From the NCBI GenBank assembly GCA_938037185.1, contig CALHQK010000095.1, forward strand, positions 943 through 64,942: 64,000 bases of DNA, read 5' to 3'. Shown here one piece after another: positions 1 through 64,000 of the stretch. Source of the DNA: an uncultured Riemerella sp. (GTDB lineage Bacteria > Bacteroidota > Bacteroidia > Flavobacteriales > Weeksellaceae). Made by a program: the position numbers and the translations under genes. The notes beneath the pieces were generated by a model. It was not told where the DNA came from, ran no database searches, and worked only from the letters and a program-made list of their open reading frames with translations. Every line of letters starts with the position of its first letter. The first letter of the stretch is position 1.

Positions 1-988
1 GGTTGGCATTTCCGTGGTCGCTGGTAATAACTACCAAAGTATTTTTGTCTTTTTTAGCGAAGTCCATTACTACTTTTACAGCTTCATCGAAGGCAATTTG
101 GTCAAATAACAAAGCTGCAATATCGTTTCCGTGTGCTGCCCAGTCTACTTTTCCGCCTTCTATCTGTAGCGCAAAACCATTTTTGTGGTCTTTCATCTGG
201 TCTATTGCTTTTTGAGCCATCTCGGCAAGGCTAGGGATGTTTTTTGATGCTTTTTCATCGCGTAAATGATCTACTGTATAAGGCACAGCATCTTCATCAA
301 AAGTTCCTAAAATAGGCTTGTTTTTAGGAGCGCTGAGCATTTCTGATTTCGTTTTTGCAATGGTGTATCCTTTTTTTACGAATAAATCAAAAACATCTTT
401 TTTATCTTTTCTTTTGTCTTTGTCAAAGTATTGGCTGCCGCCTCCCATCATCACATCAAAGTTTAGCTCTGCGTATTGTTCAGCGATGTGGTCCATAGCG
501 TTTCTTCTTTTGCTGGTAACACAAAATCCTGCTGGTGTAGCATGAGTGATAGGAACTGTAGTTACACAGCCTACCTTTTTTCCAGCTTGTTTGAACTTCT
601 GAAGAATAGGCATGTTTTCCTTTCCGTTAGGGCTTACATTCAGGCTTCCGTTATTCACACGGACACCGCCTCCCCAAGAGGAACTTGCTGCTGCTGAGTC
701 TGTTACGATAGCATTCGCAGAAGCCATATCCATCAATGCTCTTTGGACAAGATTATCTTCGTAAAGTCCCACCCAGTTGGAACTTTTTCCATTTTTTCTT
801 TTCAGATAGATGTCTGCCATTATCATCGTTCCTACACTCATCCCGTCACTTACCATGAAGATGATATTTTTGGCTTTTCTACCACGGAATTCTTCTTTTA
901 TAGTGTTTGCTTTTGCTCCGAAGGGAGTTAGCAGCATTCCGCCTAAAGCAGCTAATGAACCTGTTTTCAGAAAGTCTCTTCTTTTCAT
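1..988 (-). CDS. Alkaline phosphatase family protein (PhoA-like), 5' part; gene runs off the left edge of the window
   Basis: Reverse-strand translation from ATG at 988 gives MKRRDFLKTGSLAALGG (signal/TAT-like), then FMVSDGMSVGT and the active-site TDSAA(S) motif typical of alkaline phosphatases. No stop before position 1. The plus-strand ORFs here are short and overlapping. Confidence 0.75.
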   Translation of the reverse strand, partial: MKRRDFLKTGSLAALGGMLLTPFGAKANTIKEEFRGRKAKNIIFMVSDGMSVGTMIMADIYLKRKNGKSSNWVGLYEDNLVQRALMDMASANAIVTDSAAASSSWGGGVRVNNGSLNVSPNGKENMPILQKFKQAGKKVGCVTTVPITHATPAGFCVTSKRRNAMDHIAEQYAELNFDVMMGGGSQYFDKDKRKDKKDVFDLFVKKGYTIAKTKSEMLSAPKNKPILGTFDEDAVPYTVDHLRDEKASKNIPSLAEMAQKAIDQMKDHKNGFALQIEGGKVDWAAHGNDIAALLFDQIAFDEAVKVVMDFAKKDKNTLVVITSDHGNAN

Positions 989-1165
989 TTTGATTTAGTA
1001 TTTAGAAATGAATTTTGTGCAAATATACGGAATAAAGATGATGAATTTATTTTTTTGAGCCAAAAAAGATGTTTTGATTTAATGATTCAAAAGTAATGAT
1101 GCTACTTTCCTGAAAATTGATGATAAAAATCATATCTTGAATTAGCAAGAAAATAAAAAATAGTA

Positions 1166-1173
1166 TTACTTTT
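1166..1173 (+). promoter_or_regulatory. Candidate Bacteroidetes sigmaA -7 element (TAnnTTTG = TACTTTTG) upstream of the TonB receptor, in a divergent intergenic region
   Basis: TACTTTTG lies 53 nt upstream of the ATG at 1226, in the 237-bp AT-rich divergent region shared with the phosphatase gene. Confidence 0.3.
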
Positions 1174-1225
1174 GTGCCATAATTTTTTAAAAAGATAACA
1201 TAAGTTTAAATTTTATAATTTCATT

Positions 1226-3799
1226 ATGAACAAAAAAGTATTACTAGTATCAAGTTTATTAGTATCTCTGATGGGTTATTCACAAACTGTGAAAGGTAGG
1301 GTAGTTCAGCATGACAATCCCGTTTCTAATGCCAGCATTATACTAAAAAAAGGAGACAAGGAAATGACCTCTATGACCGATGCTTCGGGATTTTTTAATG
1401 TAACACTTACAGAAGGAGGAAGTTACACTATCAGTATCGTAGCAGAAGGAGCAAATCCATTGGAAAACCAAATTACAGTGGAGGATAATGGAGTTTTGGA
1501 TTTAGGAGATGTGATTGTTTATAGGGCAGTTTCAGAAGATGTGGTTATAGAAAGGCCTGTAGTTGAGCAGCCAACAGAGCCAACAGAACCTGTTGTAGCA
1601 AAAAATACTACAGATCCTAACGAACCACAAGATGAGGAAGAAGACGGAAAAGTAAAAAAACTACAAACTGTAGAAATCATAGGAAGAGCAAGAAAAGACT
1701 ATAATAGTGATTATTCTTTCTCTGCTTCTAAAATCGCTCTAAAAAACATGGAAGTTTCCCAAGCGATAACTACTGTGACTAAAGAGCTTATTGCAGATAA
1801 AGGAGTTACAAGACTGGGAGATGTAGTGAAGAATGTGAGTGGGGTAAACCAGACTAGTTTTTATAACAACTATGCTATCCGTGGGGTTACACAACAGGCT
1901 TCATACAGAGAAAGCAGACTGATGAATGGTATGGTAACTTCTCATATATTTTTCAGTCAACCGATGATGATGAATGTAGAAAGAGTAGAAGTAATCAAAG
2001 GGCCTGCAAGTATGACTTTTTCTAGTACAGATGCAGGGGGAAGTATAAATATCATTACTAAAAAACCACTTAAAACGAACAGAAAAGAAGTAAGTCTGAG
2101 TGTGGGAAGTTATCAGACTGTGGTTGGAGCACTAGATTTTACTGGACCATTGAATAAGAGTAAAACATTGCTTTATCGTTTAAATCTCGGGTATGAGAAT
2201 GGAAAATCATTCAGAGATTTACAGTTCAAAAAAGCGTATATGATAGCTCCTACCATTGCCTATGTTCCAAATGAAAAGACAAACATAAGTTTTGAGTTTG
2301 TGATGAGTAATAACTCAAACAGACTAGATAGAGGTCAGCCTATTTTTAAAGCTAACCCTGGTGACAGACCTGCACTTACTTCTACACCAATTACTTATGC
2401 TATCGGGGCTATCAATGATGTCAACAAAACATTGGATTTAAACTTCATGGGGAATCTTACTCATAAGTTTACGGACAATTTAAGCATCAATATGGCTTAT
2501 ATGAAGCATATCTGGAACGAAGATTTGACAGAATTAAGAACTGATAATAATTTCGGAAAGGATTCTCACGGAGTAATACAAAGAGATAAAGTACAGCTTA
2601 GATATGTTCAGCGTAATAGTAATTTCTTTACAGATAACTTTAATGCTTATCTAAACTATGACTGGAAACTGGGAGAAAACTTTAAAAATAAATCTGTTTT
2701 AGGGTATGATTTGGTGATGTTTGAAGTTGGGCACGGCGGAACCAATACTGTGAGAGACTATACAGGTAATGCTGCATTAGGAACTTTAACACCAAGAATT
2801 CCGCACTGGGATTTGACTAAAGAAGGGCAGTATAGAGTGATGTACCCTGGGTTCTATCAACCTCAGGCAAGAAGAATGCAGGAAACCACACCGATGTATT
2901 TCTCTACTAACTCTGCGTATTTTATGAATCAAATGGAACTTTGGAATAGATTGATTTTCAATATTGGTCTACGCCAAGAGTGGTACACAGACAAAAACTT
3001 TTACAAACGAAGAAACGAAGAAACAGTAAAACAAAATAAATTCCTCGTGAGAGCTGGATTGATGTATAAGGCTACCAAAAACATCAATGCCTATGCTTCC
3101 TACATAGAAGGGTTCCAGATGCAGACTGATGCTTATCTTGGTTATGATGGTTTTAGAAGAGATATGAATACAGGACAGTATGTCAGAGAAGCATTCAAAC
3201 CTAAAACTACCAGAATGTATGAATTTGGAGCAAAAACAGAATGGCTCGAAGGAAAACTTCATGCAAGTATTGCCTATTATGACATTAAGCAGAATAATAT
3301 CCTTACTTATGATGATACAGTTTCTAATGGAGCGGTGGATGAACTGATGAATGAAGGAGGAACGGAGAGAAATAAAGGTCTGGAAATCGATGTAATGGGT
3401 AGAATTTTGCCAAACTGGTTAGTGAACGCAGGTTATGCTTATAATGATTCAAAAGTTACAGACCAAAAAAGAGGAACTTATAGAAAGGATAATGCTCCTA
3501 AACATACATTCAACTTGTGGACAAGATTTGATGTGAAGGAAGGTTTCTTTAAAAATCTAGGAGTAGGGGCAGGGCTCAATTATTCTGCAGAGAAGATTTC
3601 TTGGCAGGAACCAGATTTAGTTTTACCAGATTATACGATAGTAGATGCAGCGGTTTATTACAAGATAAAAGATATGCAGCTGTCATTCAATATCAATAAT
3701 ATCTTTAATAAAACTTACTGGCTTGGAGCGTTCAACTATCCAAGACTTTTCCCAGGAACGCCAAGAAATGTGATGTTTACCGTAAGATACACATTCTAA
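1226..3799 (+). CDS. TonB-dependent outer-membrane receptor with N-terminal carboxypeptidase-regulatory-like domain
   Basis: 857 aa with a signal peptide and a CarbopepD_reg-like beta-sandwich (VKGRVV...SGFF). It has a plug-like region and a long beta-barrel rich in aromatic and Gly alternation. It ends in a C-terminal aromatic residue (RYTF). Confidence 0.85.
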   Translation: MNKKVLLVSSLLVSLMGYSQTVKGRVVQHDNPVSNASIILKKGDKEMTSMTDASGFFNVTLTEGGSYTISIVAEGANPLENQITVEDNGVLDLGDVIVYRAVSEDVVIERPVVEQPTEPTEPVVAKNTTDPNEPQDEEEDGKVKKLQTVEIIGRARKDYNSDYSFSASKIALKNMEVSQAITTVTKELIADKGVTRLGDVVKNVSGVNQTSFYNNYAIRGVTQQASYRESRLMNGMVTSHIFFSQPMMMNVERVEVIKGPASMTFSSTDAGGSINIITKKPLKTNRKEVSLSVGSYQTVVGALDFTGPLNKSKTLLYRLNLGYENGKSFRDLQFKKAYMIAPTIAYVPNEKTNISFEFVMSNNSNRLDRGQPIFKANPGDRPALTSTPITYAIGAINDVNKTLDLNFMGNLTHKFTDNLSINMAYMKHIWNEDLTELRTDNNFGKDSHGVIQRDKVQLRYVQRNSNFFTDNFNAYLNYDWKLGENFKNKSVLGYDLVMFEVGHGGTNTVRDYTGNAALGTLTPRIPHWDLTKEGQYRVMYPGFYQPQARRMQETTPMYFSTNSAYFMNQMELWNRLIFNIGLRQEWYTDKNFYKRRNEETVKQNKFLVRAGLMYKATKNINAYASYIEGFQMQTDAYLGYDGFRRDMNTGQYVREAFKPKTTRMYEFGAKTEWLEGKLHASIAYYDIKQNNILTYDDTVSNGAVDELMNEGGTERNKGLEIDVMGRILPNWLVNAGYAYNDSKVTDQKRGTYRKDNAPKHTFNLWTRFDVKEGFFKNLGVGAGLNYSAEKISWQEPDLVLPDYTIVDAAVYYKIKDMQLSFNINNIFNKTYWLGAFNYPRLFPGTPRNVMFTVRYTF

Positions 3800-3841
3800 G
3801 ATAGATACAAGATTTTTTCATAAAATAATTTAATTTGTTGA

Positions 3842-3876
3842 AAACCGATAGTTTATAATGGCTATCGGTTTTTTGA
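3842..3876 (+). terminator. Rho-independent terminator after the TonB receptor gene
   Basis: Perfect stem AACCGATAG / CTATCGGTT with a 13-nt loop, followed by TTTTTTG. Confidence 0.6.
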
Positions 3877-3913
3877 TTATATTTGAAAAATATTATAAAT
3901 CAAAATTGATAAA

Positions 3914-4468
3914 ATGAAAAGAATCTGTTTATTAATGATAATATTCTCTAATTATGCATTAGCACAGATAAAGGATATTAAATTATTAGAAATTGTATTT
4001 ATGGATAATATCAATTATTATTCGTTTTATCATAAAAATACAATTATACATGACCAAATTGATACGAGTAAAAATATTTCTATCATTACAACTTATCCTG
4101 ATTTGAAAAGAATAACAAAAAATAATACAATTAGAATTTTGCCCAATGAAATAATTGTAAGTCATGATATTATCTATCCTTATGATATATTGAAGGATTA
4201 TCAGATAAATCCAGAAATAAAAGAAAGTTTTAAAAACTATTTTGAGAATAAAAAAATAGTAAAAAAGTTATTAAAAAAGAGAGGAAAATATGAACTTTTG
4301 AATTTAGAAGAAAAGAATTCTATTATTTTAGTTTTGGAACTTTCAGTAGAGTATTTTAATGAATATAGTGATAATCTAAAAATAACAACAGAAAATAATA
4401 AAAAGATAAAAGTATATAAAATACTAAATGGTTTAGATGAGGGCTTAATAGAAACTCTGAAAATATAG
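3914..4468 (+). CDS. Hypothetical secreted protein (extremely AT-rich orphan)
   Basis: 184-aa ORF with a signal peptide MKRICLLMIIFSNYALAQ. Coding GC is far below its neighbours. No recognisable motif. Confidence 0.45.
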   Translation: MKRICLLMIIFSNYALAQIKDIKLLEIVFMDNINYYSFYHKNTIIHDQIDTSKNISIITTYPDLKRITKNNTIRILPNEIIVSHDIIYPYDILKDYQINPEIKESFKNYFENKKIVKKLLKKRGKYELLNLEEKNSIILVLELSVEYFNEYSDNLKITTENNKKIKVYKILNGLDEGLIETLKI

Positions 4469-4498
4469 CTAAATATTTCAAAATATATCAAAAACATT

Positions 4499-5077
4499 AT
4501 GAAAAAAATAAAAACTATCTTCACGGGTCTGAGTTTGTTTTTTCTTTTAAGTTGTGTAAATCAGCAGAATACGAATAAACCAGTAAAAACAAAAATAGAA
4601 AAATCTCATAAAAGACACCTGCGAAAACAACTTGCTTCTTTCATAAAAGGAATGCGAAAAGGCAAGCCAGATGAAGTAAAAGCATATTTTGATTTTCCTA
4701 TCAAAAATGATAATTTTTGGTATGCGACTTTGGAATATGAAAAATGGGAGGAATATAAAGGAAAAGGATTTGGTGAGAAAGAATTTCAGATATATTTTGA
4801 TGCGATTTTCATGGGCGATTTCAGGGAAACTTTAGGAAGAATAAATGTTAATAGATTATTAAAACAAGGATATGATAAAGCAGAATATTCATATGATAGT
4901 TGGAATGGTGGGTTTAAAGATATCTTAGAAGTCACATACGCAGATGATAAAATAACCATGACTTTTAATACAGTAGTTTATTCTTCAGGAGGAGGTGAAC
5001 ATATATATGTATATGTTTTTACAACGAAAGATGGTGTTCTGAAATTTAAAGATTTTCAAAGTACAATGGTATACTAA
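4499..5077 (+). CDS. Hypothetical lipoprotein
   Basis: 192 aa with a lipobox-type signal (LSC at LFFLLSCVNQQ). No recognisable catalytic motif. Confidence 0.5.
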   Translation: MKKIKTIFTGLSLFFLLSCVNQQNTNKPVKTKIEKSHKRHLRKQLASFIKGMRKGKPDEVKAYFDFPIKNDNFWYATLEYEKWEEYKGKGFGEKEFQIYFDAIFMGDFRETLGRINVNRLLKQGYDKAEYSYDSWNGGFKDILEVTYADDKITMTFNTVVYSSGGGEHIYVYVFTTKDGVLKFKDFQSTMVY

Positions 5078-5168
5078 AAAGCCAGTCAAATATTTCAGTT
5101 ATAAAATTAAGAATAAAACTATCTTGATAGTATTTTTTAGTTGCAAACTGATGGCAACAGAATAAGTT

Positions 5169-5468
5169 ATGGAAAAAACATTAGAATGGTTTAAAAAAGA
5201 AGTCTCTCGCGACTTGTTAAATTATAAAATTACATATAGAAGCTATAAAAATGGTGATTTCGGAGATTTAGACCAAATTATAATAGAATCTAAAATCTTG
5301 GGAGGTGGAATTGATTTTTGGAGTTCAGGCTGGCTTGGAATCGTGCTGTATGATTATGAAAAAGAAAAACAAATAATTAATGTTTTATTAGAACCAACAG
5401 AAGAATATGAGACCCATCTAAAAAACTTAATAGAAACCTTGAAAAGCCAGTCAAGTGTTTCAAAATAA
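5169..5468 (+). CDS. Hypothetical small protein
   Basis: 99-aa ORF. Its 3' end and the preceding gene's 3' end carry the same 20-nt motif (see findings). Confidence 0.4.
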   Translation: MEKTLEWFKKEVSRDLLNYKITYRSYKNGDFGDLDQIIIESKILGGGIDFWSSGWLGIVLYDYEKEKQIINVLLEPTEEYETHLKNLIETLKSQSSVSK

Positions 5469-5509
5469 TTATCTTTGCTCTTAAAAAAATTTAATTATTA
5501 AACTTTACA

Positions 5510-6199
5510 ATGAAAATAGGAATCATCGGAGCGATGGAATTAGAAGTCCAGCTCCTTCGAGAAAAATTACAAGATAGAAAAGATACCGAATTATTTGGAT
5601 TTACTTTCCATGAAGGGCAAATTGGCAGCCATCAGGTGGTGGTGCTTTTGTCTGGGATAGGAAAGGTGAGTGCAGCGGTGGCTACAGTGCTTTTAATCAA
5701 TCAGTTTAAACCAGAATTAATCATCAATACAGGAACAGCAGGAGGTCTGAAAGACACCAGAGTTTATGATATTATTTTGGCTACGGAGGTTAGACACCAT
5801 GATGTGGATGTCACGGCTTTCGGCTACGAAATAGGGCAACAGGCAAAAATGCCGCCTGCTTTTTTTGTGGATGAGCAGTGGCTGAGCCTTGCCGAGGAAC
5901 ATTGCGGAAAATATACCGACCAGCTTCGTAAAGGGCTGGTACTCAGCGGAGATTCTTTCATCAGTGATAGACAGCGCCGAGAATGGATAGAAAAAAGCTT
6001 CCCAGAGGCGCTGGCTGTGGAGATGGAGGCGAGTGCCATTGCGCAGACCTGCCATATTATGGGCGTTCCGTTTCTGATGCTGAGAGCGATTTCGGATAAT
6101 GCAGGCGAGGGAGATACTGTTTCCTATGAATCCTTTGTGGAGAAGGCTGGGGCGCTTTCGGCGGAGATGAATATTAGTTTCATTGAGAATTTAAAATAA
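5510..6199 (+). CDS. mtnN: 5'-methylthioadenosine/S-adenosylhomocysteine nucleosidase
   Basis: MKIGIIGAMELEV N-terminus and 229 aa. The catalytic region matches the PNP/UDP phosphorylase fold motifs (ME..SA, RAISD). Confidence 0.85.
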   Translation: MKIGIIGAMELEVQLLREKLQDRKDTELFGFTFHEGQIGSHQVVVLLSGIGKVSAAVATVLLINQFKPELIINTGTAGGLKDTRVYDIILATEVRHHDVDVTAFGYEIGQQAKMPPAFFVDEQWLSLAEEHCGKYTDQLRKGLVLSGDSFISDRQRREWIEKSFPEALAVEMEASAIAQTCHIMGVPFLMLRAISDNAGEGDTVSYESFVEKAGALSAEMNISFIENLK

Positions 6200-6204
6200 T
6201 TTTC

Positions 6205-7653
6205 ATGAATTTTAAAAGGATAAAGCTAATCGCCTCGGAAGAATGGAAAAGCATCAATAGGCAGAAAGTGCTGATTTACTTGGTTTTCATCATTGTTGCT
6301 GTTTTGTCTCTGGCGGCTTACATCGGTTGGGAAAATGTTCATCATCACAATGAGGAGCAGGAACACTACCAGTCCGAAGTTGTCCAGCAGTGGGAAAATC
6401 AGCCAGATAGGCACCCGCACAGGGTTTCGCATTATGGGTATTTGGTTTTTCGGGACAAATATCCTCTGAGTGCTTTTGATTTTGGGGTAAATTCTTATGT
6501 CGGAAACTCTGTTTTTTTGGAGGCTCACAGACAGAATACGATGAATATGAGCGATGCCTCGTTTTCCAACGGAATACTGAGGTTTGGGGAACTGAGTATG
6601 GCTCTGATTTTCCAGCTGATTTTACCTTTATTCATTATTTTCATTGGTTTTGGTTCGGTTTCTGGGCTGAAACAAAATGGAGTTTTGAAGCTGATTTTGG
6701 TTCAAAATACGACTTACAAAGACATTATTTTTGGAAAAACTTTGGGGATTTATGCCGTTACGATGGCTTATTTCCTTCCCATTCTTATTTTAGGAATTGC
6801 TTTCACAGGGCTGATGTCAGGTGCTGATGCAGAGGGACTTATACCGAGAGCCTTCCTGCTGGTGGTTTCTTACAGCGTTTATTTTTTGATTTTTTCGTTT
6901 GTAGTGGTGATTTTTTCAGCTTTGAATAAAACTCCTAAATCTACTTTGCTTGTTCTTTTAATCATTTGGTTTTCAATGATTTTTATTCTTCCGAAAGCCG
7001 CACAGACACTTGGCGCAAATATCTATGAAGCACCGAATAAAAATGATTTTGATATTTCCATTCATAACCAGATTAAAAAAGAAGGAGATAGTCATAATCC
7101 TGATGACCAGCACTTTAAGGAACTGAAAGAAGAAATCTTGAAAAAATACAATGTCAATTCCATCGAAGAATTGCCGATAAATTACGGCGGATTGGTTTTT
7201 GCGGAAGGCGAAAAAATCACCACGAAAATTTTTGGTGAAAAATTTGAGGAATTGATTAAAATTTATCAAAATCAAAACAAAGTAAGCGAATTTTTGGGCT
7301 TTGCTAATCCTTATTTGGCGATGAGGAATATGTCTATGGGCTTCAGTGGAAGTAGTTTTTCTGATGCTGTAAGTTTCCAGCGACAGGCCGAAAAATACCG
7401 ATATGACCGCACTCAGTATCTGAATAAACTTCAGCAGGAGGAAATAAAATATTATAAAGAATCCCAAAAAGAGCGGACACAGAGGATAAATAATGAACTT
7501 CTGAAACAGATGCCGCCGTTCAAATATCAGCATTTTTCTACTTATGAAATTCTGAAAGAGCAGATTTTGGGGATTTCAGCGTTTGTTTTTATGCTGTCTG
7601 TATTGGTTTTAGCAGCGAATTATATTCAGAAAAATAGTAATAAATTTTTGTAA
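6205..7653 (+). CDS. ABC-2-type transporter permease (DUF3526-like polytopic membrane protein)
   Basis: 482 aa with multiple hydrophobic helices plus a large periplasmic insert. It sits directly upstream of a second paralogous permease and an ABC ATPase. Confidence 0.55.
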   Translation: MNFKRIKLIASEEWKSINRQKVLIYLVFIIVAVLSLAAYIGWENVHHHNEEQEHYQSEVVQQWENQPDRHPHRVSHYGYLVFRDKYPLSAFDFGVNSYVGNSVFLEAHRQNTMNMSDASFSNGILRFGELSMALIFQLILPLFIIFIGFGSVSGLKQNGVLKLILVQNTTYKDIIFGKTLGIYAVTMAYFLPILILGIAFTGLMSGADAEGLIPRAFLLVVSYSVYFLIFSFVVVIFSALNKTPKSTLLVLLIIWFSMIFILPKAAQTLGANIYEAPNKNDFDISIHNQIKKEGDSHNPDDQHFKELKEEILKKYNVNSIEELPINYGGLVFAEGEKITTKIFGEKFEELIKIYQNQNKVSEFLGFANPYLAMRNMSMGFSGSSFSDAVSFQRQAEKYRYDRTQYLNKLQQEEIKYYKESQKERTQRINNELLKQMPPFKYQHFSTYEILKEQILGISAFVFMLSVLVLAANYIQKNSNKFL

Positions 7654-7655
7654 AG

Positions 7656-9014
7656 ATGAAGAGGATTTTAAGCATAGAATTTAAAAATATTTTTAGAAAT
7701 AACGCCTTCCGAATCGGAGTCTTGGTGGTTTTTCTCTTTGGGCTTTACGGAATTTATTACGGAAATAGAGTCATAGAGGAACAAAAAGAAAATATTTCCA
7801 GAATAGAACATCTGGAAAATGAGAATATAGAGCACATTCTGCACATTGCAGGCGCGGAGAACACGGCAGGAACGGATATTTATTACATGATTTTTCATAC
7901 TTATAATCCACCGACTGACTGGGCAGCGTTTTCTCTGGGGCAGAGAGATATTCTAAACTACAATATCAAAACCAAAATCTTGGCATTAGAAGGGCAGATT
8001 TATGATAATGAGCTGACTAATCCTTTGTCCCTTTTGGTGGGCAATTTGGATTTGTCATTTGTTTTTATTTATCTTTTTCCGTTATTGATTATTGCTCTTG
8101 GTTTCAGTTTGATTTCGGAGGAGAAAGAAACGGGAGTATGGAGTATGATAAAGATTTCTGGAGTGCCTACGCTTAGTTTTGTTTTTTATAAAATCTTCGC
8201 AAGGTGGCTGATAGTGGTGTCTTTGGTCATTATACTGATGATCGTGGCGGCTTTGGTTTTCAAGGCTGGTTTTGGAGTGGTGTTTTTTGCTATTTTAGGA
8301 ATTTCTATTTTTTATGTAAGTTTTTGGTTTGCAGTGGTTTGGTTTGTTAATTCATTGAATAAAAACTCAACTTACAACACCATTTTGTCCGTGGGGATTT
8401 GGATTGTGCTATGTTTGATGTTTCCTGCTTTGGGAAATACGATAATTACGGCTACCACTCCTGTTCATGAGGCTATGGAAACCACACTCATCCAGCGTGA
8501 AGCCTATCATGAGAAGTGGGATAAGCCCAAATCGGTAACGATGAACAAATTTTACCAAGAATATCCCGAGTATAAAAAATATAAAATTCCAGAAGAAAAA
8601 TACTATGTAGCAGGCTGGTATTACGCGATGCAGTATGTGGCTGATAAAGAGGCAGAACCGACCTCTAAACTGATGGAACAAAAACTGATGGAACGCCAGC
8701 ACAAAGCCGAAACTTTGGGAATGTTTCTTCCTACGGTAGGAGTGCAGAGAATGTATAATGCTTTGGTTAATACAGATTTAGAGGCACATATGAGATATTT
8801 GGCATCGGTGAGAAAACATCACAAAGCCGTGCGGGAGTTTTTTTATCCTTATATTTTTGAGGAAACTTTGACTAAAAATACGCCTTGGGAAAAAAGACCT
8901 AAATACCAGCCGCCAGCAGAGAGTGCAGATATTAACTGGAAATCCTTATTTGTGGGCGTATTGTACTCTTTATTGCTTGTGTTTATCGGAATAAAATTGA
9001 CTAAAAAAATATAG
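7656..9014 (+). CDS. ABC-2-type transporter permease (second paralogue)
   Basis: 452 aa with polytopic membrane architecture, a 2-nt gap to the upstream gene and a 6-nt gap to the downstream ATPase. Confidence 0.55.
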   Translation: MKRILSIEFKNIFRNNAFRIGVLVVFLFGLYGIYYGNRVIEEQKENISRIEHLENENIEHILHIAGAENTAGTDIYYMIFHTYNPPTDWAAFSLGQRDILNYNIKTKILALEGQIYDNELTNPLSLLVGNLDLSFVFIYLFPLLIIALGFSLISEEKETGVWSMIKISGVPTLSFVFYKIFARWLIVVSLVIILMIVAALVFKAGFGVVFFAILGISIFYVSFWFAVVWFVNSLNKNSTYNTILSVGIWIVLCLMFPALGNTIITATTPVHEAMETTLIQREAYHEKWDKPKSVTMNKFYQEYPEYKKYKIPEEKYYVAGWYYAMQYVADKEAEPTSKLMEQKLMERQHKAETLGMFLPTVGVQRMYNALVNTDLEAHMRYLASVRKHHKAVREFFYPYIFEETLTKNTPWEKRPKYQPPAESADINWKSLFVGVLYSLLLVFIGIKLTKKI

Positions 9015-9020
9015 AATTTT

Positions 9021-9716
9021 ATGCTTATTGCAGAAAACTTATCTAAAACATACGGAGATTATAAAGCTTTAAATAATCTAAATTTAAAACTGAATAAAGG
9101 TGAAATTTTTGCTCTTCTGGGACAGAATGGAGCAGGGAAGAGCACGACTATCAATATATTTTTAGGCTTTGTGAAACCGACCGGAGGAGTTGCGAAAATC
9201 AATGGAATTTCTGTGGTAGACCATCCAGAGGAGACCAAGAAATTCATCGCTTATATTCCTGAAACTGTACTGCTTTACCCTAATTTGACAGGTGTAGAAA
9301 ATCTTAAATTTTTCTCCTCTTTGGCTGGGTTTGATTATGATAATGAGACGCTTACGAGCTTCCTAAGCAAAGCAGGACTGCAGTCTGATGCTCATCACAA
9401 TAGGCTGGGGGGCTATTCTAAAGGGATGCGCCAGAAAGTGGGCATTGCCATTGCCATCGCTAAAAAGGCGAAAGTACTACTTCTGGATGAGCCTACATCT
9501 GGTCTAGACCCAAAGGCATCGAATGAATTTTCTGAAATATTGAAAGAATTAGCATCGGAGGGAACTACTATTTTCATGGCGACGCATGATATTTTTAGGG
9601 CAAAAGAAGTGGCTGATCGAATAGGAATTATGAAGCGAGGAAATTTGATTTCCGAAATCAATGCCGATGAAATCTCCGCCAACGAGCTGGAAAAACTGTA
9701 TCTTCAGACCGTTTAG
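9021..9716 (+). CDS. ABC transporter ATP-binding protein
   Basis: Walker A GQNGAGKST, ABC signature YSKGMRQKV and Walker B LLLDEPTSGLD. Confidence 0.9.
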   Translation: MLIAENLSKTYGDYKALNNLNLKLNKGEIFALLGQNGAGKSTTINIFLGFVKPTGGVAKINGISVVDHPEETKKFIAYIPETVLLYPNLTGVENLKFFSSLAGFDYDNETLTSFLSKAGLQSDAHHNRLGGYSKGMRQKVGIAIAIAKKAKVLLLDEPTSGLDPKASNEFSEILKELASEGTTIFMATHDIFRAKEVADRIGIMKRGNLISEINADEISANELEKLYLQTV

Positions 9717-9727
9717 AAATAAAAAAA

Positions 9728-9760
9728 AGACTTGAAAATCAAGCCTTTTACTTTTTTTTG
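9728..9760. terminator. Weak hairpin + T-run between convergent genes
   Basis: AGACTTGA/TCAAGCCT stem with one mismatch and a 3-nt loop, followed by TTTACTTTTTTTT. Confidence 0.25.
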
Positions 9761-10137
9761 GATTTTTTCTTCTTTTTATTTAGGACAACATTATATTTGA
9801 AACTATTGATATTCCAAACAGGGATATAATAAAAAAGGAAACTAAAAAGGTAGCTCATAGCAAAGGATAAAAAAGCATCCATACTCAGCTGAAAAAGGGT
9901 GGTTCCTGTGAATAAATAATATACAATATTTGAAATTAAAAACACAATTATTCCCATTAAAACAGCGTTTATCAAGGAATATTTTACCCTTCCGAGCTGC
10001 ATGCTGTTTTCCCAATATTCTATGAATTTTTCGTCTTTATCTTTATTTTTCTTATCCATTTTTCTATTTTTTGCAAAGGTAGAGAATTTATTTATATTTC
10101 TGAGCCAAAGCCTGTAGAATACTCCAAGTTTCCGCAT
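9748..10137 (-). CDS. Hypothetical small membrane protein (true start probably the internal Met near 10059)
   Basis: 129-aa ORF with two hydrophobic helices and a poly-Lys tail. Its annotated 5' end overlaps the amidase gene by 50 nt. Confidence 0.3.
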   Translation of the reverse strand: MRKLGVFYRLWLRNINKFSTFAKNRKMDKKNKDKDEKFIEYWENSMQLGRVKYSLINAVLMGIIVFLISNIVYYLFTGTTLFQLSMDAFLSFAMSYLFSFLFYYIPVWNINSFKYNVVLNKKKKKSKKK

Positions 10138-11074
10138 CTAAAATACCATCATAGTTTTCTGGTCTGAAATGATACTGAAACGCCTCTATAACGCTTTTTG
10201 TCTGTTTGTCCCACATTCCTGTGATTTGGATATCATACCCAAAACTCTTAAAGGTTGATTGTATTTTTCGTATAAAAGAAGCATCTTCATATAGTGTAGT
10301 AATATCTTCTAATGCACTTGGATAAAATTCTTGTTTTTTATCTTCATCATACCACATGCCTATTTGGTGTTTTTCATATAATGTTTTCCAAGGAAACAGA
10401 GGGCCTGGGTCTTGTTTTCTTGTCGGAGCAATATCTGAATGAGCCAAAATATTAGTAGGAGGAATCATATATCTTTTGCTAATATCTTTTACCAAAACGG
10501 CTATTTTTTCTATTTGGTGTTCAGGAAATGCTTGGAATTGTCTCTTTCCTAAACTATCTACTACATAGCCTGTATTTACTATTTCTATACCTATAGAACT
10601 GTCATTCAGATTGTTGCTGTTTTTCCAAGCGCTGATTCCTGCATGATAAGCTCTTTTGTTTTCATCTACTAATTGATAGATTTCGTGATCATCTAAATCA
10701 CTTACAAGATAGTGGGAACTTACTGACTGCTGTGTCAAAACTCTTATGGATTTTTCATTATCCAAAGCCGTATAGTGCAAGATGATGAATCTCTGGCGGA
10801 AGCCTTGTCCCAAGGAAGGGAAGTAAGTTTTAGTGATTTTATATTTTTTTGGCTTGGCCGAAACTATAGACCCATAGCTTATAGTATTATTATTTTTGGA
10901 GCTGTCCGCTATGTTCACTCTATAGAAATCCTCTGTTCCGTGGTGTTCTATTTTGGGTTTTTCAACAATCTTTTGTGTCGTTGGAGTAGGAGAGGCGGAA
11001 AAAACTACATTTTTTTGAGAAACACAGGAAAATAATATAATATTTAAACTCGTGATAAATAATACTTTACGCAT
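10088..11074 (-). CDS. N-acetylmuramoyl-L-alanine amidase (amidase_2/AmpD-type) lipoprotein with C-terminal peptidoglycan-binding-like domain
   Basis: Lipoprotein signal (ILFSCVSQ). The amidase_2 core carries HYTALD, AYHAGIS and AHSDIAPTRKQDPGPLF (zinc ligands H/H/D). Confidence 0.8.
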   Translation of the reverse strand: MRKVLFITSLNIILFSCVSQKNVVFSASPTPTTQKIVEKPKIEHHGTEDFYRVNIADSSKNNNTISYGSIVSAKPKKYKITKTYFPSLGQGFRQRFIILHYTALDNEKSIRVLTQQSVSSHYLVSDLDDHEIYQLVDENKRAYHAGISAWKNSNNLNDSSIGIEIVNTGYVVDSLGKRQFQAFPEHQIEKIAVLVKDISKRYMIPPTNILAHSDIAPTRKQDPGPLFPWKTLYEKHQIGMWYDEDKKQEFYPSALEDITTLYEDASFIRKIQSTFKSFGYDIQITGMWDKQTKSVIEAFQYHFRPENYDGILDAETWSILQALAQKYK

Positions 11075-11204
11075 TTTTATGAATAATTATTAAAAATTTT
11101 TTCCAAAAATACGAATAATTTTTTAGGATTTTATTTGGTTATTTAAAAAAAACAATATATATTTGCAAACGCAATTACGGAATAGAAGTTCTTAAAGAAT
11201 AAAA

Positions 11205-11289
11205 GGAGGGTTGCCGGAGTGGTTAACGGAGCAGTTTGCTAAACTGTCGACTTTTGGGTCGCATGAGTTCGAATCTCATACCCTCCGCA
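11205..11289 (+). tRNA. tRNA-Ser (anticodon GCT)
   Basis: Cloverleaf folds: acceptor GGAGGGT/ACCCTCC and anticodon loop TTGCTAA. A long variable arm is typical of class II tRNA-Ser. Confidence 0.85.
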
Positions 11290-11303
11290 ACTGGTATAAT
11301 ATT

Positions 11304-11380
11304 CGGGGTGTAGCGTAGCCCGGTCATCGCGCCTGGTTTGGGACCAGGAGGTCGCAGGTTCGAATCCTGCCACCCCGACA
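11304..11380 (+). tRNA. tRNA-Pro (anticodon TGG)
   Basis: Acceptor CGGGGTG/CACCCCG, anticodon stem CCTGG/CCAGG with loop TTTGGGA, and T-arm GGTTCGAATCC. Confidence 0.85.
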
Positions 11381-11414
11381 AAAGTTTATTAGTTCTTTTT
11401 AAAAACTAATTAAT

Positions 11415-11490
11415 GGGTGCGTAGCTCAGCTGGATAGAGCATCTGCCTTCTAAGCAGACGGTCAAAGGTTCGAATCCTTTCGCGCTCACT
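11415..11490 (+). tRNA. tRNA-Arg (anticodon TCT)
   Basis: GGGTGCGTAGCTCAGCTGGATAGAGC D-arm, anticodon stem TCTGC/GCAGA with loop CTTCTAA, and T-arm GGTTCGAATCC. Confidence 0.85.
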
Positions 11491-11499
11491 ATTGAAAAT

Positions 11500-11532
11500 G
11501 AAGACTTTACAGAAAAGTGAAGTCTTTTTTTG
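11500..11532 (+). terminator. Rho-independent terminator of the tRNA-Ser/Pro/Arg cluster
   Basis: AAGACTT...AAGTCTT 7-bp stem followed by TTTTTTTG. Confidence 0.55.
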
Positions 11533-11690
11533 TTTTAACTAAGTAAACACCTTTGTTATAAAAACTTTATTTATACTTTCTTTATTTTTCGTATTTAGTT
11601 TATAAATTAGTGTCTTTCTTGTCTTCGATGATAAAGTATGAATGGGATCAAATTTAACATCTTTAATCATCATATATGGAAAAATTTATA

Positions 11691-11966
11691 TTAATCAAAA
11701 AATAAAATTTTCTCTATATAATCTTCTGCATTCTCTTTCTGGAAGTAAACATGATTTTTATTGAAATCTTCTATATCCATATTCTCTTTCCAATTAACAT
11801 CTAAATAAGATGTATTAGAAATAATGTATGAATCCAGCTCAATTTTGTAATCTTTAACTTGTGGTTCAATTTTATCTTTTAATAACTTCGCCTGTGCGCA
11901 TGTTATCAAAATGATGGTCACCATTGATGTAGATTTGGTCAAACTCCGAAGAACGAATGCTGTCAT
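11691..11966 (-). CDS. Hypothetical small protein downstream of the methyltransferase (real start probably an internal Met near 11925; the annotated 5' end overlaps the MTase 3' end)
   Basis: 91-aa ORF with no motif. Its only support is position in the helicase-MTase operon. Confidence 0.25.
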   Translation of the reverse strand: MTAFVLRSLTKSTSMVTIILITCAQAKLLKDKIEPQVKDYKIELDSYIISNTSYLDVNWKENMDIEDFNKNHVYFQKENAEDYIEKILFFD

Positions 11967-14709
11967 AGATTTTACGGAATTTTTTAGCGGTTTCTACATT
12001 ACGCCAGATGACCAGCGTTTTCGCGCCTTCTCTGGTTTTTCCTTCTATGAATTTGATATCGCCCACGCGCTGCATACGCTCTACATACAGCCCGATGAGA
12101 TAGTTAAAGGTCTCTACCAAATCCACCTTTGTAGGCACCAGCTCGTTGTTCTCGGTAACTTTCAGTTGGTAATTAAATGGATTACGGAACATCTGGATAT
12201 TGAACAGATGGTCTCTGCTCTCTACATCCAGCATATAGTTCAGCAGGTATTCTTCTTGTGTCCGTTCATCGAAGTTTAATAAAGATTCACTCAGTTTATT
12301 AGGTAATTGCAGATTGTTCAGAGTATCTTCGTAATTTTCCAAAATTTGGTAAGTGAACATTCCTCCTCCTTTCCAGTTCACATCTTTACTAATTCCTTTA
12401 TGAGAATTATTTAAAACTTTTTTCATTCTTATCAGAGGATATTCATTAAAATATTTGCCCATTTCAACACCTATCCATTTACGATTCATTTTATGACTTA
12501 CAGAAATTGTTGTACCACTACCAACGAAATAATCAAGTATTAAATCATTTTCTTTAGAAGTAATATCTATATATCTCTTTAGTAATATTTCTGCATTTTC
12601 TGTAGAAAATCCTGTAGTATTAGAGTAACCAGAAATATCTGTCCAATTTGTACCTAAAACTTTCTCATTAGTTGATTTTACCAAATATTTTGGATTCATA
12701 TTTTGGGATCCACAACTTGGACATGAATTTATTTGACCTTTATAATGAATATATTTACAATTTTTACAATCTAATCTTAATTCCCCAATACTAATTTTTT
12801 CATCAATTTTATCTTGAGAATATTTGAAATGTTTACCAACTGGAGGTGCTAATTCAAGTCCAAAAAAAACTTTTGAACTTCCTTGTCCTTCAGAATCATT
12901 CATATGTCTCCAATAAGCTTCTCTTTCTTCATCTAGCTTAATTACAGGATTATTATATGTAAAAAGTTCATTTTTAGAATAAATAGTCAAATAATCAAAT
13001 GAATAAGATAGGGTTTTTACATCAACATTTGTTTTATTTTTAAAAATTCTATTAATGACATTTTGGTTTCTAAAATTTTCTAAGCCAAATACACTATTCA
13101 TAAAAGATCTTATATAATAATCTCCATGATAATCTGATCGTATTCCAATAACCCCTTCATCTAATAATAAATCTTTAGTAAGAGTAATTCTATCATATAA
13201 TAACTGGATCCAAGAAGAATCTAAAAAATTAGTTTTATAAAGAAACTCACTAGAATGTTCCAAGTTAAAAGGTGGATCAATATAAACACTTTGTATACTG
13301 CCATTATACTTATTAGACAATAAACTTAGTGCTTGGAAGTTTTCGGAGTTTATCAGTAGTCCGTTGGTTTCTTCATCTAAGTTGTCAAACTCACCCAGCA
13401 GCTTGTCCTTAAACTCTTCGGAGAAGTGCTTGGTATCCAAGACCAAGAAAGGCTCTCCTGTCAGCTGCTCGGCAGAGGTAATGGTAACATCGTACAGCTC
13501 TTTCCACTCCTGCAGTTGTGCTTGGTTGGCAGCTATCTCAGCATAATATTCCTCTGGAATACGGTCCAGCGTGATGCAGTAGTTGGTACTGATAACGAAT
13601 TTCTTCTTCAGCCATAGTTTCTTTTGGAAATCCTCTATCTGCGCTAGGAAAGTGATGATTTTGGACGCCACGGTTTTCAGGGCTTTTATCTTGGAGAGCT
13701 GCGCCGTGAAAAAGGCTGGATTTTCGGTATTGATATCATCTATGTACAAGACTTCGTTTTTGATATAGAAATCCAACTCACGAGACAAAAATCCACCCAA
13801 ATCCTTATGGATGAAATAATCAAAACTATTACGAGAGATAAAACTGCTGAGATGTTTTTCTATAATCGTGCGGTTTTTGTTTTTCTCCGTCGGTGCTTTA
13901 TCAAAAATACCAGAGAAGTCCTCTGCAGCGGCTAGATTAGCGACATGGGACTGAATAACATTTATAGCCTCTGCCTCTAGGTCTTCTTGTTTTACGGTTT
14001 TCTTGTGTGGTTCATAGGTGAAATTGATGTACAGACTGCCATCCACCACCTCGATAGGCTGCTCTTCATAGATAGCAAAGCGGCGCTCCTGATCGCCTTG
14101 GGTTTTATTGTTATTTTGCTCAGTAGATGCTTCTTTTAGCTGGAAATGAACGAGTCTGCCATCGTTTGTCTTAAAAGCATAATTCTTCAGATACTCAGAA
14201 GTTTTGATGTAGTACTGGTCGTGATTTGCCCAATGTAGTTTCACTTCCTCACCTTCGTAAGGAATGGCATAGACATCTTTCTTGTAACGGCGCAAAGAGA
14301 TAAAGTCTCCTGCTTTGTAATAGCGCTTAAAGAAACTTGCCAGATGCGAAAAAACCTCTTGCTCCAGAGCATTGGTGTCAATCGTGTTTTCCAGTTGTGC
14401 TTTCAGCTCGATGACTTTTGGGAGATTATTGGGGTCTATGCCTAAATCTTGGGCGTTCTTGATGGCTTTATCTAATTCTGCCCGAATATCCATGGAGTCC
14501 TTCGACTGGGTCTGTGCTAGTATATCTTTAATGTCTTTGGGCAGTTTGTTATTGATGAAATCCATCACCTGCTCGCGTTTTTGATTCATAATGCGGTAGA
14601 TCCCAAAATCTAAATCCGCCTTATCCATCTCAAATATCTCTTTTAAAACTTTTTGTAAGTTTTCGTAATTGTTCATAGTGTTAATAATTATCTGATTATA
14701 CCAACTCAA
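11872..14709 (-). CDS. Site-specific DNA methyltransferase, beta-class amino-MTase (N6-adenine or N4-cytosine) with ~470-aa N-terminal extension and Cys4 zinc-ribbon in the putative target-recognition region
   Basis: Motif IV SVYIDPPFN at ~aa 476, followed ~245 aa later by motif I LDYFVGSGTT. The IV-then-I order indicates beta class. A CKNCKY...CPSCGSQN Cys4 cluster lies between them. The ORF-track start is a TTG overlapping the helicase stop; the first ATG (MNNYENL, ~14676) is more likely the start. Confidence 0.8.
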   Translation of the reverse strand: MSWYNQIIINTMNNYENLQKVLKEIFEMDKADLDFGIYRIMNQKREQVMDFINNKLPKDIKDILAQTQSKDSMDIRAELDKAIKNAQDLGIDPNNLPKVIELKAQLENTIDTNALEQEVFSHLASFFKRYYKAGDFISLRRYKKDVYAIPYEGEEVKLHWANHDQYYIKTSEYLKNYAFKTNDGRLVHFQLKEASTEQNNNKTQGDQERRFAIYEEQPIEVVDGSLYINFTYEPHKKTVKQEDLEAEAINVIQSHVANLAAAEDFSGIFDKAPTEKNKNRTIIEKHLSSFISRNSFDYFIHKDLGGFLSRELDFYIKNEVLYIDDINTENPAFFTAQLSKIKALKTVASKIITFLAQIEDFQKKLWLKKKFVISTNYCITLDRIPEEYYAEIAANQAQLQEWKELYDVTITSAEQLTGEPFLVLDTKHFSEEFKDKLLGEFDNLDEETNGLLINSENFQALSLLSNKYNGSIQSVYIDPPFNLEHSSEFLYKTNFLDSSWIQLLYDRITLTKDLLLDEGVIGIRSDYHGDYYIRSFMNSVFGLENFRNQNVINRIFKNKTNVDVKTLSYSFDYLTIYSKNELFTYNNPVIKLDEEREAYWRHMNDSEGQGSSKVFFGLELAPPVGKHFKYSQDKIDEKISIGELRLDCKNCKYIHYKGQINSCPSCGSQNMNPKYLVKSTNEKVLGTNWTDISGYSNTTGFSTENAEILLKRYIDITSKENDLILDYFVGSGTTISVSHKMNRKWIGVEMGKYFNEYPLIRMKKVLNNSHKGISKDVNWKGGGMFTYQILENYEDTLNNLQLPNKLSESLLNFDERTQEEYLLNYMLDVESRDHLFNIQMFRNPFNYQLKVTENNELVPTKVDLVETFNYLIGLYVERMQRVGDIKFIEGKTREGAKTLVIWRNVETAKKFRKIYDSIRSSEFDQIYINGDHHFDNMRTGEVIKR

Positions 14710-16072
14710 AAGAAATTGTAAATATTTCCTCTTCTGTTATCGTTCTGTTTAGTTTGTTTTTAGCTTCTGCTATCATATTGTCGCGCTCTGCGGCGATTTC
14801 TTCCTCGCGGTCGAACATCATTTTTTTCAGCCTTGATACTTTCTTTTTAGCTTTTGCCAGCTGTTCCTGTAACGCCAAAACTTCGGTGGCGGACAGACCT
14901 TCCCGCATGGCTGATCGGTCTATTTCTTTTTCTTCTTTTTTTGCATCTTTCAGTTCTGCTCCCAATTCTTCTATCCTATCATCAGCCCAGTTATGGAATT
15001 TTTTGAATTCTCTCTGCATCAGAGCTGCATCGGTATCTTCTAAATATTTTAATCGTCCCGTTTTTACATTGGTATGATGTTTTTCTATCACATCCAGATT
15101 TCCTCTGAAATCGCCATGAACGCTAGAATTCAGCCCTAAAATAAATCGGCAGATATCATCATTTAGAATTTCATCAGCATCTGTAACACCAGAAAAAAGC
15201 AATACAGAGTGAGATTCTATTTCAGAAGAAACCTCTAAGTTGCTTATTCTCAATATGCCCGATTTAGACTTTAGACTGCTGATTTCAGAGTGTTTTACAT
15301 TCATACTACTCCAATCAAAGGAAATATGAGCGAGAGGCGTTTTTTCTTTTTTGCCTTGGTCTATCATTTTCTGTGCAAAAGCACTATTGATTAATAATCG
15401 TTTAGCATCCTCTCTCTTTTTATTTAGTGTGTATTTTTCGCCATTATCTAAAATGAATGTATAGTCATCATAAATAAACTGAGCTTTGTTTTGCAGATAG
15501 AATCTGGTCAATTCCCACAGCCATTTTTCATATTTTTCTATAAAAATCTTGGTTTCAGAATAGGTGGTACGCAGTTTTTCTATGACACTCGCCTCGAAAT
15601 TATCAAATAATTTAGACTGTATTTCTTTAACTTTTTGGTCGATTTGATCTTCAAATTCACTTTGCAATTGATCAAAATACTCCTCTATTTCCTGTTTTGT
15701 ACGGCATTTTTTATAAACTTCTATGATTCTTTTCTCAAAATCAAGCCCATTTCCTATAGCTCCCAGTACTTCATCGGAGGAACCGAAAACGCCGTTGAAT
15801 AGGCGGAATTTGTTTTCGAGCAATTCGTATACTCTTGTTTCCACTGCATTAGCTGCGTTTATAAAATTTACGACCACCACATCATATTCTTGTCCATATC
15901 GATGGCAGCGGCCTATACGCTGTTCTATACGCTGCGGATTCCAAGGCAGATCATAATTGACAATCATACTGCAGAACTGTAAGTTAATCCCTTCTGAAGC
16001 CGCTTCCGTGGCGATCATTATATCATATTTATCACTTTTGAAGGCATCTACCAAAGCTTGTCTGATATCCAC
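14696..16072 (-). CDS. SNF2-family helicase, C-terminal fragment (helicase-C domain + coiled-coil tail); 3' part of a frameshift-interrupted gene
   Basis: Helicase-C motifs ATEAASEGINLQ and NYDLPWNPQRIEQRIGRCHRYGQ. The ORF starts at a GTG immediately after a frame break, and its frame stays open upstream into the A6 tract. Confidence 0.75.
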   Translation of the reverse strand: MDIRQALVDAFKSDKYDIMIATEAASEGINLQFCSMIVNYDLPWNPQRIEQRIGRCHRYGQEYDVVVVNFINAANAVETRVYELLENKFRLFNGVFGSSDEVLGAIGNGLDFEKRIIEVYKKCRTKQEIEEYFDQLQSEFEDQIDQKVKEIQSKLFDNFEASVIEKLRTTYSETKIFIEKYEKWLWELTRFYLQNKAQFIYDDYTFILDNGEKYTLNKKREDAKRLLINSAFAQKMIDQGKKEKTPLAHISFDWSSMNVKHSEISSLKSKSGILRISNLEVSSEIESHSVLLFSGVTDADEILNDDICRFILGLNSSVHGDFRGNLDVIEKHHTNVKTGRLKYLEDTDAALMQREFKKFHNWADDRIEELGAELKDAKKEEKEIDRSAMREGLSATEVLALQEQLAKAKKKVSRLKKMMFDREEEIAAERDNMIAEAKNKLNRTITEEEIFTISFELV

Positions 16073-16095
16073 CGCTTTGGAACCTGTAATTTTGC

Positions 16096-17532
16096 CTATA
16101 TTTTTTCATCCGCTATCCAGTCCTTATATATTTGGGTAGACATTGGATCGGAGTTATTTCCATTAAAAATCAAGATTCTCCCAGCATATTTTTCTTTAGA
16201 TAAACGCTCTAGTAAATATTGTTGTGTTCTAGTAGATTCGGTAAATATTAATGCTTTTTGTTTCGCACCTAGTTCCTTTAGCTTCGCAAAACCTTGGTCT
16301 AAGGCTACCAATAGTTTCTCTCCCTTTTCATTATGCTGAATACTATTAGAAAGAATCAAAAATTCTTCTAATTGTTTAATTTCCTCCTCTATTGCGATTT
16401 TATCATCTAATGTTATTTCATTATAGTCTTCCTCCTCGGTAATTCCTGCTTCATCAGCCTCATCATCCAGATTTTCGTATTCGTCTAAAAACATTTCGTA
16501 TAAATCATCTTCAACAACTCTTGATGTTTCAAGAAGTGTTTTTAATCTCTTTATCAATGATTCTAATGTTCTGCCAATAGCAAAAGATGATGAACCTAAT
16601 AATTTAAAAATCACAGATTGCATCAAATGTTTTTGTGATGGAGGAAAGGCATAGGTTTTATCTTTTCTAAGATAGTCTAAAACCTTTTCATATAATTCTT
16701 GTTCTTCCTTTGTAGGTGTGAACTGCTGAGTGATAGGAATTCGCTCCCTGTAGTTGATAAATTCTTTTACATCTTTTCGTAAAGTACGATGGACAATAGA
16801 ACTTAATCTTTCTTTTAAGTCATTAATATCAGATTTTTTTGATTCTAAAATATAATTGCGTCTGAAACTTTTGATATCTCCAAAAACTTCAGAATCGATA
16901 AAAGATACTAAACCATACAATTCATCTAAACGATTTTGTAAAGGTGTAGCAGTGAGTAATACTTTCTTATAGTCTTTAATGGCTTTTTGGATAGTTTGTG
17001 CTGTGACATTTCCTTGTTTATAGGCATTCCTCAAATAATGTGCTTCATCTATGACAACTAAATCCCAAGAGGTCAATTGTATTTCTTCTGCACATTTTTT
17101 AGCAAATTCATAGCTACATATTTTTATAGTAAGTTCGCTATCAAATGGGTTTTTAATTCCTGCTTTGGATTTTTTCTTATAAGAAACATTATCCAAAACT
17201 TCTGCTTTTAAATAAAATTTATCTTCTAATTCGTTTACCCATTGTTTTCGTAATGAGGATGGACATATGATAAGAATTTTTCTTTTTCCCTCAGCCCATT
17301 TTTGGCTCAATAAAATCCCTGCTTCGATGGTTTTACCTAAACCAACTTCATCTGCAAGAATAACACCTTTAGAATAAGGAGATTTAAAAGCAAATAGCGC
17401 TGCTTCTACCTGATGAGGGTTTAATTCCACCTTTGCATCCATTAAAGTGGTTCCAAACTTTTCTAAACTATCTGAAGTTGCTTTTTTAGATAATTCGTAA
17501 GCATAATATTTGGCTTGGTATTGGTTAATCAT
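16096..17532 (-). CDS. SNF2-family helicase, N-terminal ATPase fragment; 5' part of a frameshift-interrupted gene
   Basis: Motif I LADEVGLGKTIEA, motif II VVIDEAHYLRN (DEAH) and the SNF2 motif III LLTATPLQNRLDELYGLVSFI. It ends ...IADEKI* directly after an A6 run. Confidence 0.8.
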   Translation of the reverse strand: MINQYQAKYYAYELSKKATSDSLEKFGTTLMDAKVELNPHQVEAALFAFKSPYSKGVILADEVGLGKTIEAGILLSQKWAEGKRKILIICPSSLRKQWVNELEDKFYLKAEVLDNVSYKKKSKAGIKNPFDSELTIKICSYEFAKKCAEEIQLTSWDLVVIDEAHYLRNAYKQGNVTAQTIQKAIKDYKKVLLTATPLQNRLDELYGLVSFIDSEVFGDIKSFRRNYILESKKSDINDLKERLSSIVHRTLRKDVKEFINYRERIPITQQFTPTKEEQELYEKVLDYLRKDKTYAFPPSQKHLMQSVIFKLLGSSSFAIGRTLESLIKRLKTLLETSRVVEDDLYEMFLDEYENLDDEADEAGITEEEDYNEITLDDKIAIEEEIKQLEEFLILSNSIQHNEKGEKLLVALDQGFAKLKELGAKQKALIFTESTRTQQYLLERLSKEKYAGRILIFNGNNSDPMSTQIYKDWIADEKI

Positions 17533-17739
17533 AGCACAAAATTATATCATATAAAAACACTTAAGCTGTAAAAATATTTTTAAAATACTAAGTTGCAAAA
17601 TACTAAAAAGCTTACACTTATTAAAATAATAGATTTAATAAAAAGAGAAATTTTAGTAATATGCTAAAATATAGGTGATTAAAAATATCATTCATAATAC
17701 TAATAATTATAAACCTCTTTTATCTCCTTTCGACTGAAA

Positions 17740-17773
17740 TAAAAAAGACTTTTGAAAATTTCAAAAGTCCTTT
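17740..17773 (-). terminator. Rho-independent terminator for the minus-strand tRNA-fMet/tRNA-Ser pair
   Basis: Perfect 11-bp palindrome GACTTTTGAAA-AT-TTCAAAAGTC. On the minus strand it is followed by TTTTTTATTT. Confidence 0.6.
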
Positions 17774-17795
17774 TAATTTAGTTTTTAATACTTGC

Positions 17796-17879
17796 GGAGA
17801 GAGAGGGATTCGAACCCCCGGACCTGTTACAGTCAACGGTTTTCAAGACCGCCGCATTCGACCGCTCTGCCATCTCTCC
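17796..17879 (-). tRNA. tRNA-Ser (anticodon TGA)
   Basis: Reverse complement folds: acceptor GGAGAGA/TCTCTCC, anticodon loop CTTGAAA, a long variable arm, and T-arm GGTTCGAATCC. Confidence 0.8.
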
Positions 17880-17909
17880 AAAATAAGGAAAAACCTTATT
17901 TATATTTTA

Positions 17910-17983
<74 letters not shown>

Positions 17984-18058
17984 ATTTTGTTTTGCAAAGG
18001 TATGATTTTTTTTAGAACTGGCAAATATTTTTACCAAAAAATTCAATAAATTTACAAG

Positions 18059-20602
18059 TTAAATCTTTATATTGTTTATTCTTAGAGAATTAAGTATCAC
18101 AGAAACTGAGCTGAAACTCATCGCTGCAGCTGCAATCATCGGCGAAAGTAATATCCCGAAGAAAGGGTAGAGGATACCTGCAGCAATAGGCACTCCCAAA
18201 GCATTATAAATAAAAGCAAAAAACAGATTTTCGCTGATATTTTTCATCATTTTTTCACTTAAAACTTTTGCTTTTACAATACCATGGATATCGCCCTTTA
18301 ATAGAGATATTTCGGAACTTTCGATAGCGATATCTGTTCCTGTTCCCATTGCGATACCTATATCTGCCTGCGCAAGGGCAGGAGCGTCATTTATTCCATC
18401 GCCGGTCATTGCTACAATTTTGCCTTGCTTTTGTAATTCTTTGATTTTGTTTATTTTATCCTGCGGAAGACAATTAGACTGAAAGTTTTTAATTCCTAAT
18501 TCTTGAGCCACTATTTTAGCAGTATTTTCATTATCTCCTGTAAGCATAATGACTTCTATACCTTTTTTCTGTAAAATATTGATTGATTGTTTTGCATTTG
18601 TCTTAATTTTATCTGCAAAACATACAAAACCTATAACATGTTTATTTTCAGTTAAAAAAGAAATCGTAAAGGCTTTGTTTTTCAGCTTATCAAGTTCTTG
18701 GAGGATTTCTTCAGAAAAAGAAATATTCTGTTGTATTAAATAATTTTTAGTTCCTAAAAAATATTCCTTACCATTGATTATTCCAGAAATTCCTTTTCCT
18801 ACTAAATTTTGAAAATTATCTACTTGAAAAGGTTTTATGTTTAATTCTCCTGCTTTGTCTGAAACAGCTTTGGACAGAGGATGTTCGCTGTTTTGGTTCA
18901 ATGAGTAAGCTAATGTGAGGATTTCGTTTGGATTTCTGCCATCAATGCCGAAAATATATTCCAAAGAAGGCTTCCCTTGGGTAAGTGTCCCCGTTTTATC
19001 GGTAATTAGAACATTCATTTTCTCCATTTTTTCGAGGGCTTCGGCGTTTTTTATTAAAATTCCGTTTCGTGCCCCTTTGCCTATTCCTACCATCACAGAC
19101 ATAGGAGTTGCCAGCCCCAAAGCGCATGGACAGGCGATTACTAAAACAGCCAAAGCATTTACAAAGGCATTGAACAGCTTCGGTTCATGCCCTAAAAACC
19201 ACCAAACCACGAATGTTATCACAGAAATGAAAATTACCGTAGGAACAAATATTTTAGCAACATTATCCGTAAGTTTTTGGATAGGCGGTTTGCTTCTGCT
19301 AGCTTCATTTACCATGCTAATAATTTGAGATAGGAGAGTGGCACTGCCTACTTTCTGAGATTCCATCAAAAAGGTTGAATTTCCATTAATCGTTCCTGAA
19401 ATTATATAGCTGCCTATGTTTTTTTCAACAGGGATGGGCTCGCCTGTAATCATGCTTTCATCCACAGAAGAAGAACCTTCGATGATGACGCCATCTACAG
19501 GAATTTTCTCACCAGGTTTTACTCGCAAAATATCCCCAACTTTTACTTCGCTTAAACCAACTGTTTTTTCTGCTCCATCTACTATTATATGGGCTTCGGA
19601 AGGGGAGAGGTTCATCAATTTTCGGATGGCATCTCCTGTTTTTTTGTGGGCTTTTGCTTCCAATAATTGTCCCAATAAAACTAGTGTAATGATGACACAC
19701 ACGCTTTCAAAATAAATCGGAAAACTATGTTTATGCTCCATCGGATGCGGAACAAATTGAGGAAAAAGTAGTGAAATCCAGCTTAGTAGTAATGCAGCTC
19801 CAGCTCCTAAGCCAATGAGACTGAACATATTAAGATTCCAAGTCTTAAACGAAATATATGCTTTTTTAAAGAAAACAAAACCAGCATAAATCACTGGAAT
19901 AGAAAGAGTTCCCTGCAGCCAAAACTGAGTTTTTACAGGAATATTTTCCAAAGAAATTCCCATCATATCGCCCATAGCCAATATAAAAACAGGAATTGTA
20001 AAAACTAACGAAAGATAAAATTTTCTTCGTAAATTCAAATAAGAGGAATTATCTTCTTCATTACCAGAGGTTATCTGAACTAAATCCATTCCACAAACGG
20101 GACAGCCCACATTTTCGGGATAGGTTTTGTCTCCTTCGCAAAACATAGGGCAGTAAAATTCCCCGATTTTGTCGGGTTTGGTTAAGTGCTTGTGTTGGTC
20201 TGTCTTTTGATTTTTATGGTTTTCCTGTTCTTCAATTGGCACCAAAAACATGTTGCATACTGGGCATCTGCCAGGTTTGAAATAAAGTTTTTCGCCCTCA
20301 CATTTCATCGGACAGAAATAAACACTGCTTGGAGAAATTTTATCCTCAGGCTTTACTATATTTTTATTCGGATTTTCAGGGTCTTCCAAAAAATAATGCC
20401 CAATTTGTTTTAGTTCTTCGTTTAAAAAATCTATATCAATTTCTTTTTCAGAGGAAATAGTCACTTTAGAAGCAGCTAAATCTAAATCAGCAGAAATGTG
20501 AGGCAAAGAGTTTAGTTTCTCTGTTATTTTTTTCTGGCAACCAGAGCAACTCATGCCAATTACATTATATATTTTTATATTCATTTTAGTGTTATTTAAC
20601 AT
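18059..20602 (-). CDS. copA: Copper-translocating P1B-type ATPase with N-terminal HMA domain and two Cys-rich TRASH/YHS-like repeats
   Basis: GMSCSGC metal-binding domain and two CPM(K/F)CEG...CPVC repeats. It has the CPC transmembrane motif ([12 protein letters not shown]) and the phosphorylation site DKTGTLT, with [10 protein letters not shown] near the C-terminus. The physiological start may be the Met of MNIKIYNV. Confidence 0.85.
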
Positions 20603-20818
20603 AATATAAATTATAGGAATACTTTTAATTAAAAGTAACTAGCAAATATACTTCTTTTTATAAAAACAATTCTAATTTGCTAAAACAATGAATTTAATAT
20701 CGCAAAAAATTCATTATAAATGATTGGTTAACAAAAATTTATAAATAATAAAAATTTTCTTGAAAACTTTAAAAACAAAGAAATTTTGCTAAAATAGTTT
20801 TTATAAGATATAAATTCT

Positions 20819-20826
20819 TAACTTTG
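20819..20826 (+). promoter_or_regulatory. Candidate -7 element TAACTTTG (TAnnTTTG) 27 nt upstream of the KAS-III gene
   Basis: A Bacteroidetes sigmaA -7 consensus match in a 250-bp AT-rich intergenic region. Confidence 0.3.
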
Positions 20827-20852
20827 TATTCGTACTTTTTAAACGAAAAAAT

Positions 20853-21920
20853 ATGCCAAATACTATAATCATAGGTTCAGGGTCATATATTCCAGAAAGA
20901 ATTATTGATAATACCCACTTTTCAGATGTTGTTTTCTATGATGAAAATGGAAAAACTATTGACAAACCTAATGAGGAAACTATTAGAAAATTTGCGGAAA
21001 TTACTGAAATTGAGCGCCGTAGATATATAAATGATAATGAAAATAATTCTGATATTGCAACAAAAGCTTCTGAAAGTGCTATCCAAGATGCTGGAATAGA
21101 CCAAGAAACTATAGATTATATTATCTGCGCGAGTAATTTCGGGGAAATCAATGTAGATGGAGTTAGTAGTTTTATGCCTTCTATGTCTTCAAGAATAAAG
21201 CATAAACTTGGCATAAAGAACAGAAAATGTGTAAATTATGATATGATTTTTGGTTGTCCTGGCTGGGTAGAATCTATGATTTTGGCAGACACTCTCATAA
21301 AAGCAGGAAAAGCTAAAACAATCCTTGTCGTGGGTTCTGAAACACTAAGCCGAGCATTAGATCCATATGACAGAAATAGAATGATTTTCGCAGATGGTGC
21401 AGGAGCTGTGGTCGTAAAAGCAACAGATGATGAAACTGTGGGAATGATTTCTTCGGCAACTATTTGTGATAATCAGGAAGAAATTACCTATTTGGATATG
21501 GCTTGTTCTCTTAACAAAGACCATGATCCTAAGAAAATATATGTTAGAATGGCAGGAAGGAAAATTTATGAGTATGCTTTGACTAATGTTCCTCCTGCAA
21601 TTAAGGAAACTATTGATGCTGCGGGAATTAGCATAGATGATGTGGGAAAAATCCTAATTCATCAAGCTAATGCCAAGATGGATCACGCAATTATCCAAAG
21701 GCTCTATAAACTCTATGGCAAGAATGAATATGACCACAACATCTCTCCTATGATTATCCAAGAAATGGGAAATACTTCTGTGGCGAGCATTCCTACGATG
21801 TATGACCTCATTACCAAAGATAAAATGCAGGGACACAGCATGAAAAAAGGAGATTATATAGTGATGTGTTCTGTAGGTGCAGGGATGAATATCAATGCAT
21901 TCGTTTATAAAATGCCTTAA
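20853..21920 (+). CDS. 3-oxoacyl-ACP synthase III family protein (KAS III/FabH-like)
   Basis: The Cys-His-Asn catalytic triad context is conserved: GCPGW (Cys), IHQANAKM (His) and GNTSVASIP (Asn). The gene is 355 aa. Confidence 0.75.
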   Translation: MPNTIIIGSGSYIPERIIDNTHFSDVVFYDENGKTIDKPNEETIRKFAEITEIERRRYINDNENNSDIATKASESAIQDAGIDQETIDYIICASNFGEINVDGVSSFMPSMSSRIKHKLGIKNRKCVNYDMIFGCPGWVESMILADTLIKAGKAKTILVVGSETLSRALDPYDRNRMIFADGAGAVVVKATDDETVGMISSATICDNQEEITYLDMACSLNKDHDPKKIYVRMAGRKIYEYALTNVPPAIKETIDAAGISIDDVGKILIHQANAKMDHAIIQRLYKLYGKNEYDHNISPMIIQEMGNTSVASIPTMYDLITKDKMQGHSMKKGDYIVMCSVGAGMNINAFVYKMP

Positions 21921-21957
21921 CAATTAATACTTTTTTCATAACAAAAACTATAAAAAC

Positions 21958-21993
21958 CACATCAGCATAAATCTATGCTGGTGTGTTCTTTTG
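21958..21993 (+). terminator. Hairpin + T-run after the KAS-III gene
   Basis: CACATCAGCAT...ATGCTGGTGTG 11-bp stem with one mismatch, followed by TTCTTTTG. Confidence 0.4.
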
Positions 21994-23214
21994 AATAATA
22001 CTTATAATTTTTTTCAACCTATGCGGAAACAATTTTTACTTCTCTTCGGGATTTTTGTAGTCTTAGAAGTATATGTTTATCAGGGAGTTAAGAATTTGAC
22101 TCAAAATCCTTTTATCAGAGGAGGATATGTGGCGGTTAATGTCCTGATTTATGCAACTATTTTCTATTTGGCTGTTATCAGGCCAGATTCCTCCAAAGTT
22201 CCTTTTATGATGAACATTGTGATGATATTCATCGTCCCAAAACTGGTCATGGTTCTTTTTCTTTTGGTGGATGATATTTTTCGGTTTGGGAAGTATTTGG
22301 TTCAGACTTTTTCTGCCAAGGGAAACCACTATCCAGAGAGGAGAAAGTTCCTTGGATTGATGGCTTTAGGTGGTTTCGTTCTGCTTTCTCTTGCTGTGGT
22401 GGACGGCATTATTTTTGGGAAATATCGCCATATTTTAAGAAAAGTAAAATTAAAATTTAAAAATCTTCCTAAAAGTTTCAAAGGTTATAAAATTGTCCAA
22501 ATTTCTGATGTTCACAGTGGGAGTTTTTCTGACCCTTCCAAGTTGCAGCACGCTATAGATTTAATCAATGAGCAAAAACCTGATTTAGTGCTGTTTACAG
22601 GAGATATGGTGAATAGTTATGCTGATGAGTTTAAGCCTTTTATCTCTTTATTTTCTCAGATTAAGGCTAAAGATGGGAAGTTTTCCGTTCTGGGAAATCA
22701 TGACTATGGACTTTATGGGCAATGGAATACGAGCGAGGAACAAAAACAAAATGTCCCAAAACTGATTGATTATCAAAAACAAGCGGGTTTTGAAATGCTC
22801 CGAAATGAGCATAGAGTTTTTGAAAGAAATGGCGAAAAAATCTATCTTTTGGGGGTGGAAAACTGGGGAGAACCGCCTTTCCCTCAGTTTGGTGACTTGG
22901 ATAAAGCAGTAAAAGGCGTTCCTACAGATGCTGTGAAAGTACTGATGTCACACGACCCTACGCATTTTGATGCAGTGGTAAAGACTCATCCTTCTGATAT
23001 TCAGCTGACTCTGTCTGGGCATACGCACGGAATGCAGTTTGGTCTTGATTTGAAAAATGTGAAATGGTCGCCAGTGCAGTATCGCTATAAAAAATGGATA
23101 GATTTATACGAAAGCATGGGAAAATATCTCTATGTAAACAGAGGTTTCGGGGTTATTGGTTTTCATGGGAGAGTTGGGATTTATCCAGAAATTACTTTGA
23201 TAGAATTAGATTAA
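21991..23214 (+). CDS. Membrane-anchored metallophosphoesterase (calcineurin-like); likely start at Met 22021
   Basis: N-terminal TM helices, then GDMVN, GNHDY and GHTH metallophosphatase motifs. The first ATG lies inside the upstream terminator tail. Confidence 0.7.
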   Translation: MNNTYNFFQPMRKQFLLLFGIFVVLEVYVYQGVKNLTQNPFIRGGYVAVNVLIYATIFYLAVIRPDSSKVPFMMNIVMIFIVPKLVMVLFLLVDDIFRFGKYLVQTFSAKGNHYPERRKFLGLMALGGFVLLSLAVVDGIIFGKYRHILRKVKLKFKNLPKSFKGYKIVQISDVHSGSFSDPSKLQHAIDLINEQKPDLVLFTGDMVNSYADEFKPFISLFSQIKAKDGKFSVLGNHDYGLYGQWNTSEEQKQNVPKLIDYQKQAGFEMLRNEHRVFERNGEKIYLLGVENWGEPPFPQFGDLDKAVKGVPTDAVKVLMSHDPTHFDAVVKTHPSDIQLTLSGHTHGMQFGLDLKNVKWSPVQYRYKKWIDLYESMGKYLYVNRGFGVIGFHGRVGIYPEITLIELD

Positions 23215-23238
23215 AAAGCTATACTATTGTATAGCTTT
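23215..23238. terminator. Bidirectional terminator between convergent metallophosphoesterase and rpe
   Basis: Perfect 10-bp stem AAAGCTATAC/GTATAGCTTT with loop TATT. It has T-rich flanks on both strands. Confidence 0.55.
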
Positions 23239-23249
23239 TATTCATTAAT

Positions 23250-23912
23250 CTATGATATTAGTTTCTTCATTTCAGCGATGGTTTCTGCTGGTTTGCCATT
23301 AAAAATTCCAGACCCAGAAACTATAATATCCGCGCCAGCCTCTGCAACTTCCTGAATATTATTAAGTTTTATTCCGCCATCTACTTCTATCTCGATATGA
23401 TTATAGCCTTTTTCCATAATCATTTGTTTCAATCTTTTTATTTTACTTAATGCATTAGGGATAAAAGACTGCCCACCAAATCCTGGGTTCACAGACATTA
23501 TCAACACCAAATCTATTTCCTCCAATACCTCTTCTATAACGCTCAAACTCGTGTGAGGATTTAGAGCGACTCCACTTTTACAGCCTAAGCTTCTGATATG
23601 CTGTAATGTTCTATGAAGATGAGTACAAGCCTCAGCATGAACGGTAAGATAATCCGCTCCCGCCTTTACAAAGCTCTCTACATATCGCTCTGGTTTTTCT
23701 ATCATAAGATGAACATCACAAGGAATAGAAGAATTTTTCTTAATGGCTTCCACTATGGGAATTCCTATGGTAATATTTGGGACAAAATGTCCATCCATCA
23801 CATCTATATGCAGAAGGTCTGCACCAGCACTTTCCAGCATATGGATATCTCTATTCAGATTACAAAAATCCGCAGACAGCAGAGATGGTGATATTTTTTT
23901 CTCTTTTTTCAT
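23250..23912 (-). CDS. rpe: Ribulose-phosphate 3-epimerase
   Basis: SPSLLSADF...HIDVMDGHFVPN motif, in a 220-aa TIM barrel. Confidence 0.9.
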   Translation of the reverse strand: MKKEKKISPSLLSADFCNLNRDIHMLESAGADLLHIDVMDGHFVPNITIGIPIVEAIKKNSSIPCDVHLMIEKPERYVESFVKAGADYLTVHAEACTHLHRTLQHIRSLGCKSGVALNPHTSLSVIEEVLEEIDLVLIMSVNPGFGGQSFIPNALSKIKRLKQMIMEKGYNHIEIEVDGGIKLNNIQEVAEAGADIIVSGSGIFNGKPAETIAEMKKLIS

Positions 23913-23922
23913 GGTTTATTTT

Positions 23923-24882
23923 TTAGTGATTTATTCCTTTATGAATTCCTTCTATGAATCTTATAGAGCCTGATTTAGCGCTGATAACTACACTTTTGGT
24001 AGTAATAGTTCCGTTTTCATGGAATTTAACTCCATCCAGATAGCCTCCACTTGTGATGCCTGTCGCGGAAAAAACAGCATTTTCAGACTTTATCAATGTA
24101 TCTAAATGTATAACTTCACTGATGTCAATATTTTCTTTTTTCAAATTAGCTATTTCAGATTCCAGCTGTGGCGCTCTCATTCCCTGCATTCCGCCGTTAA
24201 GGGCTTTCACTGCACACGCCGCCAAAACTCCCTCTGGCGTACCGCCTATTCCCATCAACACATCCACTCCTGTGTCTGGCATTGCTGCTAAAAGCGCTCC
24301 CAAAACATCCCCATCTGTATGTAGTGTAATCCTTGTGCCTGCTTTTCTAATCTCCTCTATCATAGCTTTGTGACGAGGTTTATCCAAGATATAAACCATC
24401 AAATCATTTACTTTTTTGCCTTCCGCCTCTGCTATTCTATTAAGGTTTTCTGTAACGGATTTAGTAATATCTATCGCATTTTTAGCCTTCTCTCCTACTA
24501 CCAGTTTATTCATATAAAAGGAACTCCCTGGATTCCACATACTTCCTTGGTCAGAAGCTGCAATCGTAGCAATGGCATTGGGTCTTCCAAGGGCAAGAAG
24601 ATTAGTCCCTTCCACTGGATCTACAGCGATATCTACACGAGGTCCATTTCCATTCCCCACCGTTTCGCCATTGTAGAGCATAGGTGCATCATCTTTTTCT
24701 CCTTCGCCGATGATGATAGTTCCATGGACATCAATATACCGAAGAGATTCACGCATCCCATCCACTGCCGCTTTGTCGCCTCCGTTCTTGTCTCCTGTTC
24801 CTATAAAAGCTGCTGCAGAAAGAGCTGCAGACTCGGTAACTCTCACGAGTTCCATTGCGATGTTATAATCTAATTTTGACAT
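23923..24882 (-). CDS. glpX: Fructose-1,6-bisphosphatase class II
   Basis: GlpX family N-terminus MSKLDYNIAMELVRVTE..AAL, and the GEGE..D metal-site region. Confidence 0.85.
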   Translation of the reverse strand: MSKLDYNIAMELVRVTESAALSAAAFIGTGDKNGGDKAAVDGMRESLRYIDVHGTIIIGEGEKDDAPMLYNGETVGNGNGPRVDIAVDPVEGTNLLALGRPNAIATIAASDQGSMWNPGSSFYMNKLVVGEKAKNAIDITKSVTENLNRIAEAEGKKVNDLMVYILDKPRHKAMIEEIRKAGTRITLHTDGDVLGALLAAMPDTGVDVLMGIGGTPEGVLAACAVKALNGGMQGMRAPQLESEIANLKKENIDISEVIHLDTLIKSENAVFSATGITSGGYLDGVKFHENGTITTKSVVISAKSGSIRFIEGIHKGINH

Positions 24883-24957
24883 TGTTATTAGTTTTGGTGT
24901 TAAAAATACAAAAAATATCTGGCTGCAAAAAGAATTTACAGCCAGATTTATTATTTA

Positions 24958-25278
24958 TTAGGTTGAAGCTAATTTTAGCACGATAACTCCACTTATGATG
25001 AGCAATATGCCCAGTGTTCGCATGAATGTAAGAGCATCATTATAAAACACTACTCCCACCACGAACGCTCCCACAGCTCCTATACCAGTCCAAACGCCAT
25101 AGGCTGTACCCATAGGAATTGTTTTCTGTGCCACCCAAAGCAGAGCACTACTCACTCCCATACATACTACAGCTATGGTCATTCCCTGCCAGCGGAAGTT
25201 TTCATTTCCTGCCAATTTTAGACCGATAGGCCAGCCGATTTCGAAAAGTCCTGCTAAAATTAAATATACCCAAGCCAT
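24958..25278 (-). CDS. sugE: SMR-family quaternary ammonium compound efflux protein (SugE/EmrE-like)
   Basis: 106 aa with four TM helices and the conserved membrane Glu in EIGWPIGLK. Confidence 0.8.
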   Translation of the reverse strand: MAWVYLILAGLFEIGWPIGLKLAGNENFRWQGMTIAVVCMGVSSALLWVAQKTIPMGTAYGVWTGIGAVGAFVVGVVFYNDALTFMRTLGILLIISGVIVLKLAST

Positions 25279-26228
25279 TATTTCAAGCTTTGTCTTACAT
25301 ATTCTAACTGATTAGCAGACAATAGTTTATTAGATTTATCTACGATAAAATCAGCATATTCTTTCACGAACACTTTCCCTGGAGCTCTGAAATCGAACTG
25401 CTCTGGTTTTTCTTTGAAAAATTCTCTGTGAACTCTTGTCCAAACCAATCTACCGTCAGTATCAATATTTACTTTCGTAACTCCTAATTTCACAGCTCTT
25501 GCGAATTCATCAGCATTCACACCTTGTGCAGAAGGATCCATAGCACCACCAGCAGCATTGATTCTTTCCACTTCCGCTCTTGGAACAGAACTTGAACCGT
25601 GCATTACCAATGGAAAACCTGGAAGCTGTCTTTGGATTTCTTCGATTCTGTCAAAGTGAAGCCCTTGCTTTCCTGAAAACTTGTAAGCTCCGTGGCTGGT
25701 TCCGATAGCAACTGCTAAAGAGTCACAACCTGTAAGCTCTACGAATTTCTTAGCTTCTAGTGGGTCTGTAAGCATCGCGTGTTTTTCATCAACTTGGATA
25801 TCTTCTTCCACACCACCTAGCATTCCTAATTCAGACTCTACGCTGATTCCCTTAGCGTGAGCTCTTTCCACTACTCTTTTCGTGATTTCTACATTTTTCT
25901 CAAAAGACTCGTGAGACGCATCAATCATCACTGAGCTATAAAATCCTGAATCTATACAATCATAGCATGTCTGCTCATCTCCGTGGTCTAGATGCACCGC
26001 GAAAATAAGATCTGGATAGATTTCTTCAGCAGCACGAATGATGCCTTCTATCATTTTAGGATTAGCGTAGTTTCTCGCTCCTTTTGACAACTGAACGATG
26101 AATGGCGCCTGTGCTTTAGCATGTCCTTCGAAAAGCCCTAAAGCCTGCTCCATGTTGTTAATATTATACGCTCCTACTGCAAATTTCCCGTATGCAGCCT
26201 TGAATAATTGATCGGTAGTAACTATCAT
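25278..26228 (-). CDS. fba: Fructose-bisphosphate aldolase class II
   Basis: VHLDHG and GTSHG zinc-site motifs, and an N-terminus ...AVGAYNINNME. Confidence 0.8.
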   Translation of the reverse strand: MIVTTDQLFKAAYGKFAVGAYNINNMEQALGLFEGHAKAQAPFIVQLSKGARNYANPKMIEGIIRAAEEIYPDLIFAVHLDHGDEQTCYDCIDSGFYSSVMIDASHESFEKNVEITKRVVERAHAKGISVESELGMLGGVEEDIQVDEKHAMLTDPLEAKKFVELTGCDSLAVAIGTSHGAYKFSGKQGLHFDRIEEIQRQLPGFPLVMHGSSSVPRAEVERINAAGGAMDPSAQGVNADEFARAVKLGVTKVNIDTDGRLVWTRVHREFFKEKPEQFDFRAPGKVFVKEYADFIVDKSNKLLSANQLEYVRQSLK

Positions 26229-26255
26229 TTCTTTTATTTTTTATTGGTTATTTTT

Positions 26256-28241
26256 CTATTTTAATGAATTTACAGCCTCTACGATAGCATCAGTTGTAAT
26301 TCCAAATTCTTTATAAAGTGTTTTATATGGCGCTGAAGCTCCGAATCTGTCCAAGCCTATCACTCGCCCTTCTAAGCCTACATATTTATACCAGCCCAAA
26401 GTAACACCTGCCTCTACTGCTACTCTTTTTAGAATGTTTTTAGGTAAAACAGAGTCTTTGTATTCTTGTGGCTGCTCATCAAAGATGTTGGTACTCGGCA
26501 TAGAAACTATTCTTACTTTTACACCTTGTTCATTAAGTTTAGTTTTTGCTTCTACAGCCAATTCCACCTCTGAACCTGTAGCGATGATAATCGCCTCAAA
26601 ATATTTGTCTTCGCAAAGAACATAACCTCCTTTCTGAGCTTCTTCAGATTTTGCCCATCCAAGTCCTGCTCTATCATAAACAGGAAGATTTTGTCTTGTA
26701 AGAACTAAACAAGTAGGTCCTTTTTTATTCTTTAATGCTGATTTCCAAGCTTCTGCAGTTTCATTGGCATCCATAGGACGGATTACAGTCATATTTGGAA
26801 TCATTCTATAAGCCCAAAGATGTGCTTCTGGCTGGTGTGTAGGCCCATCCTCTCCTAATCCGATAGAATCATGAGTCAGCACATACACCACCTGCTGCTC
26901 CATAAGAGCCGACATACGCATCGCTGGTCTCATATAATCCGAGAACACGAAGAATGTCCCTGAATAAGGCAGAACTCCACCATGAAGAGCCATTCCGTTC
27001 ATTATCGCTGCCATACCATGCTCACGCACACCATATCTGATGTATCTTCCTTTTGGGTTTTCTGGTGAGAAAGACTCCTCTCCTGCTGGAAGAGTGTTAT
27101 TAGACGGTGTCAAATCCGCTGAACCGCCCATCAGCTGAGGAATATATTTAGCTATATGATTTAGAACTGTTCCCGAAGCAGAACGAGTAGCAATTGCTTT
27201 TTCAGAACCGAACTGAGGGATATCAAGAGCTTCTTTGGAGATTTCTCCTTTCATGCTGTTTTCTAATTCTTTAGCAGCTTCTTGGTTTTTATTTTTATAA
27301 TTTTCCCAAAGCTCATTCCACTGATTTTCAATATTTTGTCCTTTTTCTTGAGTTTTAGTTCTTAAATCAGAAATTTCATCTGGAACGAAGAAAGACTTGT
27401 CTTTTGGAAGACCTAATTTTTCTTTCATCAATTCGATTTCTTCCGCTGGAAAAGGCTCTCCGTGAGCTTTGGAAGTTCCTGCTCTATTCGGCGAACCAAA
27501 ACCGATGATAGTTTTACAAATGATGATAGACGGCTTAGATTTTTCTTTTTTTGCTTCTGCTATAGCTGCATTGATTTGGTCATAATCATGCCCATCAATC
27601 TCAAGAACCTGCCATCCATACGCCTCAAATCTCTTTCTGGTATCTTCCGTGAAAGAAATATGCGTAGGCCCGTCTATAGTGATGTTATTGCTGTCATAAA
27701 GCATAATCAGTTTTCCTAATTTATTATGCCCAGCAAAAGAACACGCCTCGTGAGAAATTCCCTCTTGCAGACAGCCGTCACCTGCCACCACATAAGTATA
27801 ATGGTCTATAATCTCACTGCCTTCTCTATTATATCTTGCTGCCAAAGAAGCCTCTGCCAGAGCAAATCCTACTGCATTGGCTACGCCCTGCCCTAGTGGT
27901 CCCGTAGTGGTTTCCACCCCTGCCGTTACGAAGTTTTCTGGATGTCCAGGAGTCTTACTTCCCCATTGTCTAAATGCCTTCAAATCATCCATTGACAAAT
28001 CATATCCGTAAAGATGCAACAAGCTGTAAATAAGCATACTACCATGCCCTGCTGATAGGATAAATCTGTCTCGGTTGAGCCATTTAGGGTTTTTCGGGTT
28101 AAAATTCATATGTTCAGACCAGAGAACAGCACACACATCTGCCATCCCAAGCGGCATCCCAGGGTGTCCAGAGTTTGCCGCTGCCACACCATCCACAGAG
28201 AGTCCTCTAATAGTGTTCGCAATGATTTTACAAGAGTTCAT
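26256..28241 (-). CDS. tkt: Transketolase
   Basis: 661 aa with the TPP-binding GHPG/GDGC..EG region, the [15 protein letters not shown] motif and a transketolase C-terminal domain. Confidence 0.9.
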
Positions 28242-28500
28242 ATATTTAAAATTGGTTTTTTATTTATTTTTTTTTTACATAAAAATAGAGAGACAATTAT
28301 CCTTATCTCTCTTATTATTTCAGCCCAAAAAAGAACTCCACAACATGCTTGCCAAGACCATCTCTTTTTATTGGGTACAAAAAACTCATTTTTTATTTAA
28401 AAATTACTTGGGTAAAGGTAAGAAATAAATCAACTACAACCAAATTTTGTAATCATCCTTTTTCTATTTATTCTTTTTCTATTAAAAAAACTCTGTGTTT

Positions 28501-29280
28501 TCAGACTGAATACGAAAGCTTTTCATCGTCATTAAAAGGTTCTTTTAGTTTAGAAAATATTTCCTCTGCTATCTTTTCGCTGCTTTTGATGCTTCCTCCC
28601 TCAGTGATATCCACAAAGCCAGTCTTACATTTCTTTTTCTTATCCAATTTATCGTAATGAAATTCTTCAAAACTGCTGTCCGTTTGTCCAGTTTTAGGAT
28701 AAAGCAATAATGTTTTTTCGGCATCCCAATGCAAATTATAAACGAACATTTGTTTCAAATCCTCGTCCGAAGGATTATTGGTTTCTATGATTTTCCATTT
28801 GGTATCGATGACAAAAATATCTTGCCCTGTTCGCAAAATAATATCAGGGCGTATGCGTTTGTTTTCCCAAAATCTCTTGGATTTTTGAGGAAATACCTGC
28901 ACCTCATCTGTCTTATGTTTTTGGAGAATGCGGAAAATATATTCTCCCCACAAAGCATTCATATCAAACAAAAGCGTGAGTAAATTTTCGCTTCCGTAGT
29001 TCAAACTCGGAGAATAATTCAGGATGATGATTTTAGCAATATCAAACGCCTTTTGGTAGTCGCTGTTTTTTCTGTCAAAAACTATTTTTCGGAAATGCTT
29101 CTCGGTTATTTCTATGTTTTCAATTTCTTGAAATTCAAAAAGCAGTCGGTTCAGCCTATCCTTCAATGCATCATTTACAAAGGTTTTCAGAATTTGTAAT
29201 CCCTTGTACAAAATCTGATGCAGCAGATGATTCCTGTCATAAACCTGATGTTCGCAATAAAACCGCTCCTGATGCACCAA
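28501..29280 (-). CDS. mcrC: McrC-like type IV restriction nuclease subunit, C-terminal fragment (PD-(D/E)xK)
   Basis: The nuclease core is RPDIILRTGQDIFVIDTKWK (PD..D..IDTK). Its frame stays open upstream into the preceding fragment. Confidence 0.65.
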   Translation of the reverse strand: MVHQERFYCEHQVYDRNHLLHQILYKGLQILKTFVNDALKDRLNRLLFEFQEIENIEITEKHFRKIVFDRKNSDYQKAFDIAKIIILNYSPSLNYGSENLLTLLFDMNALWGEYIFRILQKHKTDEVQVFPQKSKRFWENKRIRPDIILRTGQDIFVIDTKWKIIETNNPSDEDLKQMFVYNLHWDAEKTLLLYPKTGQTDSSFEEFHYDKLDKKKKCKTGFVDITEGGSIKSSEKIAEEIFSKLKEPFNDDEKLSYSV

Positions 29281-29764
29281 ATTTTGCTGAATATTTTTCG
29301 CAAAAAGTAGTTTTCCTTTTAGTGCATTTTGATTGGATTGGTTCTTTTTGGTATCTCTTTATCAAACCTTTATTTGCAAGTCGTTCTATATCAGCGAGAT
29401 ACAACTCAAAATAAACATCCAAAATAGAATGATGCCTTTTTTTGAGCTGGGTTTCCGAAACGGATTCCACCTGAATACGCTTGCAGACTTTCAGCATATT
29501 GAGCAGTACACTCTGCCACAAATTTTTATCTGCATCAGCCTTTTTATCAGCCTTGGGAAGGATTTCTATGGTCAAACCACCAATTTGAACAACTCCGACA
29601 TAGTTCTTAAAAATAATCCCATTATGACCAATTGTAAAATATTTATTCTGATGCAGCTCATTAAACTTCACCATCGCATCAAAATGACATTTCCGAAAAT
29701 CTCCCGAATTATCATACTTTAATCTTTGATGCTCAAAAACTTGTATAAACTTCTTGCCCTGCAT
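29237..29764 (-). CDS. mcrC: McrC-like subunit, N-terminal fragment
   Basis: HNGIIFKNYVGVVQIGGLTIEILPK is typical of the McrC N-terminal region. The ORF terminates within 15 codons of a +1 frame switch to the C-terminal fragment. Confidence 0.6.
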   Translation of the reverse strand: MQGKKFIQVFEHQRLKYDNSGDFRKCHFDAMVKFNELHQNKYFTIGHNGIIFKNYVGVVQIGGLTIEILPKADKKADADKNLWQSVLLNMLKVCKRIQVESVSETQLKKRHHSILDVYFELYLADIERLANKGLIKRYQKEPIQSKCTKRKTTFCEKYSAKFGASGAVLLRTSGL

Positions 29765-29810
29765 GGTTTAATCCTTATAAATAGATATAAAGGTATCCAC
29801 TTTCCATTTG

Positions 29811-31271
29811 TCAGAAGAAGTAATATGGTATATTTTTTTGTCTTCTAAAAAGTTTTTTTTCGTACTCGAAATTTTCTGGGAATGCTACCTGATTTTCGGC
29901 TAGTTTAATAAACTCTCCTCCCAAAACCAAACTTATTTTCCCAAAATCTCCGTAGAAATATTCCTCCAAAAGCGGAATAATTTTATCCTTAAAAGCTCTT
30001 TTCAAACCGTTTAAATCCTCAATACCAATAAAATACGAATGACCAATCTGGTGATCTTTGTCTATCAGCACCTCTATTCGCTGGTTGATGGTTTCTAAAA
30101 GCTTGGATAAATCCACATCTTTATATTTCTCATCAGATAAAATCTCAGGTTTAGGCTGCATTTCCACAAAGGAAAACCTTCTCCTAAGGGCAGTATCCAG
30201 AGCCTCTACACTTCGGTCAGCAGTGTTCATCGTCCCGATGATATAGACATTATTAGGAACAGAAAACTCTCTACCTGAATATGGGAGTTTTGCCTCGGTA
30301 TGTTCTTTATTTCCTTTTCTTTTGTCTTCCTCTAAAAACGTGATGAGCTCCCCAAAAATAGCAGAAACATTACCACGATTGATTTCATCAATAATAAGGA
30401 CATGGGTTTTGGGTTCTATTACTTCATTCTGAGTATAATTATATTTTTCAATGATATAATTAGCCACAGATTTTGTATAAGGTGCCCAATCTAAAACCTC
30501 TCCTGTTTTTAAATAATGTTCTAAAACTTCTTTTTTAATTACAGCCTCATATGCTTTTTCTGTATTTGAATGAAAACGAATATTGTTCTTTGAGTTTTTA
30601 TATATTGTAAACTCTTTCGCATGAACCAATGTTTCTAAAACCAATTTATTATCAGCTGAATTATCAATTTCATCTAATAATTTTTGATAAACAACTTCAA
30701 AATTATCCGATGTAATTTCTTTTGAAAAAGCGTTTTTACAGATTGTTTTAAAAATCCCATCTTTCACCTTGTAAGTCACATTACCACCTTCGGTAATTTC
30801 GGGTTTTATGCCTTCAATAAAATCCTCATAACTCAAACTCTGATGAAAAGTCGTGAAAACGATTTGTCCTGCTTCTACCAGCTCTTCGTACTCCTTGTTG
30901 ATTTCTTTTCTGGTTCTCGCCTTTTTTCCGTTGATAATTTCGACAGCCATTTTCTTCGTGTGGTAGGTTTTCCCTGTCCCTGGAGCACCAAAAAGAATTT
31001 GATTCAATGGGACAGCTGGTGTTTTATCGTCGTTTTTCATTGGTTTATCAGTGATTGTTATTGTTTTTAATTGGTCTAAAACTTCTTTTCGGAAATCAGC
31101 ATCAAAAGCCATTTTCTCCAATTCTTCTTTGTTATACTTGAAATAGTTAGATTTTTGGGCTCTATTAAGCTCTTTCTCAATCGCGTTAAATATGGATTGC
31201 TGGTGTTTTAAGACTTCTGAAATGTTACTAAATCCATTCCAAAAAGCCGTAGGTTTTCCATCAAAATCCAA
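29811..31271 (-). CDS. mcrB: McrB-like AAA+ GTPase subunit of a type IV (modification-dependent) restriction system
   Basis: Walker A LFGAPGTGKTY, the McrB-specific motif FHQSLSYEDFIEG and Walker B LIIDEINRGN. The ORF-track start is TTG, and the frame continues upstream after a single TAA. Confidence 0.8.
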   Translation of the reverse strand: MDFDGKPTAFWNGFSNISEVLKHQQSIFNAIEKELNRAQKSNYFKYNKEELEKMAFDADFRKEVLDQLKTITITDKPMKNDDKTPAVPLNQILFGAPGTGKTYHTKKMAVEIINGKKARTRKEINKEYEELVEAGQIVFTTFHQSLSYEDFIEGIKPEITEGGNVTYKVKDGIFKTICKNAFSKEITSDNFEVVYQKLLDEIDNSADNKLVLETLVHAKEFTIYKNSKNNIRFHSNTEKAYEAVIKKEVLEHYLKTGEVLDWAPYTKSVANYIIEKYNYTQNEVIEPKTHVLIIDEINRGNVSAIFGELITFLEEDKRKGNKEHTEAKLPYSGREFSVPNNVYIIGTMNTADRSVEALDTALRRRFSFVEMQPKPEILSDEKYKDVDLSKLLETINQRIEVLIDKDHQIGHSYFIGIEDLNGLKRAFKDKIIPLLEEYFYGDFGKISLVLGGEFIKLAENQVAFPENFEYEKKLFRRQKNIPYYFF

Positions 31272-31289
31272 ATATTTATTACTTATTGG

Positions 31290-31508
31290 TTATTCAGAAA
31301 TTGTATAGAATTTACTAGCATTTTCGCAAGGTTCTATATTCCATATATATCTCTGCCCGATTGTAAAAACAATTTGATTTTTATTACTTAAATTAAAAAC
31401 TAATCTTTTATCACTTTTTTCAAGACCAAATCTTTCGATAATAGAATCTAAAAAAACATAATATTCTTCTAACTGCTGTCTATTGAATTTTTCTAAATTG
31501 AGTTCCAT
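31290..31508 (-). CDS. Putative detached N-terminal segment of McrB (same frame, separated by one in-frame TAA)
   Basis: The 72-aa ORF ends at a TAA six codons upstream of the McrB start, in the identical reading frame (coordinate difference 1479 = 3x493). Confidence 0.4.
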   Translation of the reverse strand: MELNLEKFNRQQLEEYYVFLDSIIERFGLEKSDKRLVFNLSNKNQIVFTIGQRYIWNIEPCENASKFYTISE

Positions 31509-31748
31509 AATTATTCTTTTTCAACTTTTGATTAGCCACACATCGCCTCCTATATCTTTAAACTTTCTACAGAAGCAACTATTTTCTATAAAACACTCTG
31601 TTTTTTCTAATTTTTTGATTTACACAAAGCTAATAATTTATAAGTTAGAGAAAAAATATTTACTTCTACATTTTTTATTTGATTTTAATTTCTGTTTTCC
31701 TTTTCAAAATGAGGTTTTCTATAAATTAAAAACAATTACCTTAAAACA

Positions 31749-31785
31749 AAAATCTACTATAAATCAGGTGTTTATAGTAGATTTT
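31749..31785 (-). terminator. Rho-independent terminator downstream of the arginine-decarboxylase-like gene
   Basis: Perfect 15-bp inverted repeat AAAATCTACTATAAA-TCAGGTG-TTTATAGTAGATTTT. On the minus strand it is followed by TTGTTTT. Confidence 0.55.
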
Positions 31786-31873
31786 GTTTATTAATCACCC
31801 CTATTCTTGCATTCTTTCGGTTAATTCTATTAAAAAAACTGTTATAAAAATGGAAAAATAGAAACAGGAAATA

Positions 31874-33265
31874 TCAATAGCCTAATAACTTCAATACATC
31901 TTCCGGTTTTTGTTTTTCACTGAAAACTTCATATTCAAATTCTCCATTATCATTTTTGGTAATCAAAATATGTCTCGGCTGAGGAATTAAGCAATGATGC
32001 ACGCCTCCAAAACCACTAATAGTTTCCTGATAAGCCCCCGTATTGAAAAAACCAATATACAAAGGTTTGGTGTCACTGAATATGGGCAGATAAATAGCAT
32101 TGGTATGCTGTTCAGAATTATAGTAATCTTCTGAGTCACAGGTAAGTCCTCCCAAAAAAACTCTTTCGTAGGAGTCTTCCCAGCGGTTCAGCGGCAGCAT
32201 GATGAAATGTCTGGAAATAGCCCAAGTATCCGGTAAAGTAGTCATAAAACTACTATCTATCATGTCCCATTTTTCTCTGTCGTTCTGTCTTTTCTGACTA
32301 ATAATCTGGTAAAGGTTAGCCCCGCTCTCTCCTACCGTAAATGAGCCAAATTCAGTGTAAATATTCGGTTCTTCCACGCCTTCCTCTTCGCAGAATTTTT
32401 TAATTTGAGAAACAATTTCATTGACCATATATTCATAGTCATAGTCGAAATTTAAAGAAGTTTTTATGGGAAATCCACCGCCTATATTGAGCGAATCCAC
32501 TTCTGGAGCAATTTTTTTCAAACGGGCATAAACTCTAAGGCATTTGAATAATTCATTCCAATAATAAGCCGTATCTTTTATTCCTGTATTGATGAAAAAA
32601 TGAAGCATTTTCAGCCTTGCATTAGGATGCTCGGCTATTTTTTGGCTGTAATATGGGATTATGTCCTTATACCCAATTCCTAACCTTGAGGTATAAAACT
32701 CAAATTTAGGCTCTTCCTCCGAAGCAATCCGAATTCCTATATTAAATGTAGTATCAATGCTTTCTGTCAGTTTGTCCAGCTCACGATAATTATCAATAAT
32801 CGGCGTTACATTCTCAAAGCCGTCATTGATGAGATTGGATATTTTTTCAAGGTAATCATCCGTCTTAAATCCGTTGCATATTACCTCTATATCCTTATTT
32901 ACGCGCCCTTTTTCGTAAAGTTTTTTCACAATATCAACATCAAAAGTAGAAGAAGTTTCTATGCTGATATTATTTTTCAAAGCCTCTTCCAGCACAAACG
33001 AAAAATGGCTGGATTTCGTGCAGTAGCAGTACTTGTAGTCCTTTTTGTATTCATTTTTTTCAATAGCTTCTGCAAACCACTTCTTAGCCCGTTGAATATT
33101 TTGTGAAATCTTGGGCAAGTAGCTTATTTTCAGTGGAGTGCCGAATTTTTCAACGACATGCATTAGATTAATCCCATGAAAATGAAGGCTATCACTCTCA
33201 TAATCAAACTCTTCCTGAGGAAAATAAAGAGTCTGGTCTATCAGCTCTGAGTATTTTATTTTCAT
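31874..33265 (-). CDS. Arginine decarboxylase-like PLP enzyme (Flavobacteria-type ~460-aa SpeA family; assignment tentative)
   Basis: The N-terminus MKIKYSELIDQTLYFPQEEF...HFHGINLM...GTPLKISYLPKI resembles the short arginine decarboxylases annotated in Flavobacteriia. I could not verify the PLP-lysine context. Confidence 0.5.
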   Translation of the reverse strand: MKIKYSELIDQTLYFPQEEFDYESDSLHFHGINLMHVVEKFGTPLKISYLPKISQNIQRAKKWFAEAIEKNEYKKDYKYCYCTKSSHFSFVLEEALKNNISIETSSTFDVDIVKKLYEKGRVNKDIEVICNGFKTDDYLEKISNLINDGFENVTPIIDNYRELDKLTESIDTTFNIGIRIASEEEPKFEFYTSRLGIGYKDIIPYYSQKIAEHPNARLKMLHFFINTGIKDTAYYWNELFKCLRVYARLKKIAPEVDSLNIGGGFPIKTSLNFDYDYEYMVNEIVSQIKKFCEEEGVEEPNIYTEFGSFTVGESGANLYQIISQKRQNDREKWDMIDSSFMTTLPDTWAISRHFIMLPLNRWEDSYERVFLGGLTCDSEDYYNSEQHTNAIYLPIFSDTKPLYIGFFNTGAYQETISGFGGVHHCLIPQPRHILITKNDNGEFEYEVFSEKQKPEDVLKLLGY

Positions 33266-33357
33266 TAATGCTAATAAAATTTTAAAATATTAAATTAAGT
33301 ATGCAAAGGTCTGAAAAAAATTGATTTATTCATAATTAAATTTTAATATTTTTATTT

Positions 33358-34452
33358 CTAACCTCCCAGTTCGTTGTAAACTTTCATCAAGTCCCTGAAA
33401 ATCTGCTCATCGGTAAATTTTTGAACAAAATCAAGTCCTTTTTCTGCTCGAAATCTGCATTCCTCAGGATTATCCCATAACTGTTTGATTTTAACCCGAA
33501 TATCCTCCACATCCAGCGGATTGACATACAGAGATTGTTCTCCCCCAGCCTCTGGAAGACAGCTCGTATTGCTGGTAATAACAGGCGTTTCTGAAAACAA
33601 AGCCTCTATCACAGGAATACCAAAGCCCTCAAATAAACTTGGATAAATGAAAATCTCCGCCAAACGATAAATTCCCGCCAGCTCCTGCATAGAAACATTC
33701 TCCAAAAACAAGGCTTTTACTTTATTTTTTGCTAGTTCCTGCTCTATTTTTTGGAAATATTTTGTTTTCTTTCCTACCGCAACCAGCGGAATATCAGTCC
33801 CTTGCAGAGCCTTCACCACCGAAAGCAGGTTTTTCCTCTCCTCTATAGTTCCCACATTTAGGAGAAACCTATCTGGAAGACCGAATTTTTGTTTTATTTC
33901 TTTCAGCTGTTCTTCGGAATATTTTTCCTTAAAAGCCTGATGACAGCCCTGATAAACCACCCTGATTTTTTCTTCTGGAATTTTCAGAAATTCCATAATG
34001 TCCCTTTTGGTCTGCTCGGATATTGTGATGACTAAATCTGCCATCTCTGTAGCTTTTTTAAACTTCCAAAAATGGATTTTCCTGTCAAAAAACGAATACA
34101 ATTCTGGATAGCGCACAAAAATCAAATCATGTATGGTCACGATTTTTTTTATCGGTTTTTCGTTCCATTTTAGAGGAAGTTCTCCCGAAAGTCCATGGAA
34201 AATATTTGCTCCCAAATTCTGCGCATCCACGCCCATTTTAAACTGTCTTGCGAGCATTCCTTTTGAAACGGAAGCATAGGAAACATTAGGAAGGGACAAA
34301 ATTTCCTTTCCTCTTTGGCTTTGTTTTTCGGCTAAAAGGACAAACTCATCTTCTGGCGAATATTTCGCTAAAATCCTTACCAAATCACGAGAATAATTCC
34401 CAAGCCCAGAAGTATTGTGAAAAAACCTTTTGGCATCAAATGCTATTTTCAT
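33358..34452 (-). CDS. Glycosyltransferase family 4 (GT-B, group 1)
   Basis: C-terminal EX7E-type motif region PSLFEGFGIPVIEAL. Confidence 0.8.
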   Translation of the reverse strand: MKIAFDAKRFFHNTSGLGNYSRDLVRILAKYSPEDEFVLLAEKQSQRGKEILSLPNVSYASVSKGMLARQFKMGVDAQNLGANIFHGLSGELPLKWNEKPIKKIVTIHDLIFVRYPELYSFFDRKIHFWKFKKATEMADLVITISEQTKRDIMEFLKIPEEKIRVVYQGCHQAFKEKYSEEQLKEIKQKFGLPDRFLLNVGTIEERKNLLSVVKALQGTDIPLVAVGKKTKYFQKIEQELAKNKVKALFLENVSMQELAGIYRLAEIFIYPSLFEGFGIPVIEALFSETPVITSNTSCLPEAGGEQSLYVNPLDVEDIRVKIKQLWDNPEECRFRAEKGLDFVQKFTDEQIFRDLMKVYNELGG

Positions 34453-35228
34453 TATTTTTTGCTTTCGTTTTGTATTAAATCTCTATAAAGACCTGTTTTC
34501 CAACCTTTTTTGTTGATAAATTTCAATAATTCATCAAAGCGCTGTATCATTTCTTTTCCTGAATTTCGCATCACATAAGCTGGAAAATTAAATTCCTTTT
34601 GATGCAAATCGGTAAATTCCCACGGATGAAAATACAAGGCAGCGTATTTCGTTGATTTTACGCACTTTGCTAATAAAAATTTATAAATCCATAATGGAAA
34701 ATTATGAAACGAAAGCCAAAAAAGCGGAATTCTAAACCAGCTCACAGCCGTTGGTATCTGCCACAAGCCGTTTTCATTGAAAAATCGTTTGGAAACATGG
34801 AGTTTATTGTATCTCCCAGGTAAAAGAGTGGGATTTACAGAAGAATTGTACTCAAAACCTGCTTTTTTCACTTCCTTGGAATCCACTTCGCGCATTCTGG
34901 GCATTCGCAGACCTTTTATCTCTACATTAAATTGATTTTCAAGCGCTTCTTTGGACATTTTCAAATGTTCGTTCTCAAAATCAGAATGATAATAAGTATG
35001 AGAAGCCAGCTCGTGCCCCTCTGAAATGAGCCTTTCTATAAGGTCTGGAACCTGCTGTGCAAAAACAACTGTCGAGAAAAAAGTTGCCTTCGCATTATGC
35101 TTTTTCAAAACATCCAAAATGGAAATCAATCCCAGCCGAGAAATTGCTATTTGCCTTTGGAAATCAATATCATAGCCATATTCCTTCGGCATATCAAATT
35201 CTTCTATATCAAAACTTAGGTAAATCAT
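34452..35228 (-). CDS. Polysaccharide deacetylase-like / ArnD-LgmC-like protein (tentative)
   Basis: 258 aa. It opens MIYLSFDIEEFD, resembling the DxD start of NodB-homology deacetylases, and has His-rich patches (HTYYHSDFENEH). It lies within a glycosyltransferase cluster. Confidence 0.45.
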   Translation of the reverse strand: MIYLSFDIEEFDMPKEYGYDIDFQRQIAISRLGLISILDVLKKHNAKATFFSTVVFAQQVPDLIERLISEGHELASHTYYHSDFENEHLKMSKEALENQFNVEIKGLRMPRMREVDSKEVKKAGFEYNSSVNPTLLPGRYNKLHVSKRFFNENGLWQIPTAVSWFRIPLFWLSFHNFPLWIYKFLLAKCVKSTKYAALYFHPWEFTDLHQKEFNFPAYVMRNSGKEMIQRFDELLKFINKKGWKTGLYRDLIQNESKK

Positions 35229-35239
35229 TTTTGTAATTA

Positions 35240-35644
35240 TTAGTTTCCTCTGTAAGTAGAATAGCCATACGGAGACAATGTAATCGGGATATGGTAATGC
35301 TGAGTATCCTTTATCTCAAAAACTACTTCTATAAAAGGGTAAAAAGTTTTTTGTTTCAATCGCTCAAAATAAGGGACAATATGAAAAGTAAGTTTATAGA
35401 TTCCGTTATTATTTTTACCCGATTCCTCTTTCAAAAATTCCTTAATTCTCCCATTATTATCCGTGTATTTTTCGTCTATCACTACCCAATTTTGATTTTT
35501 ATCTTGCTTGGATAAACTTATTTTTACATTCGGAGCAGGTTTTCCTTGTGAAATATCCAAAATATGACTTGACAATTGATATTTTTCTTGCGCCTGAATA
35601 AATGAGCTGAAAAACAACAGCGACATTAAAATTATATTTCTCAT
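35240..35644 (-). CDS. Transthyretin-family protein (5-hydroxyisourate hydrolase-like) with signal peptide
   Basis: SSHILDISQGKPAPNVKISL matches the HIUase/transthyretin N-terminal motif. The C-terminal YSTYRGN resembles the family's YRGS signature. Confidence 0.65.
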   Translation of the reverse strand: MRNIILMSLLFFSSFIQAQEKYQLSSHILDISQGKPAPNVKISLSKQDKNQNWVVIDEKYTDNNGRIKEFLKEESGKNNNGIYKLTFHIVPYFERLKQKTFYPFIEVVFEIKDTQHYHIPITLSPYGYSTYRGN

Positions 35645-35660
35645 TTTTATATATTTTTAT

Positions 35661-36596
35661 TTACAAATTCTCTTCTTGAATGATATAACTTGGTCTTTCT
35701 TTGGTTTGTTTAAAGATTTTTCCGATATAAATTCCGATAATTCCTAAGATAATGAGTTGCAAACCTCCAAAAAATACGATGGTCATTATCAGAGATGCCC
35801 AGCCCGATATCTCAGAGCCATTGATAAAAGCAAAAATCACATAAGGAATGTACAAAACAGATAAACATGAAAAGAAAAAGCCCAAAAGCACCGCAAAATA
35901 CAAGGGTTTCACACTAAAAGCCGTCACTCCTGCCAAAGCCAAATGAAGCATTTTTTTCATCGTGTATTTGGTCTGTCCTGCAAAACGAGCTTGTGCCGTG
36001 TAAGGCAAATATACCTGCTGAAAGCCTACCCAAGGGACTATTCCACGCAGGAAAGGTTCGTTTTCGTTCATAGAGCGAATAACCTTTACCACTGCTTGGT
36101 CTAACAAACGAAAATCTGCCGAACCTTCTTTTATCTCAATATCGGAAAGTAAATTTAGAATTTTATAAAACTGTTGTGATGTTTGCTGTTTTTTCTTCGA
36201 AATTTCAGCAGGATAAGTCCGCAGTGTGGCTACCACTTGGTTGCCTTCTTCCCATTTCTGGATAAGTTCTGGAAGGAGAGCAGGCGGATGCTGTAAATCA
36301 CAATCCATCGATATAACCGCATCGCCGAAAGCGTGGTCAAGCCCTGCTTTTACAGCTAGCTGATGCCCAAAATTCCGTGAAAATGAAATATATTTTACAT
36401 TTTCATCCTCGCTGCTTAGTTTTTTTAGAACTTGAAGGGAATTGTCTGAACTTCCATCATTTACATAAATCAAAGAATATGAATATTCTGGCAATTTTTC
36501 AGAAAAAACGCCCTTAATGGCCTCATACAGCGGAATAATATTTTCGCTTTCGTTATAACATGGAACGATGATATCTATTTTCTTCATTTTCTTCAA
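35661..36596 (-). CDS. GT2 polyprenyl-phosphate glycosyltransferase (ArnC/DPM1-like) with C-terminal TM helices
   Basis: IIVPCYNESENI, VNDGSSDNS and DCDLQHPP motifs, plus two C-terminal hydrophobic helices. Confidence 0.8.
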   Translation of the reverse strand: MKKMKKIDIIVPCYNESENIIPLYEAIKGVFSEKLPEYSYSLIYVNDGSSDNSLQVLKKLSSEDENVKYISFSRNFGHQLAVKAGLDHAFGDAVISMDCDLQHPPALLPELIQKWEEGNQVVATLRTYPAEISKKKQQTSQQFYKILNLLSDIEIKEGSADFRLLDQAVVKVIRSMNENEPFLRGIVPWVGFQQVYLPYTAQARFAGQTKYTMKKMLHLALAGVTAFSVKPLYFAVLLGFFFSCLSVLYIPYVIFAFINGSEISGWASLIMTIVFFGGLQLIILGIIGIYIGKIFKQTKERPSYIIQEENL

Positions 36597-37734
36597 AATT
36601 TAAAAAACACATTTCCCAAATGATACTCAGCCAAATAAGCGCTGGTGGAACCGCCCGTAAAGAATACCGAATAATATAAGGCTCTTTCAGTGGTTTGAAT
36701 ATATCCGTCGGAGAAAGTGACGCTAAAATAGCTAAGGATAATAAAATGATTTTCAATGTTTTATTTTTATTTGGAGTAGAAACAAACCAAATGCCTATTC
36801 CTACATAAGCGATGATATAAGTGCTATTTTCTGTCCCTGTGCTGAACAAACAAAGAAATATACTCACCGAAGCTAATAATAACAATCTGAACCTTATATT
36901 TTTATACGGATTTATTCGCAAATAAGGCAGTGCAAATAAAACTAGTCCAATAGCAATCACCACCAAATTATTATTATAAATTCCCGTTCGCTGCAAAAAT
37001 CCTAATAGAGAAAGATTTTGCAAATTATAATGCGAAGTATCTAAGTTTGAACCGTTTTTCTCCGAAAGAGAAATATACCATTCGTGATATTGAGAAATAA
37101 CATAATCCGTTGAGGAATAAAGCATTGGCAAGCAAAACAACAACCCAAGCCACAGCAATCCAGACCATACAAAACGCCATTTGTCTTTGGCAAAAAAGAA
37201 AAATGCCAGACCTACAATCCCGTAAAGTTTTGTTAAAAGCCCGATAACAATAAACAGCGTAGCCCAGTGGCTTTTCCCTTTTTCAATGAAAACAAACGCC
37301 CCCAAAAGCAGCGCTATAATGCTGATATTGAATTGCTGCATCGCTGCTGCAGTATATAAATCGTGAGTAGAGATGAATAAAACGCTTATAATTGCCCATT
37401 TAGGGAGAGGAAGTTGGCGAATAGCCCAATACAAAAACGCTGAATTAGCCAAAATCCATAACGAACAGCCAAGCCAATTAGGCAAAACAGCAAAAGGCGC
37501 TATAATCCCGCTGAAAAATATCCCATAATGATTCATATCAAAATATTCCTCCGGATATGGAACATAAAGCGGAAGCTGCTGTATCGTATGCCAGAAAACT
37601 CCTTTGAATATCAGATAGTTATTGTGCTTTTCTGGTCGAAAAGCCGTCTGGAGAACAGCCACCAATGACAATCCAAACCACAAAGCAGTAATAAAACGAT
37701 AATTCTGAAAGAACTTTTTTATCATTAAATTCAT
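36553..37734 (-). CDS. Polytopic membrane glycosyltransferase-like protein (GT87/DUF2029-like; ArnT-like role possible)
   Basis: 393 aa with about 10 TM helices. It overlaps the GT2 gene by 44 nt, which suggests translational coupling. Confidence 0.45.
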   Translation of the reverse strand: MNLMIKKFFQNYRFITALWFGLSLVAVLQTAFRPEKHNNYLIFKGVFWHTIQQLPLYVPYPEEYFDMNHYGIFFSGIIAPFAVLPNWLGCSLWILANSAFLYWAIRQLPLPKWAIISVLFISTHDLYTAAAMQQFNISIIALLLGAFVFIEKGKSHWATLFIVIGLLTKLYGIVGLAFFFFAKDKWRFVWSGLLWLGLLFCLPMLYSSTDYVISQYHEWYISLSEKNGSNLDTSHYNLQNLSLLGFLQRTGIYNNNLVVIAIGLVLFALPYLRINPYKNIRFRLLLLASVSIFLCLFSTGTENSTYIIAYVGIGIWFVSTPNKNKTLKIILLSLAILASLSPTDIFKPLKEPYIIRYSLRAVPPALIWLSIIWEMCFLNFEENEENRYHRSML

Positions 37735-38011
37735 AAAATTTAGCTAAACGGAGCGAAGATACGAATAAATGAGATTAAAATCGTCCTTTAATTTTAATTT
37801 TTTCAGCTAACTCACCTTCTTTCCAATCGCTTTATTCTAAAAATGGAATCCCATTCGCCAAATTTCTAATAATATTTTGTTTTATTAAATTAACTTTTCC
37901 CTTCTTTAATAGTTTGCAAATATACTCCCCTATTTATTATCTATATTTAAATCTTTTGTGAGTACTTCGCTAAATTCCTCTACATCTTTCACTCCTTTGG
38001 TTATTAAATTT

Positions 38012-38314
38012 TCACTTCCATTCACTATAAATTTGATACATAAAATACAGCCCTATTCCCATAAAAAACAACCCTCCTAAAAATCCTATAAAACGGGCAG
38101 TATCCCTCCCCATATAGCGGCTTATCTGCCCCATAGTCCAGTTGTTTTGATAATGTTCATCAGGTTCATACAACCAGTCCCAGTCCTTTACTGCTCCCAA
38201 AACCAAACAAACCCCAAAGACAAAAGACATAAGCGAAAGCACTCCCCCAAATGCTAAAGGATTTTCTTTTATCCAATTTTTCAGCTCTTCCATGTTCTCT
38301 ATTTTTTTTAACAA
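38012..38314 (-). CDS. Hypothetical small membrane protein
   Basis: 100 aa with two hydrophobic helices. Confidence 0.35.
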   Translation of the reverse strand: MLKKIENMEELKNWIKENPLAFGGVLSLMSFVFGVCLVLGAVKDWDWLYEPDEHYQNNWTMGQISRYMGRDTARFIGFLGGLFFMGIGLYFMYQIYSEWK

Positions 38315-38346
38315 AAAAGCGCCCTAATTAGAGCGCTTTAAATATA

Positions 38347-39159
38347 TTATACAGAAACATTATTTTCTCTAAGAGCATCATTCAGAGAGGTTTTCTTATC
38401 CGTAGATTCCTTTCTCTTACCAATAATCAAAGCGCATGGCACCTGATATTCTCCAGCTGGGAATTTTTTGGTGTAGCTCCCTGGTATCACTACCGAACGA
38501 GCTGGAACTCTGCCTTTTAGCTCCACAGGTTCATTTCCTGTCACATCTATAATTTTAGTAGATGCTGTAAGAACTACATTCGCTCCCAAAACTGCTTCTT
38601 TCTCCACACGAACCCCCTCTACTACTATACATCTAGAGCCCACAAAAACATCATCTTCTATAATCACAGGAGCAGCCTGTAATGGCTCTAAAACCCCACC
38701 GATACCTACTCCACCGCTCAGATGCACATTTTTACCAATCTGAGCACAGCTACCCACTGTAGCCCATGTATCCACCATAGTTCCGCTGTCTACATATGCC
38801 CCGATATTCACATAAGAAGGCATCAGAATAGCCCCCGAAGCGATAAAAGCACCCTCTCTCGCCACTGCATGAGGAACAACACGAACCCCCTTCTCTGCAT
38901 AGTTTTTCTTTAATGGAATTTTATCATGAAACTCAAAAGGCCCCACCTCTATCGTTTTCATCTGCTGGATAGGGAAATACATCACCACTGCTTTTTTCAC
39001 CCATTCATTCACCTGCCATCCATCAGAAACAGGCTCTGCTACTCTTATTTTTCCTAAATCTAATTCACAGATTACAGAGCGAACAGCCTCCTGATAATCA
39101 GCTTGTTTTAGTAATTCTCTATTCTCCCAAGCTTCTTCTATTTTTTGTTGTAAACTCAT
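38347..39159 (-). CDS. dapD: 2,3,4,5-tetrahydropyridine-2,6-dicarboxylate N-succinyltransferase
   Basis: Left-handed beta-helix hexapeptide repeats (IGKNVHLSGGVGIGGV...VIIEDDVFVGSRCIVVEGVRV), with a DapD-like N-terminal domain. Confidence 0.8.
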   Translation of the reverse strand: MSLQQKIEEAWENRELLKQADYQEAVRSVICELDLGKIRVAEPVSDGWQVNEWVKKAVVMYFPIQQMKTIEVGPFEFHDKIPLKKNYAEKGVRVVPHAVAREGAFIASGAILMPSYVNIGAYVDSGTMVDTWATVGSCAQIGKNVHLSGGVGIGGVLEPLQAAPVIIEDDVFVGSRCIVVEGVRVEKEAVLGANVVLTASTKIIDVTGNEPVELKGRVPARSVVIPGSYTKKFPAGEYQVPCALIIGKRKESTDKKTSLNDALRENNVSV

Positions 39160-39202
39160 TTTTTATTACTAATTAAAATTTATATAATTCAAAAATCACA
39201 TT

Positions 39203-39778
39203 TTAAAGAACTCTTCTCGCAAAAAGAAAAGCCTTATCCCAATAGGTTTCATCGAGAGAAGAAATAATCACACCTTTACTCGTAGAAGCATGGATAAATT
39301 TAATTTCTCCATCATCCGTTATCGTATGAACTATCCCCACATGAGAAACCCTCTTCCCTCCAGCAGTAGCAAAGAACAATAAATCACCGTGTTTTACCTC
39401 TCGGATGCTTACTTCTCTGCCCTCTTTCGCTTGGTCGGAGGAGCGTCTGGTCAGCTTTATATCATTCTCTGCGAAGACCGTATTCACAAAACCAGAACAG
39501 TCAAATCCAGAAGATGTCATTCCGCCAGGTTTATACGGCGCACCTAAATACTTTTCGGCATCAGAAAGGATATTCCCTGCCTGAGTGTTATTATTTCTGT
39601 TTGAACTGACTTTAACATCAGCATGTTTTGTCCCTGCTGATGGTTTTTTGTAAGTTGTTGTTTTACTTATTCTTACCGGATGAGCCGTTCCGCAAGAATA
39701 TAAAAATACAGAAGCGGCAAATAAAATCAAAATATTTTTCATAATTGTCAAAAATAGAAAAATAATTAATCTTATCAA
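39203..39778 (-). CDS. NlpC/P60 (C40) family peptidoglycan endopeptidase lipoprotein
   Basis: GFDCSGFVNTVF catalytic Cys motif, the downstream His in VSHVGIVH, and a lipoprotein signal (YSCG). Confidence 0.8.
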   Translation of the reverse strand: MIRLIIFLFLTIMKNILILFAASVFLYSCGTAHPVRISKTTTYKKPSAGTKHADVKVSSNRNNNTQAGNILSDAEKYLGAPYKPGGMTSSGFDCSGFVNTVFAENDIKLTRRSSDQAKEGREVSIREVKHGDLLFFATAGGKRVSHVGIVHTITDDGEIKFIHASTSKGVIISSLDETYWDKAFLFARRVL

Positions 39779-39845
39779 AGTTTTTATTAAATTTGGGCTG
39801 ATTTAATTCTAAATTCAACTTAAATAATATAAAAAATCAATAAAA

Positions 39846-40538
39846 ATGAACATTATTTTGGCTTCCACTTCCACGCTTTTTGGCGGAAAATATTTAGAGT
39901 ATTTAAAGGATGAAATTATAAATCTCTACGCAGGGATAGATGAAATTTTATTTATTCCCTTTGCCCGTCCCAGCGGGATTTCGCATGAAGAATATACTGA
40001 TAAAGCTCGGGTATTTTTCAGCTCAATCGGGATAAAAGTAAAAGGGCTTCACGAATTTGAAAATAAAAAAGAAGCCGTAAATCAAGCCAAGGCCTATTTC
40101 ACAGGAGGAGGAAATACTTTTTTGTTAGTTAAAACGCTGCATGAGTTAGGCTTAATGCCAGTTTTAAAGCAAAATATAGAAAGTGGAAAACCCTACCTCG
40201 GATGCAGTGCGGGAAGCAATATTGGCGGAATTAATATGAAAACGACCAACGATATGCCCATTGTCTATCCTCCGAGTTTTGATTGCATGGCGCTCGTTCC
40301 TTTCAATATAAATCCGCATTATCTTGACCCCAACCCAGATTTGAAGCACAACGGCGAAACCAGAGAAACCCGCATAAAGGAGTTTTTGACACAAAATGAC
40401 ACTAAAGTTATCGGGCTTCGGGAAGGAAACTGGATTAGAAAAATAAATAATAAAATCACAGTGGAAGGCCCCCAGTTCACACGAATTTTTGAAAAGGGAA
40501 AAGACCCCTACGAAATTAAAAGCGGAAGCGAATTGTAA
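39846..40538 (+). CDS. pepE: Dipeptidase E (peptidase S51)
   Basis: MNIILAS..., GGGNTF, and the catalytic Ser region GCSAGS. Confidence 0.8.
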   Translation: MNIILASTSTLFGGKYLEYLKDEIINLYAGIDEILFIPFARPSGISHEEYTDKARVFFSSIGIKVKGLHEFENKKEAVNQAKAYFTGGGNTFLLVKTLHELGLMPVLKQNIESGKPYLGCSAGSNIGGINMKTTNDMPIVYPPSFDCMALVPFNINPHYLDPNPDLKHNGETRETRIKEFLTQNDTKVIGLREGNWIRKINNKITVEGPQFTRIFEKGKDPYEIKSGSEL

Positions 40539-40583
40539 TTTTATTTTCACATAATTTAGATTTAATCTAAATAAATTATATAT

Positions 40584-40955
40584 TTGCAGTTCTTTAATCA
40601 TAACATTTATAAGATGAAAACAGCATCAATTTATCAAGATTTAGAATTTAACGAAAATAAACCAGCTATTAAAGTTCTTTTAGAAACTGATTTTACCAAA
40701 GAAATTCGAATTTTGCTGAACAAAGGACAGGAAATGAAAGAACATCAAACGCCCTATCCTATTGTGGTAGAGTTAGTTTCAGGGGCAATTATCTTCGGTG
40801 TAGAAGGGAAAGAATATGATATAGAAAAAGGCGGCCTTCTGACTTTAGCAGGAGGTATACCGCACCACCTAATCGCCAAGGAAGAAAGTATCGTTCGCCT
40901 AACACTAAGTAAATCAGACTCTTCTGCAAGAGTGGAAGATGTAGCTAAAAAATAA
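40584..40955 (+). CDS. Hypothetical cupin-like small protein
   Basis: 123 aa. A cupin-like G..H.H patch (GGIPHH) is the only weak motif. Confidence 0.35.
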   Translation: MQFFNHNIYKMKTASIYQDLEFNENKPAIKVLLETDFTKEIRILLNKGQEMKEHQTPYPIVVELVSGAIIFGVEGKEYDIEKGGLLTLAGGIPHHLIAKEESIVRLTLSKSDSSARVEDVAKK

Positions 40956-40958
40956 AAT

Positions 40959-41735
40959 ATGAAAGACCAACATATGAACCCTCAGCAGGGACACTGGATT
41001 TTAGCAAAAATGGGAAAAAAAGTTCTTCGCCCAGGAGGAAAAGAACTCAGCCTTAAAATGATTGAAAATCTAAACATTACATCAAATGATGATATCGTTG
41101 AATTTGCGCCGGGGCTTGGTTTTACCGCTGAAATTACTTTGGCAAAAAAGCCTAAAAGTTACACTGGTGTAGAGCTGAATGAGGAAGCTGCCGAAATTCT
41201 AAAAAATAAACTGAAAGGCGATAATGTGAGGATTATTATTGGCAATGCAGCCCAATCGACATTGGAAGATGAAAGCGTAACAAAAGTCTATGGAGAGGCG
41301 ATGCTGACAATGCATGCAGACCACAGAAAATCAGAAATCATAAGGGAAGCCCACAGAATACTAAAACCAGGTGGAATATATGCAATCCACGAACTTGGGC
41401 TTACTCCAGATGACATAAGCTCTGAGAAAAAAAGCCACATTCAGCAGGAACTGGCAAAGGCTATAAAAGTAAATGCAAGACCACTTACCGCGAGTGAATG
41501 GACAGAACTGCTGGAACAAGAAGGTTTTTTGGTAAAAAAAATAGAAACCAATCCTATGCACCTTTTAGAGCCTAAAAGAATGATAGATGATGAAGGGTTT
41601 TTCCGCACATTGAAAATTGTATTTAATATCTTAACAAATCCTTCTGCACGAAAGAGAATTTTAGCAATGAGAAAGGTTTTCAGAACCTACCAAAATCATT
41701 TAAATGCCGTAGCCATCATTGCTGAAAAGAAATAA
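40959..41735 (+). CDS. Class I SAM-dependent methyltransferase
   Basis: Motif I VEFAPGLGFTA and post-I acidic residue context. Confidence 0.65.
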   Translation: MKDQHMNPQQGHWILAKMGKKVLRPGGKELSLKMIENLNITSNDDIVEFAPGLGFTAEITLAKKPKSYTGVELNEEAAEILKNKLKGDNVRIIIGNAAQSTLEDESVTKVYGEAMLTMHADHRKSEIIREAHRILKPGGIYAIHELGLTPDDISSEKKSHIQQELAKAIKVNARPLTASEWTELLEQEGFLVKKIETNPMHLLEPKRMIDDEGFFRTLKIVFNILTNPSARKRILAMRKVFRTYQNHLNAVAIIAEKK

Positions 41736-41794
41736 TAAAAGGATTTTTCTTTATTTTAAAAAAAAAAGGATATTAAAATTAATATCCTTTTTTA

Positions 41795-42406
41795 TTAGTT
41801 TTTATATTTTTCTTGATAATCTTCTTGAGATGCTTTGATAACTTCTTTTGCGTGTTTAGCATCATAGACTTCATCTATTCTGCATGCCACAGGCTCACCA
41901 GGAAGATTTTTATAAGTCAAAAAATAGTGCATTAGTCTATCTACTTCAGCCTTAGGAAGTTCTGAAATATCTTTGATATGTCCATAAGACTGGTCGCCTA
42001 CTAATACAGCTACGATTTTATCATCAGCCTCGCCTTTGTCTATCATCTTAAACCCTCCGATTGGCACTGCTTCCAGCAAAATACCACCAACAGGAACATT
42101 ATGGCTGCTCAATACACAGATATCTAGTGGATCGTGGTCTCCTTCCGTGATGTCTGAAGCGCCTCTTTTCACTGCAAGTTCCTTTACTCTATCATCGCAG
42201 TAAGTTCTTGGAACAAAGCCATATAAAGCAGGAATTATATTAGAAAACTTCTGCGGTCTGTCTACTTTTAGATGTCCGCTTTCTTTATCGATTTCATATT
42301 TAATAGTATCTGATGGAACTATTTCCACAAAAACATTAACTACATCTGGTGCTTTTTCCCCAGCTGAAATTCCATGCCAAGGATGTGCTTTAAAAGTTGG
42401 AATCAT
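41795..42406 (-). CDS. ppa: Inorganic pyrophosphatase (family I)
   Basis: EIPxGS...KYE.DKE.G...DRP signature region and DHDPLD acidic cluster. Confidence 0.8.
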   Translation of the reverse strand: MIPTFKAHPWHGISAGEKAPDVVNVFVEIVPSDTIKYEIDKESGHLKVDRPQKFSNIIPALYGFVPRTYCDDRVKELAVKRGASDITEGDHDPLDICVLSSHNVPVGGILLEAVPIGGFKMIDKGEADDKIVAVLVGDQSYGHIKDISELPKAEVDRLMHYFLTYKNLPGEPVACRIDEVYDAKHAKEVIKASQEDYQEKYKN

Positions 42407-42422
42407 TATACTATATTTATTT

Positions 42423-42932
42423 TTAAATTATTCTACTTATTTCATTTCTAAGGTTTTGGATAGTATCCGAGATGTAATCCTCGCCATCCAAATACCCCAT
42501 CAAAAACAGAGTTTTAAACTCCTGTAAAGAAACATTCGGGCTGTTTTCCAAAGTCTTATGGAGAAGCTGGAGAACATTATTTTTAGAATTTAAAATATTA
42601 TTCCAAGAATCTTGGCTGATATAAAGCTGTTGTGAAGCGTTATACTCAAATTCCTCCATAATATTTTTTTCCACTAAAAACACAAATTCCACAGCAGCCA
42701 ATTCCTTGTCAAACTTCTGAACCAAGTTAGAAGGCTTCATTCTCTCCAAAAACAAAGTCATTCTTTCATACGCCTGCAATCTTATCTGCGCATTGGATTT
42801 CCCTGAAATAATGCTCAATTCTTTGTTTTTCAACTTAATGAACTGAAACACAAACTGTCTCAGCAATATCACAAAAGGAACTGCCACGATTAAAGCAAAA
42901 CCGTAAGGCAGTAGGTTATCTAAATTGCTCAT
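42423..42932 (-). CDS. Hypothetical membrane-anchored protein
   Basis: 169 aa with one N-terminal TM helix. Confidence 0.35.
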   Translation of the reverse strand: MSNLDNLLPYGFALIVAVPFVILLRQFVFQFIKLKNKELSIISGKSNAQIRLQAYERMTLFLERMKPSNLVQKFDKELAAVEFVFLVEKNIMEEFEYNASQQLYISQDSWNNILNSKNNVLQLLHKTLENSPNVSLQEFKTLFLMGYLDGEDYISDTIQNLRNEISRII

Positions 42933-42968
42933 TTTTTAAAAATCAAAAGTGTGCAAATGTAAGAAATT

Positions 42969-44495
42969 TTATGAAACCAATACCTCTCCTGTCATTTTTT
43001 CAGGAATTTTTATTCCCATAATGTGGAGAATAGTAGGTGCCACATCGCCTAATTTTCCTCTTTTGAGCTGCCATTTTTTGTCTTTATCCATCACAATCAG
43101 AGGAACTAAACTAGTGGTATGATTGGTATTAGGCGAACCATCTTCGTTTATCATATAGTCTGAATTACCATGGTCAGCGAGGATAAGCACCGTGTAGCCG
43201 TTTTCATAGGCTGTATTGGCTACATCTTTTATGCATTCATCCACCACTTCGCAGGCTTTTACTACTGCATCAAAAACGCCCGTATGTCCCACCATATCAG
43301 GGTTAGCAAAATTTAAACAAACAAAATCTGCTGTCTGTTTCTGCAATTCTGGAATGATGGCATTACGAATATCAAAAGCTGCCATTTCAGGCTTTAAATC
43401 ATAAGTTTTCACATCTCTAGGGCTTGGGCAGAGTATTCTTTTTTCGTTTTCAAACTCAGTTTCGCGCCCTCCTGAAAAGAAGAATGTCACATGAGGATAT
43501 TTTTCGGTTTCTGCGATTCTGATTTGAGATTTTCCCTCTCTCTCCAAAACTTCCCCCAGAGTTTCGTGGATAATTTCTTCATCATAGACGATTTTGATAT
43601 TTTCAAAATCTCGGTCATAGTTGGTCATTGTCACAAAATAGAGATTCAGTTTTTTCATTCCAAATTCTGGAAAATCCTTTTGTGAAAGAACTTCTGTAAG
43701 TTCACGACCTCTATCCGTACGGAAATTGTAGAAAATAACCACATCGCCTTCCTGAATATTTCCCACAGGATTTTGGTTTTCATCAGTTAAAATAATCGGC
43801 TCGATAAATTCATCCAAAATATTATTTTGATAAGAATTTTCCACCGCTTCCAGCGCATTTTGTGTTTTTACCCCCACTCCATTTACCAAGGCATCATAGG
43901 CTTTTTTTACTCGTTCCCAGCGTTTGTCCCTATCCATCGCAAAAAAACGCCCTGTGACAGTAGCTAATTTTCCAGTGGTTTTAGCTAAATATTCCTGAAT
44001 CTCTTTTACAAAAACCTTTCCTCTGTGCGGGTCACAATCACGCCCATCAGTAAAGGCATGAACGAAAACTTTTTTCAATCCCAAATCTTTGGCTTCATCC
44101 AGAAGAGCCTCTAAATGAGTAATATGCGAATGAACACCGCCATCAGACAACAGCCCAAGGAGATGAACATTTTTATTGTTTTTCTGTGCGTGTAAAAATG
44201 CCTCTTGGATAGGTTTTTCTTTACCCAAAGTTCCATTTTTTACAGCTAAATTCAGCCTCGTAAGGTTTTGATAGACAACCCTTCCCGCACCCAAATTCAT
44301 ATGTCCCACTTCGGAATTACCGATTTGTCCTTCGGGAAGCCCCACTTCTAAGCCTGATGCATGCAGCTGAGTATGAGGATATTTCTGATAGCAGCTGTCC
44401 ACAAACGGCGTATGAGCCTTGGTAATTGCACATACTTCGGGATTTTCAGCCAATCCCCAGCCGTCTAATATTGCGAGTAAAACTTTTTTTGACAT
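42969..44495 (-). CDS. gpmI: 2,3-bisphosphoglycerate-independent phosphoglycerate mutase
   Basis: N-terminus MSKKVLLAILDGWG, the phosphoserine region SEVGHMN, and ADHGN in the C-terminal domain. 508 aa. Confidence 0.9.
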   Translation of the reverse strand: MSKKVLLAILDGWGLAENPEVCAITKAHTPFVDSCYQKYPHTQLHASGLEVGLPEGQIGNSEVGHMNLGAGRVVYQNLTRLNLAVKNGTLGKEKPIQEAFLHAQKNNKNVHLLGLLSDGGVHSHITHLEALLDEAKDLGLKKVFVHAFTDGRDCDPHRGKVFVKEIQEYLAKTTGKLATVTGRFFAMDRDKRWERVKKAYDALVNGVGVKTQNALEAVENSYQNNILDEFIEPIILTDENQNPVGNIQEGDVVIFYNFRTDRGRELTEVLSQKDFPEFGMKKLNLYFVTMTNYDRDFENIKIVYDEEIIHETLGEVLEREGKSQIRIAETEKYPHVTFFFSGGRETEFENEKRILCPSPRDVKTYDLKPEMAAFDIRNAIIPELQKQTADFVCLNFANPDMVGHTGVFDAVVKACEVVDECIKDVANTAYENGYTVLILADHGNSDYMINEDGSPNTNHTTSLVPLIVMDKDKKWQLKRGKLGDVAPTILHIMGIKIPEKMTGEVLVS

Positions 44496-44536
44496 TTCTT
44501 ATAATTTTACTGCTAATTTACGAAAATTTATTGATT

Positions 44537-45958
44537 TTAGTTTTGTTTTTCATTGGGTAATTCTATGCTTGAAGCTGGTTTTTCATCAGGAAGGTTAATA
44601 AATTGATAATAAAGCACTTTGGACAAAAATCTTTCATCTTTTTGTTGTTTTTCAATATCTTCAATACGATAAGTGGAATAAATTTCATTAGGATAATATT
44701 CCAAAAGCAGAGAATCATTAAAATCAAATCTATAAACCGCATCAAAATCACTTACTTTCTGAACTTTTATATTATAAATTGTCCCCAAATAGCCCCAGTT
44801 TACGAAGCTGCAAAGTAAAAGCGTTCCGTAGAAATACCAAACCATTTGGTTAAAAAGATAGAAATTGGTTTTTCTGTGTTCTATCTTTAAATAAGTGAAT
44901 ATCAGACCAATAACAGACAATATAAGAAAAGCATAGACTCCCAGCCTTTTGTAGGTAAGCCCCCAGTGGTAGATGTATTCGGTGTTTTTGATGAGGGCGG
45001 AAAGAACAAGTAGCGAGTTAAGAACTATCCACATTTTAGCTAATTTTTTAAGTAACAATGATTTATCATCAAAATTAAAATAAGATTTGAAGTAAAGCAT
45101 CAACAACAAAACCGCCATTACAATGGACAAAATGACCACATTTACACGGCTGTGCGTGTCCGCAGAAAGGTTTGCCAGCCTGTTTGTATCAACTTGAAAA
45201 AACTGTTCATAATTAAAAACCAAAATAAAAACCAGCAAAAGAAGATTGAGTAGAATAAAAGTCAGCACGCCTATTTTTCTTTCAGAATCAAGGTCTAAAA
45301 ACTCTAAAAATGGTTTAAACCCTTGATTTTTAACTCTTTCTGAAAATTCATTTTGTAGAAATTGATTTCGGCGCAAGAAAAATTTTGCTCCTGAAAAATT
45401 CCAATAACCAAACGAAAAATAAAATGCCAAAGCAGCCACCACGAAAAACCAGCTATCAATGTCCAATTCATAAAGATAAACCTCTGAAAATATGGAACTT
45501 CCCATGCTATAAATCCAGAAAAAGAATAAGAAAAACAGGATTGGGATTACTAAAATAATGATTGATTTGAAATTAAATTTAGAGTTTCCATCTCTGATAA
45601 TCCATGTATTAAAATCAAAGAAACGATACGGAAAAGCGATATTATTCATTGTCGCTATCGGGATAGCCAGAATGCTTTTGAGCCTTCTATATTTTGACTT
45701 AAATCTCAGCAGCAGCAAGGAAAAAGAAACCGCCAAAAACGAAACGAAATCCCCATACCACATAAAAGCAAAAGCCGACAAAATGGACAACGCAAAAATG
45801 ATAAAAAACTCTCTGTCTTTCCTTTTTTTATGTGTTTTCACCAAAGTAATAACACTGAGAAAAATGGCTAATAATCCGACATTTAAGCCAAAAGATTCTC
45901 TGTAAAACAGCGCTGTAGCTACTGCTGTAGTCAGCATAATTAAATGATGTGTTTTCAT
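44537..45958 (-). CDS. Hypothetical polytopic membrane protein
   Basis: 473 aa with more than 10 hydrophobic helices. It is adjacent to a wHTH regulator and a second membrane protein. Confidence 0.45.
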   Translation of the reverse strand: MKTHHLIMLTTAVATALFYRESFGLNVGLLAIFLSVITLVKTHKKRKDREFFIIFALSILSAFAFMWYGDFVSFLAVSFSLLLLRFKSKYRRLKSILAIPIATMNNIAFPYRFFDFNTWIIRDGNSKFNFKSIIILVIPILFFLFFFWIYSMGSSIFSEVYLYELDIDSWFFVVAALAFYFSFGYWNFSGAKFFLRRNQFLQNEFSERVKNQGFKPFLEFLDLDSERKIGVLTFILLNLLLLVFILVFNYEQFFQVDTNRLANLSADTHSRVNVVILSIVMAVLLLMLYFKSYFNFDDKSLLLKKLAKMWIVLNSLLVLSALIKNTEYIYHWGLTYKRLGVYAFLILSVIGLIFTYLKIEHRKTNFYLFNQMVWYFYGTLLLCSFVNWGYLGTIYNIKVQKVSDFDAVYRFDFNDSLLLEYYPNEIYSTYRIEDIEKQQKDERFLSKVLYYQFINLPDEKPASSIELPNEKQN

Positions 45959-46028
45959 AATATTTAAAAATTTAAATTAGTAACCCAAAGAACTTTGTAT
46001 TTCAAAGTTTAAAAACAAAAAAATATAA

Positions 46029-46325
46029 TTATTTTTTCAATAATTTTTCTAAAGTATTGATATGTTGGTTAAAAGCCTCTCTCCCCGATTGTGTAACACG
46101 ATAGGAAGTTTTTGGTTTTTTGCCAACGAATTCTTTTTTCACCTCGATATATCCTGATTTTTCAAGGGCTGTGCTGTGGCTCGCCAAGTTACCATCAGTG
46201 ATGTTAAGGAGGTTTTTCATTTCACTGAAATCAACCCAGTCATTCACGATAAGGACAGACATGATGCCCAGCCTTACGCGACTTTCAAATTCCTTATTGA
46301 GCTGATTGATATTAAACATTTTCAC
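46029..46325 (-). CDS. Winged-helix transcriptional regulator (small, HTH_34-like)
   Basis: 98 aa. The helix-turn-helix region is LNITDGNLASHSTALEKSGYIEV, followed by a wing. Confidence 0.55.
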   Translation of the reverse strand: MKMFNINQLNKEFESRVRLGIMSVLIVNDWVDFSEMKNLLNITDGNLASHSTALEKSGYIEVKKEFVGKKPKTSYRVTQSGREAFNQHINTLEKLLKK

Positions 46326-46330
46326 TAAAA

Positions 46331-46969
46331 TTATTGATATTTTTTATACAAAATAAGCCCATAAATAATATGCAACAGCCCAAATCCTAACGCCCAGAAT
46401 ATCAATCCATACCCCAGCAAAAATGATGAAAGCAAACCCAAAACCACCTCACAAATTCCTAAATATCTGATATCAGAATAAGTGTATTTAGAAGCGTTGA
46501 TAAGTGACAATCCATAAAAAATCAATGTAGAAGGAGCTAAAAACGCATAAAAATGATGAAAAAGAAGCCCCAAACAAAAAATCCCCCCAGTAACCAATGG
46601 AATAGAAAAATTGATTATCAGAAGCTTAGTAGATGTAGTCCAGATAGGAAGTTCTTTTCTTTTACTCTTTCTTACTGTGAAGAAAACTGCCGAAGCCAAA
46701 GAGAAAACAAGGACTACAAGGGCAACTAAAATCAGCTCGGATATAAAATTAAAACCATAAAATTTAGGATATCTGTCAAAATAGCTAATCCCTTCCCTTT
46801 CAAATGCGAAAAACACATACGCCGCTCCCAAAATAGCAAAAATCCCTACAAAAACTCCAGACAAGCCACTCAATGAAATGAAGCGAGAACTTTTCTCCAT
46901 AATAGAGCGAATGTGAGATAAATCTTCTTGATAATTTTTAGTATCCATAAAAAGAACTTTGAATTGCAA
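46331..46969 (-). CDS. Hypothetical membrane protein
   Basis: 212 aa with about 6 TM helices. Confidence 0.45.
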   Translation of the reverse strand: MQFKVLFMDTKNYQEDLSHIRSIMEKSSRFISLSGLSGVFVGIFAILGAAYVFFAFEREGISYFDRYPKFYGFNFISELILVALVVLVFSLASAVFFTVRKSKRKELPIWTTSTKLLIINFSIPLVTGGIFCLGLLFHHFYAFLAPSTLIFYGLSLINASKYTYSDIRYLGICEVVLGLLSSFLLGYGLIFWALGFGLLHIIYGLILYKKYQ

Positions 46970-47030
46970 AGTTAATATTTATTTTGAAAAATCAAAATTA
47001 TTTGAATCTTTTTTTAACTTTAAAATTTAC

Positions 47031-47711
47031 TTATTTTTTAGTTTTATCAAAGATGATGACAGGAGCAGGAACTTTATCGTAAGGATTATTGTATTCCCAA
47101 AAGAAGGAATGGTATTCTTTGACAATTTCGCCTTTTTGAGCATCTATTTCTATATTAACCATAGTGATACAGTCTTCTTTGGTTCTCTGATGAGCATCCC
47201 AGCTGATATACCACATGGGAACTCCTTTTTCATCAATTTTTCTGTATATCCTTGTATACATGCCTAATAATTCTGCTTTACGGCTTTTCATATATGCCAA
47301 AACCTTCTCTAATGGATATTTTTCAAAAGGTTTGTCATAATCTATGCTCTTTGTTAGGATGCCCTTTTCATCATAGAAATTCCATGTTCCTATACGAAAA
47401 CCTCCTCCATCAAAAACTTTACCTTCTTCTTTTAGGATTCCTGTAGAATAGAAATGATTAAGAAATTTTACATTAAATTCATTTTTTAAAGACACATAAC
47501 GCCCATAACCTCTTTTAGTAGTAATTTCTGTCACCCGATTTCCCAAGCTGTCAATATAAATATATTCTCCGTTTTTCTTATTTTCATTAAATCGTTTGAT
47601 ATCAAACTTTTTTTCGGCTTTTATCTGCTCGTTTTTTACTTCAGTTTTTTTGTCTTGTCCATTACATGAAGATAGTAAACAAAGTAATTGGATTAGAATA
47701 ATTTTTTTCAT
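47031..47711 (-). CDS. Hypothetical lipoprotein
   Basis: Lipobox LSSCNGQ. 226 aa. Confidence 0.45.
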   Translation of the reverse strand: MKKIILIQLLCLLSSCNGQDKKTEVKNEQIKAEKKFDIKRFNENKKNGEYIYIDSLGNRVTEITTKRGYGRYVSLKNEFNVKFLNHFYSTGILKEEGKVFDGGGFRIGTWNFYDEKGILTKSIDYDKPFEKYPLEKVLAYMKSRKAELLGMYTRIYRKIDEKGVPMWYISWDAHQRTKEDCITMVNIEIDAQKGEIVKEYHSFFWEYNNPYDKVPAPVIIFDKTKK

Positions 47712-47768
47712 ATGTTTTTATTTTTTAAAAAAATAAGCCCTACAAAAATAGAGCTTATTTTATATAAA

Positions 47769-49142
47769 TTATTTTTTCAAAGAATCTTCTAACTTCTTGA
47801 ACTGGTTATACTTATCCATATTGTCTAGATTCATGTAGATTCCTTTCAGAGTACTTACTACTTCTACATTTTTAGGCTCAATAGAATGCCATTTTTCAAG
47901 GTAAGGAAGAGCTTTTTTGAAGGTTTCTCTTCGCTTTTCCATCAATTTATTCATTTCATTGATTTTCTTTGCTTTTTGGAAAGTTCGGATTTGCTCCAAT
48001 GTCTTTTCATCATCCTTTAAATGAACAGCATAAGCCAAACCTTGCAGCGCCAAAACATAGTTTCCATCAATCTCTAATGCTTTTTTGAATGATTTTTCAG
48101 CATCCGCCAAAGTAGCATTATCTTGACTTTGCAAGAAACCTAAATTATACCAAGATTCCTTGTCATTAGGATTTTTAGCAACTTGATTTTTAAGCGTTTG
48201 GATAAATTCAGCTGTCTTTCCTGATCTGTAATAAGCAATTCCCTGTAATTCCGACAATCTCTGATTGTTAGGGAATTTTTTAAGTCCTTTTTCTATCAAA
48301 ACCAAAGCTTCATCATATCTCGCAGCATCCACCAAAAGTCTTATGTTTGCTTCATATAATTCTAGTTCTACGCTCGGAGTTGATTGAGTTTTTAGGTCTT
48401 TGTATTCATTTGAACCAGATTTTTTAATCAATTCAAAAGAGTTTTTATCAAAAGACTGAACCTGCCCAGTTTTCACATCTGTCGCCAAATACTGAGTAGT
48501 AACTCCTGTATATCCACTGTTAATCAAGCTATTATAAATGTCTATCGCTTCATTATTTTTTCCAGCAGCGCCATAGTTTATTCCTGCGTAGTAAAGATAA
48601 GTTTTATCCTCATTTCCTACGGCTTTCAGTAAGTTATATACTTCTTCGTATTTTTCAGCTGCCTTATTGTAGTTTTTAGCTTGATAAGCTTTGTAAGCTT
48701 CATCACTTGCAGATTTCAAAAGCGGATTTACAAAACTATTTACTTTTTCAGTAGTTTTTGGAGTGTAATTTTCAACTTTTAATCCTTGTATTCCACTTTT
48801 TTCAGCAGCTTCTTTTCCTGCAAAATATACTTTCTTTTTGTCGCTGTTTTTACCTGTATAAATCGTTTTTAAATCTGTAATTTTCCCTAAAAGAGCTGCT
48901 CCTTCTCTGGTTTTTCCTTCTTTTATCAATAAAACTCCTTTCGCGTAATAGTATTCCTCCAAAACTGATGGCTCGAGCAGATACAGCTGGTCGTTCAATA
49001 AACCTTCAGCCTTTGATATTTCTGCTTTAGCTGCTGCTATATCGTTTTTTTCTATTGCTTTAGAAGCGTTTTGGATTTCTTTTTTCTGTGCAAAAGTGAA
49101 TGACGCACTCACTAATGCTAAACTTAAAACTATTTTTTTCAT
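47769..49142 (-). CDS. Tetratricopeptide-repeat protein (secreted)
   Basis: A signal peptide, then repeated 34-residue W/L-G-Y-A-P patterns (YYAG..YY, AL.L.G.AY). Confidence 0.65.
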   Translation of the reverse strand: MKKIVLSLALVSASFTFAQKKEIQNASKAIEKNDIAAAKAEISKAEGLLNDQLYLLEPSVLEEYYYAKGVLLIKEGKTREGAALLGKITDLKTIYTGKNSDKKKVYFAGKEAAEKSGIQGLKVENYTPKTTEKVNSFVNPLLKSASDEAYKAYQAKNYNKAAEKYEEVYNLLKAVGNEDKTYLYYAGINYGAAGKNNEAIDIYNSLINSGYTGVTTQYLATDVKTGQVQSFDKNSFELIKKSGSNEYKDLKTQSTPSVELELYEANIRLLVDAARYDEALVLIEKGLKKFPNNQRLSELQGIAYYRSGKTAEFIQTLKNQVAKNPNDKESWYNLGFLQSQDNATLADAEKSFKKALEIDGNYVLALQGLAYAVHLKDDEKTLEQIRTFQKAKKINEMNKLMEKRRETFKKALPYLEKWHSIEPKNVEVVSTLKGIYMNLDNMDKYNQFKKLEDSLKK

Positions 49143-49167
49143 GTTAATGATAATTTTTTATTTAATT

Positions 49168-51687
49168 TTATTCTGAAACATTTTCTGTGTTTTCCGTATT
49201 TTCTCCTTCTTCGGGTTGTTCTTCGGAATCTTCCACATCTTTATCCATTTCTACTTTCGCCACCGCCGCGATTTCATCACTTCCTTTTAGATTGATAAGT
49301 TTCACCCCTTGGGTATTTCTTCCCATCACGCGCAGTTCCTCCACTGCCATACGGATAGCCACACCAGATTTATTGATAATCATCAGACCATCTTCATCTG
49401 TTACATTTTGTATCGCGATGAGTTTTCCTGTTTTTTCAGTGATATTTAGGGTGATAACTCCTTTTCCACCTCTGTTGGTAACTCTGTAGTCTTCCACTGC
49501 GGTTCTCTTTCCGTAGCCTTTTTCAGAAACAACCAAAACAGATTCTTTCTCCAAATCATTAGCGATAATCATACCGATTACTTCATCATTATCCTCTAAT
49601 GTAATACCTCTCACCCCGATAGAAGTTCTTCCCACGGCTCTTACTTTTTCCTCTGGGAAACGGATACATTTACCATTTTTAGTAGCAATCATGATTTCGG
49701 ATTCACCCGTGGTCAGTCTTGCTTCTAAAAGCTGGTCATCTTCACGAATTTCTATGGCATTTACCCCATTTACTCTCGGTCTAGAATATGCCTCCAACGA
49801 AGTTTTCTTGATAACACCATTTTTGGTAACCATCACCACATACATGCTGTTTACATAGTCTGCATCTTTCAGGTCATTGGTTCTGATGTACGCCTTGATT
49901 TTATCATCTGGCTCAATGTTGATAAGGTTCTGAACCGCTCTTCCTTTGGCTGTTTTAGAGCCTTCTGGAATTTCAAATACGCGCAGCCAGTAGCATTTTC
50001 CTTTCTCTGTGAAGAACATCATATACTGGTGATTGGTAGCGGATACGATGTATTCCAAGAAGTCTTCATCACGGGTCGTTGCGGCTTTATTACCTACACC
50101 ACCTCTAGACTGCACTTTGTATTCAGAAAGCAGAGTTCTCTTAATGTATCCTGCGTGAGAAATCGTAAGCACCACCTGCTCATTTGGGATAATGTCTTCT
50201 ATGGACATTTCACCGCCTGAATAGTCAATTTCTGATTTTCTTTCGTCTCCGTATTTTTCTTTGATTTCAAGAAGCTCGTTCTTTATAATCTCAAATCTTC
50301 TGCCCTCATTAGATAGGATATCTTCTAAATCAGCGATAATCTTCATGATTTCCTCGTATTCATCACGAATTTTATCCAATTCCATTCCTGTAAGACGAGC
50401 AAGTCTTAAATCAAGAATAGCCTGTGCTTGAATTTCAGAAAGTTCAAATTCTGCTATCAAACCTTCCTTCGCTGCCTGTGGATTGGCACTATGTCTAATA
50501 ATCGCTATTGCCTTATCCAGCGTATCCTGAGTAGCAATCACCTTCATATACCCCTCCAAAATATGAGCTCTTTCTTTTGCTTTTTTCAGCTCGTATTCTG
50601 TTCTTCTGGTTACTACATCATGTCTATGTTCTACAAAATTATAGATAATATCCTTTAAATTAAGCTGTTGCGGTCTTCCACCAACCAGCGCAATATTATT
50701 GATACTAAATGAAGTCTGCAGAGCTGTATACTTATATAATAGGTTAAGCACCACATTTGGAATCGCATCGTTTTTCAATTCATAAACCACACGAAGTCCC
50801 TCCCTGTCAGATTCATCACGGATTTCATAAATCCCTGGTATTTTATCTTCTTTTACTAATTCTGCCGTTCGCTCTATCATATCTGCCTTATTCACTTGAT
50901 AAGGCACCTCTGTTACTACGATAGCATTTCGGTTTCCTATTTCCTCAAATTTCACTTTTCCTCTCAACACCACTCGCCCTCGCCCTGTATGGAAAGCATC
51001 TCTCACACCATCATAGCCATAGATAATTCCTCCCGTAGGGAAATCTGGAGCGATGATGTGTTTCATCAGTTCATCTATGGTAATATCCCTGTTATCAATA
51101 TACGCACAGATAGCATCTATACTCTCGCTAAGGTTATGCGGAGCCATATTGGTAGCCATCCCTACCGCGATACCAGAACTTCCGTTTACCAAAAGTGTAG
51201 GAATTCTCGTAGGGAGAACCGTAGGCTCTTTGGTTGTATCATCAAAGTTATTCTGAAAATCAACCGTTTCTTTATCTAAATCAGAAAGAATTTCATCTGA
51301 GATTTTTTTCAGCCTTGCTTCCGTGTAACGCATCGCTGCTGGAGGGTCACCATCCATAGAACCGAAGTTTCCCTGTCCATCGACCATAGGGTATCTCAAG
51401 CTCCACGGCTGCGCCATACGCACCATAGCATCATATACAGAGCTGTCTCCGTGAGGGTGGTATTTACCCAAAACATCCCCTACGATTCTGGCTGATTTCA
51501 AATGTTTTTTATTGGAAAAAACTCCCAAATCATACATACCATACAGAACCCTTCTGTGAACGGGTTTCAGACCATCTCTTACATCAGGCAATGCACGGGA
51601 AACAATCACCGACATCGAATAGTCTATGTAAGAGGACTTCATTTCATCAACAATGTTGATAGGAATTAACTTTTCTCCTGCGTTCAT
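49168..51687 (-). CDS. gyrA: DNA gyrase subunit A
   Basis: The active-site Tyr is in [10 protein letters not shown] and the quinolone-resistance-determining region (QRDR) reads [17 protein letters not shown]. It has C-terminal beta-pinwheel repeats and an acidic tail. 839 aa. Confidence 0.95.
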
Positions 51688-51836
51688 TTATTTTTATTAA
51701 AGTTATATGAATCAGTGCTTTATGCACCACTATTTACATCTATTTTTTCTTTTCTGCGATGAGAAACAAATAACATGGCAATTTATGAAAATTTGATTAC
51801 TTTTACAAAAAAAATTAAGTTAAAAATTTCACAAAA

Positions 51837-52145
51837 ATGGCAATACTCAGTATCACTTTTCACACAGAAGAACACAAGATAAATGATTGGAATTCCTTTT
51901 TAGAAGAAGAACTTTTAGCAATTATCAAAAATTTCAGCAGGAAATACATCATTTCCGAAGTTGAATCAGAAATGCTCTCCGAAGGTAAAAACACCAATAT
52001 TTTATTATTCTTTGATAATCAATCAGATAGGATTTATTTTTTGGAAAATGAACTTCCGCATATTTCAAATAAAATTTTTGATAAATTTAGTGAAAGTGTA
52101 TTGATTTTCAATACTTTTCTAAACAAAATAGAATCAAACATCTAA
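51837..52145 (+). CDS. Hypothetical small protein
   Basis: 102-aa ORF with no motif. Confidence 0.3.
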
Positions 52146-52773
52146 CCCTGAATTCCATTCTTTATAAAACTGCTCCAAAAACACCAGCATAAAACTATGC
52201 CTTTCCTCTGCTAATTCCCTTCCTTTATCAGTATTCATAAGGTTTTTCAGCAGGAGCAGTTTTTCATAAAAATGATTGATTGTCGTACCATTGGATTTTT
52301 TATATTCTTCCTTGGCCTGATGGATATTCGGCTGAATATCTGGATTATAAATCGGATTATTTTTATATCCTCCAAAATTAAAAGTCCGTGCTATCCCGAT
52401 AGCCCCCATCGCATCCAGTCTATCCGCATCCTGCACGATTTCGAGCTCTTTGGTCTTTTCTATCGTTTCGCCTTTATTTTTAAATGATGATAAATAAAAT
52501 CTGCTCTATCACCTGAGCCTCCACTCCTATTTCATTAAGGAATTTTTCAGAAATCTCAAGCGCCAAGGTTTCATCTCCGTTATGAAATTTTGGGTCGGCA
52601 ATATCGTGTAATAAAGCCGAAATTTCCACAATTTCTTGATTGCAGTTTTCTGTTTTAGCAATGAGCTTTGCAAGTCGCCAAACCCGCTCGGTATGGAACC
52701 AATCATGCCCTGCCTCTGCTCCTTCCAAGGTTTTCTTTACAAAATCTATGGTCAGAGATATATTTTGATTCAT
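52134..52773 (-). pseudogene. HD-domain phosphohydrolase interrupted by a frameshift (fragments 52480-52773 and 52134-52436)
   Basis: The N-terminal fragment has the H..HD motif (ALLHDIAD). The C-terminal fragment has the second HD-domain Asp ([15 protein letters not shown]). The frames differ by 1 nt, and the downstream frame is open across the junction (..[30 protein letters not shown]). Confidence 0.6.
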
Positions 52774-52774
52774 T

Positions 52775-55456
52775 TTAGTTTTCTTTAAACGGAATTTCAG
52801 GATTTAATATTTCTAAAATAATGTTTTTAATGGAATTCATACAGATACTAACATTCTCATTATCAATATTTTCATTGTCATAAATCTTCAAAGTCTGAAC
52901 GCCCTTCCCTATTTCCGCAAAACTCCAAATGCCGCACTGCAGCTGATTGACCGCAAAACCTTTGTTATGCAAGGCCATATACGCATAAATACTCAGCTGT
53001 AAAGCCTGTTTGCTGTCCGCATTGCTTATGAAATCTTCCAATTTTTCCTCCTTTGGTTTCACGGAAAGATTTTTAGCTTTTGCAGTTTTAAAATCTATCA
53101 CTCGCAACACCCCATTTAGGCGATCTATACGGTCTATATAACCAACAAAATTAATTTTTTCTCCATTTTCATCCAGTGAAAACTCTGCATTGATTTTCTC
53201 TTCTAAACTTATGATTTCTAAAGAGTTACCAGCTTTAATTAAACCTAAATCATAATCCAAAATATGCTCTACCACCTTGGCTGCCATTGATTTATGAATG
53301 TAGTTCATTCCTCGTTCATAGAGCTCTGGCTGGTGTTTAAGTTTAATAATTGCAGCATTAATAGCCTCATCTATTTTTGGTTTTAAATCTTCTATATCAC
53401 TTGCTTTCAGGATTTTACCTTTTTTACCTTTATACAAATCATCCAAAGCATAATGCACCAAATTCCCATAGTTTCGCTGCGAAAGCTCCTCTTCTATCTC
53501 CTCTGTTTCCCTTGCTTTTAAGATGTTATTTAAGTAAAAATCAATCGGATTATAGAGATAAGAAATCAAATGCGATGCTGAAATTCTGCCTTTCCATTCA
53601 TTTAGTTTTTCTAAAACTTTTTCTGTTTTTTCTATGATTATCGGCTCCTGCAGAATCGGTTCAGAGGTGTTTTCTATCACGATATGCTCTATTTTATGAG
53701 GACTTTCCATTTCCATTTGGGTGATAAATCTACTTTTCTCACCCGTATTCACTCCAGAACCTAAGGCATTGTATAACAGATAGATATTTTTAGAATTTTG
53801 CAGCAAACGGTAGAAATGGTAGGCATAAATACTATCATTTTCCAAAAAAGTATTCAGCCCAAAATTCCTTCTCACATCGAACGGAAGATAGGTATTTTGC
53901 GTATTCCCCAGCGGCAGTTTTCCTTCATTTACAGAAAGCAGAATAATATTTTCAAAATCCAAAAGACGAGTTTCTAAAAGCCCCATAAACTGCAGTCCCT
54001 CAAGTGGTTCACCCTGAAAATCCAAGTTTTCTGAATTGACAAGCTGATTCATCAAAACCTCCAGCGCATCTATAGAAATCTCAAAATCATAGTCTTTCAT
54101 ATGATTTTTTAGAATCTTAAATGTCGTTTCAAAAAGAGAAACATTTTCATATAAAATATCATCTATTTCTCTGAATTTCAACTGATAACAAAAATTAGAC
54201 AAATCCTCCAGCAGTTCAGCAGCTGTTCTCTTCTCAAAAAGCTGAAAATAAGAAAGCTCGCCCAAATGCTCCTGCATCATTTTTTTCGAAATATAAACGA
54301 TGTTTTCGTCTTCTATTTTAGCCGTAAATTGGTCTATGATTTTTCGGTCTTCTTCATTATCTGGGAACTCCTCCAAAACCGAAAAAACATCCAAATAATA
54401 GTAGAATTTATCATTTTTTTCAAGCTGTTTTTGTAGGTAAAAAAGCTTCTTAACCGCTCCACTGAAACCAAGATTCTTGATAGGAAATCCCATCGTGATA
54501 TTCAGATTATCCACAAAACTCACCGCATCCAGACTCGGCAGAAGCAGGTTTTCATCTAATAAAACAACCGCCGTTTTAGAATAATTTTCTTTTGGAATTT
54601 CTTGTAAAATTTCAGGCAGAATTTTGGTTTGGGCTACATTCCCCGCAACCTCATAGACCTTGATATTTTTCTCTTCACAAAAACTATTTTCTACCCACTG
54701 GAATTTTCGGTTTTCATTAAATTCCTTCCAGTGCATATGTTTTCTCAGAAACTTTCCAGCCTCCTGTTTTAGGTCTTTTATGTAATATTCATCTGCTTGG
54801 AAAAAGCATTCTGCTTTCCCTTTTTGGAGCAGTTCCCGAATCAGTTTTTCCTCCAAAGGCGTAAGCGCATTAAAGCCACAAAAAACAAACTTTGCTTCCG
54901 TTTCCTCCGCGAAATCGCTTATTTTCTCTCTCACCATTTCGTGAATCATCCCATCAGTCGCCCAGCCTTTTGCTTGGAGATTTTCCTTTAATTTAGGTAA
55001 AAAAACATTCATCTTTTTCCAAAAATTAAGGTTTCGTTTCCTCGCATTATCTCCATCACCCAGCGTTTCGCCCCAGTTTTTAATTCGCTCATCATCAAGC
55101 ATATATTCCAAAACAGCCTTGTCCTCTTCGCTGAATTTAAGCATATCATCCCAGTCTTTCAGCAAAGTAGGAAACCATTTTAGGAAGTTTTCCAAAGTTT
55201 CTTCGGGATAAATTTTCTTATAAACATCATACCCAAAAAGCCACAGAGATATTCCCTGAATGTGCTGTTTTCCAGATATTTTCTTAATCAATTCATCCAC
55301 CGTAAAAAACTCAGGCAAAAAACCTTCGTATTTCTGCTCTTTTAGGATTTGTTTCAAAAAAACTACGGGTCTTTTCCCTGGTAAAACGACTACAGTCTGG
55401 GATAAATCCGAAGTTTCTGATAATAATTCCGAAATAATTTTTGAGAGAAATTTCAT
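52775..55456 (-). CDS. PD-(D/E)xK nuclease family protein, AddB-like (inactive helicase-like N-terminal region, RecB-type nuclease at C-terminus)
   Basis: 893 aa. The C-terminus has GYIDRIDRL...RVIDFKTAK (D...D.K nuclease motif). The N-terminus lacks a Walker A motif. Confidence 0.55.
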   Translation of the reverse strand: MKFLSKIISELLSETSDLSQTVVVLPGKRPVVFLKQILKEQKYEGFLPEFFTVDELIKKISGKQHIQGISLWLFGYDVYKKIYPEETLENFLKWFPTLLKDWDDMLKFSEEDKAVLEYMLDDERIKNWGETLGDGDNARKRNLNFWKKMNVFLPKLKENLQAKGWATDGMIHEMVREKISDFAEETEAKFVFCGFNALTPLEEKLIRELLQKGKAECFFQADEYYIKDLKQEAGKFLRKHMHWKEFNENRKFQWVENSFCEEKNIKVYEVAGNVAQTKILPEILQEIPKENYSKTAVVLLDENLLLPSLDAVSFVDNLNITMGFPIKNLGFSGAVKKLFYLQKQLEKNDKFYYYLDVFSVLEEFPDNEEDRKIIDQFTAKIEDENIVYISKKMMQEHLGELSYFQLFEKRTAAELLEDLSNFCYQLKFREIDDILYENVSLFETTFKILKNHMKDYDFEISIDALEVLMNQLVNSENLDFQGEPLEGLQFMGLLETRLLDFENIILLSVNEGKLPLGNTQNTYLPFDVRRNFGLNTFLENDSIYAYHFYRLLQNSKNIYLLYNALGSGVNTGEKSRFITQMEMESPHKIEHIVIENTSEPILQEPIIIEKTEKVLEKLNEWKGRISASHLISYLYNPIDFYLNNILKARETEEIEEELSQRNYGNLVHYALDDLYKGKKGKILKASDIEDLKPKIDEAINAAIIKLKHQPELYERGMNYIHKSMAAKVVEHILDYDLGLIKAGNSLEIISLEEKINAEFSLDENGEKINFVGYIDRIDRLNGVLRVIDFKTAKAKNLSVKPKEEKLEDFISNADSKQALQLSIYAYMALHNKGFAVNQLQCGIWSFAEIGKGVQTLKIYDNENIDNENVSICMNSIKNIILEILNPEIPFKEN

Positions 55457-55514
55457 CTATTTTTTTATTTCCTACAAAGATAAAACTAAAAAATGACACT
55501 CAAATTTAATTGAA

Positions 55515-55871
55515 ATGTCATTTTACCATATTTTTCATACTTTTGTATATTTATATCATTTTTCAATGAAATTAAAAAAAGAATTAAAACCAGTATTGCG
55601 TGATACTCTGATTTATATTGTCGCATTGGTGGGTATTTTTTTTATTATACTTTTTTTTCTATTACTAAGTAACAATAATGAGGAATTAGATTTATTACCA
55701 CTTATTGTTCTATTCATTTTCCTCCCTTTATATGCTCTTGTATTTAGCTTCTTCTTTTTAGTCTACATCTACATTAAATGTTTTTGGACAAAGAATAAAT
55801 GGTATTTACTTTTAATTATGCTAATTCTTACATTTATGTTTTTCTGTATTTGGCGACTTAAAAACTTATAA
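55515..55871 (+). CDS. Hypothetical small membrane protein
   Basis: 118 aa with three hydrophobic helices. Confidence 0.3.
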   Translation: MSFYHIFHTFVYLYHFSMKLKKELKPVLRDTLIYIVALVGIFFIILFFLLLSNNNEELDLLPLIVLFIFLPLYALVFSFFFLVYIYIKCFWTKNKWYLLLIMLILTFMFFCIWRLKNL

Positions 55872-55879
55872 TTAAATCA

Positions 55880-56515
55880 CTATGAATTAAAATTTCCTTT
55901 TGATAAATACACCACTTTTTTGGTATCGAAAATTTCTTCTTCAAAATAATTTTTCAGCTGAAAAATCTCACAGCGAAGCCCTGCCAGTTCCTCCGCCAAA
56001 TCTCCTCCTTTGAGATAAAGCACGCCGTTATGCTTTTCATTGAATTGCTCTTTTTCAAATTTCCCTTTCAGCCATCGCAAAAACTCAGGCATCTGGGTAA
56101 CAGCCCTGCTCACCACAAAATGAAACTTTTCTTTCAGTTTTTCAGCTCTTCCATGCACTGCGGTCACATTTTTCAGCCCAAGTCCCTCCGAAACAGCTTC
56201 CACCACTTTTATTTTCTTGCCGATGGAATCTATCAGCGTAAAACTCACCTCTGGAAAAAGAATAGCCAGCGGAATCCCAGGAAATCCGCCTCCAGTGCCG
56301 ATATCCAGCACCTTGGTGCCATCAGCAAAAGGCATTACTTTGGCAATTCCGAGCGAATGCAGTATGTGCTTTTCATAAAGCCCATCCATGTCTTTTCGGG
56401 AAATGACATTTATTTTCTCGTTCCATTCGGTGTATAGCTGTTCCAGTTTTTCAAACTGCTGTTTTTGTTCATCAGTGATTTCTGGAAAATATTTTAAAAT
56501 AAGTGATACAGACAT
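55880..56515 (-). CDS. rsmG: 16S rRNA (guanine527-N7)-methyltransferase
   Basis: VLDIGTGGGFPGIPLAI SAM-binding motif. 211 aa. Confidence 0.85.
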   Translation of the reverse strand: MSVSLILKYFPEITDEQKQQFEKLEQLYTEWNEKINVISRKDMDGLYEKHILHSLGIAKVMPFADGTKVLDIGTGGGFPGIPLAILFPEVSFTLIDSIGKKIKVVEAVSEGLGLKNVTAVHGRAEKLKEKFHFVVSRAVTQMPEFLRWLKGKFEKEQFNEKHNGVLYLKGGDLAEELAGLRCEIFQLKNYFEEEIFDTKKVVYLSKGNFNS

Positions 56516-56599
56516 TTTTTAGAATTGATTTTTACAAAAATACATAAAAAACTTCGACAAAGCGATGCCTTGCCGAAGTTAATTTTATTTAGATAAAAT

Positions 56600-57787
56600 T
56601 TATTTATTCAATAATTCTTTTATTCTTCTCATTGCCTCTACCAGCTGCTCTTCTGATGCTGCGTAAGAGAAACGGATACAGTTTTTGTCTCCGAAAGACA
56701 CACCGCCCACTGTTGCTACATGTGCTTTTTCTAAAAGATACATCGCAAAATCATCAGAATCATTGATTTTCACGCCATCCAAAGTCTGACCTATGTAATG
56801 AGAAATATCTGGGAACATATAAAAAGCTCCTTTTGGTTTGTTAATTTTGAAACCTTTTATTTCTTTTAAAAGACTGAAAACCAGTTCCCTTCTCTTTTCA
56901 AAGCTATCAATCATGTATTTGTATTCAGAAGGATTGGTTTCTAATGCTGTAATAGAAGCTCTCTGCGCAATGGTATTCGCTCCAGAAGTCATCTGTCCCT
57001 GCACCTTGTCACAAGCGGCAGCAAGCCAAGTAGGACACGCAGAATAACCTATTCTCCATCCTGTCATCGCGAAAGCCTTTGACATTCCGTTGATTACAGC
57101 AGTCTGCTCATACACTTGCGGAAACTCGGCGATGGATGTATGTTTTCCACCATAATTGATAAATTCATAAATTTCATCAGAAATAATGGTAATTTGTGGA
57201 TATTTTGCGATAACATTTGCAATAGCCTCCAATTCTTCTCTTTCGTAGAAACTTCCAGAAGGGTTACATGGAGAACTGAATAGCAAAGCCTTAGTTTTAG
57301 GAGTAATTGCTGCTTCCAGCTGAGCCGCTGTCATCTTGAAATCTGTATCTATCGTTGTATTGACAAAAACAGAAACACCACCCATCATTTTTACCATTTC
57401 ATCATAACTCACCCAGTAAGGCGTTGGTAGGATAACTTCGTCACCATCATTTACAACAGAAGCCAATACATTGAAAATAGATTGTTTCGCTCCGTTAGAA
57501 ACGCAGATTTGGTTTGGTTTGTAGTCAAGATTATTATCTCTTTTTAGTTTTTTACAAACCGCCTCACGAAGTTCTAAAAACCCTGTAACAGGCGAATAGT
57601 GGCTGTAATTTTGGTGAATAGCATCTATCGCTGCTCGTTTGATATTATCTGGAACATCAAAATCAGGCTCTCCCAATGTAAGGCTTATCACATCTATTCC
57701 TTGACTTTTCATTTCTCTGGCTTTATTAGTCATCACGAAAGTCTTGGAATAGCTCAATCTATTGAGTCTATCAGAAAGTTTTTCCAT
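56600..57787 (-). CDS. Class I/II PLP-dependent aminotransferase (aspartate aminotransferase-like)
   Basis: The PLP lysine is in SKAFAMTGWRIGY. 395 aa. Confidence 0.8.
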   Translation of the reverse strand: MEKLSDRLNRLSYSKTFVMTNKAREMKSQGIDVISLTLGEPDFDVPDNIKRAAIDAIHQNYSHYSPVTGFLELREAVCKKLKRDNNLDYKPNQICVSNGAKQSIFNVLASVVNDGDEVILPTPYWVSYDEMVKMMGGVSVFVNTTIDTDFKMTAAQLEAAITPKTKALLFSSPCNPSGSFYEREELEAIANVIAKYPQITIISDEIYEFINYGGKHTSIAEFPQVYEQTAVINGMSKAFAMTGWRIGYSACPTWLAAACDKVQGQMTSGANTIAQRASITALETNPSEYKYMIDSFEKRRELVFSLLKEIKGFKINKPKGAFYMFPDISHYIGQTLDGVKINDSDDFAMYLLEKAHVATVGGVSFGDKNCIRFSYAASEEQLVEAMRRIKELLNK

Positions 57788-57836
57788 TTTTATTCAATTT
57801 TTTACAAAGTTAATCAAATTAAAATTATTTCTACTT

Positions 57837-58202
57837 TTATTTTGTATCGTTTTTATTTTCAAAGAATATTTTTAGATTTTCTAAATTTTTCTTCTCGCTT
57901 CCCACGAAAATTTCTTTTTCGGTAAGAAAAACAGGGCGTTTCAGAAAACTATAATGGTCTAAAATCAAGTTCTTAAAATCCTCTTCTTTCAGCGTTTTCA
58001 CATCTATTTCTCTTGCCTTTATCTGTGTAGATTTTTTACTAAAAAGCGCCTCATAACTTCCTGTGATTTTGTACATTTCCTGAAGTTCTTTGCTGGTTAC
58101 ATTCTCGGATTTCAGTTCTCTGATTTCCCAGTCTGTAAGGTCAAATTCAGACATTATTCTCTTACAGGTGCTGCATGTTTTTAGATAAAATACTTTTTTC
58201 AT
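57837..58202 (-). CDS. ArsC/Spx-family protein (arsenate reductase-like thioredoxin fold)
   Basis: N-terminal Cys motif YLKTCSTCKR. Confidence 0.65.
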   Translation of the reverse strand: MKKVFYLKTCSTCKRIMSEFDLTDWEIRELKSENVTSKELQEMYKITGSYEALFSKKSTQIKAREIDVKTLKEEDFKNLILDHYSFLKRPVFLTEKEIFVGSEKKNLENLKIFFENKNDTK

Positions 58203-58263
58203 TATAAATCAATTCCCACAAAGATAAATAAAAAAGCCCAAACAAATGCTTGGACTTTTAATT

Positions 58264-59205
58264 TTATTCAGAATCATCAGAAGCTTCGTTTGCTGGCTCC
58301 TGTACATAATATTCAAACGACTGATTTTTAGAATTATATATCACAACATAAGAAGAATTCTGATTTTCTATAATTACCCCATCCTGAGGCGCTTTTACAA
58401 GGTCGGAAGTATCCATATAGATAGATGCCCCTTTCTTGAAACTTCTCACTTTGTATCTCGTTGGGTAATTTTGTGCAAATGCAATATAAGGCTTTTTGGT
58501 TGCTTCATTAGAACATATCACCAAAAGTCTAGAATATTGTCTTTCGTTGTCATCCAAAATTACAGCAATATCCTTTATCCCATCTGCGTCAAAGTCTCCT
58601 GATGCCAAAGTAGATTTTGCCCTGCTTTCATTTTGGGCAATTTTATAATTTCCTCCATTTACATATTTATTATTTTCTTCTATCAGTATTTTTTTCATAA
58701 CAGAAGGCAGTGCAGAATAAGGCGCTAATGAAAAGTTATTCTTAAAATCTTCAAAACTATAAGTCGGAATAATCATATTCTCATTGAGAGAAATAGGATT
58801 ATTTTTCGCACTTGGGTATTGCGTAGGGTCATTGAGATAAGCGGTTTTAAACTCCTGACCTTCATTTTCATAATGTATAAAAACTCTGTCGCCAAACTTT
58901 AATTTCTGTCCATTAGGAAGCGATACCGCATTGGCAATCAATGAGTAAGATTGATACGGCGATTCTTCATCATAGCCTTCTGTATTCTTCAAAGAATCAG
59001 CATTAATAGTTGTAGAATCTTTCTTCACAACAAGAGAATCATTTTTGACAATAGCATTTTTTGCTTCATTTTTATTAGAAAATGCAAAATAACCTCCTAT
59101 CAAAAGAACAAGAGCCAACGCCACTCCTCCCACTATATACAGGGATTTTTTAGAAATTGTAATATTTTCTTTTTTTTCCTGATTGAAATCATTATTATTT
59201 TCCAT
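58264..59205 (-). CDS. Hypothetical membrane-anchored protein with FG-GAP/VCBS-like Asp-rich loop
   Basis: One TM helix after a polar N-terminus, and a DFDADGIKDIAV motif. Confidence 0.4.
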   Translation of the reverse strand: MENNNDFNQEKKENITISKKSLYIVGGVALALVLLIGGYFAFSNKNEAKNAIVKNDSLVVKKDSTTINADSLKNTEGYDEESPYQSYSLIANAVSLPNGQKLKFGDRVFIHYENEGQEFKTAYLNDPTQYPSAKNNPISLNENMIIPTYSFEDFKNNFSLAPYSALPSVMKKILIEENNKYVNGGNYKIAQNESRAKSTLASGDFDADGIKDIAVILDDNERQYSRLLVICSNEATKKPYIAFAQNYPTRYKVRSFKKGASIYMDTSDLVKAPQDGVIIENQNSSYVVIYNSKNQSFEYYVQEPANEASDDSE

Positions 59206-59272
59206 AGATAAAAAGTATTTATTACAAATATATAAATTATCTGACTAAAAACAAAGGCTTTGCGATATTACT

Positions 59273-59632
59273 TTATTTCAAAAGCTGACTTCCTAAATAC
59301 ACCGCAGAAAGCCCCAATGCAATGCTCAATGTCAAGTACAAAACCAAAATTCCATACTGTCCGTTTTGCCAAAGAGTGATGTTTTCCATAGAAAATGTGG
59401 AAAATGTAGTAAATCCGCCACAAAATCCTGTAACCATAAGGTATTTCAGATATTCATTTTCTTTGCATAAAGAAGAAAATATTCCAATGAAAAAACATCC
59501 CAAAACATTGGCCAAGAGTGTTCCAAGAGGAAAAGAGCCTGCCATCGGTAGTTTATGAGCATAATTAGAAATCATAAACCTAAAAATACTCCCCACTCCT
59601 CCCCCTATGAAAACATATATCAGGGCTTTCAT
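59273..59632 (-). CDS. crcB: Fluoride efflux channel CrcB/Fluc
   Basis: GGGVGSIFR and GFCGGFTTFSTFS motifs. 119 aa. Confidence 0.85.
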   Translation of the reverse strand: MKALIYVFIGGGVGSIFRFMISNYAHKLPMAGSFPLGTLLANVLGCFFIGIFSSLCKENEYLKYLMVTGFCGGFTTFSTFSMENITLWQNGQYGILVLYLTLSIALGLSAVYLGSQLLK

Positions 59633-59641
59633 AGTAGTTTT

Positions 59642-60583
59642 TTATTTTAATTCGCCTAAATATCTCTCTGCATCTATCGCTGCCATACATCCGCTTCCTG
59701 CTGCTGTAACTGCCTGACGATAAATGTGATCCTGCACATCTCCTGCCGCGAAAATCCCAGGAAGATTGGTTCTAGAAGATTTTCCTTCGGTGATGATATA
59801 GCCATTTTCATCCATATCTATTTGCCCTTTAAATATCTCAGTATTAGGCTGATGTCCTATGGCTATGAATATCCCGCTGACAGGGATTTCAGAAGTTTCT
59901 TGGGTCTGGTTGTTGATAACCACAGCTTTTTCCACCAAGTTATTTTCCCCTTTGATACCTATCAATTCGTGATTAAATTTCACTTCTATATTTGGCGTTT
60001 TTTCCACTCTGTGAGCCATTGCTTTGGAAGCCCGGAAATAGTTTTTTCTCACAAGCATGGTCACTTTGCTGCAAATATTAGCAAGATAAGTCGCCTCTTC
60101 AGCTGCCGTGTCCCCTGCTCCAACTACGATAACTTCTTGGTTTCTGTAAAAAAATCCGTCACATGTAGCACATGCAGACACGCCGCCGCCAGAGTATTTC
60201 TTCTCATCATCCAGCCCAAGGTATTTGGCTGTCGCTCCAGTGGAAATAATCACAGTTTTAGCCAAAATTTCTTTCTCTCCTGCCCAAAACTTATGAATTC
60301 CGCCTTTTTCTTTAGAAAATTCCACTTTCGTAATCATTTCATAATGAACTTTGGTGTCAAATCTTTCAGCTTGTTTTTGTAAATCTTCCATCATTTTTAG
60401 CCCTGTAACTCCCTCTGGATACCCTGGGAAATTGTCCACTTCCGTAGTCGTAGTAAGCTGGCCGCCATGCTGCAGACCTGTATAAAGTTCAGGTTTTAAA
60501 TCCGCTCTCGCTGCATAGATAGCTGCCGTAAAACCAGAAGGTCCAGAACCTATAATCACACAATCTAAAATATTATTCTCCAT
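59642..60583 (-). CDS. trxB: Thioredoxin-disulfide reductase
   Basis: FAD GSGPSG and NADPH GGG motifs, plus the redox-active CATC. Confidence 0.9.
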   Translation of the reverse strand: MENNILDCVIIGSGPSGFTAAIYAARADLKPELYTGLQHGGQLTTTTEVDNFPGYPEGVTGLKMMEDLQKQAERFDTKVHYEMITKVEFSKEKGGIHKFWAGEKEILAKTVIISTGATAKYLGLDDEKKYSGGGVSACATCDGFFYRNQEVIVVGAGDTAAEEATYLANICSKVTMLVRKNYFRASKAMAHRVEKTPNIEVKFNHELIGIKGENNLVEKAVVINNQTQETSEIPVSGIFIAIGHQPNTEIFKGQIDMDENGYIITEGKSSRTNLPGIFAAGDVQDHIYRQAVTAAGSGCMAAIDAERYLGELK

Positions 60584-60594
60584 TTTTATATTTT

Positions 60595-61572
60595 TTAAAA
60601 TTCTCTTTTTATTACATAATCCAGCATCAGCTGTAAGGATTTTTTCGCTTCATTATCAGGAAATTCTGATAAAATATCCAAAGCCTTCTGCTGGTAATTT
60701 TCCATTATTTTCTCGGCGTAGTCCAGCCCGCCCGTTTTTTTCACAAAATCAATCAGTTCTTTTACTCGTTTTGGGTTTTTATTATGGTTTTTAATGATAT
60801 TAAAATAATATTTTCTGTCCTTTTCATTTGCCGTTTTTAAAGAATAAATAAGCGGCAAAGTCATTTTTTGTTCCTTAATATCTATGCCCGCAGGCTTCCC
60901 TACGATGTTTTTGCTAAAATAATCAAACAAATCATCTTTTATCTGAAAAGCCATTCCTGCATAAATCCCAAAATCTTTCATCTTCATTATCAGCGAGTTT
61001 TCAGCATTATTAGAAACTGCTCCTATCTGGCAGCACGCCGAAATAAGCGAAGCTGTTTTTTGTCTAATAATCTGATAATAAATATCTTCCGTAATGTCCA
61101 GTTTTCTTGCTTTTTCCAGTTGTAAAAGCTCGCCTTCGGACATGTCTTTTATGGTTTGGGAAACGATTTCCAACAAATCAAAATCCTTATTTTCAGTAGA
61201 AAGAATTACCGATTTGGACAATAAATAATCCCCAATCAAAACCGCAGTCTTGTTCCCCCATAAGGCGTTGATAGAGAAGAAATTCCGCCTTCTAGTGCTC
61301 TCATCTACTACATCATCATGCACCAAAGCCGCCGTATGTATCAGCTCTATCAAAGAAGCTCCACGAAAGGTTTTTTCGCTCACCTCGCCTGTCATTTTCG
61401 CTGAAAGGAAAACAAGGATAGGCCGCATCTGTTTGCCCTTCGTAGCGATGATAAATTGTGTAATTTTATCTAATAAAGGCACGCTGCTCTGCATGGACTG
61501 ATAAAACTTTTCCTCAAAAAGTTTCATTTCCCTGCTTATGGGAGCTTTGATTTCTTCTAAGATTTTAGCCAC
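60595..61572 (-). CDS. Polyprenyl diphosphate synthase (trans-IPPS, IspB-like)
   Basis: First Asp-rich motif LVHDDVVDES and second motif FQIKDDLFD. Confidence 0.8.
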   Translation of the reverse strand: MAKILEEIKAPISREMKLFEEKFYQSMQSSVPLLDKITQFIIATKGKQMRPILVFLSAKMTGEVSEKTFRGASLIELIHTAALVHDDVVDESTRRRNFFSINALWGNKTAVLIGDYLLSKSVILSTENKDFDLLEIVSQTIKDMSEGELLQLEKARKLDITEDIYYQIIRQKTASLISACCQIGAVSNNAENSLIMKMKDFGIYAGMAFQIKDDLFDYFSKNIVGKPAGIDIKEQKMTLPLIYSLKTANEKDRKYYFNIIKNHNKNPKRVKELIDFVKKTGGLDYAEKIMENYQQKALDILSEFPDNEAKKSLQLMLDYVIKREF

Positions 61573-61615
61573 AATTTTATTTTAATCCACAAATATAAGA
61601 TTATTTAATTTTAAA

Positions 61616-62473
61616 TTACAGCCGCTCAAAAGGCACAAAATACAAACTCTGTTTCGCCTGAAAACAGAATTTCTTAAATTCTTCGCCTGAGATATAAATG
61701 CCCTTTTCATCTACTGCAACTCCCTCTATCTGACCATATTTAAAGACCGAACCCAGCTTGTATTTTGTATATTTTCCACTGAAAAAATTCCCGTTTTCAT
61801 CTTCCTCAAAAATCATCAAAAAGGCTTTTGCTATCTTATTATATCCCACCAGATACAGTTTTTTATTAAAATAAAAAGCATCCGTTACCAAGAAATTGGT
61901 TTTGAATTCTTCCGTTTTTTCGATGCTCTGTTCTTCCTCTGTATCAGGATTTATCGCGTATTTAGAAACTTTCAGCGAAGCCCATTCTTTGGAAAAAAGA
62001 TAAATTTTCCCATCTTTGAAAATCATCGCTTCGGCATCAAAATCGTGTTTGTCTTTTTTAAAGCTAAAATGAGGCTGATTTTTATATTTAAAACTGATTT
62101 TCTGATGAGAATTATCCGATATTTTATAAATCGCTAAATCCGTTCTTTTGCCCCTATTATTCCCGAAATCTCCTACATAAAGGCTTTGTCCGTCGCTAGT
62201 CATGGCTTCCCAGTCTCTGTTTGGGAAATCAACTTTGATGGTAGAAATTATCTGCCCACTTTCAGGATTTATTTCATAAATTTCATTGAGATTTCCACCG
62301 TCATTAAAGCTGTACAACCTCCCATTCATCAGCGTTAATCCTGATGTTTCCCTCAAAGTATCATTTAAGACAGCGATTTTATAATTTTTCAAAGGCAGCC
62401 TTTTGGTTTTTTGAGCCAAAGAAAAAACCGATATGAGAATAAAAAACAAAAGATAAAATCTACTAAAACGCAT
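61616..62473 (-). CDS. Hypothetical secreted beta-propeller-like protein
   Basis: Signal peptide. 285 aa with repeated aromatic/Gly strands. Weak. Confidence 0.4.
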   Translation of the reverse strand: MRFSRFYLLFFILISVFSLAQKTKRLPLKNYKIAVLNDTLRETSGLTLMNGRLYSFNDGGNLNEIYEINPESGQIISTIKVDFPNRDWEAMTSDGQSLYVGDFGNNRGKRTDLAIYKISDNSHQKISFKYKNQPHFSFKKDKHDFDAEAMIFKDGKIYLFSKEWASLKVSKYAINPDTEEEQSIEKTEEFKTNFLVTDAFYFNKKLYLVGYNKIAKAFLMIFEEDENGNFFSGKYTKYKLGSVFKYGQIEGVAVDEKGIYISGEEFKKFCFQAKQSLYFVPFERL

Positions 62474-62494
62474 ATATCAAAATAAAATCTTTCA

Positions 62495-63400
62495 TTAAAA
62501 ACACCATTCCAGCACTTTATACCAAATTCCCAAAGTAAAAAATCCGACAATAATGCTGATTCCGATAATCATATTGGTGAGTTTGGTATTGAGTTTAAAT
62601 TGCTCAGCGATGACGCTGGACATTACCAAAGTAGGCATCGCGGATTCAAAAACTGTGATTTTCACTAAACTTTCTTTTAGTCCTAAAACAAGTCCCAAAA
62701 CCAAAATCAAAGCAGGGCCAATCAATAGTTTATAAATCATCGACATGGAAATTTGGCTCATCAGTTTTTTCCAGCCGTTAAATTTTAACTGTAAACCTAT
62801 CGAGAACAAAGCCAAAGGCGCCACCGTTCCAGACAGCTTGTTAAAAAGCGGTTCGGTAGGAGAAAGATCTATAAAAGATGATAAAACTAATGCTGTAACA
62901 CATCCGATAAATGGCGGAAATATAAAAAGCCTTTTTAGTAAAAATTTAGCGCTTATGGTGCTGTTATTTCCTCCCTTTAGAGCAGTGATGATACCCAGTG
63001 TAGAAAGGGTAAGAAACATGGCTTGGTCGCAGATAATCGCGATGCTCAAATATTCTTCTCCATAAAAAGCAGAAATCAGCGGAAAACCAATGAACGAAGT
63101 GTTGCTGTATCCACTCGCCAGCTGCAGGGTGCTTGTAGAACGGTTGGAATAGTTTTTTAGTTTTGAATAATATTGTATAAATAAATACGCTCCCACTGCC
63201 AGAACTACCATACTAGCCGCAGGATAGAGTATTTCCAGCGACCACTCTATTTTTGGAATGTATTTAAAGGAAATAGAGGGCAGTGCGATGTAAAGTATCC
63301 AAGTATTGATTCCTTTGTGGGCATCTGGGTGAATGGATTTAGTTGCCTTAAAGACCATTCCCGCCACAATGCACAATATGATTAAAATAAAATTATCCAT
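62495..63400 (-). CDS. AEC-family (auxin efflux carrier-like) membrane transporter
   Basis: 301 aa. The 5+5 TM inverted-repeat architecture is typical of AEC/malate-malonate permeases. Confidence 0.55.
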   Translation of the reverse strand: MDNFILIILCIVAGMVFKATKSIHPDAHKGINTWILYIALPSISFKYIPKIEWSLEILYPAASMVVLAVGAYLFIQYYSKLKNYSNRSTSTLQLASGYSNTSFIGFPLISAFYGEEYLSIAIICDQAMFLTLSTLGIITALKGGNNSTISAKFLLKRLFIFPPFIGCVTALVLSSFIDLSPTEPLFNKLSGTVAPLALFSIGLQLKFNGWKKLMSQISMSMIYKLLIGPALILVLGLVLGLKESLVKITVFESAMPTLVMSSVIAEQFKLNTKLTNMIIGISIIVGFFTLGIWYKVLEWCF

Positions 63401-63426
63401 TTTATTATCTATTTGTAGGGCTTTTT

Positions 63427-64000
63427 CTACGCTTCGGCTATTTTATTGGCAAGCTGCCCGCAGGCCGCATCGATGTCTCCTCCCCTGCTTCGGCGAATCA
63501 TCGTAGTGATTCCGTTCTTCTCTAACTGACGGACATAGTTTTCTGTGGCCTCAGGGTTGCTGCGGTCGTATTTTCCGTTGCCTATGGAATTATATTCTAT
63601 CAAATTCACCTTTGTAGGCACTTTTTTACAGAATTTTATCAGGGCTTTTATATCTTCATCCTTGTCGTTTATGCCTTTCCAGATACAGTATTCCAAAGTA
63701 ATGACAGAGCCAGTTTTAGAATACCAGTATTGCAAGGCTTCCATGATGTCTGTCAGCGGGAAATTAGAAGAGAAAGGCATGATTTCATTTCGTTTTTCTT
63801 CAATTGCTGAATGCAGCGAAAGCGCCAATTTTACTTTTAAATCTTCATCTGCCAGCATTTTTATCATCTTCGGAATTCCAGAAGTAGACACGGTAATTCT
63901 CCTTGGAGACATGCCCAGACCATCGGGCTGAGTGATTTTTCTAATGGCTTCCACTACATTTTTGTAGTTCATCATAGGTTCGCCCATTCCCATGAATACA
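63427..64000 (-). CDS. rlmN: 23S rRNA (adenine2503-C2)-methyltransferase RlmN, 3' part (gene continues past the window end)
   Basis: C-terminal RlmN/Cfr region GMGEPMMNY...SPRRITVSTSG...LALSLH...IDAACGQL. The reading frame is open to position 64000. Confidence 0.8.
   Translation of the reverse strand, partial: VFMGMGEPMMNYKNVVEAIRKITQPDGLGMSPRRITVSTSGIPKMIKMLADEDLKVKLALSLHSAIEEKRNEIMPFSSNFPLTDIMEALQYWYSKTGSVITLEYCIWKGINDKDEDIKALIKFCKKVPTKVNLIEYNSIGNGKYDRSNPEATENYVRQLEKNGITTMIRRSRGGDIDAACGQLANKIAEA

Follow-up and report, generated by a model that had tools for sequence, protein, structure and literature searches.

Phase variation is classically found in restriction-modification genes (PMC1976455), and the working cut-off for candidate phase-variable poly-A/T loci is a run of at least 10 (PMC6321876). 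In the Type III modA loci of Haemophilus influenzae and Neisseria, res has been lost by frameshifts or by a 32-bp deletion, and mod has been kept (PMC1976455). Among other defense systems, DISARM class 1 (DrmD-DrmMI) and ARMADA (ArmA-ArmB) both have an SNF2 helicase encoded directly upstream of an adenine methyltransferase (PMC13463889). The definition of ARMADA further includes a YprA-family DExH helicase with DUF1998 (ArmC) and a UvrD-like ArmD (PMC13463889; 10.1101/2025.09.15.676423).

The stretch of DNA analyzed here, referred to as the window (64 kb, 35.6% G+C), has on its minus strand a gene for a DrmD-like SNF2 helicase that is broken at an A6 run. With a probability of roughly 85%, we interpret this split as a frameshift pseudogene, fixed and evolutionarily young, within a Type III-like restriction cassette that is decaying. 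The features of this cassette are as follows (window coordinates).

17533..17714, minus strand: upstream leader of the cassette, conserved; alignments to intact cassettes begin at window 17714.
16096..17532, minus strand: N-terminal fragment of the putative helicase pseudogene, 478 aa, ending in DEKI before the stop; contains the SNF2-related domain and the first ~38 Helicase_C residues.
16101..16106, minus strand: A6 run; the ancestral tract was an in-frame A7 (GAA AAA AAT, E-K-N); site of the 1-nt deletion; also A6 in the same-lineage loci L001-L010.
14696..16105, minus strand: C-terminal part of the helicase in the -1 frame, 469 codons; contains the remaining Helicase_C and a C-terminal coiled-coil region.
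11872..14676, minus strand: Type III Mod-like N6-adenine methyltransferase, 934 aa from the ATG at 14676; ORF intact, ending in MRTGEVIKR before the stop, with the native last ~21 codons gone.
11883..11888, no strand: deletion junction, ~3.07-kb deletion with AAGnTA microhomology; the 3' end of Mod is fused to the 3' end of Res.
11703..11888, minus strand: Res-like gene remnant, 186 nt, the last ~62 codons; 94.6-95.7% identity to the Res 3' end of intact cassettes.

The minus-strand reading at the break is ...GCG GAT GAA AAA ATA TAG, with the TAG at 16098..16096 and a T6 on the plus strand. The C-terminal frame is open from a TGA at 16108..16106, the last A of which is common to the A6 run, to a stop at 14698..14696. 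The first possible start in this frame is a GTG at 16072..16070, from which gene callers call a 458-aa ORF. A sequence-only reading of the window had claimed that the helicase is split at an A6 just before a stop codon, and re-reading of the frames and stop positions in the sequence confirmed this. Its second claim, that one added A gives a continuous SNF2 protein, also held: with an extra A in the tract, there is a single 945-aa ORF, which reads ...DWIADEKNIGKITGSKAVDIRQALVDAFK... and has the usual length for the family (mostly 943-950 aa among the 120 matches listed). In this repaired helicase, the SNF2-related domain (PF00176) is at residues 53-287 and Helicase_C (PF00271) is at residues 440-547. 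The break, at residues 477/478, falls within Helicase_C, so the tract does not sit exactly at a domain junction as had been supposed. Snf2/Swi2-type SF2 helicases have both domains in one polypeptide, and the ORF in the window is interrupted within the second. Judged from its sequence, the split gene is homologous to these helicases, yet is a pseudogene. The two halves match adjacent stretches of the PADLOC DrmD model PDLC02619 (24-464 for the N-terminal half and 465-658 for the C-terminal half). DrmD models are also the best models for the family, with 686 bits for an intact relative against PDLC02619 and 680 bits for the intact sister-lineage helicase against the NCBIfam model NF038318 (DISARM_DrmD_b), the latter below the equivalog cut-off of 950 that DISARM class 1 would require.

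The A6 tract is unremarkable among the A/T runs of the gene and the window. The helicase gene by itself contains 12 A/T runs of at least 6, and the window contains 220 A/T runs of exactly 6. At ~36% G+C, there is about one such run of 6 per 300 bases, and an ordinary frameshift will therefore usually land in one. A homopolymer location alone is thus no sign of phase variation.

Public assemblies contain about 18-22 contigs that encode exactly this truncated product of 478 aa. Ten same-lineage loci were fetched (L001-L010), representing 10 different sample accessions and several contig-naming series; one of these contigs is labelled human oral metagenome. All ten carry A6, match the window at 99-100% identity across as much as 7.1 kb, and have identical neighbors (Cu-ATPase, split helicase, methyltransferase, and amidase). 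In addition, four variants of the 478-aa product (P0121 and P0129-131) all bear the marker residues of the lineage, and at the break site, the remaining members sampled from their clusters read in frame. Truncation at this site on any other haplotype background was not seen among the sampled relatives. A homopolymer error in the sequencing or assembly of the window record, with the real gene intact, was one of the options raised by the sequence-only reading. This option gains something from the origin of the window, which lies on a 69-kb contig apparently from a metagenome-assembled genome, and from a second defense gene in the window, mcrC, which is also split near a short A run, with that split not confirmed in other assemblies. 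However, the identical A6 is present in all ten contigs fetched, which come from different samples, studies, and assemblers. Furthermore, the same study series (VALL22 scaffolds and k141 contigs) gives A7 in the sister lineage, indicating that the A6/A7 state tracks the haplotype rather than the method. Sequencing error is therefore excluded as far as assemblies can show, and its probability is negligible.

The split mcrC (PF10117; window 28501-29764, minus strand) consists of ORFs of 175 aa and 259 aa, which match profile positions 3-96 and 110-318, respectively, and lies downstream of a gene for an McrB-like AAA_5 GTPase (29811-31271, minus strand). The reading frame changes close to an A5 run (29345-29349), and an A4-to-A5 insertion may have caused the split. 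Exact look-ups of the split products matched no other assembly.

For the ancestral state of the tract, the closest intact relatives all carry A7 (GAA AAA AAT or AAC; L011-13, L018, L039, and L040-47), including all eight loci of the sister lineage (L040-47). The sister-lineage cassette and the window share 94.3% identity across an alignment of 5.9 kb, which includes the same methyltransferase target-recognition region, and the polyprenyl synthase-TrxB-CrcB genes of this lineage are ~95% identical to window 59265-62426. These patterns indicate that the A6 is the derived state and arose when a coding A7 lost one base. The check proposed in the sequence-only reading, whether relatives carry A7, thus has a positive answer for the close relatives. 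The next clade has GAG AAA AAT at the tract, and more distant relatives have GAT AAA AAT, GAA AAC AAC, GAA AAG AAT, and others. As these relatives interrupt the run, the tract itself is not conserved.

For the timing of the lesion, 34 synonymous and 8 non-synonymous changes fall on the window-specific branch of the repaired helicase (dN/dS of 0.06), and the helicase has no further lesion in the window besides the frameshift. The dN/dS values on the branches of intact lineages are 0.04-0.05, and the similarity between these values indicates that the frameshift is recent. It is young relative to the ~6% synonymous divergence of the branch, yet it predates the common ancestor of the strains that were sampled. 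Sequence decay by itself cannot tell a young pseudogene from a locked-OFF reversible allele. Decay is still going on within the lineage, where one locus (L008) has a further 51-bp deletion at 16044-16094 that removes the GTG at 16072 and 17 conserved Helicase_C residues, and a second contig encodes the same 440-aa product. The SNP clusters in two other loci (L003 and L010) match alleles common to the intact lineages in 22 of the 36 variant codons, suggesting that they are recombination imports and not drift. Several close relatives are truncated at other sites of the helicase. Decay has taken another form in L018 (4614-7433; an uncultured Riemerella sp. MAG), the helicase of which carries A7 and is intact to residue 937; Mod and Res are missing at this locus, and unrelated ORFs come next. 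The altered C-terminus of this helicase is also found in P0096.

Another option in the sequence-only reading was a phase-variation (contingency) switch, in which reversible slippage between A6 and A7 toggles the helicase and hence restriction or methylation. The lesion is indeed in a homopolymer with the ancestral state one repeat unit away, and the gene is otherwise undamaged, with the low dN/dS given above. However, A7 was found in none of the 18-22 contigs of the lineage, all of which are frameshifted, although these are consensus assemblies that are blind to minority A7 subpopulations. As the sister lineage has A7 in eight of eight loci, no tract-length polymorphism was observed among close strains in either lineage. 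The repaired (ON) haplotypes of four types (those of the window, L003, L008, and L010) had no exact match among ~15 billion proteins. Likewise, a search of JGI metagenomes with a DNA pattern spanning the tract recovered one contig (L039), which has A7 but comes from another genome, one in which the triad is intact; no ON allele of the window lineage was recovered there. Moreover, A6 was not seen on other haplotype backgrounds, and the run of 6 here or 7 in relatives is far below the poly-A/T cut-off of at least 10 (PMC6321876) and is too short for high-frequency slippage. Synonymous or near-synonymous codons break the run in relatives, the tract is one of 12 comparable runs in the gene, and a sublineage has lost the 17 conserved codons adjoining it. 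No other simple-sequence repeats were found in the cassette. Finally, since Res is deleted (see below), no restriction activity is left to switch. A switch of this kind has a slim chance at best.

Programmed -1 ribosomal frameshifting or transcriptional slippage would provide another route to a full-length helicase. A -1 shift on the A run gives the exact family sequence (...DEKNIGK...), and the stop in the 0 frame is two codons on. Nonetheless, neither of the heptamers available in the 0 frame (U GAA AAA and A AAA AUA) has the canonical X XXY YYZ form, the downstream 91 nt fold no better than shuffled sequences (z = -0.68), and the shift is not conserved, as relatives outside one shallow clade are all in-frame. 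For transcriptional slippage to be efficient, a run of at least about 8-9 is needed, and the A6 does not reach this length. Recoding at this site is therefore extremely improbable.

A functional split gene, in which the N- and C-terminal polypeptides assemble into an active helicase, may also be considered given that both ORFs are long and undamaged and that the 458-aa C-terminal ORF is called from the GTG at 16072. However, the cut lies inside the Helicase_C fold, after its first ~38 residues, and no other member of the family is split there. The sequence-only reading had named a clean A6 in all relatives, with the two halves independently conserved, as the pattern that would speak against its view; the relatives instead carry A7, and the halves are not conserved as separate genes. 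In addition, the sublineage represented by L008 deleted the putative restart GTG together with 17 flanking codons, and the Res partner is gone. Reassembly of the halves is thus very unlikely.

For the cassette as a whole, the intact family consists of three genes that encode an SNF2 helicase, a Type III-like Mod, and a Type III-like Res. This triad was found in every related locus long enough to show it, with the third gene following the helicase-Mod pair directly or after a few inserted genes. The triad is distributed across Bacteroidota, including Chryseobacterium, Empedobacter, Weeksella, Sphingobacterium, Pelobium, and MAGs of Saprospiraceae and Chitinophagaceae. The Res-like protein of the relatives has 1062-1063 aa and matches the PADLOC model REase_III PDLC03654 (E-value of 1e-201) and Pfam ResIII; a comparison by sequence with solved structures gave no match for it. 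The earlier view that the helicase belongs to a restriction-modification context is consistent with these findings. As an additional observation, in many relatives that are more distant (L019, L021-L024, L026, L030, L032, and L035-L037), a further 1.4-3.3 kb of coding sequence separates the methyltransferase gene from the Res-like one.

The left edge of the cassette in the window can be placed at 17714, where homology to the intact cassettes of other genomes starts. At the other end, the methyltransferase alignment to intact cassettes ends at 11883, and a three-way alignment shows a clean junction. The deletion (~3.07 kb) took ~21 codons from the end of Mod and ~1000 codons from the start of Res. 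The 186-nt remnant, which still encodes the C-terminus KLLKDKIEPQVK...EDYIEKIL, is all that is left beside Mod of the Res that a Type III system would have there, and no further Res-like sequence was found in the 64-kb window. This Res-deleted structure is common to all same-lineage contigs long enough to show it. Among the three options of the sequence-only reading, the pseudogene is thus supported. Sequencing error is not, because the contigs of many samples share the split; neither is a phase-variation switch, given the lack of an ON allele, the short and unconserved tract, and the deletion of Res.

The methyltransferase gene (PF01555) starts 20 nt past the helicase stop. Its product has the motif order DPPF then FxGxG, which is that of the beta class, and its best models are the Type III models of PADLOC (MTase_III PDLC03646, 612 bits). 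The closest solved chains are also Type III Mods (6k0w, 7dsu, and 4zcf). The window methyltransferase therefore shows the hallmarks of a Type III Mod, namely a beta-class N6-adenine methyltransferase with a central target-recognition region. The central ~1 kb of the gene is the part that differs between cassettes, with one type in the window and L040 and another in L011 and L039. This target-recognition region (12334-13328, residues ~460-790) is wholly different between cassettes that are otherwise 94-96% identical, suggesting that Mod specificity may have been swapped by recombination. The region in the window also holds a CxxC...CxxC zinc-ribbon-like insert (CKNCKYIHYKGQINSCPSCGS). Smaller differences were observed within the lineage. 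These include an 18-bp in-frame indel at 11992 that is flanked by a GAAAC direct repeat (with the short form in the window and L006) and a 9-bp in-frame deletion in L002 (12762-12770). In L010, a G-to-T change created a nonsense codon in the methyltransferase at 13125. As its ORF remains open in most strains, the methyltransferase probably persists as an orphan methylase, with activity predicted from the sequence.

Taken together, these findings are best explained by an ancestral three-gene cassette, the products of which were a DrmD-like SNF2 helicase of 945 aa, a methyltransferase like Type III Mod (~956 aa), and a helicase-nuclease like Type III Res (~1062 aa). The lineage seems to be an uncultured, Riemerella-like member of the Weeksellaceae from the human mouth, and two lesions have become fixed in it. 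One is the 3.07-kb deletion, which took almost all of Res and the end of Mod. The other is the frameshift, in which, on this explanation, replication slippage cut the coding A7 to A6 and truncated the helicase inside Helicase_C. The helicase, left without a restriction partner, is decaying, and the methyltransferase has been kept. The two lesions, their fixation across samples, the ancestral A7, and the lack of ON alleles are seen directly in the data. We infer from the sequences compared both the order of the deletion and the frameshift and the functional outcome, that is, loss of function in the helicase and continued activity of the methyltransferase.

A less conventional possibility is that the lesion may not be dead. 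It may act as a rare reversible A6/A7 switch, or early termination 1.4 kb upstream of the Mod start may tune the orphan Mod; separately, the triad may be an unnamed hybrid of DISARM-like and Type III systems. We consider these ideas long shots. If a switch or Mod tuning were true, a former defense cassette would have become an epigenetic regulator in an oral commensal, phasevarion-like by another route. The young pseudogene, our preferred reading, matters little by itself. It provides a population-level example of the decay of a restriction cassette, in which the putative nuclease was deleted, the helper helicase was frameshifted at a short homopolymer, and the methyltransferase was kept. It also serves as a warning for annotation, in that the two helicase ORFs should be annotated together as a single pseudogene, and the methyltransferase should be labelled a probable orphan.

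The genomic position of the cassette also varies among lineages. In the sister lineage, the intact cassette is located ~3.3 kb from CrcB, after a gene with a PoNi domain. In the window, the cassette is 41 kb away from the CrcB region, between the Cu-ATPase and amidase genes, and its orientation is reversed relative to a conserved element of ~160 nt (17891-18053). No empty-site or intact-site variants of this chromosome locus were found when the flanking Cu-ATPase (847 and 841 aa) and amidase were looked up by exact sequence. Judged from these arrangements, the cassette behaves as a relocatable unit that begins 182 nt upstream of the helicase, ends at the Res stop, and has no obvious recombinase. 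In L014 (5497-9660), an intact cassette is found beside an integrase fragment and HTH genes, downstream of mnmE; these neighbors suggest that it is carried on an integrated element.

In comparison with known systems, the locus resembles simple-sequence-repeat contingency loci in having a frameshift in a mononucleotide run of a restriction-modification-linked gene. Unlike in those loci, the run is only 6-7 nt long and is not conserved, its length is not polymorphic within the lineage, and the system that it would control is already broken. As in DrmD-DrmMI and ArmA-ArmB, the helicase is immediately upstream of an N6-adenine-type methyltransferase, an adjacency (DrmMI-like) that is expected for DISARM class 1. 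Unlike in DISARM and ARMADA, the third gene of the cassette is Type III Res-like. No genes for DrmA, DrmB (DUF1998/YprA), or DrmC (PLD) were found beside the cassette in the window, L014, L039, or L040-47; in the loci other than the window, unrelated genes directly follow the intact cassette. The third gene of the intact cassettes also contains no detectable ArmC or ArmD domains. Membership in DISARM or ARMADA was rejected on gene content, given the lack of DrmA, DrmB, and DrmC and of a YprA-type helicase. The most fitting description of the cassette is a Type III-like restriction-modification system in which a DrmD-like SNF2 helicase is the partner. Compared with the Type III systems of Haemophilus and Neisseria, it has this helicase as an additional gene upstream of Mod, and its Mods (~950-990 aa) and Res (~1062 aa) are unusually long. 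Unlike modA, the Mod gene in the window has no simple-sequence repeat, so nothing suggests a phasevarion. Nevertheless, the modA loci of H. influenzae and Neisseria provide a close parallel: the Mod in the window is likewise Type III-like with a variable central target-recognition region, and restriction function has likewise been lost through a frameshift and a deletion, with the methylase ORF kept.
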